44,316 nt of DNA from Gemmatimonadota bacterium (GTDB lineage: Bacteria > Gemmatimonadota > Gemmatimonadetes > Palauibacterales > KS3-K002). A program made the translations under genes and the position numbers. Of the stretch, positions 1 through 44,316 are shown piece by piece. The number at the start of each line of letters is the position of its first letter. Position 1 is the stretch's first letter. The notes beneath the pieces were generated by a model that saw only the letters and a list, made by a program, of their open reading frames with translations, was not told the origin of the DNA and ran no database searches. The stretch is taken from assembly GCA_039586795.1 (NCBI GenBank), contig JBDHJS010000041.1, positions 1-44,316 on the forward strand, written 5' to 3'.

Positions 1-2
1 AG

Positions 3-587
3 AAGTCGCAGCGGATAGCAGAGGTGGTATTGGGCTCGGCGCGGCCGTTCGAGTTCATGCTGGGCAAGGTGATGGGTGGGCTGGGCGTCGCACTGACGGC
101 GGCCACGGTGTACATCGCGGCTGGAGTGATCGCCATCAGCCAGGCGGGCTGGGGGGAGCATATCCCGTTCCACGTCCTGCCGTGGTTCTTCACCTACACT
201 CTGGTTGCTACGGTGATGTTGGGATCGATGTATGCGGCGATCGGCTCGTTGTGCAACGATCCGTCGGAGGCGCAGAATGTGATGTTTCCGGTGATGTTGC
301 CGATGATGATCCCGATGTTTGTGCTGGTACCGGTGGTGAAGGAGCCTGAGAGCGCGTTCGCGGTGGGGATGTCGTTGTTCCCGCTTTTCACCCCGATGTT
401 GATGCTGATTCGGCAGACGGTGTTGGAGGGACTTCCGCTCTGGCAGCCGGTGGTGGCGCTGACGGGGATGATTATGTTCACGACGTTCACGGTCTGGGCG
501 GGTGGTCGGGTTTTCCGGGTCGCGATTCTGCTGCAAGGGACCCCGCCGAAGCTCGGGAACCTTGTCCGCTGGGCGGTTAGGGGATAG
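3..587 (+). CDS. ABC-2 type transporter permease (NatB/YhaP-like), 5'-truncated by window edge
   Basis: Frame is open from base 3 (KSQRIAEVVLGS...MLGKVMG), matching the permease 'RIxEVLLSS...GK' motif; several TM helices; 'SLFPLFTPMLMLIR' typical C-terminal segment. Confidence 0.85.
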   Translation, partial: KSQRIAEVVLGSARPFEFMLGKVMGGLGVALTAATVYIAAGVIAISQAGWGEHIPFHVLPWFFTYTLVATVMLGSMYAAIGSLCNDPSEAQNVMFPVMLPMMIPMFVLVPVVKEPESAFAVGMSLFPLFTPMLMLIRQTVLEGLPLWQPVVALTGMIMFTTFTVWAGGRVFRVAILLQGTPPKLGNLVRWAVRG

Positions 588-597
588 ACCAGTTCGT

Positions 598-625
598 ATT
601 CGTACTCGAGATCCCGAGTACGAAT
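598..625. terminator. Hairpin between convergent genes (probable bidirectional terminator/processing stem)
   Basis: ATTCGTACTCG-agatcc-CGAGTACGAAT, perfect 11-bp inverted repeat between stops at 587 and 637; no strong U-tract. Confidence 0.5.
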
Positions 626-636
626 GGTGGTCGCCG

Positions 637-1761
637 TCAGATGGGGGCGCTAAGGCGGCGGGGGCAACCGGGGAGCGCCTGTTCCGCAGCGACGAAATCG
701 GCGGGGAGCGTCTCGATGCACGTCGCGGGGTCACAGCACGTATGACAGACCCGCTTAAACGCGTGAAAGCCAAGCAGTTCGATATCGGGCGACAGAAATC
801 CCTCCTTCACAGGCTCCTCACCCATCAAGTCGGTGCTGATGTACTTCTTGTTCGAGTCGGGGAAGACGGTTACGACATTCTCGGCCCCGGTCTCTGCCAG
901 CACCTTCACGGCGCCCAGGAAGTTCGCGCCGGATGAGATGCCGACGCCGATTCCCAGCTCGCCGGCCAATCGCTGGGCCATGATGATTGCGTCACCGTCA
1001 TCGACATCGATGACCTCGTCGAGAGCGTTCAGGTCGACGATTGGGGGGATGAACTCATCGGAGATCCCCTGGATGCGATGCTTACCCACCTTGTGGCCCG
1101 TCGACATCGTCGGCGAGTTAGAGGGTTCCAGCGGATAGAGTTTGATGTTGGGGTTCATTTGTCTGAGGAAGCGGCCGGTTCCCATCACGGTGCCGCCGGT
1201 TCCGACGCCGGCCACGAACGCGGCGGGCGTCAGGTCGCGGAAACGCATCTGCCACCAGATCTCGGGGCCGGTCGTCGTCTCGTGGGCCTCGCTGTTGTCT
1301 TCGTTCGAGAATTGGCGGGGAAGAAACGACGCCGCGGATGAGCCGGCGAGCGCTTCCGCCTTCTCGATACTTCCGAGGAAGCCGCCCTTTTCTTTGCTGA
1401 CCAGGTTGATCTGCGCGCCGAGGCTCCTGATGAGGTTGATACGCTCTTGACTCATCCAGTCGGGCATGAAGATCGTCACCGGATGACCCATCGCCCGGCC
1501 GATGGCCGAGATGGAAATGCCGGTATTGCCGCTGGTCGCCTCGACGATGAGATCACCAGGCTCGAGAGCGCCCTTCATGTAGGCCTGCTCGATGATGTGG
1601 ACAGCCATGCGATCCTTGATGCTGCCCGTCATGTTGAGGTTCTCCGCCTTGGCGTACAACACGTGCTGCTCTCCCCGGTACTTGAAGTCGACGGCGAGGA
1701 GGGGCGTGTTGCCGACCATGGTACGCAAGCCATGAATCCGCCGTTTGATGTTCTGCTCCAC
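637..1761 (-). CDS. PLP-dependent cysteine synthase family protein with Cys-rich C-terminal tail
   Basis: NMTGSIKDR (PLP Lys), [21 protein letters not shown] and GISSGAN motifs of the CysK/CysM/CBS family. Confidence 0.9.
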
Positions 1762-1957
1762 CGGCTATCCCTTTGTGCTCTAATTGGTTGCGCTTGTTGG
1801 GGAGTGCCGGCCTGCCGACCGGCTACCCTGAAGTTAAGGACGAGTGGCGGGTCCCGGCAAATCGCCCGCTCGGTCGGAGCGCGGCAGCGCGTCACTGACG
1901 AAAGTAGTGGATGCCGGATGGCGGAATCGTTATTAATGGTGTGGGAGCGATAGAGAT

Positions 1958-2785
1958 ATGGACACACCGGATGTGCGTATGCCAGCCGTTGCCGGTCGGT
2001 TCTACCCGGCACGCCCCGAAAAGCTGAGCGGACTGGTCGAGGGCTACCTCGCGGACGTGGATGACGCGCGCCGCCGCGTCATGGGCGCGATCGTGCCTCA
2101 CGCCGGCCTCATCTATTCCGGTGCCTGCGCGGCCCAGGTGTTCGGCCGCCTGAGCGTGCCGCAGGTGATCGTGATACTGGCGCCAAATCATACCGGGCTG
2201 GTGGGAGCGCCCGGCGGGGCGAGTGTTTGGGGGCGCGGCGCGTTCGAGACGCCACTCGGTCAAGTTCCGATTGCGGAAGGCTTCGCGACGGCGTTGATGT
2301 CGGTGTGCGAGCTGACGCAGCACGATCCGGATGCGCACCGTAACGAGCACGCGATCGAGGTCGAGCTTCCGTTTATACGGACCGTGGCGCCCGACGCGGA
2401 GATCGTTCCGATCGTGCTTGCCTGGGACGACTGGGATCGGTCGAAGCAATTAGCGGAGGCGTTGGCATCGACGATAAGAGAGTGGCCGGAAGATGTGCTA
2501 CTCCTGGCCTCGTCCGACATGTCGCATTTCGAGTCGGCCGTATTTGCTGAAGAGAAAGACTCGCTGGCGCTCGGTGCGATCGAGAAGCTGGATGCTCAGG
2601 ACCTGCTTGCCAAGTGCGCGAGCGAACATATCACGATGTGTGGACGGGGGCCGGCCGCGGTGGTTATCGAGGCGTCACGTGAGCTGGGCGCGACGAAGGC
2701 GGAAGTCGTCGATTACCGGCACAGTGGGCTGGTGACGGGTGATGATTTGAGCGTCGTGGCATACGCTGGTGTGATCATTCACTGA
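1958..2785 (+). CDS. amrB: AmmeMemoRadiSam system protein B (MEMO1 family)
   Basis: RxPAVAGxFYP, PHAGxxYSG, PNH, EHxIEVxLPF, SSDMSH, TMCG and VxYA motifs. Confidence 0.92.
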   Translation: MDTPDVRMPAVAGRFYPARPEKLSGLVEGYLADVDDARRRVMGAIVPHAGLIYSGACAAQVFGRLSVPQVIVILAPNHTGLVGAPGGASVWGRGAFETPLGQVPIAEGFATALMSVCELTQHDPDAHRNEHAIEVELPFIRTVAPDAEIVPIVLAWDDWDRSKQLAEALASTIREWPEDVLLLASSDMSHFESAVFAEEKDSLALGAIEKLDAQDLLAKCASEHITMCGRGPAAVVIEASRELGATKAEVVDYRHSGLVTGDDLSVVAYAGVIIH

Positions 2786-2800
2786 CCAGGCCGAGAGCGA

Positions 2801-3121
2801 ATGAGGAAGTATCACCATATCGGTATCCCTACAACGGTCGCTCGTGAGAACGAGACGTACCTGCCCGAGTTCGGAATGTACGTGTCGGGCTACGAGGATA
2901 GCGCTTACGGGATCGAGTGGATGCGATTCGAACCGGACAGCCCGCTACCGGAGCTGGTGAAGACGGTCCCGCACGTTGCGTTTGAGGTCGACGACCTCGA
3001 GACCGAGCTGCGCGGACAGGAGATCCTCATCGAACCGAATAGTCCATCGGAGGGAATCGTTGTGGCGTTCATCATCTCGGACGGGGCGCCAGTAGAGTTT
3101 CTGCAATATCGACCGACCTAG
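2801..3121 (+). CDS. Small VOC/glyoxalase-like hypothetical protein
   Basis: YHHIGIP at N-terminus, PHVAFEVDDL, terminal G-A-P-V-E-F pattern resembling the VOC fold. Confidence 0.65.
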   Translation: MRKYHHIGIPTTVARENETYLPEFGMYVSGYEDSAYGIEWMRFEPDSPLPELVKTVPHVAFEVDDLETELRGQEILIEPNSPSEGIVVAFIISDGAPVEFLQYRPT

Positions 3122-3219
3122 AGACGGTAGTGGATGAGGGCCGCTGAGCGGAGCTGGGCTGGGGGAGCGCGCTGTTGCCTCGCACTCGCCAGTCAGGCCC
3201 GCAGCGGTTAACCTACCGC

Positions 3220-4434
3220 ATGCCAGCAGATACGCCGGCCGCACCGTCGGCTCACGGCGAGCGGCTTCTTCTCAGAGATCCCAACCTCCACGTCATCTTC
3301 GGCGTCACGCTGATGGCGGTGCTGGGTGTTTCCAGTATTACGCCAGCGTTTCCGCAGATCGCGGACGCCCTCAACCTGATGCCTAGCCAGGTCGGTCTGC
3401 TGGTCGCCATCTTCACGCTTCCCGGCGCCACGCTGACACCGGTACTAGGTGTGTTCGGCGACCGGTTTGGCCGCAAGCGCGTTCTGGTTCCGTCGCTGGT
3501 GCTGTTCGCGCTAGCGGGGACGGCGTGCGGCTTCGCGCGCGACTTCCAGGTGCTGCTTGGGCTGCGTCTGCTACAAGGCCTCGGTGCGGCGGGGTTGGGC
3601 GCGCTGAACATCACGATCGTCGGCGATCTCTACTCGGGGTGGAAACGCGCCACGGTGATGGGGTTGAACGCCAGCGTGCTGAGCGTTGGGACGGCGCTGT
3701 ATCCGGCGATCGGTGGTATGCTGGCGCTGGTAGGGTGGTTCTACCCGTTCTTCCTGCCGATCCTCGCGCTGCCGGTTGCGCTTCTGGTTATGCGGCGGTT
3801 GAAGAACCCGGAGCCGTCGGTGGAGCAGAGCCTGGGTGATTATCTGAAGAACACGTGGATCAGTGTGAAGAACCCGCGAGCGCTCGGGCTATTTTTGGCC
3901 AGCCTGGTAACCTTCGTGATCCTGTATGGCGCTTACCTGACGTACCTGCCGTTCCTCGTGAAGAGCAGCTTCGGGGCCTCGCCGTTGCTGATCGGGATGT
4001 TGTTCTCTGTCACATCTGTGGCGACGGCGATCACATCGTTTCGGTTGGGACGACTTGCACGACGGTTCTCGTCGCGGAAGTTGGTGAATGCTGGTTTCGT
4101 TCTTTACGCGCTAACGATGCTGGCGCTTCCGCTGGCGCCGACGCTTTGGGCTCTGCTGTTTCCCATCATCGCGTTCGGCGTGGCGAACGGGATCGCCATC
4201 CCGAGTATCCTGAACATTCTCACCGGACTGGCTCCGGCCGAGTATCGTGCGGCGTTCATGTCGGTCAACGCGATGATCCTCAGGATGGGACAGACTTTGG
4301 GCCCCTTGTTCGCGGGCGCACTGCTGCAGCTGCGTATCGTCCCGGGACTCTATTCTGGCGCTTACTATGGTAGCGCCGTCCTGGCTGTCGCCACGCTGGG
4401 CGTCATCAGTACGGTGGTGAAATCGGAGGCTTGA
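3220..4434 (+). CDS. MFS transporter
   Basis: About 12 hydrophobic segments; motif A 'GVFGDRFGRKRV'; ATG at 3220 chosen over upstream TTG. Confidence 0.9.
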   Translation: MPADTPAAPSAHGERLLLRDPNLHVIFGVTLMAVLGVSSITPAFPQIADALNLMPSQVGLLVAIFTLPGATLTPVLGVFGDRFGRKRVLVPSLVLFALAGTACGFARDFQVLLGLRLLQGLGAAGLGALNITIVGDLYSGWKRATVMGLNASVLSVGTALYPAIGGMLALVGWFYPFFLPILALPVALLVMRRLKNPEPSVEQSLGDYLKNTWISVKNPRALGLFLASLVTFVILYGAYLTYLPFLVKSSFGASPLLIGMLFSVTSVATAITSFRLGRLARRFSSRKLVNAGFVLYALTMLALPLAPTLWALLFPIIAFGVANGIAIPSILNILTGLAPAEYRAAFMSVNAMILRMGQTLGPLFAGALLQLRIVPGLYSGAYYGSAVLAVATLGVISTVVKSEA

Positions 4435-4556
4435 ACTGGCGCACTCGAAGTGGCCGATGTCGTCTGGATAGGCATCAAGCATTCCCTTAACTTGCTGTTG
4501 CGTCAGAGGTTCCGTAGAGATCGGTGGGTCTGTGAAATGGAGGGTCGTGGAAGCGG

Positions 4557-5852
4557 ATGCCAATCACCTATCAGATCGATAAAGGTTCTGGGATCGTGCG
4601 GGCCGTGGCCCGAGGCGATGTAGGTCTGGAAGAAGAGCGCCGCTGCCTAGAGGCGTTTCTTCGCGACCCTGACCACAAGCCGGGGTTCGGGATACTGCTG
4701 GACAATCGTGAGCGAGGACTACCGTCTTCCTCGGACCAGGTTCGGGGGATGGCGGAAGCCTTCGACGCGCACCGTGAGAAGGTTGGCGAAGCGCGCATGG
4801 CGATCGTCGTCTCGCGGGAAGTGTCGTTGGGGCTGGCCCGGATGTTCGCGCTGCTCACCGAAGATGCATCGATCCATACGGAGGCGTTCCGCGACATAAA
4901 TGAGGCGGAAGCCTGGCTGCGCGGCCAGGAACGGCTGCCGCTCGATGCTCGAGAGGTGGAAAACGGTCCGCGGGAGATGCTGGTGGCGACCGACGACGGG
5001 ACGCGGCTGTTCTGTCGGACGCTGGGCGAAGGCGAGCCGACGGTGGTCATACCGATGGCGACGTACCACGGGGATCGACTCGACGATCTGGCGGAGAGAT
5101 TCCGAGTGGTTCTGTACGACCCCCGAGGCCGGGGGCGCTCGGATGCCGTTTCGCCGTCCAAAGTCTCGATGGAGGGGTTGCTGCTCGACCTGGAGACGAT
5201 CCGCAAAGCGGTGGGCGCGGATGACATGGCGTTGATCGGTTGGTCGAGCCTTGGCATGGAGATGTTCGTGTACGCGCTGAGGCAGCCGGGTCGGGTCAAG
5301 CGGCTCGTCCAGCTCGCCCCCATTCCGCCGCGCCGCGATCCTTACGTGGAACAGATGATCAAAGACCGCGATGATCGAACGGATACGTCGGCGCTGGAGG
5401 TATTGGAGGAGCGGCGACAGGCAGGCGAATTCGGCGAAGCGCCGGCAGAGTTGTGTCGCGCCGTGAACCGGCTGGTCTGGCCTGCGATGTTCGCGGATCC
5501 GAAGAAGGCGCAGGACGTCCCGGACGTCTGCTTCTATCCGAACGAGTGGCCGATCAGCCTCGGTCCCTATCTAGAAGTTCTTCTGGATTCGTACGGTGAT
5601 TACGACTGGCGGCCGCACCTCGGGTCGGTGGAAATCCCGCGGCTGGTGATTCACGGCGCGAAGGACAACGTTCCGTTCGGCGCCAGCCGGGAGTGGGTCG
5701 CGGGACAGAGCGATGCCCGGCTGCTGGTGGTCGAGGATGCGGGACATTGGCCTCATTATGAGAGTCCGGATTCGGTATTGGGTGCTATTAAGGAGTTCCT
5801 TGGTGGGGAGTGGCCGGAGGGGAGTGAGGTGGTGGGGTTGAGAGGGGGGTGA
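4557..5852 (+). CDS. Fusion: N-terminal SpoIIAA/STAS-like domain plus alpha/beta hydrolase
   Basis: N-terminal ~125 aa with 'LLDNR...AIVV...GLARMF...FRDINEAEAWL'; hydrolase part has YDPRGRGRS, GWSSLG elbow, LVIHGAKD, AGHWPHYE. Confidence 0.75.
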   Translation: MPITYQIDKGSGIVRAVARGDVGLEEERRCLEAFLRDPDHKPGFGILLDNRERGLPSSSDQVRGMAEAFDAHREKVGEARMAIVVSREVSLGLARMFALLTEDASIHTEAFRDINEAEAWLRGQERLPLDAREVENGPREMLVATDDGTRLFCRTLGEGEPTVVIPMATYHGDRLDDLAERFRVVLYDPRGRGRSDAVSPSKVSMEGLLLDLETIRKAVGADDMALIGWSSLGMEMFVYALRQPGRVKRLVQLAPIPPRRDPYVEQMIKDRDDRTDTSALEVLEERRQAGEFGEAPAELCRAVNRLVWPAMFADPKKAQDVPDVCFYPNEWPISLGPYLEVLLDSYGDYDWRPHLGSVEIPRLVIHGAKDNVPFGASREWVAGQSDARLLVVEDAGHWPHYESPDSVLGAIKEFLGGEWPEGSEVVGLRGG

Positions 5853-5912
5853 GGGGTGAGGAGTAGGGGGTAGGTGGGTGGTGAGTGGTAGACGGTCGAC
5901 GGTAGACGGTGG

Positions 5913-7379
5913 ATGGTGATCATGAAAGTTAGAGTGATTCGGTCATTTGTGACTTTGGTTTCGGTGATTTTGGGTGGTGGTTTGGTTTTGGCGCTGGGTG
6001 GCGCTGGTCGGCAGGAGTTGGTGTTCGATAGGTATTTCGCCGATGGGACTATGCGTGTGGATTACTTTCACACGGGCGACGCTTCGCATGAGATCATTAG
6101 TTTGGATCGAGTGGTTTCGGATGGCGCTTGGGCGGGGAGCAGGAGCCGACTGATCGATGATACTTATCTGGGCAAGTATTACTTCGAGGTCTACGATGTA
6201 GACAGTGGAGATCTTCTGTACTCGCGTGGGTTCTCCTCTATTTACGGTGAGTGGGAGACGACAGGTGAGGCGCGGGAGGTGTACCGCACTTTCCACGAGT
6301 CTTTGCGATTTCCGTGGCCGCAACGACCGGTCAGAGTCGTGCTGCAGAAGCGGGTCGAAGATCACGGCTTCAACGAAATCTGGTCAACGGAGATCGATCC
6401 CGAGGCTCGATCCATTAATCCGGCGAACCTCCCGCCATTGGGCGAGGTGTGGGCGCTGTTTGAGCACGGACCACCGGAGGAGAAGGTGGACCTCGTCATT
6501 CTGGGTGAGGGCTACACTGAGGAGGAGCTGCCGAAGTTCCACGCCGATGCGGAGCGGTTGGTCGGCGAGCTGTTCGACAGGGAGCCATTCAAGAGTCGGA
6601 AGTCCGATTTCAACGTACGGGCGATTGATCTACCGGCGGCGGAATCGGGTGTGAGCCGCCCACATGGCGGCAAGTTCAGGCGGAATCCTGTGGCGACCCA
6701 GTACAGCATCTTCGACTCTGAGCGTTACGTGCTGACGTACGACAACCGTACGCTGCGCGATGTGCTTTCGGCGGCGCCCTATGATTTTGTAGCGATTCTG
6801 GTGAACGAAGCCCAGTACGGCGGAGGTGGAATCTACAATTTCCAGGCGACGTCGTCGGTGGACTCCGAGTTTTCGGATTATGTCTTCGTGCACGAGTTTG
6901 GCCATCACTTCGCCTCGCTCGCGGATGAGTACTACACATCGCCGGTCGCTTACGAGACGGGTGATGTCGAGCGGGCCGAGCCGTGGGAACCCAACGTTAC
7001 GGCGCTTCATGATCCGGAGAACCTCAAGTGGGGTGACCTGGTGGAAGGGGGAACGCCCTTGCCGACGCCGTGGGGCAAGCAGGAGTTCGAAGCCCAGGCG
7101 CGCGAGATTCTCGAACGGCGAATCGAGTTGATCGAGACACGGGCTCCAGAAGCCGAGTTTGACGCGCTATTCCGCGAGCAGCAGGGGATCGATACTAACC
7201 TGCTTCACTCGATGGAGTTCTACGGCAAGGTGGGTGCGTTCGAGGGCGCCTCGTACGAGGCGCGTGGGCTGTACCGTTCCGAGATCGACTGCATCATGTT
7301 CACGCGGAACGAGGTGGGTTTCTGTCGCGTCTGTAGCCGGGCGATCGAGCGAATCATCGATCTATACGCGACGCGGTAG
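5913..7379 (+). CDS. Secreted M64 family metallopeptidase (IgA peptidase-like)
   Basis: Signal-like N-terminus (alternative ATG 5922); TMRVDYFHTG N-domain, GEGYT, YGGGG, HEFGH zinc motif, C-terminal CIM...FCRVC. Confidence 0.9.
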   Translation: MVIMKVRVIRSFVTLVSVILGGGLVLALGGAGRQELVFDRYFADGTMRVDYFHTGDASHEIISLDRVVSDGAWAGSRSRLIDDTYLGKYYFEVYDVDSGDLLYSRGFSSIYGEWETTGEAREVYRTFHESLRFPWPQRPVRVVLQKRVEDHGFNEIWSTEIDPEARSINPANLPPLGEVWALFEHGPPEEKVDLVILGEGYTEEELPKFHADAERLVGELFDREPFKSRKSDFNVRAIDLPAAESGVSRPHGGKFRRNPVATQYSIFDSERYVLTYDNRTLRDVLSAAPYDFVAILVNEAQYGGGGIYNFQATSSVDSEFSDYVFVHEFGHHFASLADEYYTSPVAYETGDVERAEPWEPNVTALHDPENLKWGDLVEGGTPLPTPWGKQEFEAQAREILERRIELIETRAPEAEFDALFREQQGIDTNLLHSMEFYGKVGAFEGASYEARGLYRSEIDCIMFTRNEVGFCRVCSRAIERIIDLYATR

Positions 7380-7387
7380 CCGAGTTC

Positions 7388-7744
7388 ATGCAGGGCAGGG
7401 GAGCGTACGCCCGAATCTACGAAATTGTCCGGCGTATCCCGCGCGGACGGGTTGCCACCTACGGCCAGGTAGCGGGGCTGGCAGGTCTGCCGGGTCATGC
7501 GCGACAGGTTGGATACGCACTTCACGCGCTCGTCGACGATGATGTTCCATGGCACAGGGTTATCAACGCGCAGGGGAAGGTGAGCCAGCGCTCAGATCCG
7601 GGCTGCGACGGCTACCAGCGTGAACTGCTGGAAGAGGAAGGTGTGGAGTTCAATGCGCGGGGACAGGTTCCGCTGGAGCGCTATCGTTGGGAGCCGCGCC
7701 CCTCGCGGACGAAACGTGGTAATCGACCGGTTCTCACAGACTAG
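7388..7744 (+). CDS. Alkyltransferase-like protein (ATL/YbaZ, MGMT family)
   Basis: IPRGRVATYGQVA, ARQVG, and PWHRV (Trp replacing the catalytic Cys of PCHRV, diagnostic of ATL). Confidence 0.9.
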   Translation: MQGRGAYARIYEIVRRIPRGRVATYGQVAGLAGLPGHARQVGYALHALVDDDVPWHRVINAQGKVSQRSDPGCDGYQRELLEEEGVEFNARGQVPLERYRWEPRPSRTKRGNRPVLTD

Positions 7745-7761
7745 CAAAGGTCAAGCGGGTT

Positions 7762-8076
7762 ATGGCAGACGTGGAAAGGCTGGAGAGCCTGATTGATTAT
7801 CAAGAGGGCTCGGTCGTTAGTCGAACGATCATCAAGAAGAAGACCGGAACCGTAACACTGTTCGCTTTTGATCAGGGCGAAGGCCTGAGCGAACACACGG
7901 CACCCTTCGACGCGCTGGTATATGTCGTTGATGGCAGCGCCCGGATCACGATTTCGGGTGACACGTTCGATGTGGCTGCCGGCGAAATGATTGTCATGCC
8001 TGCCGATGAACCCCACGCACTGCAGGCAATCGAGAAGTTCAAGATGGTCTTGACCATGATCAAGACGACGGACTGA
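7762..8076 (+). CDS. Cupin domain protein
   Basis: VTLFAFDQGEGLSEHTAPFDA and MPADEPHAL cupin motifs. Confidence 0.88.
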   Translation: MADVERLESLIDYQEGSVVSRTIIKKKTGTVTLFAFDQGEGLSEHTAPFDALVYVVDGSARITISGDTFDVAAGEMIVMPADEPHALQAIEKFKMVLTMIKTTD

Positions 8077-8110
8077 GCATTCCGTAGCGGGCGAAGGCCG
8101 CGACGCGAGT

Positions 8111-8443
8111 ATGAGACACCCGGACAGAACGCTGACATGGCGCATGATCGCGCGGGCAACAGTCATCTGGGTGGCGCTGCGGGTCGCCTCCATGGTTCCG
8201 AGCATCCCGGCTGCGCTCCGGGTCGCCCCTATGGCTCCGAGCGACGTGTTGACGGTTAGCCTCTATCTTACGGTTCTCATCATCGCCGTGACCGTTGCAC
8301 TGGTTACCCTGGATGGTCGGCGACGGAACGAGCACCTGTTCATGGCCAATCTCGGAGTGTCACTGCCCACGTTGATCACAGTCGCCGCTATCCCGCCGAC
8401 CGTGCTGGAGATCGCCCTGAGCATCGGCGTGCTACTATGGTAA
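8111..8443 (+). CDS. Small membrane protein (about 3 TM), probable partner of the downstream ABC ATPase
   Basis: Hydrophobic segments, 'RRRNEHLFMANLG' loop; overlaps the start of the ATPase gene. Confidence 0.6.
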   Translation: MRHPDRTLTWRMIARATVIWVALRVASMVPSIPAALRVAPMAPSDVLTVSLYLTVLIIAVTVALVTLDGRRRNEHLFMANLGVSLPTLITVAAIPPTVLEIALSIGVLLW

Positions 8444-9147
8444 GGTCGACCCTTTCCGCCGAGTCGATCCACAAATCGTTCGGCAGAAGAAGAGTGCTGG
8501 CGTCAGCCGGTCTCTGGGCCCGGCCGGGCACGATCATGGCTCTCATGGGCATCAATGGATCAGGCAAGACAACGTTGCTCAAAATCGCGGCGGGCTGGAT
8601 GAGGGCGGATCACGGCACCGTGATCTTCAAAGATCAGGCATTCGAACGGCCGCGGCTTCCAACACTGGCAGACCTGGGTCTCTTCTTCCTTCCCGACCGC
8701 AATCTGCTCTCTCTTACTGCCACGCTGCGTTGGCATTTCGCGGCGCTGAAAGAGCAGTTCCCCGCTGCGAATGTTGACGAGGCAACGGACGCGCTCGGCG
8801 TTGAACAACTGTTGAGGCGGAAGCCAAAGACCTTCTCCGGCGGGGAACGACGTCGTGCGGCGCTGGCTGTCGCCCTGGCCAGAGAACCGGACTGCCTGCT
8901 CGCCGATGAGCCCTTCCTCGATGCCGAGCCCTCCGACTCCGGAGCCCTGGCGGCCGCGTTTCGTACGCTGGCCGATCGTGGGTGCGCTGTCGTCATTGCG
9001 GGGCAAGAAGTACACGACTTGATGCGCGTCGCGGACGAGGTGGTCTGGATGAGGGCCGGCACCACGGAACACCTGGGAACGCCGGCGGATGCGCAGCAGA
9101 ACCGAGATTTCAAGCGCGAGTACTTGGGTCAGCGCACTGTGACATAG
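8437..9147 (+). CDS. ABC transporter ATP-binding protein (LptB-like)
   Basis: Walker A GINGSGKTT, signature FSGGERRR, Walker B LLADEP. Confidence 0.88.
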   Translation: MVRSTLSAESIHKSFGRRRVLASAGLWARPGTIMALMGINGSGKTTLLKIAAGWMRADHGTVIFKDQAFERPRLPTLADLGLFFLPDRNLLSLTATLRWHFAALKEQFPAANVDEATDALGVEQLLRRKPKTFSGGERRRAALAVALAREPDCLLADEPFLDAEPSDSGALAAAFRTLADRGCAVVIAGQEVHDLMRVADEVVWMRAGTTEHLGTPADAQQNRDFKREYLGQRTVT

Positions 9148-9315
9148 TTCACACCTGCCGATTCAGTTGGCTGGGTAGTCTCCAAACCGAGGTATTTCAA
9201 GCAGTTTCAGGCTGGATCGTTGCGCAGGTGCCACAAACGATGTGGCTCCGCGTGAGGAGATGTTCCAGTATCGGTTGGCACTACTGCACTTACAATCCTT
9301 GTGGCACAGCGTGAT

Positions 9316-9332
9316 CTGGTACACGGATTGCC
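9316..9332 (+). promoter_or_regulatory. Putative sigma54 (-24/-12) promoter
   Basis: cTGGTAC-acgga-TTGCc, GG-N10-GC spacing, one mismatch to TGGCAC-N5-TTGC; about 60 bp upstream of the operon start with SD AGGAG. Confidence 0.6.
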
Positions 9333-9391
9333 ACTCCAAACATCTGCACCCCGCCAGAACTCAGAACGAGTGAGAACGGGATTAGGAGAGG

Positions 9392-10387
9392 ATGCCCTGG
9401 ACCGTAAGTGATGCATGCCCGGCTGAATGGCCGAGGCTGATCGAGGAATGTGGTGGCGGATTCCATCATTCGCCGGCCTGGTTGCGCGTAAGCCGGCGTG
9501 ACGGAATTCCAGTGTACCTGCAATATGTATCGGAACGTGGCACGGAAGGCATCGCGTTAGGTCTGCGCCTTCGAAGTCGAATCAGTAAGGCGTATTACTT
9601 TCCTTCCCTCCCAGCGCTGAACGGCTGTGATCTTCCCAATCAGGCTCTGCTGGAGTTAATGGATTGTCTGCGGAAAGGTGGAACGTCGTTCCTCCGGTTC
9701 GGTTCGTCAGAGGCGAACTGGCTGCCGGATCCGTCGATACCGACGAACGGTTGGCCGAGACTGGAGTACACGGTGGACATCTCGATCGACCCGGAAGAGC
9801 TGATGAAGAGCTTTGGGTCGACGCATCGTCGGCACTTGCGGCGTGGTATCCGTGAAGGTTGGCAACTGTGTCAGCTGGAGGGTGAGGAAGCTGTTGACCT
9901 GCTGCACGATGTGAGGACGTTGGCGTCCGATCGAGCGGTGGAGCGCGGCGACGGCTTTGCGGTTCGTGACCCGATGGAGAGCCTGGCCGAACAGTCGGAG
10001 GATCTGAACGCCGATTGGGGCGTGAGGACATTTGCGGTGTGCGACGGCGACGAACCGCTGGCGGCGGCTCTGGTTGGCTGGGCAGGTCGGCGCGTGTATT
10101 TCGTGGCCGGCGGATCGACACCGGAAGGCTATCGACGGAGTGCGGCGGTATGGCTGCACTGGTCGATCATGCGTGAGTTCGCGGAGCAAGGCTTTCTCAT
10201 TTATAACCTTGGTGGCACACCCGAAGCCGCTGAGGAGCCGGACCATCCGGCCCACGGTCTTTATCGATTCAAGAAAGGCTTTGGCCCCCAGATGGCCCGT
10301 CGTCGTGGTGCTCACCTGGTGTCATCCCCGATGCGAGTGCGCGCCCACCAATTGCTCCGGTCACTGAAGCAGGCATTGTCGGTCTAG
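9392..10387 (+). CDS. FemABX-like GNAT family acyl/aminoacyl transferase
   Basis: 'STHRRHLRRG' helix, 'LHWSIMRE', 'YNLGG...GLYRFKKGFG' C-terminal motif of FemAB/Acetyltransf_6-type proteins. Confidence 0.8.
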   Translation: MPWTVSDACPAEWPRLIEECGGGFHHSPAWLRVSRRDGIPVYLQYVSERGTEGIALGLRLRSRISKAYYFPSLPALNGCDLPNQALLELMDCLRKGGTSFLRFGSSEANWLPDPSIPTNGWPRLEYTVDISIDPEELMKSFGSTHRRHLRRGIREGWQLCQLEGEEAVDLLHDVRTLASDRAVERGDGFAVRDPMESLAEQSEDLNADWGVRTFAVCDGDEPLAAALVGWAGRRVYFVAGGSTPEGYRRSAAVWLHWSIMREFAEQGFLIYNLGGTPEAAEEPDHPAHGLYRFKKGFGPQMARRRGAHLVSSPMRVRAHQLLRSLKQALSV

Positions 10388-10472
10388 CATCCCCGAGGCG
10401 GAAAGATCGACAGAATGGTGCCTCGCTTCGGGGGCGCGTGGTGAATTGTCGGTTTGAAAGGCGCGGTTCGGA

Positions 10473-12353
10473 ATGAGTGGAATTACCGGAGTGATCTTCG
10501 AGCACACGAGACCAGACCTCGCTTCTCTGGTAGACTCGATGTCATCGACGTTGCGGCATCGGGGGAGCATTGAGGAGAGAGTGGTGCTCGAAAACCGGAT
10601 CGCGTTGGTGGCAAGAAGCGATCAGGACGCCGGCTACCGGTCGTATCAATGGGATGATCCTGAACAAGTCACGGTGTTTGATGGTTGGCTGTCGAACGCG
10701 CACTACCTGGGTAAGCGTTATGGCGTTGTAGATACATCCAACCACGCCGGGGTTGTAGCCGCCGGATACAAAGCAGACGGAATCGACATAGTCAAGAAGC
10801 TCGAAGGTAGCTTCGCGCTGTTGATCCTGCATCGTGATGGCAGCGACAGGGTGGTTCTCGCGCGGGACATGTTTGCGAGTCGTCCACTGTACTACGCGGT
10901 CCAAAATGGGTGCTTGTGGTTCGGCACCGAAGTCAAGGCCATTCTGCAGGACCGAGCGTTCAAGAGAGAAATCGCCAGCGAAGCGTTTTCTCAGATACTC
11001 GCTTACGGAACGTCCGTCGGTCCGGAGACGCCATTCAAGGACATGTGGAAGGTCATTCCGGGCCAGTATGTGACGGGCATCGCCGGGCAGCGCTTAAGCG
11101 CCGAGTGGTACTGCGTGCAGGATGATCCGCAAGTGCGTGACCGAAAGGAAAGCGAGTGGGCGCTCGACATCTGGGATACCCTGGTCGAGACAGCGGGTCA
11201 GCACTGCCTTCGGTGCCCCGATTCCGGCATACTGCTCTCCGGTGGAGTGGACTCGTCATTGATCGCGCTGGCGGTTGCGGAAAGCACCTGCAGACACGCG
11301 TCGGCGATCAGTGTTGGTTCGCCGAACTGGAGCGACGACGAGACGGAATACGCTCGGGAAATCGCGTCGCACTGCGGCCTGAGGTCTCAAACGATCAGAA
11401 TCGACGCTGACGACAAACTTCTCGACGCGCTTGTCGGAGCGATCTGGAAGCTGGAAGAGCCAACCCGATTCTATAACGCCATCCCTCTGGAGTTCGCGGT
11501 TACCAAAAACGAGGGTAACCTGCGCGCGTTCTTCACTGGTGAAGGTGCAGATATGATGTTCGGTAGCCCGGCCCACGAGCAGGCGGCTTGGATCCTTCGG
11601 CTGAACAGTCTTCCTGGGTGGGCATCCAACGCGCTCCGCAACCTTCCGTCGATCGCCCATCGCATTCCGCGCTTCGGCCAAGCCCTCAGGAACCTCCAGC
11701 GAATGCACACGCGGTTTGATTCGATTCAGACGTTTGCCGTGAGGGGCCACATTTTCAATACGGAGATCGTCGGACCCGACGTTGAAGGGGCGGTGCCGGC
11801 GCATGTGCATGACCTTGCGGCGCGCATCGCCGGCTGGCCGGCCGATATCCAGACCACCTTCATCATCCTTCTCGGCCTGGCGTACAACTGGAATGAGCGG
11901 TTCGAGAAGATCGGCGCCTACAGCCAGATCGACATGTTTCACCCATTCTTCACGCACGAGATGCTGGCGTTGAGCAAGCAGATGCCGGTGAAGCACAAGG
12001 TGAAGGATCACAAGGGCAAGCCGCTTCTGAGAAAGATAGTCGGGGACAGGCTGTCACCGGAGGTGCCGCGCCGGCGGAAGATACAATTGTCGGCGCCGAT
12101 GTGGGCGTGGTGGACGGAGTCGAGCGAGTTGCGTGATGCCGTGATGCAACTGAGAGATCCTGCCAGCCCGGTGCGCGAGTTTCTAAACGTGAAGGCTATG
12201 GACGGCGCATTGAAGGAGTATGAAGCCGGCAAGGTAGAAAACGCACGGCTTTCCAGGATGTTGTTCATCATGTTGGGTCTCGATCTGTGGCTCAAGATGT
12301 TCGCCGACGGACAAGATGTGGCCCGGCTGAATGGATCGCGCCCGTCAAGATGA
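10473..12353 (+). CDS. Asparagine synthetase B-like amide ligase 1 (N-terminal Cys replaced by Ser)
   Basis: MSGITG, HRG, LARD..RPLYY, PP-loop LLSGGVDSS, TGEGAD, KPLLR, RRK. Confidence 0.85.
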   Translation: MSGITGVIFEHTRPDLASLVDSMSSTLRHRGSIEERVVLENRIALVARSDQDAGYRSYQWDDPEQVTVFDGWLSNAHYLGKRYGVVDTSNHAGVVAAGYKADGIDIVKKLEGSFALLILHRDGSDRVVLARDMFASRPLYYAVQNGCLWFGTEVKAILQDRAFKREIASEAFSQILAYGTSVGPETPFKDMWKVIPGQYVTGIAGQRLSAEWYCVQDDPQVRDRKESEWALDIWDTLVETAGQHCLRCPDSGILLSGGVDSSLIALAVAESTCRHASAISVGSPNWSDDETEYAREIASHCGLRSQTIRIDADDKLLDALVGAIWKLEEPTRFYNAIPLEFAVTKNEGNLRAFFTGEGADMMFGSPAHEQAAWILRLNSLPGWASNALRNLPSIAHRIPRFGQALRNLQRMHTRFDSIQTFAVRGHIFNTEIVGPDVEGAVPAHVHDLAARIAGWPADIQTTFIILLGLAYNWNERFEKIGAYSQIDMFHPFFTHEMLALSKQMPVKHKVKDHKGKPLLRKIVGDRLSPEVPRRRKIQLSAPMWAWWTESSELRDAVMQLRDPASPVREFLNVKAMDGALKEYEAGKVENARLSRMLFIMLGLDLWLKMFADGQDVARLNGSRPSR

Positions 12354-12429
12354 ACGCACGGCCGTCGTCACTGGACCCGCGCATTCTAGGGGGTGCAGTG
12401 CGAACGATCCTTTGTGAGGCGCGAGAAAA

Positions 12430-14316
12430 ATGAGCGGCATTGCGGGAGTGGTCTTCAAGCAACCGAGGTCGGAAGTACCTGCGACGCTCAATCGGATGTC
12501 GTTGGCGCTGAAGCATCGAGGCAATGACGAGGATCGATTTGTTCTTGACGACCGCATCGCTCTCGCGACACGTGGTGAACCAGACGCTGGATACCGGGCC
12601 TGCCTCAACGATGACAACGAATACATCACGGCGTTCGACGGCTGGCTCTCAAACAGCGACGAGTTGATAACGAGGTACGGACTGGAAGCTTCCGCGGATT
12701 TCGCCCGGATCGTAGCGGCGGGGTATCGCGCTGATGGCGAAGGGGTGTTTGCCAAACTGCGGGGGAGCTTCGCGCTCGTCATCGTTCGCCGGGATGGGAG
12801 CGATGAGGTCCTGCTGGCGCGGGATCTGTTTGCGGGTCGCTCTTTGTACTACGCGGTGCAAGGAGAGCGTCTGTGGTTCGCCTCTGACATAAGAGCGATT
12901 CTCAAGGATCCCACGTTCAACAGAGACGTCGCGGTCGACGCGCTTCCTCAGATCATGGCGTTCGGGGCCAGCATGGGGCCAGAAACGCCCTTCAAAGATG
13001 TGATGAAGGTCATCCCCGGACAGTGGTTGAAGGGCGTACCGTGGCGACGGTTGGGATACGACTGGTTTTGTCTTCCGGAGAATCTGGACATCGCCAACAA
13101 GAGCGAGAGCGCCTGGGCTCGCGACATATGGGGTGATCTCAACGAAGCCATCCTGAGGGACAACGGATTGTCCCGGGGGGCGGGCGTGATGCTGTCAGGC
13201 GGAGTGGATTCCTCGCTGCTCGCCCTGGCGCTTGCCGAAAGCAAGGGAAGGGGCCTGCCGGCGGTCACGATAGGGGCTCGTGATTGGAAGAACGACGAGA
13301 CGATACCGGCGTGCGACGTCGCGAACCATTGTGGGCTCGTCCATAGACCGGTCTACATCGCACCGGATTCTGGAGTGCTGGACGCGCTGGCGGAAGCGAT
13401 CTGGAGACTCGAGGAGCCGACTCGGTTCTACAACTCGATTTCGCTGAGCATGGCGCTCGATATCCTGTCCGGCGAGCTGCGCGGCCTGTACACGGGAGAG
13501 GGCGCGGACTTGCTGCTGGGTAGTCGAAGCAGCGAACGAGGCCACTGGGTACAGCGGTTGAACAGCCAGCCGAGGTGGATCGCGAGTAGCCTTCGAAACA
13601 TCCCGGACTTCATGCTCAAGGCCCCACGCATCGGGTCCGTGGTGGGCAATCTCCGGCGAATGATCCGACAGTACGACTCGGTCGCGGATTACACGTACAA
13701 CAGTTTTCTGTTCAATCCGGAGATCTTGAACCCGCCGTATGAAGTGGTGCTGCCGCCTCATTTGCAGGAGCTGCAAGAACGCGTGAGCGAGTGGTCCGGC
13801 GATGTGCAGGATATGCTGCTCAACATGCTTGGCCTAGGCCATTGCTGGAATGAACGCTTTGAAAAGATCGGCGCCCATTCACGGATCGACGTATTCAATC
13901 CGTATCAGACGCACAGCCTGTTTCGGTTGGGCCTTCAGATGCCGTTGAGAAGGAAGTACTCGAGACGCGGCAGCAAGCCCGTGCTCAGGCGTATGGTGAG
14001 CGAGAAGATTTCGCCGAGCATAGCACGGCGACGCAAGATACAGTTGTCGGTGCCGATGCGATCGTGGTGGAACGAGTCGAACGATTTACGCGCGGCAGTC
14101 TCTGCCCTGAAAGATCCCAACAATCGTGTGCGAGAGTATCTCGATGGAGAAGTGATGGATCGTGCCCTCGAGGAATTCGAGTCTGGCCCGGTCGATAACG
14201 CATGGCTATCGAGGAACCTGTTCAGCATGGTCGGCCTGGATCTCTGGCTGAGGACGTTCATCGACACACAGGCCCCTTGTCGGCTCGATGTGTCGAATGT
14301 TGGTGTAGGTGCATGA
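12430..14316 (+). CDS. Asparagine synthetase B-like amide ligase 2 (paralog; N-terminal Cys replaced by Ser)
   Basis: MSGIAG, LSGGVDSS, TGEGAD; colinear with the upstream paralog (shared AIWxLEEPTRFYN, WNERFEKIGA, RRRKIQLS). Confidence 0.85.
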   Translation: MSGIAGVVFKQPRSEVPATLNRMSLALKHRGNDEDRFVLDDRIALATRGEPDAGYRACLNDDNEYITAFDGWLSNSDELITRYGLEASADFARIVAAGYRADGEGVFAKLRGSFALVIVRRDGSDEVLLARDLFAGRSLYYAVQGERLWFASDIRAILKDPTFNRDVAVDALPQIMAFGASMGPETPFKDVMKVIPGQWLKGVPWRRLGYDWFCLPENLDIANKSESAWARDIWGDLNEAILRDNGLSRGAGVMLSGGVDSSLLALALAESKGRGLPAVTIGARDWKNDETIPACDVANHCGLVHRPVYIAPDSGVLDALAEAIWRLEEPTRFYNSISLSMALDILSGELRGLYTGEGADLLLGSRSSERGHWVQRLNSQPRWIASSLRNIPDFMLKAPRIGSVVGNLRRMIRQYDSVADYTYNSFLFNPEILNPPYEVVLPPHLQELQERVSEWSGDVQDMLLNMLGLGHCWNERFEKIGAHSRIDVFNPYQTHSLFRLGLQMPLRRKYSRRGSKPVLRRMVSEKISPSIARRRKIQLSVPMRSWWNESNDLRAAVSALKDPNNRVREYLDGEVMDRALEEFESGPVDNAWLSRNLFSMVGLDLWLRTFIDTQAPCRLDVSNVGVGA

Positions 14317-15557
14317 TGGCGAATGGTCTGGCAGAACGCGTCAAACGCTTGGAAGACCCGGCCACTGCCGTCGTACTCGACGGACGTGGACTGGCCGACT
14401 TGGGCGTTGTGCGTTCACTGGGCCGCGTGGGTGTAGAGGTGTGGCTGGCCGGTCCAGCGCGAAGGGCCGTGGCTGCGGCGAGTCGCTACGTCAGTAGGCG
14501 GGTGCTCATGCCGCCGGTGCACAAGGATCCAGAAGGGTACGTCGGCGCGCTTGCCAGCTGGTGTGCTGACCAGTCGAAGAGACTGGCTCTCTACTGCACC
14601 GGAGATCTGACTACCAGCGCAGTCTCGAAGTACCGATGCATGCTGCCGGCCAACGTCTCACACCACCTTGCTGACGCTGAGCTGGTGAGCACCTGCCTAT
14701 CGAAGTCGGACTTCGCGGAGCTCGCGGCCGAGCGAGGTTTCCCCGTTCCGCAAAGTCGGTGGTGTTCCGACCGTGACTCTCTCCGGCGCGCTTTGGAAGA
14801 GCTCGGGTCGCCCGTCTTTGTGAAGCCCGACAACCGGCACAAGCTATGGACAGGAGATGCGGCCGTTCGTCGTGCTGTGAACGGAACAAAGGGCTTCGTT
14901 GTGAACGGGCTCGATAACGTTCCAGCTGCAGTTGAGTTGTCCCTCGAACACGGATTCAGCTGGGTCGTACAGCAATACATCCCGGGGGATGCGCGTGATC
15001 TGACATCGGTGCACGTCTACCGGAGCCTGTCGGGTGACTGGATGCAATCCTTCGTAGGCCAGAAGCTACGCACGGCCCCCCCGGTGCACGGCGTGGGTGT
15101 GCTCGTACGCAGTCGCGAGGATTCTGAGGCGGCCGAGTTGGCCGAGGGGCTGCTCGTCCAATCAGACTATCGCGGGTATGCGCTGCTGCAGTTCAAGCGT
15201 CACCCGGGCAGCGGCGACTTGCAGTTGATCGAGATCAACCCGAGATACAGCACGTGGTGCGAGCTGGCGCTGGATGCCGGAGTGAACCTGCCTGGATACG
15301 CCTACCTGGACCAGCACGACGCGTTGAACGGCGTGAAGCCCGTGCCACAGAAGGATGACCTTTACTGGTGGAACGTATCGGGCGATTTGTCGAATCTGAA
15401 GCGGGCGGAGGCCTCGTGGTCGCAGCGGCTTGGGTTCCTCCGCCTGTCAAGCAGGTGGCCGGCGTTCGCGCGTTTACGCTTGGATGACCCGCGGCCCGCC
15501 CTGGCGCGCCTGTCCTGGGCAACGCACAGCAACTCGTGGGAGTCGGCGCGATCGTGA
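14313..15557 (+). CDS. ATP-grasp carboxylate-amine ligase (D-aspartate ligase/EPS-associated type)
   Basis: ATGA overlap with upstream stop; LGVVRSLG, SRY, PVFVKP, VQQYIPG, FKRHP..LIEINPR, AGVNLP. Confidence 0.82.
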   Translation: MMANGLAERVKRLEDPATAVVLDGRGLADLGVVRSLGRVGVEVWLAGPARRAVAAASRYVSRRVLMPPVHKDPEGYVGALASWCADQSKRLALYCTGDLTTSAVSKYRCMLPANVSHHLADAELVSTCLSKSDFAELAAERGFPVPQSRWCSDRDSLRRALEELGSPVFVKPDNRHKLWTGDAAVRRAVNGTKGFVVNGLDNVPAAVELSLEHGFSWVVQQYIPGDARDLTSVHVYRSLSGDWMQSFVGQKLRTAPPVHGVGVLVRSREDSEAAELAEGLLVQSDYRGYALLQFKRHPGSGDLQLIEINPRYSTWCELALDAGVNLPGYAYLDQHDALNGVKPVPQKDDLYWWNVSGDLSNLKRAEASWSQRLGFLRLSSRWPAFARLRLDDPRPALARLSWATHSNSWESARS

Positions 15558-16594
15558 GCGAGTCGATCGTGTTTGGCGAGTCGGATGGTGGGATCCCGGT
15601 AGCCGTGATCAGAGGAGGAACGAGTCGCGGAGTGTTCTTCCGGGCCGAGGATCTACCGGCCGAACAAGAAGAGCGGCAAGCGACCATCCTGCGCGTGTTT
15701 GGAGGTCAAGCGAAACTGCTCGCCGATGGCCTCGGTGGAGAGAACCCGGTGCTGAGGAAGGTTGCGATAGTGAGTTCGGGAGCACCGGATGCTCAGGGAA
15801 ACGCGAGCCTGGGGTACGTGTTTGGGCAGGTCAATCACGACCTTCGCTGTGTAGAGTATTCCAATGAGTGCGGTAATACGGCTGCGGGTGTTCCGTTGTT
15901 CGGGTCACTCTTCGGTTGGTGCCCGCCTCCCGGTTCGCGCGGCGCGATCGCGGTGAAATTGGCGAATACCGGAAAAGAAATGCTCGCCGAGTGGAAGGAC
16001 GGCCACGGTCTTGGCGGCGAACTGCGACTGAGCTTCGTTGGGCCGGTTCGCGCGAGCGCCGAAGACGCGCTGGTCCTCGGTGAGCCGGAGAGCGTGTTGC
16101 AACTGGGTGGCAGTAGGCGCGTACGGCTGAGCGCGCTGACGGCGCTCAACGACTATGTGTTCGTGGATAGTGGCGATCTAGGAATCGCCGGTCTGGGTGC
16201 CGCCGACGGCTTGGGGCCTGATGAGTATGAGCAGCTGCGCGAGATTTCCGATTTTGTGCGCGAACGACTTCCGGAGGCCGTGTCTTTGAAGTTGTGCCTG
16301 GTCGCCCCTGCCGAACGCTCAGGCGCGCTTCGGGCTCGTATCGTCTACCCGACCGAAGGGCGCAGTCATCCGAGTTTCGCGGTCACGGGCGCGACGACGC
16401 TGGCGGTGGCGAGCTGCATTGAGGGGACGGTGGTGCAAAGACTGTCAGGAAGAACGACCGACGCGAATAGCATTACGATTCACCATGCCAGCGGGCAGCT
16501 GCCCGTTTCGTGGGATTCGAGAGAAGATGGGCTGCCGGACCGCGTGCACATCGATCGTACATGTCGTCTGATCATGCGAGGCTTTGCCTACTAA
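15554..16594 (+). CDS. PrpF-family isomerase (diaminopimelate epimerase-like fold)
   Basis: GTGA overlap; IRGGTSRGVFF, KVAIV, ECGN (catalytic Cys), HPSFAVTG, RTCRLIMRG. Confidence 0.82.
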   Translation: MSESIVFGESDGGIPVAVIRGGTSRGVFFRAEDLPAEQEERQATILRVFGGQAKLLADGLGGENPVLRKVAIVSSGAPDAQGNASLGYVFGQVNHDLRCVEYSNECGNTAAGVPLFGSLFGWCPPPGSRGAIAVKLANTGKEMLAEWKDGHGLGGELRLSFVGPVRASAEDALVLGEPESVLQLGGSRRVRLSALTALNDYVFVDSGDLGIAGLGAADGLGPDEYEQLREISDFVRERLPEAVSLKLCLVAPAERSGALRARIVYPTEGRSHPSFAVTGATTLAVASCIEGTVVQRLSGRTTDANSITIHHASGQLPVSWDSREDGLPDRVHIDRTCRLIMRGFAY

Positions 16595-16631
16595 ACTGGC
16601 TCCCGAAGCACCCCCCGACTAACTTTGATAC

Positions 16632-17441
16632 ATGAAGTGCTCCGATTTCCGGGCGGCCGCGTTTCTGCCGATCGTGCTTCTCGTGCTGTTCGCGGCCACA
16701 GGTTGCCGTGGGGAGCTCCCGACCACCGAGGAGCGAGATACGGTCGTTCTCCTTCATGGTCTTGGGCGAAGCGACATGTCGATGCGGCGGATGGAGAGAA
16801 GGCTCGTTGAGTCAGGCTACACGGTTCTGAATGTGGGCTACTCGTCGACGGAACATTCCATTGAGCACATTTCGGAAACTGAGTTGCGTCCGGCGTTGCT
16901 GGAGTGCTGCAGCCATCCGGAGCTGCGAGTTCATTTCGTAACGCACTCGATGGGCGGAATCGTGGTTCGCTACTACCTGGCGCATCATGAAATGAACAAT
17001 CTAGGCCGTGTAGTGATGCTGAGTCCGCCGAACCAGGGGAGCGAGCTGGCGGACTGGGTCGCGGAGAACGAATTCCTCGGTAGACTTCTGGGCCCGTCGG
17101 CCGAGCAGCTGGGGACGGATTCGACGAGCGTGCCCAACCAACTGGGAGCGGTGGATTTCGAAGTTGGCATCATAACAGGTAACCGAACGCTGAACCCGCT
17201 CTACTCTGGGATCATACCCGGAGAGGACGATGGAAAGGTGTCGGTGGAGCGTGCAAAGGTGGAAGGCATGGCGGACTTTCTCATTGTGCCGCACACTCAC
17301 ACCTACATCATGCTGGCTGAAGACGTGGCCTACCAAACGGTGTACTTCCTACAGAACGGCGAGTTTGACCGCAGTGAGGAAGGGGACGCAGATCGGGAAG
17401 GGGCCGCAAGCGCGGACTCGGTACCGGGAGAAGAGGAGTAA
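16632..17441 (+). CDS. Alpha/beta hydrolase (lipase/esterase-like), probable lipoprotein
   Basis: Lipobox-like FAATGC; LLHGL, THSMGG, PPNQGS, DDGKV, HT motifs. Confidence 0.85.
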   Translation: MKCSDFRAAAFLPIVLLVLFAATGCRGELPTTEERDTVVLLHGLGRSDMSMRRMERRLVESGYTVLNVGYSSTEHSIEHISETELRPALLECCSHPELRVHFVTHSMGGIVVRYYLAHHEMNNLGRVVMLSPPNQGSELADWVAENEFLGRLLGPSAEQLGTDSTSVPNQLGAVDFEVGIITGNRTLNPLYSGIIPGEDDGKVSVERAKVEGMADFLIVPHTHTYIMLAEDVAYQTVYFLQNGEFDRSEEGDADREGAASADSVPGEEE

Positions 17442-17443
17442 TC

Positions 17444-18763
17444 ATCTCGACGGAAGGCGGAGCACCTCGGGCGCTTGGCCTCTGGAGGAGCACGGCCCTC
17501 GTTACCGGCAACATGGTCGGTTCGGGGGTCTTTCTGCTCCCGGCGGCGCTAGCGGCTTTCGGTGGCATCAGCATGGTTGGTTGGCTGTTCAGCGCGACGG
17601 GCGCGATACTGGTCGCCTTGACGCTGAGCCGCTTGAGCCGGCTGGTGACGAAGGTTGGCGGGCCTTACGCGTACGCGCAGCGAGGGTTCGGCGACTTCGT
17701 GGGCTTCCTGGTGGCGTGGGGTTACTGGATCTCGATTTGGGCGGGCAACGCGGCGATTGCGGTCGCCTTCGCCGGATACCTGGGAGTGATCGTCCCTGGC
17801 GTCTCCCGAAGTGTGATGGCCGCAGCGATAACGGCATCGGCGGCAATCTGGTTTCTGACCTGGGTCAACGCGAGTGGAATTCGAAACGCAGGAATCCTCC
17901 AGCTTGTCGCCACGGTGTTGAAGCTGCTGCCGCTGATTGCGGTCGGGACGATCGGCTTGCTGTACATCGAACCGAGCAATTTCACCCCGTTCAATCTCAG
18001 TGGGCAATCCACGTTCTCCGCCATCACGGGCACGGCGACGCTGACGCTGTGGGCCTTCCTGGGGTTGGAGTCGGCCACTATTCCGGCGGACGACGTGGTT
18101 GACCCGGAGAGAACGATTTCGCGAGCGACGATAATGGGTACGTTGGTCGCCGCGCTGGTCTACATCCTGGGTTCGCTGGCGATCATGGGAGTTGTCCCCG
18201 CGGTCGATCTTTCCGTATCGCAAGCGCCTTACGCGGACGCGGCAAGCGCGATGTGGGGGGGATGGGCGTCGTATGCGGTAGCCGCCGGCGCGGCCATCTC
18301 GTGCTTCGGCGCGCTCAACGGCTGGGTACTGCTTTCAGGGCAAATGACACTGGCCATCGCAAAGGACGGACTGTTTCCACAGGCGTTCGCGCATCGGTCT
18401 GGCCGCAACGTTCCGCTCGTGGGTCTGGTCGTTTCCAGCGTGTTGGCGACGGGGCTAATCTTCATGAACTACACGCGCGGGTTCGTCGCGCTGTACACGT
18501 TCATCATCCTAATCGCCACATTGACTACACTGGTGCCTTACGTCTTCTGCTCGTTGGTCGAGTTGCTGATTCGGCCGACAGCGGTTCTACGTCGGGGGCT
18601 GCCAGCCGCGTGGACGGCGATTCCGATACTGGCGTTCATCTATTCCATATGGACGATCGCGGGGTCGGGGCGAGATACGGTCTTTTGGGGGTTTCTGCTG
18701 CTACTGGCCGGGATCCCGGTCTATGTTTGGAACAAGTGGCGCCGCGGCGGCGTGGGGGCGTAG
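17444..18763 (+). CDS. APC family amino acid permease/antiporter (AdiC/PotE-like)
   Basis: LGLWRSTALVTGNMVGSGVF TM1 motif begins upstream of ATG 17513; GGPYAY, LWAFLGLESA; start assigned to ATC 17444 after SD GAGGAG. Confidence 0.85.
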   Translation: MSTEGGAPRALGLWRSTALVTGNMVGSGVFLLPAALAAFGGISMVGWLFSATGAILVALTLSRLSRLVTKVGGPYAYAQRGFGDFVGFLVAWGYWISIWAGNAAIAVAFAGYLGVIVPGVSRSVMAAAITASAAIWFLTWVNASGIRNAGILQLVATVLKLLPLIAVGTIGLLYIEPSNFTPFNLSGQSTFSAITGTATLTLWAFLGLESATIPADDVVDPERTISRATIMGTLVAALVYILGSLAIMGVVPAVDLSVSQAPYADAASAMWGGWASYAVAAGAAISCFGALNGWVLLSGQMTLAIAKDGLFPQAFAHRSGRNVPLVGLVVSSVLATGLIFMNYTRGFVALYTFIILIATLTTLVPYVFCSLVELLIRPTAVLRRGLPAAWTAIPILAFIYSIWTIAGSGRDTVFWGFLLLLAGIPVYVWNKWRRGGVGA

Positions 18764-20035
18764 CGACAAGAGAAAGACGAGCGTCACAATCGAAGCGGAG
18801 ACGATGAAGATCCGCGCGTCAAGCAGCCCATAGAGCAACCCACCCCCGAGCAGTCCAAAGATGCTGGCCACCGCGGCCACGCTTCCGGCGAAACCCTGTA
18901 CGGCGCCCTGGACATCTTCGTCCGTCGATTTAGAGATGATAGCAAGAAGTGAAGGCCACATGAGGCCGTTGCCCAACGCCAGCAACGCCGTACCGGCGAA
19001 GATGGCAAACGTGCTTCTCGATGTGAAAAAGAGGAAGCTGGCTGCTAGCAGCAGGCTTCCCGCAGAGACCAGCGTTCGGTCGGAAAGGCGCTTCGATGCT
19101 CTGCTCAAGACCGGTCCCTGGACGGTGACCATCACGAGACTCATGAAAGTGAAGAAGATACCGGTCTGGGTGAGAGACCAGTTTAGACTGGTGGCCGCGT
19201 GTATAGGGAACGCGATGTAGAAGAAGTTGAAGGCCAGGTATACCAGGAAGTAGAGCATCATCAAGAAGGCGACAGACGGCAGGCGAACGATCTCCAGGAA
19301 CGAAAGCCTGGGCGCCAGCACGCGCTTGTAGCAGTCTCGCTGCTCCTGGCCCATGAGCTTACGAACGCCTTCCCTCTCAGGGCTGACGTTCAGCACGCAT
19401 TGCTGCGAGTCGGGTAGCTTGAAGCCAATGATCAGCGTGGCGGCGAACGAGATCAGCAGCGCAGCCATGACCGGTGGTATCTCGCCGAGCACGGTGCCGC
19501 CGAGTACGCCGGCAATCGCCGGGCCGACGATGAAGCCCAGGTTTGCAGAGATCGCCATCTTCCCGAATGCCGCCGCCCGCTCGCTCTCCGACGTGACGTC
19601 GGCCAGGTACGCGTTGGCGACAGAGACGTTACCGCCGGTCAGCCCGTCCAACGCCCGGGCGAGAAACAGGGCGACCAGAGGCAGCGAAATGGTGAAAGCG
19701 CCGAGCGCCCTGGTGTCGGATTCCCAGAGCGTGGCCACGGGCAGCAAGAGCGCGAAGAGAAAGATGGCCCAGGAGATTAGCGTGCCGAGTTGACTGAGCA
19801 ACAGGATTCGGCGCCGACCGAAGCGATCCGACCAGCGACCGAGGATCGGCGCGCCGATGAGTTGGAAGAAAGAGTACGTGGCGCCCATCACTCCGTAGAT
19901 CAGAGCGTTTCCGCCCAACCGGGTCACGAGAAACACCAGAAACGGCAGAACGATGCTGAAGCCCAGCGTGCCGATGAAGTTCACCCAGAGGATGGGCGCG
20001 ATGGAGACGCGGGGTGCGGAGGTGGCTCGTTCCAT
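18701..20035 (-). CDS. MFS transporter (TetA/DHA1-like)
   Basis: GRWSDRFGRR motif A, RALDGLTGGN.SVANAYLAD, GFIVGPAIAG motif C; 63-bp convergent overlap with the permease. Confidence 0.88.
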   Translation of the reverse strand: MERATSAPRVSIAPILWVNFIGTLGFSIVLPFLVFLVTRLGGNALIYGVMGATYSFFQLIGAPILGRWSDRFGRRRILLLSQLGTLISWAIFLFALLLPVATLWESDTRALGAFTISLPLVALFLARALDGLTGGNVSVANAYLADVTSESERAAAFGKMAISANLGFIVGPAIAGVLGGTVLGEIPPVMAALLISFAATLIIGFKLPDSQQCVLNVSPEREGVRKLMGQEQRDCYKRVLAPRLSFLEIVRLPSVAFLMMLYFLVYLAFNFFYIAFPIHAATSLNWSLTQTGIFFTFMSLVMVTVQGPVLSRASKRLSDRTLVSAGSLLLAASFLFFTSRSTFAIFAGTALLALGNGLMWPSLLAIISKSTDEDVQGAVQGFAGSVAAVASIFGLLGGGLLYGLLDARIFIVSASIVTLVFLLSLRPHAAAAPLVPNIDRDPGQ

Positions 20036-20153
20036 CGATCAGTCGTTGGGCACGTTGTTTCGCATAGCTACCGTCTTGACAGCGGTTTCCATACCTGTTC
20101 TCGTGTCGCGGGGGCTGGATACGAAGCTCTAACGCTAGCGCAGAGGAGGGTTG

Positions 20154-20429
20154 ATGGCCAGTTGCGAGCACGTTGATCAGATTCAGGACGTCACACCTAA
20201 CACGCAGGGATGCGAGGCGTGCCTGGAGATGGGCGACCGATGGGTACACCTTCGGGTATGCCTGATCTGCGGGCATGTGGGCTGCTGCGACCAATCGATC
20301 AACAAGCACGCCACCAAACACTTCAGGGCAACAGGCCACCCGATCATGCAGTCGTTTGAGCCCGGCGAGGAATGGGCTTGGTGCTACGTTGATGAAAGAC
20401 CGGTTAGAGTTGGGCCGGGGTTGCGTTGA
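20154..20429 (+). CDS. UBP-type zinc finger protein
   Basis: CEH, CEAC, WVHLRVCLICGHVGCCD, HATKH, WCYVD; SD GAGGAGG. Confidence 0.92.
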   Translation: MASCEHVDQIQDVTPNTQGCEACLEMGDRWVHLRVCLICGHVGCCDQSINKHATKHFRATGHPIMQSFEPGEEWAWCYVDERPVRVGPGLR

Positions 20430-20440
20430 TGGATTTGACT

Positions 20441-20497
20441 ATTTCGATAGCCGACAGCGGACAAGCCGGCGCTCGACGACCGAATCCTATTCGGCGA
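20441..20497 (+). repeat. Dispersed intergenic repeat, copy 1
   Basis: ATTTCGATAGCCGACAGCGGACAAGCCGGCGCTCGACGACCGAATCCTATTCGGCGA; near-identical copy at 43840-43895. Confidence 0.75.
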
Positions 20498-20576
20498 GAA
20501 GTTTACTTAGCGGTCCAGCGGCGGCTGTCCGCTGTCCGCTGTCTCAATCCCGGTTCCTATTCCCCTAGTCCTATTC

Positions 20577-22031
20577 CTATTCCTTCTCCGGAACTGGCGG
20601 TACTTGATCCACCGGAATCGGCGAGCGATAGGCTTCTCCGCCCGTAGCTTCCTCGAAGAAGGCCTGGGCGCGCTCCATCAGGTCGGCGTCCATCAGCATG
20701 TCGATGCCGGTGAGGGCCAACACCCTGGCGGCGACCTCGGCGGCGCGCACGGCGCCGTCAGTGCCGTGAGACGCGGCGGTGGCCCAGGAGTGCCAGGGGA
20801 CGTCGGCAGCGGCTGAGGTGACGCGGACGCTAACGGTCGGGGTGATGTAGGATACTTCTGCCACATCGGTGGAGCCGCCGGAGACCGGCTCGGGCTCGTC
20901 GGCAAGGGGCTTGATCTCGATGTCCAGCCCCTTCTCCTCGAGATCGAGGGAGCGCTGAAGTTCGCGGGCGAAGGCCTGGTCGGCCTCGCTGAATTGGGGC
21001 GCGCCGACGTAGTCGAGGTTCGCCTGCATCGCTTCTTGCAGAGGTCGGTTGAGCAGCGTCTCGTGAACGCCGGTGATTAGCATCACCTGGTGCGTCGTGC
21101 GCGTCGCCATCGCCGCACCCTCGGCGATCCTGAGAATCCAGTTGTAGTACTCGTCGACCGTCTCCCGGTCGGCCTCCCGAACGTAGTACCACACCTTGGC
21201 GTACTCGGGGACCACGTTGGGCGCGTCGCCGCCCGACGGAATCACGTAGTGGATGCGAGCCGTCGGTCGAATGTGCTCCCGCATGAGGTTCACGCCGTAG
21301 TTCATCATCTCCACGGCGTCCAGCGAGCTGCGACCGTTCCAGGGGTCGCCGGCGCCGTGCGCGGCCTGGCCGAAGAACTCGACGGTGAAGTTGTTCAGCG
21401 CTCGACCGGGTTGGTTGCGGACGCCGGTCTCCTGGCTGGGGTGCCAGTCGAGCACGCCATCTAACCCGTCGAAGATACCCGCCTTCGCCATGTAGACCTT
21501 GCCGACCACTGTCTCCTCGGCCGGAGTGCCGAACAGCTTAACGGTACCTCTGATGCCGTGCTTCTCCATCGTTCGCTTGAGGGCGATGGCGGCGCCCACG
21601 GAGCCGGCACCGAACAGATTATGACCGCAGCCCTGGCCGCTGGTCACGCCGTCCTCCCGAGCCTGGCGATGAGGTACGGCCGCGTTGCCCACGCCGGGCA
21701 GGGCATCGAACTCAGCGAGTACGCCGATGGCCGGCGAGCCGCTGCCCCAGGTGGCGACAAACGCGGTCGGCATATCGGCTACGCCTCGGTCCACCGTGAA
21801 GCCCTCGTCTTCCAGAACGGCGGCGAGGAACTCGGCGGACTGCGCCTCGAACATCGCGATCTCCGAGTAGTCCCACAGCTTCGCCGCCATGAGGTGAATC
21901 TCGGACGAGAGGCGATCGACCTCATCAAGGGCGGTCTGCTTTTCCGGCGTCAACGTCTGAGCGAACAGCGGGCCGCCGCTGGCAATGGCGAGGACTACGA
22001 ACAGCGATCTGATGGCCTGGCGTGCGATCAT
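20577..22031 (-). CDS. Secreted M20 family amidohydrolase (AbgB-like)
   Basis: True start MIARQ at 22031 with SD GGAGG; signal peptide; AEFDALPG, GCGHN, GTPAEE, WHP, GGSTDV, PWHSW. Confidence 0.9.
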   Translation of the reverse strand: MIARQAIRSLFVVLAIASGGPLFAQTLTPEKQTALDEVDRLSSEIHLMAAKLWDYSEIAMFEAQSAEFLAAVLEDEGFTVDRGVADMPTAFVATWGSGSPAIGVLAEFDALPGVGNAAVPHRQAREDGVTSGQGCGHNLFGAGSVGAAIALKRTMEKHGIRGTVKLFGTPAEETVVGKVYMAKAGIFDGLDGVLDWHPSQETGVRNQPGRALNNFTVEFFGQAAHGAGDPWNGRSSLDAVEMMNYGVNLMREHIRPTARIHYVIPSGGDAPNVVPEYAKVWYYVREADRETVDEYYNWILRIAEGAAMATRTTHQVMLITGVHETLLNRPLQEAMQANLDYVGAPQFSEADQAFARELQRSLDLEEKGLDIEIKPLADEPEPVSGGSTDVAEVSYITPTVSVRVTSAAADVPWHSWATAASHGTDGAVRAAEVAARVLALTGIDMLMDADLMERAQAFFEEATGGEAYRSPIPVDQVPPVPEKE

Positions 22032-22127
22032 CGTGGATTCCCTCCTGGCACGAGAGTGCGACCTTGTCGGACCGATGGCGGGAATCATATTGTAGTCGGC
22101 CTCTTCACACCAGAACCGGGAAAGACC

Positions 22128-23732
22128 ATGATCAGATCGAGATTCGTCCCGAAGCTGTTGTTCGCCACCATACTCGCTCTCTCGTCGCCGGGATCTCTGC
22201 CGGGACAGGATGGAGCTAGTTCCGCCGACCTCATGACGAGGCCGGAGCGGACTGGATTCGAGGAAACGAGTCGCTACGCCGACGTGATGAAGTTCGTCAA
22301 GCAAGTTTCGTCGCAAGCGCCCTGGATCCACCTGACGACGATGGGCTACACGCTGGAGGGACGATCGCTGCCGCTGGTCGTGGTTGGCGATGTCGCGGAC
22401 GCGAGCCCGGAGGCGGTTCTGGCCTCGGGGAAACTGCGCCTGTACATAGGCGCGAACATCCATGCGGGCGAGGTGTGCGGCAAAGAGGCGATGTTGATGT
22501 TGCTCCGCGAGCTGGCCAACGGCTCGCACGCGGAGTGGCGGGAATCGATGGTCTTGCTCATCGCCCCGATCTACAACGCGGATGGTAACGAGCGGATCAG
22601 CCTGACCAATCGCCGAGGCCAGCACGGACCCCTCGCCGGGATGGGGCAGCGCGCGAACGCCCAGGGGCTGGACCTGAATCGGGACAACATGAAACTGGAG
22701 TCGCCCGAGGCGCGATCGATGGTGGCAGCGTGGAAGCGGTACGATCCCCACATCATAATGGACCTGCACACGACGAACGGGACGCGCCACGCTTACTTCG
22801 CGACCTACGCGCCGCCGCTGCATCCGAACACGGAAGCTGGGATCATCGATCTGGCGCGTGGGGACATGTTGCCAGAGGTCACCCGAGCGCTGAAGGCGAA
22901 GTACGATTGGGATTACTACTACTACGGCAACCTGCCATGGCGCGGCATGGACGTCGAGCGCGGTTGGTACACGTTCAGTCATCAGCCGCGGTTCCTGACA
23001 AACTACGTGGGTATGCGGAACCGCATCGGACTGCTCAGTGAAGCCTACTCTTACGCGACGTTCGAAGATCGCATACAGGCCAGTAAGCGACTTGTAGAAG
23101 AGGTGGCCAACTACGCCCACGACAACGCTCATCAGATCGCGCGGGCGATCCAGCAGGCGGACGAGACAAACATCGTCGGCCAGACGCAGGCGCTGCGCGC
23201 CACGTTCGAGAAGGCGCCCGAGCCTGTGGAGATCTTGATGGGCGATGTGGCCATGGAGCGGAACCCGTACTCTGGGCAGCCGCTGCTGCGGCGATTGGAT
23301 GTGCGGGAGCCGGAGATGATGGCTGAATTCGGCACGTTCGCGGGGACGGAGACCGAGACCGTGCCGGAGGCGTACCTGATACCGGGGAATCTCAGGAACG
23401 TGCTGAACGTGTTGGCCGATCACGGCGTGGAGTGGACGGTCTTGGAGGCGGATGAATCTATGGTGGTAGAGCGATTTGCCATCGATTCGACGCGGACGTC
23501 TCAGCGGGAATACCAGGGGCACAATCAACGGACGGTATTTGGGGAGTACGAACGGGTTGAGGTTAGTGTCGCTGCTGGGACGGTGGTGGTGCCGGTGGAG
23601 CAGGCGTTGGGGAGGTTGATCTTCTTGTTGTTGGAGCCGCGTTCGGATGATGGGCTCTTGAATTGGAACTTCTTTGATGGCGTTTTGGAGGAGGAGCCCG
23701 AATTCTATCCGGTCACGCGAGTGCGCGGTTGA
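22128..23732 (+). CDS. Secreted M14 family zinc carboxypeptidase
   Basis: Start MIRSRF at 22128; signal peptide; IHAGE, NADG, DLNRD, DLHTTNG motifs. Confidence 0.9.
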   Translation: MIRSRFVPKLLFATILALSSPGSLPGQDGASSADLMTRPERTGFEETSRYADVMKFVKQVSSQAPWIHLTTMGYTLEGRSLPLVVVGDVADASPEAVLASGKLRLYIGANIHAGEVCGKEAMLMLLRELANGSHAEWRESMVLLIAPIYNADGNERISLTNRRGQHGPLAGMGQRANAQGLDLNRDNMKLESPEARSMVAAWKRYDPHIIMDLHTTNGTRHAYFATYAPPLHPNTEAGIIDLARGDMLPEVTRALKAKYDWDYYYYGNLPWRGMDVERGWYTFSHQPRFLTNYVGMRNRIGLLSEAYSYATFEDRIQASKRLVEEVANYAHDNAHQIARAIQQADETNIVGQTQALRATFEKAPEPVEILMGDVAMERNPYSGQPLLRRLDVREPEMMAEFGTFAGTETETVPEAYLIPGNLRNVLNVLADHGVEWTVLEADESMVVERFAIDSTRTSQREYQGHNQRTVFGEYERVEVSVAAGTVVVPVEQALGRLIFLLLEPRSDDGLLNWNFFDGVLEEEPEFYPVTRVRG

Positions 23733-23812
23733 ACATTGATCATGGCACATCCATCATGGAACACTTTTGGTAGCGTTCCGTGATGGATGTACCGTGCATG
23801 CCCAATGTTCAA
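23729..23812. repeat. Long imperfect inverted repeat made of degenerate heptamers between convergent genes
   Basis: TTGAACA TTGATCA TGGCACA TCCATCA TGGAACA pairs with CGTTCCG TGATGGA TGTACCG ... TGCCCAA TGTTCAA. Confidence 0.7.
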
Positions 23813-25839
23813 TGTGCACTTCGCCAGTCCCAGTGGTCGCCAGCCCGCCGGATAACCCACACAACATCCTCTTCTAGTAGCACTCTCTGCTCGACCAGCG
23901 ACACCGCTGCCCGCTCGACCTCTCTGAGATAGTGCTCCTTGCTGTCGTAAAGGCTTTCGATGCTCGGGCGCGGATCGTTGGTGGCCTGTCGCTCCGCTTC
24001 CGTCTTTGGCAGCGGGACGTACGTGCCCAGGAAATCGGTGAGCTCGTCGGTGCCGCCGGGATAGCCGATTCGCAGGTTCCACGGCAGGTACGTGGCGATG
24101 GGCGCCAGGATTTCGATCGCGCGCAGACCGGCGACCTCGTTCCCAAGCTCGTCCACTTGCGACACCAGCGAAGGGAAGGGGACGCCAAGTGTGGGTGGCT
24201 CGACGTCGATGATCCCCTCCGTCCACCACCGGGGTCCGTAGCCGACGCGGTAGGCTTCGTGGATCACGTCGGGATACTCGACGCCATCGATGCTCGGAAA
24301 GGCGACCTGATCGATGGGGACCAGGTTGCCATCGGCGAGTCGGGGATGAGCGCTGGGCGGCGGCTCGGTCCCATCGCTAACCCATTCTACCATTCGAACC
24401 AGCAAGGCCCGCATGGTCACCAGGAAGTTCAACGGGTTGCCGCGGTAAGCGCTATCATCCGACATCACGCTTTGATCGGGCGGCGGAAAGCGCCCGACGA
24501 AATGCTGGCCGCTGGCCAAGTGGTAGATCCTCTCGTTCGGATACAACTCTACATCGCGCTGGCCGTCGACGCTGACGTGCAATAGTGCCGCGGCGCGACC
24601 CCAGTACTCGTAGCCGGTGTTCGTGTAGAAGATCTTCGGCAGGTTCTCGTCCACGAACTGGTGGGCGAAGAGGCCGTCGGTGCGTCCGGTTTGCCAGTCG
24701 GTCTGCGTGCGGCTGGTGAACGGGAAGATGTCGGTCGGATAGAAGAACGCTGAATAGCGATGCGCATCGCGAGATGGCTGGGCGAAGCGATGGTTGAAGC
24801 TGCCCCGGCCGGCTCCGGCCGTGTGCACCATCACGCCGTCCAGAGCTTTGCGGCCTTCCTCGTCGGTGTTGAAGCCCTGGTAGATGTAGTGACGGAGAAA
24901 GCGCCCGGTCTGTGAGATGCCGATCGCGACGCCGTGGTCAACGGGAAACGGGCTGGAGGGATCGTACTTGGCGTACGATATCATGTCGCGGATCGCAGCG
25001 GGTCCGAGCCCAACGATCTTGGGGTCGGCCGCTGGGTAGACCAGCTCGTAGATCTTGCCGGGCTGAAAACCGGCTCTCATGAAGATGTGGGTCCGGTCAT
25101 CGACGACGTCGCCCTCCTCAACGCGACCAAAGCTCCACTCGCTCCGCGGCACGATACGGCGTTCGGCCAAACGACCGTCACGCTCCGTAAGCATCACCCG
25201 GGGGCTGTCTTTGTCTAGAACCGGGTAAGCGAGGTGGTTGCGGTGAGCGAGGTCGAGGACGTTGGTCGGCCGATCGACGGTCCAATCGGCTCGTACGACG
25301 CCGACGATCGGCTCGCCGTTTTCGCCCGAGGCCGCCGGAACGTGGAGGCGGAGCCGGCCCTCCTGCTGCGGGACGTCCCATTGCCATCCCACCCAGATGA
25401 CGGTGAGCCCGAGCCGCATGAGCAGTCCGTCGCCGAAGTGCTCGGCATCAGTAGGGTCGAAGCCGCCCGCGGTCGCCCGGTTGAAGTAACGGAGCGAGGC
25501 CTTGCCACCGCGGTTGCTGACTTCGAGCAGGGCGACGTTTCCGGCGGTCGGGTTCACGGGTCGCAGTACTGTGAAGTTCGCCCACGCTTCGACCAGCCCG
25601 TCGGCGTTACGCGGTGCCAGCTTCAGGTCTACGATCCGGGAGTTGTACGGGTTGTCGGGATCGAAGACGAAGTACACCTTGCCGACGAGCTTCTCGTACG
25701 GACCGATGATGCCGAACGACCGTCCGTCCAGAATGACTTCGCGGCTTTCGATCTCGACGCGAACGACTTTGGCCGATGCTATAGTCGTACAAAAGAGTAG
25801 CGCAAGAAGAAGCGCGACTGGTTTGTAGAGGCGTGTCAT
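23809..25839 (-). CDS. Secreted alpha/beta hydrolase domain protein (large Abhydrolase_10/tannase-like family)
   Basis: Start MTRLYK at 25839; signal peptide ending ASA; NRG, WVGWQWD, GISQTGRFLR nucleophile elbow, EYWGR, RPSIESLY. Confidence 0.8.
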   Translation of the reverse strand: MTRLYKPVALLLALLFCTTIASAKVVRVEIESREVILDGRSFGIIGPYEKLVGKVYFVFDPDNPYNSRIVDLKLAPRNADGLVEAWANFTVLRPVNPTAGNVALLEVSNRGGKASLRYFNRATAGGFDPTDAEHFGDGLLMRLGLTVIWVGWQWDVPQQEGRLRLHVPAASGENGEPIVGVVRADWTVDRPTNVLDLAHRNHLAYPVLDKDSPRVMLTERDGRLAERRIVPRSEWSFGRVEEGDVVDDRTHIFMRAGFQPGKIYELVYPAADPKIVGLGPAAIRDMISYAKYDPSSPFPVDHGVAIGISQTGRFLRHYIYQGFNTDEEGRKALDGVMVHTAGAGRGSFNHRFAQPSRDAHRYSAFFYPTDIFPFTSRTQTDWQTGRTDGLFAHQFVDENLPKIFYTNTGYEYWGRAAALLHVSVDGQRDVELYPNERIYHLASGQHFVGRFPPPDQSVMSDDSAYRGNPLNFLVTMRALLVRMVEWVSDGTEPPPSAHPRLADGNLVPIDQVAFPSIDGVEYPDVIHEAYRVGYGPRWWTEGIIDVEPPTLGVPFPSLVSQVDELGNEVAGLRAIEILAPIATYLPWNLRIGYPGGTDELTDFLGTYVPLPKTEAERQATNDPRPSIESLYDSKEHYLREVERAAVSLVEQRVLLEEDVVWVIRRAGDHWDWRSAH

Positions 25840-25905
25840 GAGGAGGTTCCTTCCGTGTTGGGTTGGGGCGGGGATAAGATTGGAGCGATTGGGGTGAGAC
25901 GCAAG

Positions 25906-25947
25906 TTGAACATTGAACATTGGACATGGTACATTGGTCACGGAACA
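25906..25947. repeat. Six degenerate tandem heptamers (TTGAACA family)
   Basis: TTGAACA TTGAACA TTGGACA TGGTACA TTGGTCA CGGAACA. Confidence 0.7.
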
Positions 25948-25992
25948 ACGACGTTCGGCTTCAGTGTTTGCGTGCTCTGAGAAGATGATAGC

Positions 25993-26367
25993 GTGCTCTA
26001 TAGACTAGCAGCCGATGCGGTAGTCTTAATCCACCTCGCGTTTGTGGTCTTCGTCGTCGCCGGGGCGCTGTTGGTACTGCGCTGGCCGCGCATCGCCTGG
26101 GTACACGTACCGGCTTTCGTTTGGGGAGCGCTGATCGAATTCGCGGGTTGGATTTGCCCGCTGACGCCGCTGGAGAACCGTCTGCGGATCAGTGGAGGAG
26201 CGGCAGGATACGAGGGCGGGTTCGTCGAGCACTACGTCATCCCCATCCTGTATCCGGGGAACTTGACGCGGGCCCTGCAGATCGGGCTCGGCGTTGCGGT
26301 CGTCTTGATCAACGCAGGTGTCTACGGCTGGCTGTTGATGCGCAGAGCACGGGCCGGAACCCAATAG
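25993..26367 (+). CDS. DUF2784 family membrane protein
   Basis: LAADAVVLIHLAFVVFV, CPLTPLENRLR, GFVEHY...LYP. Confidence 0.9.
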   Translation: MLYRLAADAVVLIHLAFVVFVVAGALLVLRWPRIAWVHVPAFVWGALIEFAGWICPLTPLENRLRISGGAAGYEGGFVEHYVIPILYPGNLTRALQIGLGVAVVLINAGVYGWLLMRRARAGTQ

Positions 26368-26385
26368 GGGGCAGCGAGGCGAGTC

Positions 26386-27075
26386 ATGTTCACGGGTGAC
26401 GCTGGCCAGCTCGATCGGACGGTCCGGCTGTATGTGTACGGTCATTTTCTCGAGCACGGCGGGCCTCCGGAAGCGGGTCAGATTGCCGAAGCGCTCCACG
26501 CGACGAAGAGCGCGGTTCGAGCTTCGCTCCATCGACTGGCCAGCGATCATATCCTGGTCATTTCCCCCGAAAGCGGTGCAATTCTGATGGCGATGCCGTT
26601 CTCGGCTTCACCGACGGCATTCGAGGTTCGCGTTGCCGAAAGCAGCTGGTGGGCGAACTGTGCATGGGATGCGTTGGGGATTCCGGCGATGCTGAACTGC
26701 GATGCCCGGATACGTGCGTCGTGCCCCGATTGCGGGGAAGAGCTTTCCATTGAGGTCGAGGACGGTACAGTCAAAGATAACGGCGAGATCATTCACTTCG
26801 CCGTGCCGGCCGCTCATTGGTGGGACGATATCTTCTTCACTTGAGGGACCATTCTACTCTTCCGGTCGGAAGAGCATGTGGACCGCTGGTGCGAGGAGCG
26901 GCGGATGCTGCGCGGCGCCACTGTGACACTCGAAACAGTCTGGCGAATGGCGCAGGTTTGGTACCACGATCGTTTGCGGCCTGAATGGCGGCGGAAGACG
27001 CCGGAGGAGGTGGGGGCGTTCTTTGCCGAACTCGGTCTCAGCTCAGATTTCTGGAAGTTGACGAGGAAGACTTAG
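26386..27075 (+). CDS. MerB-like (organomercurial lyase family) protein; predicted selenoprotein with Sec at codon 153
   Basis: ORFs 26386-26844 and 26878-27075 are in the same frame, separated only by TGA 26842-26844; wHTH-like N-terminus, MPFS, NCAWDA, CPDC, WWDDIFFT-U-GTILLFRSEEHVDRW; SECIS-like hairpin follows. Confidence 0.8.
26845..26884 (+). promoter_or_regulatory. Putative bacterial SECIS element
   Basis: CTCTTCC-GGTC-GGAAGAG perfect 7-bp stem (26857-26874); apical loop begins with G, 19 nt after the UGA. Confidence 0.72.
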
Positions 27076-27085
27076 CGGGTAGCGA

Positions 27086-29848
27086 CTAGAGTCCCAGCCA
27101 GTAGTTGACCTTCAGAATGAAAGCGTTCTCCGGCTCGATACCGCGGAGCAGATCCAGATCGCGGCTCAGGTCGAACGTGCCGGTGCCCACGCTGTTGCGA
27201 CGATTCTGCTGCCAGACGAAGAAGATGGTGGAGCCGGGACGATACTCCCAGCGCAACACCGCGTTGAGTCGCAGCGATTGGATGTTGAAGGGCTTGTCGC
27301 CGAACGAAATGTCCGTCTGGCCGTCCCCGTCCCAGTCGATGTAGCGAGTGCCATCGTACGTGCAGGTCCGCCCGTCCACGCAGGTGACATCCCCGTCCAC
27401 CTCCACCCCGGTGCCTTCCTCGAACACGTCGAACGCGAACGTCTCTGATTTTGCCAGCTGTTTGTAAGTCAGGTAATCGCCCGACGAGATTAGTGGCTGC
27501 GCGTACAGCTGCAGGGTGAGGTTTGTGTTGAAGGAGATATTCAGCCGCGTCTCGAAGGAGAACTCGTGCCGCTTGAGGTCGGAGAAGAAGTAGCGGTTTC
27601 CGTAAGTGGGTATGAAGCCGACGAAATCGCTGGTGGTGACATACTGGGCCGGGTCGACCTGTTGGCCATAGGCCGGTTCGAAGAACATCTCGATACTGGG
27701 TACGGGCCGGAAGCCGATACCCATGCCGACTTCCCACGCGTAGGCATCGCGATAGCGATTCTGGTACTCGAATTCCGGTTCGAGGAACAGCGGCCGGCGC
27801 CGGTCGGTGTTGAGCCGGAGGCCGAACTCGTAGGAAGAGGGGTCGATCATCAGCGGCCCACCACGGGTCTCGACGTCGCTCAAGACCTGTGGGTCATAGG
27901 TAGCGTTGATGTCAACGCCCCAGAAGTTATTGAACGTGAAGTCGCCGCCCAGCCGGAACATGCCCCCCTTATGCGCCTGCTGCCAGGAGTTCCACGAGAG
28001 TGGATCATCCAACGCCGAGTGTCGCCAGTTGTGGAAGGTGAAGAAGTTGATCCGGTAGCTGCGGAACAGCGAGCCGGGCGTGATCTCCCGGTAAGAGACA
28101 CGAAAGCCCGCGTCCAGCCGTTCATTCGATTGGGAGAAGCCGAGGTCGTTGACCTCGAAGCCTGGCGAGATCTGGCCCAGCCAGACGCCCCCGGTCCAAT
28201 GCTTGGCGCTGCGGCGCTCGAACTGCAGCCGCCAGTTGACGCCGGTCAGCGAAGTGGCTGTGGAGTCGACTTCCAGGTAGTCAGCGTCGGGCCGCTGGAA
28301 GTAGTGGGCACTGTTCCGCTGGATGCGGATCATGGCGACCGAGTCGCCGCGGACGTGGCTGCCGGCAAAGAAACCCCAGAGAGCCCAATCCCGGGAACTG
28401 GCGCCGCCGAAGTTGTGCTCGAAATCCAGCCCCATGCTATAGGCGTTGGCCGGCAAAAAGTTGAATTTTCCGTTACTGGGGAGATTGCGATTCGCGATCG
28501 TGAAGATACCGCCCACCGTCGAGGCGCCGTCTCGGAGGTCCTGCTGGGCCCGGAACACTCCATATTGAGCTGGCGGCTCCACCATGAACCTGACGGTGTT
28601 ACCGGTATTGTTGTTGTAGGCTAGCCCCGACTCCTTCTCGGTGAAGGCAGCCAGGGCGCCGATGGCCAAACCGCCGGCTGAACGACCAGTGACTTTTGCG
28701 GCCGTCATGATCGTCGTTTCTTGAGGCACCTGCTGGAACGACGCGAACGTCGGTACGGTGCCACGAGGCTCGCGGCCAATTCGCCGCGTGTAAAAGAGCT
28801 GGTTCTGCCTGCCCGACAGGCGGAACTGGAAGACCTGGCCGTCTTCGACGAAGAACGGTCTCCGCTCCGGGAAGAAGACCTCGAACTGCGTCAGGTTGAC
28901 CACGGCGGGATCGACCTCGACCTGGCCGAAGTCGGGATTGATCGTGGCGTCGAGGGTGTAGTTGGCGCCGAGTCCGTAACGGAAGTCGAGACCGACCCGG
29001 CCATTGGCCTGGCTGCCATCGAAGAACGGATCGCTTGGATCGGAAGGTCCGGTGTTGGCGCGGGCCAGGACGTAGGGCCGGAACTCGATTCGACGAGTGC
29101 CCTGCGGCAAGTGCAGGCCTTCGAGCTGGCCGAACACGCTTACCTTGCCGTGTTGAACGCGCGACTCGAGCGAAAAATACGTGTGCTCGGCGCTTACTAG
29201 ACGGCGACGTGAGAAGTTAATGCCCCACGATTGCACCGAGTCCTGGGCTATGTACCGCAGCTGTGAAAGCGGGATGCGAAGCTCCGCGTACCAGCCGGTC
29301 GAGTCGCGGTGCACGGCCGACTGCCAGATCGCGTCCCAGTTCTCATCCTCGCGCACGTCGTCGTACATGAAGACGTCGCGCTGCACGTTCGATGCGCTAA
29401 CACGAAACCTGTAACCGGTGCGTTTGTCGTTGTTCGAATCGAGAGAGAGCTCAAAGTAGTCGTAGGCACCGTTCTCATCGCGGCGAACGAGCTGAGTGGC
29501 GATGCGGTCAGGTTGTGGGTCATACATGAAAGCGCCGACATAGATCGCGCCTTCGTCGTACAGGACACGGACCTCGGTCGGCTGCTCCGCCGGCGCGCCT
29601 TCTACCGGCTCACCCTGAACGAAGCTCGTGGCCGGGATCGCTCTCTGCCAGGCGGTCTCATCAAGCCGCCCATCGATATTCACATCCGCTTCCCGGGTCG
29701 CCGCGACAACGGATGGCGTTGCGGGCGGGGCGTCGCCGTTGTCCCCGTTGGATTCGGTCTGGGCCGACGCCGACCGCACGCCAAGAAGCGCCGGCGCCAG
29801 AAGGACCGAGATCGTTAGGGCTTTGAATAGGGACGCCGAAGTCGTCAC
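27086..29848 (-). CDS. DUF5916 family outer-membrane protein with N-terminal CBM9-like domain
   Basis: Probable GTG start at 29848; signal peptide; IDGRLDE..W, ELRIPLSQLRY, NPDFGQVEVDP, FFPERRPFF, YTRRIG; beta-barrel C-terminus LKVNYWLGL. Confidence 0.85.
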   Translation of the reverse strand: MTTSASLFKALTISVLLAPALLGVRSASAQTESNGDNGDAPPATPSVVAATREADVNIDGRLDETAWQRAIPATSFVQGEPVEGAPAEQPTEVRVLYDEGAIYVGAFMYDPQPDRIATQLVRRDENGAYDYFELSLDSNNDKRTGYRFRVSASNVQRDVFMYDDVREDENWDAIWQSAVHRDSTGWYAELRIPLSQLRYIAQDSVQSWGINFSRRRLVSAEHTYFSLESRVQHGKVSVFGQLEGLHLPQGTRRIEFRPYVLARANTGPSDPSDPFFDGSQANGRVGLDFRYGLGANYTLDATINPDFGQVEVDPAVVNLTQFEVFFPERRPFFVEDGQVFQFRLSGRQNQLFYTRRIGREPRGTVPTFASFQQVPQETTIMTAAKVTGRSAGGLAIGALAAFTEKESGLAYNNNTGNTVRFMVEPPAQYGVFRAQQDLRDGASTVGGIFTIANRNLPSNGKFNFLPANAYSMGLDFEHNFGGASSRDWALWGFFAGSHVRGDSVAMIRIQRNSAHYFQRPDADYLEVDSTATSLTGVNWRLQFERRSAKHWTGGVWLGQISPGFEVNDLGFSQSNERLDAGFRVSYREITPGSLFRSYRINFFTFHNWRHSALDDPLSWNSWQQAHKGGMFRLGGDFTFNNFWGVDINATYDPQVLSDVETRGGPLMIDPSSYEFGLRLNTDRRRPLFLEPEFEYQNRYRDAYAWEVGMGIGFRPVPSIEMFFEPAYGQQVDPAQYVTTSDFVGFIPTYGNRYFFSDLKRHEFSFETRLNISFNTNLTLQLYAQPLISSGDYLTYKQLAKSETFAFDVFEEGTGVEVDGDVTCVDGRTCTYDGTRYIDWDGDGQTDISFGDKPFNIQSLRLNAVLRWEYRPGSTIFFVWQQNRRNSVGTGTFDLSRDLDLLRGIEPENAFILKVNYWLGL

Positions 29849-30228
29849 TGAGCTGCTTCGTTCCTGTTCGCGAAAGTTGCCGAAGAGTATAGACACAAAA
29901 AGACCCACAGGGTCCACGCCACCCCGGCGAGGCGACGGTTCCCCTCGTCTCGCCACACTAACACCTGACATATAGAGAACGTTGGCGGGCCGGGAACGCT
30001 GCGAGAGCCTCTTCTCGACTACATCCAACAGGCGGAAATCAAGCAGAATAGGGCCTTTTTCGCTACCCTGACGGCGCCGCCACCGGTGTCGATGACGATT
30101 CGTTGAGACCCTGCCGCTAGACTGTCCCTGCTTCAGCCCGTTTCGCTCGCGGACCTCGAGCTCTCCCCGAGTGGCCGTGGGGCTTTCGAAGCTCGTGAGG
30201 CCGTCGCAGACCGTTCAAGGAGGGCGTA

Positions 30229-30819
30229 TTGGCAGGTAGCAGCAAAGCTTGGGTCGACCGTGTGCTAAGTCTGCTCACGGGGGTGGTGGCGGTCGCGGCG
30301 CTGTACTTCCTGGCAGTCGATCGCGTCATGCCAGCGTTGCGAGGCGTACCCAAGGCGCTTCGCCAGGGGGAGACGCTGGCAGCGGATCTCGAATTCCGGA
30401 CGCTGGGTGCGTCGCAGGATGGAGAGGGAGAAGGATTGCGCCGAGTCCCGTCGGAACGGCCATCCTTGCTGCTCGTCTTCTCCTCGACGTGCCCAGCTTG
30501 CTACGCGAACCTCGCCGCCTGGCAGGAGGTGGTTGGCGCAGCGGGTGAAGCTGCAACCGTGCTGGCCGTAACAGTGGAGAGGGACAGCCTGGCCGCGCTG
30601 GCGTACGCGAGGGATCATCTGCCCGGAGCGCGTACCGTGGTCCCGACCGACCCGCGTCGGTTTGCCGAGGTGCTAGGGGTAAGCGTGGTGCCGTACACGG
30701 TTCTGGTGGCCGCCGATGGTAGGGTGGAGTTCGTGCGAAGCGGACGTCTCGACTCGGCGTCGGTCATTAGTGCAAAGAGAGCGCTGGGGGCTCTGTCGAG
30801 CTCTTCAACACTTAGATGA
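30229..30819 (+). CDS. Membrane-anchored thioredoxin-fold (TlpA/peroxiredoxin-like) protein
   Basis: SD AAGGAGG plus TTG; N-terminal TM helix; LLVFSSTCPAC; cis-Pro segment VVPYTVLV..DG. Confidence 0.78.
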   Translation: MAGSSKAWVDRVLSLLTGVVAVAALYFLAVDRVMPALRGVPKALRQGETLAADLEFRTLGASQDGEGEGLRRVPSERPSLLLVFSSTCPACYANLAAWQEVVGAAGEAATVLAVTVERDSLAALAYARDHLPGARTVVPTDPRRFAEVLGVSVVPYTVLVAADGRVEFVRSGRLDSASVISAKRALGALSSSSTLR

Positions 30820-30832
30820 AAGGATGTGGGGG

Positions 30833-31069
30833 ATGCGGAGACGACTGGTGTTGCTGGCGGTCGCGGTAGCGCTCTTGCTGGGTCGACCCGGGGCGGCCAC
30901 AGGCTTTACGGTCATCATTCCAGATGCGCTGTTGCGGGTCGTGTGCGAGGCGATCTGTGCCGAGAAGGCGAAGGAGAACTGCGAGGTCATCGACTCGATG
31001 GTCTGCAACTTCTACGTCGCGGGGTGTCTCTCCGGCTGCAACTACGGGATGCTCATCAAGCAAAGGTGA
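30833..31069 (+). CDS. Small secreted six-cysteine protein A (78 aa)
   Basis: Sec-type signal MRRRLVLLAVAVALLLG (alternative ATG 30824); C-x3-C-x7-C-x7-C-x6-C-x3-C. Confidence 0.7.
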   Translation: MRRRLVLLAVAVALLLGRPGAATGFTVIIPDALLRVVCEAICAEKAKENCEVIDSMVCNFYVAGCLSGCNYGMLIKQR

Positions 31070-31081
31070 GGGAGGTGAGGA

Positions 31082-31306
31082 ATGAGAAGACTGCTCTTTC
31101 TCGTAGCCGCCATCGGCATCTGCCAGGTTGCCACGCCGCCCGCGACTACGGCGGCGGAAAACGATCGGGCGAAATGCGAGGCGTACTGCCTGACGGGGGC
31201 GTTCTACTGCTACTTGTCGATGGGGATCATCGCGGGCAGGGATAAGTGCGACGCCCAGTACGAGGGGTGCATGGCCGGGTGCATTGCGGCCATCAAAGAA
31301 GTCTGA
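31082..31306 (+). CDS. Small secreted six-cysteine protein B (74 aa)
   Basis: SD GGAGGTG; signal MRRLLFLVAAIG...; mature C-x3-C-x6-C-x12-C-x6-C-x3-C. Confidence 0.75.
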   Translation: MRRLLFLVAAIGICQVATPPATTAAENDRAKCEAYCLTGAFYCYLSMGIIAGRDKCDAQYEGCMAGCIAAIKEV

Positions 31307-32355
31307 TGCTGACCCATTCGGACGAAGCGGACGCTGCCGGCGCGAGCACGCTGGCCGCGATCCCGGTGGAGACTCGCTGGCTCATCCCTCCAGACCCCAA
31401 TCAAGAACCACCGTTCTCGGCACCCCTGGCCATGGCGGTGGACGAAGAGCGCGGGCGACTCCTGATACTCGAAGCTCAGCCGCCGGAGCTTAGAGTCTAT
31501 ACAGTCGATGGCCATCTCGATGTGACACTCGGGCGCGAAGGGGGCGGGCCCGGTGAGTACACACACCCGTTCGACGTCGCCGTGAATAAAAGGGGCGTTG
31601 CCGCCGTTCTGTCGATGACCGGGCGCGTCACCTACTGGAGTCCCGAAGAACAGCTGCTGGGGACAGCAGAAGCCGGCGGAGCCGGAATGGCGACGGATAT
31701 CATGGCTGCGCTCGGCGATACCTTTTACGTGAAGGTCGAGCTCTTCCCTCCGGATGACGTGGCCGAGTTCCGCGTCGTTACGCTCGACTCCGTCTTGCCG
31801 GAGCCTCGATTCAGCGATGAAGGTGTTACCGGGACGGAGCGGCCGGGCCAAATCGATAGAAACCACTCATATGCCGTGGCTGCGTCGCCGGAGGGCGGGC
31901 TGCTGCTGTCGCCGCCGGGGCCGGACTACCTGATTCTGCGGTTTGCGCCCGAGGGTCACTCGCAACAGCCGATCCGTCGCACCGAGATAGGTCCGCTCGA
32001 GCGCAGTCCGGAAGAGATCGAGACTATCGAGGAGAGGATACGCAAGCGGTTCGCCGAACTTGGAGCGGAGATCCCACCTGATTTCGAGGTCTCGGGCTCC
32101 CGTTCCCACATAAGACGACTCGCCATCGCTCCCGATTCGACGATCTGGGCGCACACTCTACGTGGTGCGGACAGCGCCTCGATAATCGATGTGTTCGACA
32201 AACTTGGCACTTTCAGGGCGAGCTACAGGCTGGACATCCTAGCCAGTCGGATCGCGGTGGGCTCGGAGCGGTTGTATGCCCTGGCCGCGGGCGATCTTGG
32301 CGTCGTAGGAGTTGCGGTGGCCGAGCGACCGGATCGCGGACCGCAGAATCGCTGA
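31306..32355 (+). CDS. 6-bladed beta-propeller (NHL-like) protein
   Basis: TGATG coupling to the upstream gene; 'LGREGGGPGEY..P' NHL-type motif; 'IDVFD..G.F' blade. Confidence 0.75.
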   Translation: MLTHSDEADAAGASTLAAIPVETRWLIPPDPNQEPPFSAPLAMAVDEERGRLLILEAQPPELRVYTVDGHLDVTLGREGGGPGEYTHPFDVAVNKRGVAAVLSMTGRVTYWSPEEQLLGTAEAGGAGMATDIMAALGDTFYVKVELFPPDDVAEFRVVTLDSVLPEPRFSDEGVTGTERPGQIDRNHSYAVAASPEGGLLLSPPGPDYLILRFAPEGHSQQPIRRTEIGPLERSPEEIETIEERIRKRFAELGAEIPPDFEVSGSRSHIRRLAIAPDSTIWAHTLRGADSASIIDVFDKLGTFRASYRLDILASRIAVGSERLYALAAGDLGVVGVAVAERPDRGPQNR

Positions 32356-32544
32356 ACGTGAGGGGATAGCCGAGGCCGGAGATTGCGGGTAGGGGAAGGC
32401 GGGGCTATTATCATCGTTGAAAACGGCTCCACGTTGAGTTGATGGCCTCAGCTAATCGCCCTTGAGCCTGGCTAGGTATCCGCGTTGAGTAGCTCCGAGT
32501 CGACGATCCCGAAGATCACCCCGAAGCCGCCCGTCGGTTGCGCT

Positions 32545-33021
32545 ATGCTTCTGATGGACCTGTTTCGCGCCTATCTCCATCAGCAACGCCTGCCGGTGAC
32601 GCATCAGCGAGAAGCGATCGCCCTGTCGCTGTTCGAGAGTGAGCATCAGCTCTCGGTAGATGACCTGGCCGACATTCTCCGGGAGCGGGGAGAGCACGTG
32701 GGAAAGGCGACGCTCTACCGGACGCTGAACCTGCTGGTGGAAGCAGATTTGGCTCGAGAGCTGGACTTTGGCGAGGGTTACAAGCGTTACGAGCACCAGG
32801 CGGGCGAGGCACGATACGACCACCTGATTTGCACAGGATGTGGCAAAGTAGAGCGGTTCACGCGCAGCGCGCTGGACGATCTTCAGTTCCAGATCGCCGC
32901 CGAGCAGGGTTATGCCGTGCAGAGCCGGCGTTTGGAGATCTATGGGCTTTGCGGCGACTGTCAGCCGGAAGCAGGCGATACGGTTGCCGCCGACACGGCA
33001 GGCGGTGGGGTCAAGGGCTGA
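32545..33021 (+). CDS. Fur family transcriptional regulator (degenerate metal sites)
   Basis: T.QREAI, ATLYRTLNLL, RYE, HLICTGCG, YGLCGDC; start may extend to TTG 32485. Confidence 0.88.
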   Translation: MLLMDLFRAYLHQQRLPVTHQREAIALSLFESEHQLSVDDLADILRERGEHVGKATLYRTLNLLVEADLARELDFGEGYKRYEHQAGEARYDHLICTGCGKVERFTRSALDDLQFQIAAEQGYAVQSRRLEIYGLCGDCQPEAGDTVAADTAGGGVKG

Positions 33022-33141
33022 GCTAAGCCTGGCGTCGAGATCTGCGGGTGCTGGATGGCGTCGCGGACCGATCGAGCGGATCGGCGCGGCGTTTTTCTTG
33101 CATAGCGAGGTCGGGAGGTTTCACCCAAACGGAAACGGGAC

Positions 33142-33705
33142 ATGAACGAGCACGAGCGGTTGATCGAGCTGTTGGCGGAACGGTCATTCAAGATCGGCGA
33201 TTTCACTCTGCGGAGCGGAAAGAAGAGCCGCTTTTACGTCGATGCCCGGACGTCGACTATGTCGGCGGAAGGCCAGGCGCTGATCGGCGCGCTGGGTCTG
33301 GCGGCGCTGGACGAGGCGGGACTGAGCCCCGCGTCGGTGGGAGGTTTGACGATGGGAGCCGATCCGATCGCCTATGCGATCGCGCACAGGAGCTTTCTGG
33401 ATGGCCGCCCGCTCGAGGCCTTCACGGTGCGCAAGGAGCCGAAAGGTCACGGCGTTGGCCGGCAAATCGAGGGATGCTTCGAGTCGGGTCAAGAAGTGGT
33501 GGTGATCGAGGACACGATCACGACGGGCGGGTCCGCTCTGAAGGCGTGCGAAGCATTGAAAGCGGCCGACGCGAGGATCCTGGCCGTTCTGGCGCTCGTC
33601 GATCGTGAGGAAGGGGGTCGAGAGGCTCTCGAGGCTGAGGGCTATCGAGTGATCAGCCTGGTGAAGCTTACGGAGCTTCGCCAACGCGTGGGCGACGCGG
33701 GCTGA
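33142..33705 (+). CDS. pyrE: Orotate phosphoribosyltransferase
   Basis: FTLRSGKKS.FY.D, GGLTMGADP, VRKEPKGHG, PRPP motif VVIEDTITTGGS. Confidence 0.95.
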   Translation: MNEHERLIELLAERSFKIGDFTLRSGKKSRFYVDARTSTMSAEGQALIGALGLAALDEAGLSPASVGGLTMGADPIAYAIAHRSFLDGRPLEAFTVRKEPKGHGVGRQIEGCFESGQEVVVIEDTITTGGSALKACEALKAADARILAVLALVDREEGGREALEAEGYRVISLVKLTELRQRVGDAG

Positions 33706-33807
33706 CGATCGACCGCTGGCACCGGGGCGCCGGGTCGTGTATGTTTGGCGCCCTGCGTCGAAGACACATAGCCCCACTAGCATTCACCTAATTTCAGGAC
33801 CGCGAGT

Positions 33808-34722
33808 ATGCTGCGCAGCGTACTGCTCTATCTGAGTGAACAGAAGCGGCTACAGAACTTCGTACTAAACTCGAAGCTGGCCCGGAAGCGGTCGCGTCGT
33901 TTCGTGGCAGGCGAGACGCTTGATGAAGCCATCGGCGCGGTGCGTAATCTGAATGGGTCGGGGATGGACGTTACGCTGGACCACCTTGGTGAGGCGGTGG
34001 AGAGCGAGCAGCAGGCGCGGGCAGCAACGGACGACTACATCAAAATCCTGGATCGCCTGAGCTCTGAGAACGGTGTCAAAGCGACCATCTCGATCAAGCC
34101 GACCCAAATTGGTCTGGCTATCGACCGTGAGCTTTGCCTGGAGAACATGCGGCGACTGGCGGAGGCGGCGCAGCGGCACGAAAACTTCGTGCGCATGGAT
34201 ATGGAAGCCTCGGAATACGTGGACGCCACGCTCGATGTATTCTACGCGCTATTCCAAGAATTCAAGAACATTGGCGCGGTCATCCAGTCGTACCTACGGC
34301 GCAGCGAAGACGATGTCCGAAAACTGGCCAGTCTGGGTGCGCCGGTTCGGCTGTGTAAAGGCGCCTACAAGGAGCCGGCGGAGCTGGCGTTCCAGAAGAA
34401 GCGTGAGATTGACGACGCTTACGTGCGGCTGCTCGAAATACTCATGGATTCGAATGCGCCCGTGGGCATCGCGACTCACGATGACCGGATGCTCGACGCG
34501 GGTAAGCGTCTGATCGGCGAGCATAGCGATCGAAAAGCTCCGGCAGAGTTCCAGATGCTCTATGGCGTGCGGCGCGACATGCACACAAAGCTGGTCGAAC
34601 AGGGATTCGGGATGCGGATCTACGTGCCGTACGGCAACGAGTGGTACCCGTACTTCATGAGGCGGATGGCCGAGCGACCGGCCAACTTGCTGTTCGTATT
34701 GCGCGCGATGGGCGGGAAGTAA
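33808..34722 (+). CDS. Monofunctional proline dehydrogenase
   Basis: RFVAGE, DHLGE, RMDME, QSYLRRS, RLCKGAY, IATHD, FQMLYG, YVPYG..WYPYFMRR.AE. Confidence 0.93.
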   Translation: MLRSVLLYLSEQKRLQNFVLNSKLARKRSRRFVAGETLDEAIGAVRNLNGSGMDVTLDHLGEAVESEQQARAATDDYIKILDRLSSENGVKATISIKPTQIGLAIDRELCLENMRRLAEAAQRHENFVRMDMEASEYVDATLDVFYALFQEFKNIGAVIQSYLRRSEDDVRKLASLGAPVRLCKGAYKEPAELAFQKKREIDDAYVRLLEILMDSNAPVGIATHDDRMLDAGKRLIGEHSDRKAPAEFQMLYGVRRDMHTKLVEQGFGMRIYVPYGNEWYPYFMRRMAERPANLLFVLRAMGGK

Positions 34723-34723
34723 G

Positions 34724-35407
34724 CTAGCCCAACCGCTCCAGTTCGCCGTCCTTCATCACAAGATCGAAGACCTCGCCGAAGCAGCGCGAAACTTCGTCAC
34801 CCAGCTGGCTCACCGTTTGAGGCTTGCCGGTCTCGTTCTGCACTGAAGTCATCTGTACAGCGTCTATTCCACAGGGCACGATAAGATCGAAATCGGTCAG
34901 GTCCGTGCTCACGTTGAGAGCGAAGCCGTGAAAGGTGACCCAGCGCGTCACGTGGACACCTATCGATGCGATCTTGCGGTCTCCTACCCACACGCCGGTG
35001 TAGCCTTCAACTCGGCGGCCTGTGATCCCAAAGGCGCGAAGGGCCTGGATCAACACTTCTTCCAGCTGCCTGAGGTACCAGTGGAGGTCCTGGCGATGCT
35101 GCGTCAGGTCGATGATAGGGTAACCGATCAGCTGGCCCGGCCCGTGATATGTGACGTCGCCACCGCGCTCGATCTCGTGGACAGATACGCCGAGCTTGGA
35201 AAGCGCGTCAGCGGAAGCGAGGACGTTTGACTCGCTGGAGCCGCGCCCCAGAGTGATAACCCGAGGGTGTTCGAGCAGGAGTAGCAGATCTTCGAGTTGG
35301 AGCTTGTCGACGCGGGCCCTGGCCAGGCGGCGCTGAAGTTCGAGGGCCTCACCGTAGTTGGTGAGGCCCGGTAGCCTGATCGTGTTACAGATTCTTGATC
35401 CGCTCAA
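34724..35407 (-). CDS. lipB: Octanoyltransferase
   Basis: LEHP..TLG, RGGDVTYHGPGQ, KIASIG, HGFALN, IVPCG. Confidence 0.95.
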   Translation of the reverse strand: MSGSRICNTIRLPGLTNYGEALELQRRLARARVDKLQLEDLLLLLEHPRVITLGRGSSESNVLASADALSKLGVSVHEIERGGDVTYHGPGQLIGYPIIDLTQHRQDLHWYLRQLEEVLIQALRAFGITGRRVEGYTGVWVGDRKIASIGVHVTRWVTFHGFALNVSTDLTDFDLIVPCGIDAVQMTSVQNETGKPQTVSQLGDEVSRCFGEVFDLVMKDGELERLG

Positions 35408-35437
35408 TGCTGCTTGCCCCCACCGCGGGCCCTATAC

Positions 35438-36871
35438 CTAAATGTGGATGGGCCGACCCAGGGTGGCCAGTCCGGCCTCCATCACCGCCTCGGCCAGGGT
35501 GGGGTGAGCGTGTACGGTCCCGGCCAGCTCTTCCACCGTCGTCTCGAGGGCGCGGCCAAGGGTAACTTCAGCGATCAGTTCGGTCACGTTGTGCCCGACC
35601 ATGTGAACGCCGAGAACTTCTCCGTACTTGGCATCGGCGACGATTTTGACCAATCCGTCGGGTGCCCCAGCCGCGAGGGCTCGACCGTTCGCGCTGAACG
35701 GGAACTTCCCGACCGTCACATCGAAGCCGTCCTCTTTCGCCTGTTTCTCGGAGCGACCCACGCTGGCGACCTCGGGGTGACAGTACGTGCAGGAGGGAAT
35801 GTTATTGCGATCGACGGGATGGGTCGAGGCGCCGGTGATGTGCTCGGCGGCGACCGCCCCCTCGTGAGAGCCTTTGTGAGCGAGCATCGGCGGGCCGGCG
35901 ACATCTCCGATGGCGTAGATGCCGTCGGCGCTGGTTCGGTTGTACTCGTCGATCTGGATCCAGCCGTTCTCGTCCAGCTTAACGCCGGCAGCCTCGAGGC
36001 CGAGGTCCTCAACGTTCGGTGTGCGACCCACTGCCATCAGCAGCATGTCGCACTCGACGAGCTCGTCACCGCCGGGCGCCTCGATCGTCACCTTCAACTT
36101 GGTTTTTAGCTTCTCCAGCGACTTCACTTTCGTCTTGGCCTTCACCGCGATGCCGCGTTTCTTGAACGAGCGGCCCACGACCCCGGCGACCTCTTCATCC
36201 TCGAGCGGGAGGATCTGAGGCAGCGCTTCTACGATGGTCACCTTGCTGTCGAAGGCGGCGAACATGTCGGCGAACTCCATCCCGATCGAACCGGCGCCCG
36301 CTACCATGATGCTGCCGGGAAGCCTCTTGAGCTCGAGCGCCTCGCGACTGCTTATTACACGATCGCCATCGAACTCGAATCCGGGGAACGTCTTTGGCCG
36401 TGAGCCTGTCGCGATGATGATGTTGGTCGCTTTGATCGTGGTCTTGCCCCCGGACTTCAGCTCGACCTCCACCTTCTTTTCACCTGCCAGCTTGGCTCGG
36501 CCAAGGATCGCCGTTACGCCGTTCTTGTCGAACAGGAACTTGATTCCCTTCGTCAGACGCTCGCTGACCTTGCGGCTTCGCTGAACGGCCGCTCCGAAGT
36601 TCAGGCTGTAGCTCGTGATGTCGACGCCAAACGAGGCGGCGTCTTCCTTCACGTGTCGGGCAAGACCGGCACTCTCGAGCAGTGCTTTTGTCGGAATGCA
36701 GCCCCAGTTGAGGCATACGCCACCCAGTCCGCCTTCGTCGGTCTCGGCGTCGATACAGGCAACGCTGAGTCCGAGCTGGGCGGCGCGAATGGCGGCGACA
36801 TAGCCGCCCGGACCGGCGCCGATCACGACGAGGTCGTAACTGTCCTTTATGCCTTCAGGTTTCTTGGCCAC
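35438..36871 (-). CDS. lpdA: Dihydrolipoyl dehydrogenase (E3)
   Basis: GAGPGGYVAA, GGVCLNWGCIPTK, LAHK, HPTLAE. Confidence 0.96.
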   Translation of the reverse strand: MAKKPEGIKDSYDLVVIGAGPGGYVAAIRAAQLGLSVACIDAETDEGGLGGVCLNWGCIPTKALLESAGLARHVKEDAASFGVDITSYSLNFGAAVQRSRKVSERLTKGIKFLFDKNGVTAILGRAKLAGEKKVEVELKSGGKTTIKATNIIIATGSRPKTFPGFEFDGDRVISSREALELKRLPGSIMVAGAGSIGMEFADMFAAFDSKVTIVEALPQILPLEDEEVAGVVGRSFKKRGIAVKAKTKVKSLEKLKTKLKVTIEAPGGDELVECDMLLMAVGRTPNVEDLGLEAAGVKLDENGWIQIDEYNRTSADGIYAIGDVAGPPMLAHKGSHEGAVAAEHITGASTHPVDRNNIPSCTYCHPEVASVGRSEKQAKEDGFDVTVGKFPFSANGRALAAGAPDGLVKIVADAKYGEVLGVHMVGHNVTELIAEVTLGRALETTVEELAGTVHAHPTLAEAVMEAGLATLGRPIHI

Positions 36872-36928
36872 GTGACTCTCCCGGTCGAGTTTATGGGATC
36901 TGTGGCGGTAAATTTGCGATTGGAACGA

Positions 36929-38197
36929 CTAGAGCACCAGACGAAGCGGGTTTTCCAGCATCTCTCGGAAAGTGGCGAGGAATTCCGCCCCCATCGCCCC
37001 GTCAACCGCACGATGGTCGCACGAGAGCGTCACGCGCATGCGCGAGCGTATCTCGATCGACCCGTCGATCACGACAGGCTTCTCGACCGTGGCGCCCACG
37101 GCCAGGATCGTGGCGGCCGGCGGATTGATCACGGCGGTGAATTCGTCGATACCGTACATCCCGAGGTTCGAGATCGTGAACGTCGCGCCATAGTACTCCT
37201 CGGGGGCGAGCTTCCGCTCCCGGGCGCGCTCGATCAGGCCGCGCATTTCGGTTGAGATTTGCCGGAGCCCTTTGGGCCCGACGTTACGCAGGACGGGGGT
37301 GATGAGACCGTCGCTCACAGCAACCGCCAGGCCGACGTCGACACGTGTGAATCGGCGAATGTGGTCTTCCGCGAAGGCGGCATTGACGTTCGGGTGCTCG
37401 GCCAGGGCCTGGGCCGCCGTTTTGATGAGGATCTCGTTTACGCCGATCTTGACGCCCGATCCCTCTAAAGAGCGGTTGAGTTCCGCGCGCAGGTCGAGTG
37501 CCCGACCCATGTCGATCTCTGTGGTCAGGAAGAAGTGGGGGACTGGCCCCAGGCTTTGCACCAGGTTGCGCGCGATAGCCTTTCGCAGCTGGGTGAGCTC
37601 GACCCGCTGGTAAGGAGGCTCGGGCCCCACGGCGGCGGTAACGGGCGCCGCGACGACGCCGCTGATCGCGGCCTCGATGTCACGCTTGATGATGCGGCCG
37701 CCGGTGCCGGTACCCTGCACGCTTTGGAGCGGCACGCCGCTGTCCTGAGCAATCCGTCGAGCGAGGGGCGAGGCTTTCACGCGGCCGCCATCGTGCTGCG
37801 ACTCGACGACGGGTTCGGGCGCCGAAACTGCTACCGGTTGGGTCGCGGCTGCGGGCTCCGGCTCGGTGGCCGCGGGTTCCGCTGTGGTTGCGGCGCCGTC
37901 GCCGTCGGTGCTGGGCACGGCGGCCTCCGCTTCGGCGAGGATGCTCGAGATGTCCTCGTCAGCGGCTGCGACGACGGCGAGGAGCGTACCGGTGGGCACG
38001 GTGGCGTTTTCCTCGACAAGGATCTTCCTCAGCACGCCGGAGCCCATGGCCTCCACTTCCATCGTGGCCTTATCGGTTTCGACTTCGACGACGACGTCGC
38101 CCGACTCCACGGGGTCGCCTTCCTTCTTGACCCACTGGATGATTCGCCCCTCTTCCATGGTGGGCGACAGCTTCGACATCACGATTCGCGTGGCCAT
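36929..38197 (-). CDS. pdhC: Dihydrolipoamide acetyltransferase (PDH E2), single lipoyl domain
   Basis: LSPTMEEG, ETDKA lipoyl motif, ASPLARR E3-binding domain, SNLGM, DHRAVDG. Confidence 0.95.
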   Translation of the reverse strand: MATRIVMSKLSPTMEEGRIIQWVKKEGDPVESGDVVVEVETDKATMEVEAMGSGVLRKILVEENATVPTGTLLAVVAAADEDISSILAEAEAAVPSTDGDGAATTAEPAATEPEPAAATQPVAVSAPEPVVESQHDGGRVKASPLARRIAQDSGVPLQSVQGTGTGGRIIKRDIEAAISGVVAAPVTAAVGPEPPYQRVELTQLRKAIARNLVQSLGPVPHFFLTTEIDMGRALDLRAELNRSLEGSGVKIGVNEILIKTAAQALAEHPNVNAAFAEDHIRRFTRVDVGLAVAVSDGLITPVLRNVGPKGLRQISTEMRGLIERARERKLAPEEYYGATFTISNLGMYGIDEFTAVINPPAATILAVGATVEKPVVIDGSIEIRSRMRVTLSCDHRAVDGAMGAEFLATFREMLENPLRLVL

Positions 38198-38200
38198 ACG

Positions 38201-39177
<977 letters not shown>

Positions 39178-39187
<10 letters not shown>

Positions 39188-40221
39188 GGGTCCCTCCGCT
39201 TCAGGTCGGGGTAGTCCCCGGCGTAGATGTCGGTGTACAGGTCATCGGCGGTGGGCGCGGGGCTGTTCTGAGCGAACTCGACGGCGCCGTCGACGATCTT
39301 CTTAACGTCACCCTCGATGAGCTCGAGGTCGGAATCGGTCACCATCTCGTGCTTCTTCAGCGTTTCGATGTACCGCTTGATGGGGTCATCATTTGCTTTG
39401 AAGCCGCTGACTTCTTCCTTGGTGCGGTAGTGGCCGTAGTTCGGGTCCGACATGGAGTGACCGACGAAACGGTATGTCTTCGCCTCGACCAAGCTCGGGA
39501 GCTTGTGGGTGCGGGCGCGGTCGACGGCCGACTCGATCGTGCGGCGCACCTCGAGCAAGTCCATACCATCGATCGTCCAGCCCTGCATGCCCTCGTAAGC
39601 GCAGGCCCGGTCGGCCAGGTTTTCGATCGCCGCGGCGCGATGCACGGCCGTGCCCATGCCGTACTGGTTGTTTTCGATGATGAAGACGACGGGTAGGCCG
39701 AACAGCGCCGTCATGTTGAGCGCTTCGTTGAACGCGCCGATGTTGGCGACGGAGTCACCCAGGAAGCAGACGCAGACCTGATCCCCTTCGCGATAGCGGA
39801 TGGCGTAACCGATGCCGACGGCGATCGGTAAGTGGCCGCCGACGATGGCGTGGCCGCCCATGAAGTTCTTCGATGCATCGAACAGGTGCATCGAGCCGCC
39901 TTTGCCCTTAGAAGAGCCGTCCACCCGACCGAACAGCTCGGCCATGATGGCGCCGGGATCCATGCCGCATACGAGCCCGTGTACGTGGTCCCGGTAGGCC
40001 GTGATCACGTAGTCGTCGTCGCGCAGCGGCGTGATGGCGCCCACCGCCACCGCCTCCTGTCCTATGTATAGGTGGCAGAAGCCGCCGATCTTGCCCACCT
40101 GATACATCTCGGCGGTCTTTTCCTCGTAGCGGCGGCCGAGGATCATCCACCTGAGCATCTCGATCAGCGCGTCGCGATCGAGGCCCAGCAGCTCATCCGT
40201 CGGTTTTGTTCTTGTTGCCAC
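39178..40221 (-). CDS. pdhA: Pyruvate dehydrogenase E1 alpha subunit
   Basis: GFCHLYIGQEA, YRDH, GKGGSMH, GD...NN TPP motif, YRFVGHSMSDP. Confidence 0.95.
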
Positions 40222-40333
40222 GGATCGATTCCTCCGTCTCGGTACTGCCCAACAACGCCGGCGGCAGCGCCCGCGTTTCTACATCCTGTGCTGCTCACCT
40301 GTGGGGGAGAGGACCTCTTCGCTCAGTCCGGCG

Positions 40334-41347
40334 TCAGGTCGTCGGTGCCGGCCGCTGGGAGAACGAACCGCCACCGATCGACTCCACCTGTTCTCGAGCG
40401 TGGTACGAACTGCGGACCAGTGGGCCCGCTTCCACATGCTTGAACCCGATCTCCACCTCGCCGACCTGCTTCAACTCGGCGAATTCATCCGGAGTGTAGT
40501 ACCGGTCGATGGGAAGATGCTGAGCTGAGGGACGCAGGTACTGCCCAAGCGTCAGTATTTCGATGCCCACCTGGTGCAGATCGGACATCGCGGCGAGCAG
40601 CTCCTCTTGCGTTTCACCCATCCCACAGATGATCCCGGATTTCGTCAGCACTTCCGAGTCGACTGTCTTCGAATGAGCAAGGACCTCGAGCGCGCGGTCG
40701 TAGCGGCCGCCCGGCCTGATGAAGCGGTAGAGCCGGGAGACCGTCTCCAGGTTGTGACTGAAGATCTCGGGCCGTGCGTCGACGACGATCTCGACAGCAT
40801 CCAGATCACCCTTGAAGTCTGGGGTGAGCACCTCCACGGAGCACTCGGGGGTCAACCGGCGGATCGATCGGATCGTCTCGGCGAAGATACCGGCGCCCCC
40901 GTCTGGCAGATCGTCTCGATTGACCGACGTGATTACCGCGTGCTTGAGCTCCATGGCGCGCACGGCCTCGGCAACACGCATCGGCTCCGCTTCGTCCAGC
41001 CCTTCCGGCATCCCCGTCGTCACGGCGCAGTAGGAGCAGGAGCGCGTGCAGATGTCGCCGAGGATGATGAATGTCGCGGTGCCCTGGCCCCAACACTCGC
41101 CCATGTTAGGACAGTGCGCTTCCTCGCAGACCGTATGCAACGTCTTGGCGCGCATCAGCCGCTTCAGATTCACGTACTCGCCCGAGCCGGGCGCCCGCGC
41201 TTTTAGCCAACGCGGCTTGCGGCCCTCCGGACCGGCGTTGATGGGCGTACGATCCTCGAGCAGCGGCTGCACCTCTTCGCGCTGCCGCCGTAGGATTTCG
41301 TACTCCATCGGGAGTTCGCCGGGCTGTAAGACCTTCAATTCGCGCAT
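40334..41347 (-). CDS. lipA: Lipoyl synthase
   Basis: CEEAHCPNMGEC, CTRSCSYC, RSSY; start MRELK at 41347 (uncertain). Confidence 0.96.
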   Translation of the reverse strand: MRELKVLQPGELPMEYEILRRQREEVQPLLEDRTPINAGPEGRKPRWLKARAPGSGEYVNLKRLMRAKTLHTVCEEAHCPNMGECWGQGTATFIILGDICTRSCSYCAVTTGMPEGLDEAEPMRVAEAVRAMELKHAVITSVNRDDLPDGGAGIFAETIRSIRRLTPECSVEVLTPDFKGDLDAVEIVVDARPEIFSHNLETVSRLYRFIRPGGRYDRALEVLAHSKTVDSEVLTKSGIICGMGETQEELLAAMSDLHQVGIEILTLGQYLRPSAQHLPIDRYYTPDEFAELKQVGEVEIGFKHVEAGPLVRSSYHAREQVESIGGGSFSQRPAPTT

Positions 41348-41549
41348 TAGACGCCTCGCGGCCCAGCCAAGGCTACGGGCCTGGCCGGCCGGTTTGCGAC
41401 CCAAAGACTGTCGGAACCCTATAAATTAACACTATCTGTGGCTTCGTCTACCAGAACGGCTCGTACTTGCGCTCTGGCTGGGTCATCTTAGCATAGGATA
41501 TTCACGGTCGTGCTATATAAGAAGCACTCGCCATATATGTGGAGGTCCG

Positions 41550-42032
41550 ATGTCGCTAGCCGCCGAAATCGGCGAACCAGCTCCCCATTTCGAGCTCAAC
41601 TCGTCGTCCGGCGATTCGGTATCGCTCGAGGAGCACTTCGGCAAAGGGCCGACCGTGCTCCTGTTCGTGCCGCTCGCCTTCACCCCTGTCTGCACGAACG
41701 AGTTGAGGATCGTGCGGGATGACTTCGATTTCTACACGGGCTTGAGCACTCGTGTGCTGGGCACGAGCGTAGACAGCCAGTACACGCTCAAGATTTGGGC
41801 AGAGCAGCTGAAGTTGCCGTTCGAACTGTTGAGCGACTTCAACAAAGAGACGGCGGCGTCCTACGGAGCACTCTACGAGGAGCTGGGCGGGTTGCGCGGG
41901 GTGGCGAAGCGGGCGGCTTTCGTGATCGATAAGGACGGGATCATCCGCTTCCGCTGGGTATCGGAAGACGCCAGCGTGCTGCCCCCGTTCGACAAAATCA
42001 AGGCGGCTGTGGAAGAAGCGGCGGCTACCTGA
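41550..42032 (+). CDS. 1-Cys peroxiredoxin (AhpE/BCP-like)
   Basis: PLAFTPVCT.E, SVDS, LLSD, RAAFVIDKDG; SD GGAGG. Confidence 0.9.
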   Translation: MSLAAEIGEPAPHFELNSSSGDSVSLEEHFGKGPTVLLFVPLAFTPVCTNELRIVRDDFDFYTGLSTRVLGTSVDSQYTLKIWAEQLKLPFELLSDFNKETAASYGALYEELGGLRGVAKRAAFVIDKDGIIRFRWVSEDASVLPPFDKIKAAVEEAAAT

Positions 42033-42768
42033 CGATACCGTAGATCGAGTCTATTTCTGCGCTCATCTCGGCGAGCGCCTCGATAGCGTCGCCCGCCACG
42101 TAATCGATCCTCAGCTCGACAAGCCGATCCCGGGTCGCGAAGCGCGCTCCGGGACCGACGACCAATAGGGCGGCGGAGTGAGCGCCGTCTTCTTCACCGC
42201 CGGCGTCCCGGCCTGCCAGGAGAGCGGCCAGTAGTCGGTCGGCCAACCGTCCGTCCTCCGCCGTGAACGCCTCCTCCATGGCGGTGAGAACATCCGGCGA
42301 TACCAGGCGATTGCCCGCGATCACATAGGTGTTACCGACCACGTCACCGGCATGGTCCGGCAGCTTCTCGCCGGTGAACGCGGCGCCACCATTCTGTGAG
42401 AGCGCCAGAACCTGACGACTTTCGGGGTCCTCGTCGCCGAACAGTCCTACCGTTATCGCTCTGCCCGGGGCGAGCCCGTCACTCATGCCGATCATGACCT
42501 TGTCGTTGACCTCCAGGAAAGGGCCGCCAAGGACCACTACGCCGCCCACCTTGTAGTCGAGGAACTCGAGGTTCATGCCGATGAGCGGAGCGTTGCTGGC
42601 GGCGGCGACGCCGTACTCTCCGGTGATCTCGTCGCGAGCCAGGATGGCGAAGGAGGCAGCCGGCGGTTTGATACCGGGATCTGGCAAGCCCGGCATGGTG
42701 AGCGCGGTCCCGAGCAGCAGAGTGGGGATGACGACCAACAACGGGATCGCACTGGGCCTCGGCATCAT
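42025..42768 (-). CDS. DUF1028 family (Ntn-hydrolase-like) exported protein
   Basis: Signal peptide, SFAILARD.TGEYGVA, GN.L, LADRLLAAL.AG..AGG, SAALLV, LRID. Confidence 0.78.
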   Translation of the reverse strand: MMPRPSAIPLLVVIPTLLLGTALTMPGLPDPGIKPPAASFAILARDEITGEYGVAAASNAPLIGMNLEFLDYKVGGVVVLGGPFLEVNDKVMIGMSDGLAPGRAITVGLFGDEDPESRQVLALSQNGGAAFTGEKLPDHAGDVVGNTYVIAGNRLVSPDVLTAMEEAFTAEDGRLADRLLAALLAGRDAGGEEDGAHSAALLVVGPGARFATRDRLVELRIDYVAGDAIEALAEMSAEIDSIYGIVR

Positions 42769-42963
42769 GGAATCCGTCTCCTGTCTTCTCAGCCTGGATC
42801 GGAATTGGGCGACCTGAGCTAACCGTAGATTCAACCTTAGTTTGGGGGCTGCGACGCGTCAATCTGGGAGAGGGTTGCCGACCTAATGGCCCATTCCTAT
42901 AATCGGGTCGACATTCGAACCGCTATGTTGTACTCACGATTTTGCGACAAGGGGCAGAAGAAA

Positions 42964-43212
42964 GTGACCTACATCATCGCTCAGCCCTGCATCGAAGTAA
43001 AAGACGCGGCCTGTGTCGATGTCTGTCCGGTGGACTGCATCTACGAGGGCCCAGATCAATACTACATACACCCGGAGGAGTGCATCGACTGTGGTGCCTG
43101 CGTGCCGGAATGCCCGGTGGATGCGATATTCCCGGATGATGAGGTTCCCGCGGAGTGGTCCGAGTTCATCGCCAAGAACTATGTGCATTTCGATATGGAA
43201 GCGCCTAGCTGA
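42964..43212 (+). CDS. fdxA: 7Fe-type dicluster ferredoxin
   Basis: GTG start; TYII..PCI.VKD.ACVDVCPVDCI and CIDCGACVPECP. Confidence 0.93.
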   Translation: MTYIIAQPCIEVKDAACVDVCPVDCIYEGPDQYYIHPEECIDCGACVPECPVDAIFPDDEVPAEWSEFIAKNYVHFDMEAPS

Positions 43213-43244
43213 GCAGCCCACCTGAACGGAGTGCGATCGATAGA

Positions 43245-43268
43245 GGCGCCCGGTTTCGGCCGGGCGCT
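43245..43268 (+). terminator. GC-rich hairpin after ferredoxin
   Basis: GGCGCCCGG-TTTCGG-CCGGGCGCT; weak U-tract. Confidence 0.55.
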
Positions 43269-43274
43269 GCTGTT

Positions 43275-43820
43275 ATGGTATATCAACCGGATGTATTGCG
43301 TGTGAACGACCGGGAAAAGAATCTACGAGAGAAGATTTCGGAAAGCCGGGCCGATCCCGACGCGCTGCGCGAGCTGGCGTTGTTGATCGGTCAGGCACGG
43401 GATCGGAAGACTGAGGCGGTGGACGTCTGGCAGCGGTACCTGGATGCGGCCGACGCCGCGGACGTTTCCGACGCGCTCCTCGGGTTGGGTCGGGCGCAGA
43501 TCGAGGCGCGGCTCGAGGTGGAAGCGATCGAGACGCTGCGTCGATGCACTCGGGAGGCGCCCGAGCTGCCGGAGGCGTTCGAAACCCTCGGGTCGCTGCT
43601 GCATCGAAGCGGTGATTTGGAGGCGGCGGCGGGTGCGCTGCGTAGGGCGGCGGAGTTGCAGCCGGGGAATGTGCAGCCGTTGTTGGCGCTGCTTTCGTGT
43701 CTTGATGAAATGGGCGATTCCGATGCGGCGCGGGAGGTGTTGGGGTCGGCGCAGAAGATCGCCTCGAGCGATCCGGCTGTGGCGGCGTTGATTAGAGAGC
43801 TGTTGCAACGTCGGGGTTGA
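43275..43820 (+). CDS. Tetratricopeptide repeat protein
   Basis: Repeated A...LG......G....A...L.RA....P patterns; alternative GTG start at 43302. Confidence 0.8.
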   Translation: MVYQPDVLRVNDREKNLREKISESRADPDALRELALLIGQARDRKTEAVDVWQRYLDAADAADVSDALLGLGRAQIEARLEVEAIETLRRCTREAPELPEAFETLGSLLHRSGDLEAAAGALRRAAELQPGNVQPLLALLSCLDEMGDSDAAREVLGSAQKIASSDPAVAALIRELLQRRG

Positions 43821-43839
43821 GTAGAAGGACCTGGCGGTC

Positions 43840-43895
43840 ATTTCGACAGCCGACAGCGGACAGCCGCGTATCGGCGACCGAATCCTGTTCGGCGA
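43840..43895 (+). repeat. Dispersed intergenic repeat, copy 2
   Basis: ATTTCGACAGCCGACAGCGGACAGCCGCGTATCGGCGACCGAATCCTGTTCGGCGA; matches 20441-20497. Confidence 0.75.
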
Positions 43896-43959
43896 TCGAC
43901 GTTCGACTTCCGAGTCTCGTCTTTCGGCCGCGTCGGGAGTTGTTGGTGGGGCGAGTCCA

Positions 43960-44316
43960 GTGAGCGAAAAGAGCTTGAGGGTTGCTGAGGCGCGGGCCCT
44001 GCAGGAGAAGCTTCGGGCGGACATTGTCTTCGAACCACCCAAGGGTTTCTCTCCGCGTCTTGTGGCGGGCGCGGATGTAGCGTTTGACAAGGCACGGAAC
44101 CAGGCGTTTGCGGCAGTGGTGGTTATCGAGTTGGAAACGCTCGAGACCATCGATGAAAGTACTGCGATTGAGCCGATCGCTTTCCCCTACGTGCCAGGGT
44201 ACTTGAGCTTTCGCGAGTTGCCGGTTCTGGCGGCGGCGTGGAAGAAGTTGCGGGAGCATCCCGACGTGGCGGTGTTTGACGCTCATGGTTATGCGCACCC
44301 GCGTCGTTTTGGGCTG
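43960..44316 (+). CDS. nfi: Endonuclease V, 3'-truncated by window edge (absent from ORF track)
   Basis: Manual translation from GTG 43960: ...ARALQEKL...VAGADVAF...FPYVPGYLSFRELP...FDAHGYAHPRRFGL. Confidence 0.93.
   Translation, partial: MSEKSLRVAEARALQEKLRADIVFEPPKGFSPRLVAGADVAFDKARNQAFAAVVVIELETLETIDESTAIEPIAFPYVPGYLSFRELPVLAAAWKKLREHPDVAVFDAHGYAHPRRFGL

Follow-up and report, generated by a model that had tools for sequence, protein, structure and literature searches.

A gene on the forward strand of the window (the whole 44,316-nt stretch of DNA that was analyzed, from a Gemmatimonadota bacterium) almost certainly encodes a 229-aa selenoprotein of the MerB fold, in which an in-frame UGA would be decoded as selenocysteine (Sec) through SelB and the hairpin that follows the codon. 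Sec at the site of MerB Cys159 is already known from SaoL; judged by sequence comparison, the stand-alone, multi-phylum clade to which this gene belongs is distinct from SaoL and new to the literature examined. The features of the gene are collected in Table 1.

Table 1. Features of the Sec-MerB gene and its surroundings, in window coordinates
Feature	Coordinates	Strand	Remark
CDS, 229-aa MerB-fold selenoprotein (predicted)	26386..27075	+	public gene calls end at residue 152
In-frame UGA, Sec153, at the MerB Cys159 / SaoL Sec column	26842..26844	+	TGA in 80/80 loci; Cys in full-length homologs
Bacterial SECIS upper stem-loop, 7-bp stem, GGUC loop	26857..26874	+	overlaps codons L158-E163
Putative ribosome-binding site GAGG, 6 nt ahead of ATG	26376..26379	+	inferred from sequence
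C92-x-x-D95, equivalent to MerB catalytic Cys96/Asp99	26659..26670	+	C in 148/148 and D in 147/148 TGA genes covering the column
C113-x-x-C116 knuckle, C113 equivalent to MerB Cys117	26722..26733	+	C113 in 135/149 and C116 in 108/149 TGA genes
N-terminal winged-helix domain, residues ~6-69, as in MerB	26401..26592	+	LexA/GntR/DtxR-type matches, 60-66 residues, Z 8-10
Trp-rich C-terminal extension, residues ~192-225, beyond the canonical MerB end	26959..27060	+	alignment
DUF2784 gene upstream, 18 nt gap	25993..26367	+	local neighbor, not a conserved partner

Reading frame and recoding hairpin

The first-pass annotation had described two open reading frames that share one frame and are split only by a TGA, and translation confirmed this: 152 codons, the TGA, 76 further codons and a terminal TAG run on without a shift, giving a read-through product with WWDDIFFT*GTILLFRSEEHVDRW around the Sec codon (asterisk). 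It is very improbable that this UGA is something other than a Sec codon, be it a true stop (in a split gene with a restart, or in a pseudogene), a sequencing error, or a codon for Trp or Cys. An in-frame ATG no more than 8 codons past the TGA was present in 80 of 149 distinct TGA genes and speaks for a restart, but the window gene and 55 of the 149 contain no ATG, GTG or TTG within that distance, and in 147 of the 149 the open frame continued for 65-90 codons past the TGA. Since 77 of 123 of these genes also use TGA as their ordinary final stop, the genetic code is not reassigned, and a genome-wide UGA-to-Trp reassignment was ruled out. A 173-nt contig from another sample, ~99% identical, covers the TGA with no mismatch listed there, which argues against a sequencing error. 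Four RNA runs contained only 7-14% of the words, and the contigs from these runs were short and in part derived from other organisms. There was no Rfam match across 25700-27300; no sigma-70 promoter was found, and the single terminator-like match was at chance level.

Behind the UGA stands the perfect hairpin CTCTTCC-GGTC-GGAAGAG, which had been put forward for its G-initiated loop and bacterial SECIS geometry. It fits every term of the bSECIS model as given in the available part of PMC13188914: a loop of 3-9 nt (here 4 nt), a stem of 4-16 bp (7 bp), a G[G/U] loop start (GG), 16-37 nt of spacing (the loop begins 19 nt past the UGA) and a minimum free energy of <= -7.5 (-10.2 kcal/mol). Compared with shuffled sequences, a 44-nt segment gave a folding z of -2.64 (4 of 200 shuffles were equally stable), and longer segments gave z values of -0.5 to -1.4. 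In this GC-rich genome, a loose G-loop hairpin was found behind 4012 of the 39097 TGA codons that are flanked on either side by open frame, and 273 of the 39097 satisfied a stricter hairpin filter; a genome-wide hairpin scan was rejected as sole proof because it is too unspecific. The hairpin by itself is weak to modest evidence for Sec, and it is lifted above chance by the TGA found in all of the 80 best relatives, by frozen synonymous codons and by compensatory pairs.

Synonymous codon choice was compared in 110 distinct TGA genes against gene-wide background codon use. Leu158 was CTC in 76 of 77 genes (background 0.39), Arg160 was CGG in 103 of 110 (0.34) and Ser161 was TCG in 92 of 95 (0.35); divergence from the background exceeded 1.2 bits at these three positions alone and was <=0.55 elsewhere. 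Covariation was assessed in an alignment of the window gene and 78 of the 80 best loci (the two loci from unpublished genomes were excluded; 77 distinct rows), in which 93.5% of hairpin cells were paired, as opposed to 47-61% in slid controls with shifted partners. Ten hairpin cells had changed on both sides, a number that 0 of 500 shuffles attained, although kinship inflates such counts, and RNAalifold recovered the same hairpin core. At least four of the five core pairs together with the loop G were retained in 146 of the 149 distinct TGA genes and in 3 of 16 in-family Cys genes, so the conservation of the hairpin among TGA-containing homologs, which the earlier annotation had proposed to check, holds. 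By these sequence patterns, the SECIS hairpin is under selection.

Column 153 among relatives and the Sec machinery of their hosts

A scan of GTDB species genomes yielded 222 relatives, of which the best 80 were used (two of them, L031 and L040, from unpublished genomes); TGA stood at column 153 in every one of the 80. Their named hosts belong to the Gemmatimonadota, which include the closest relatives, and to the Acidobacteriota, Chloroflexota, Actinomycetota, Planctomycetota and Myxococcota. Phylum samples supplied further loci that span the column (43 and 54 loci, with a few repeats and one plasmid locus), and these carried TGA in 35 of 43 and 41 of 54 cases and TGC or TGT in the remainder. 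Neither TAA nor TAG occurred at this column in the loci read, which speaks against a plain stop. Among the genomes sampled, the gene was found in ~11% of those from Gemmatimonadota, 9% of those from Actinomycetota and 5% of those from Chloroflexota. Three TGA copies look damaged: L127 (G304) has a second in-frame TGA, L200 (G364) a frameshift after the hairpin, and L211 (G852) a frameshift near the start.

In the databases the family appears mostly as stubs. A protein collection search returned 799 matches at E 0.001, and among the best 120 of these, 112 stop exactly at residue 152 (a count that includes the window gene's own 152-aa entry, P0002), 6 have Cys and 2 have Trp at the column; Cys is thus present in 6 of the 8 full-length matches. 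The two Trp entries count towards a Trp reading of the codon, and gene calling under another code is suspected for both. GenBank NIN72461.1 and UCC83024.1 are 153-aa "hypothetical proteins." A profile search gave 4236 representatives at E 0.001, of which 313 remained at 1e-30; among the 149 new representatives that it listed, 69 end at residue 152 and 72 of the other 80 have Cys, a proportion that favors Cys forms because the profile was built mainly from them. The Cys/TGA pairs for which the annotation had suggested looking were therefore present, both in full-length homologs and in the further loci.

The genome itself (97.8% complete) contains selA, selB, selD and tRNA-Sec (selC), all above curated cut-offs, so the search for the four genes that had likewise been proposed came out in favor of Sec. 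A scan of this genome for strict hairpins with coding bias returned 10 sites, this gene among them. Two further sites are catalogued selenoprotein types, namely an AhpD/CMD-like CxxU protein (G000:C58:7138-7548, minus strand, L206) and a deiodinase-like protein (G000:C59:16171-16812, plus strand, L207; SYTUPPF), each with an in-frame TGA and a hairpin whose GG loop starts 20 nt and 17 nt after the UGA, respectively; the two other sites scanned against families had no match. In addition, selD (G000:C23:43593, plus strand, L005) has its own in-frame TGA, with a hairpin G-loop starting 17 nt after it.

The TGA form follows the distribution of selA. selA was present in 47 of 50 hosts (those of the first 50 of the 80 best loci; G022 and G031 are unpublished). 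In the sample of the own phylum it occurred in 34 of 34 TGA carriers, own genome included (background 245/301); in the Actinomycetota sample it occurred in 26 of 28 (background 204/301), counted without the center genome G008, an incomplete TGA carrier lacking selA (G368, G521 and G578 are unpublished); and in the Chloroflexota sample it occurred in 10 of 10, center included, and in 0 of 5 Cys-only carriers (background 151/201). Pooling the three samples gives selA in 70 of 72 TGA carriers; by comparison, it was present in 530 of the 730 other genomes (Fisher p 2e-7 against the TGA carriers) and in 6 of the 14 genomes with the Cys form alone (p 2e-6). Kin genomes are not independent, so both p-values overstate the significance. 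Distant matches and those not covering column 153 were placed among the others in this cross-table, two counted TGA carriers (L127 and L200) look damaged, and leaving out the unpublished genomes altered none of the co-occurrence conclusions. Five TGA carriers had no selA match, which would fit a UGA that is not read as Sec, but each of the five has selB, selD or tRNA-Sec.

Fold, site residues and kinship to SaoL and MerB

Pfam MerB (PF03243) matched residues 72-193, across the TGA, at E 2.9e-33 and 115 bits against a gathering threshold of 27. AlphaFold2, given a 117-row alignment, returned a model with pLDDT 97 and pTM 0.92, for which the first 11 Foldseek matches were all MerB (E 7e-11). With VIA-align, MerB2 (5C17) matched at Z 19.1 and rmsd 3.3 over 188 aligned residues and MerB (3F0O) at Z 16.2, and below MerB there were just winged-helix matches to the first 70 residues, remote non-MerB folds being judged from the Foldseek list alone. 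The N-terminal domain resembles the DNA-binding domains of LexA, GntR, DtxR and MntR, four Cys-form relatives carry a C-terminal LuxR helix-turn-helix, and a few database names read "transcriptional regulator"; on these grounds the protein could be a one-component sensor or regulator whose winged helix binds DNA while the Cys/Sec site senses a metal or an oxidant. We consider this improbable, since this domain is also part of canonical MerB and lies within the whole-chain MerB match, the surface-exposed residues of the putative recognition helix (40-47) vary, the median net charge of the domain is -1, and no regulated neighbor recurs.

Alignment to the E. coli plasmid MerB (Cys 96, 117, 159 and 160) placed C92 at Cys96, D95 at Asp99, C113 at Cys117 and U153 at Cys159, in keeping with the annotation's assignment of its NCAWD motif to Cys96/Asp99 and of the UGA to the Cys159-equivalent position. 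Alignment and fold together support C92, D95 and U153 as the putative MerB-type metal-binding triad. The flanks of C92 are unlike those of MerB, with N91 at Trp95 and W94 at Leu98, so the substrate pocket differs. A WWxD motif precedes Sec as a clade trait, and W192 and W223 were invariant across 65 Sec rows. Position 95 was Asp in 65 of 65 Sec rows and Cys in 22 of 52 Cys rows; the Sec forms thus retain the proton-relay residue. Arg160, whose codon lies in the SECIS loop, was invariant in the Sec rows and was Cys in 10 of the 52 Cys rows, and the RNA signal at this position may have displaced a ligand of a second, ancestral zinc-type site.

No NCBIfam model (June 2026) accepts the 229-aa protein. 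It scored 54.6 bits against a cut-off of 140 for NF040728 (SaoL), and 43 against 200 and 53.7 against 193 bits for the MerB models NF033555 and NF009710. SaoL is a MerB-like organometallic lyase selenoprotein of the SAO locus, with Sec162 at the MerB Cys159 position, according to the portions of its sources available (NF040728; Haft & Gwadz, bioRxiv 10.1101/2022.07.06.499078), and the remark that Sec-containing MerB-like families are known elsewhere is accordingly correct. As far as those portions describe SaoL, the two share the PF03243 MerB fold, Sec at the Cys159-equivalent column six residues ahead of a conserved Phe, the Cys96/Asp99 equivalents, database entries that stop at the UGA, and a function that is putative in both. 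The differences are several. SaoL has a CU dipeptide, whereas the residue before U in the 149 TGA genes was T in 133, N in 8, A in 5 and S in 3, and never C; the best E value to NF040728 among 117 clade members (3.4e-23) was weaker than that of a 100-bit, sub-threshold protein (1e-28); and the Trp-rich C-terminal extension belongs to the Sec-MerB clade. By the same partial sources, SaoL sits in a nine-gene ABC-transporter SAO locus and is known from 52 loci in anaerobic, Firmicutes-skewed hosts, whereas the clade gene is stand-alone and was found in the six phyla named above, from Gemmatimonadota to Myxococcota; an SAO locus was not seen among the window neighbors, nor was there a common neighborhood over 119-123 loci. 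Identity as SaoL was therefore rejected on the grounds of the NF040728 score, TU in place of CU and the lack of a conserved operon. The first-pass annotation had located any novelty in the subfamily, host and context: the subfamily is indeed distinct from SaoL, but the novelty is not host-specific, as the subfamily is large and spans several phyla.

To canonical MerB (EC 4.99.1.2; PDB 3F0O and 1S6L; MerB2 5C17) the protein is likened by the two-domain fold (Z 16-19) and by equivalents of Cys96, Asp99, Cys117 and Cys159, with Sec at the last. It differs from MerB in this Sec, in ~20% identity, in Asn at Trp95, in ~30 extra C-terminal residues and in the absence of a mer operon. MerB identity was rejected because the protein belongs to a separate clade, falls below the NCBIfam cut-offs and has MerA in few of its hosts (2 of 60, see below). 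A quick tree of 99 rows contained 46 Sec forms (45 of them random picks; row L160 is from an unpublished genome), 43 Cys forms, 6 MerB and 4 distant SaoL-like proteins that served as stand-ins, with no authentic SaoL among them. The 89 Sec and Cys members formed one branch (SH-aLRT 97) separate from the MerB and SaoL-like rows, and a single Sec clade was rejected (p-AU 0.0005), Sec and Cys forms being interleaved, which implies repeated Sec/Cys exchange. No true SaoL came up when metagenome contigs were queried with a SaoL-like sequence.

Cys-form members of the clade (P0005, P0007, P0123 and a Ralstonia megaplasmid "hypothetical protein") are full-length, 26-50% identical, and have the same C-terminal extension, with Cys at column 153. 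Unlike the Sec form, they have no UGA, rarely the hairpin and often Cys at position 95, and they also occur in genomes without selA. The Ralstonia gene (L151, NC_003296.1) is conserved in 98 Ralstonia plasmid records, hypothetical or unannotated, with C-x-x-C at 92/95. Several Cys forms are fusions, to LuxR helix-turn-helix domains (P0148, P0189, P0204 and P0211) or to GNAT, glyoxalase, PhzF or DUF3303 domains (P0133, P0155; P0154; P0174, P0192; P0144). A distant Cys-form MerB-like protein (L133:1514-2335, G277) carries a fused GDCCVxC (seleno)protein domain (NF041374).

Within the literature examined, which mostly did not extend to subscription journals, Sec-MerB is known as SaoL alone. SaoL is listed in the selenoprotein family table of a 2026 review (PMC13188914, available in part), and it also figures in the available parts of a 2022 review and of the deep-Sep supplement, which holds representative sequences; the SelCysML main text makes no mention of MerB, and the part of BSepDB's supplement examined contains no MerB rows. 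According to the part of its description available, BSepDB was built by running tblastn (E 0.01) with known families against >64,000 genomes, followed by iteration inside each lineage (PMC13326102). A SaoL-like stand-in matched the window gene at E 2e-10, its Cys aligned on the TGA; at this E value, BSepDB may already hold clade members under the SaoL label. Environmental merB surveys, as far as their available text describes, apply standard gene calling and then drop sequences without Cys159 (PMC12484752, PMC12874090, PMC8261052), a filter that clade members cut at the UGA fail by construction.

Genome context and proposed function

The window neighbors are DUF2784, alpha/beta hydrolase and DUF5916 genes. 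A functional link to the adjacent DUF2784 gene, which had been described as apparently co-transcribed, did not stand: DUF2784 lies upstream in 7 of 119 loci, all closely related, and near relatives have DUF2784 beside DUF5916 without the Sec gene. Among 20 relatives, there are three in which a single DNA match spans both DUF2784 and the Sec gene, TGA and hairpin included (one of the three has a frameshift near the start), and in G857, G858 and G861 DUF2784 lies near the end of the DUF5916 gene with no room for a Sec gene; the Sec gene therefore behaves as a single gene gained or lost. The absence of merA, merR and merT, at first reported for the window, extends to the whole genome (97.8% complete), where MerA, MerT and MerR had no match above cut-off and HgcA was not found; the genome has one PF03243 gene. 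Three MerA-like matches, none of which reaches the cut-off, were not accepted as MerA; the strongest has no C-terminal Cys pair, and the remaining two are next to 2-oxoacid dehydrogenase E2 genes. MerA passed the cut-off in 2 of 60 TGA hosts, with the best 22 candidates per genome scored. Over 119-123 loci no neighbor recurred beyond near kin, and nothing there pointed to mercury. The neighborhood clusters that did appear reflect lineage synteny: DUF2784 and DoxX each recurred in 7 loci, and TerB/YCII/DUF188 in 8-12 loci of near kin. A 41-locus neighbor cluster was discarded as an overlapping-frame artefact that vanished once overlaps were removed.

Some further observations concern the surroundings. 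A TerB-family gene lies downstream in 12 near-kin Gemmatimonadales loci (including L018, L020, L022 and L023), and GNAT, YCII and DUF188 genes are nearby in several of these, likely as plain synteny. A TGAACAT-like heptamer-repeat intergenic element, REP-like, lies at window positions 25907-25940 and 23730-23820; it recurs at 25 genomic sites, frequently as inverted pairs ~90-140 nt apart, and many copies in a same-genus genome. At 10473-12353 and 12430-14316, tandem genes that are asparagine-synthase-like by appearance stand beside GNAT-like and ATP-grasp-like genes, and by its sequences this group looks like a small biosynthetic or cell-surface cluster.

On balance, we lean towards a stand-alone, cytoplasmic MerB-fold selenoenzyme that acts as a C-metal (Hg-C) lyase or scavenger. 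SelB bound to the hairpin would bring Sec-tRNA to the UGA, and C92, D95 and U153 of the resulting 229-aa protein would form a MerB-type metal-binding triad. An organometal(loid), for example methylmercury, might then bind the selenolate and be joined by C92, after which D95 would relay a proton to the carbon, freeing the hydrocarbon and leaving the metal on the Cys/Sec pair. In the weakest step of this proposal, with no MerA at hand, the metal might be held as a tight Se complex, the protein being partly a sink, or be removed by cellular thiols. Hg-Se bonds are very tight and would slow turnover without a dedicated acceptor. With Sec at position 159, capture of organomercurials should be readier and release of Hg less ready, as would suit a scavenger-lyase whose hosts lack MerA. 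In MerB itself, as described in the available part of PMC4525700, the metal is bound by Cys96/Cys159, Asp99 relays the proton, and MerA or thiols remove the metal; selenoamino acids demethylate methylmercury chemically (PMC10114901, available in part), and merA is absent from 906 of 1795 merB genomes (PMC8261052, likewise). The ~20% identity to MerB, MerB model scores far below cut-off, the altered flanks of C92, a genome devoid of MerA, MerT, MerR and HgcA matches above cut-off, the rarity of MerA among the TGA hosts, the tightness of Hg-Se bonds and the missing mercury neighborhood count against a lyase, and the natural substrate may be an organometal other than mercury, as the first-pass annotation had allowed.

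A true selenoprotein without C-metal lyase activity is a possible but doubtful alternative, in which C92/U153 would be either a site that binds or chaperones a soft metal such as Cu, by analogy with the related NosL fold, or a redox centre of the selenenyl-sulfide type with a small substrate. The absent mer context and the near absence of MerA are compatible with this, as are the Cys found at position 95 in many Cys rows, which makes a multi-Cys site, and the fusions of Cys forms to GNAT, glyoxalase, PhzF and DUF3303 domains. The available parts of the literature add that a Ser99-bearing MerB variant binds Cu(II) (PMC8261052), that a duplicated treble-clef fold is common to NosL and MerB (PMC4999995) and that catalogued selenoproteins are mostly redox enzymes (PMC13188914). 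Against it stand the near-invariant Asp95 of the Sec forms, a residue needed for MerB protonolysis, the lack of a CxxU or UxxC motif, and the fact that copper or nos genes do not recur nearby.

Whatever its substrate, the putative lyase or scavenger represents a common selenoprotein subfamily that has no NCBIfam model, and its natural Sec/Cys pairs permit a direct test of the role of selenium at a MerB-type metal site. We regard it as tentative, and rather unlikely, that this second Sec-MerB family, far commoner than SaoL and tied neither to it nor to mer operons, truly cleaves methylmercury. If Hg-C bonds are cleaved, counts of methylmercury degraders among the phyla of soils and sediments would miss a large group, and the activity of that group would depend on selenium supply. 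If methylmercury is the substrate, microbes of soils and sediments would have a selenium-dependent demethylation route that stays hidden from any survey filtering on Cys159, and the family would be a candidate cause of mer-independent demethylation and of part of the environmental antagonism between selenium and mercury.
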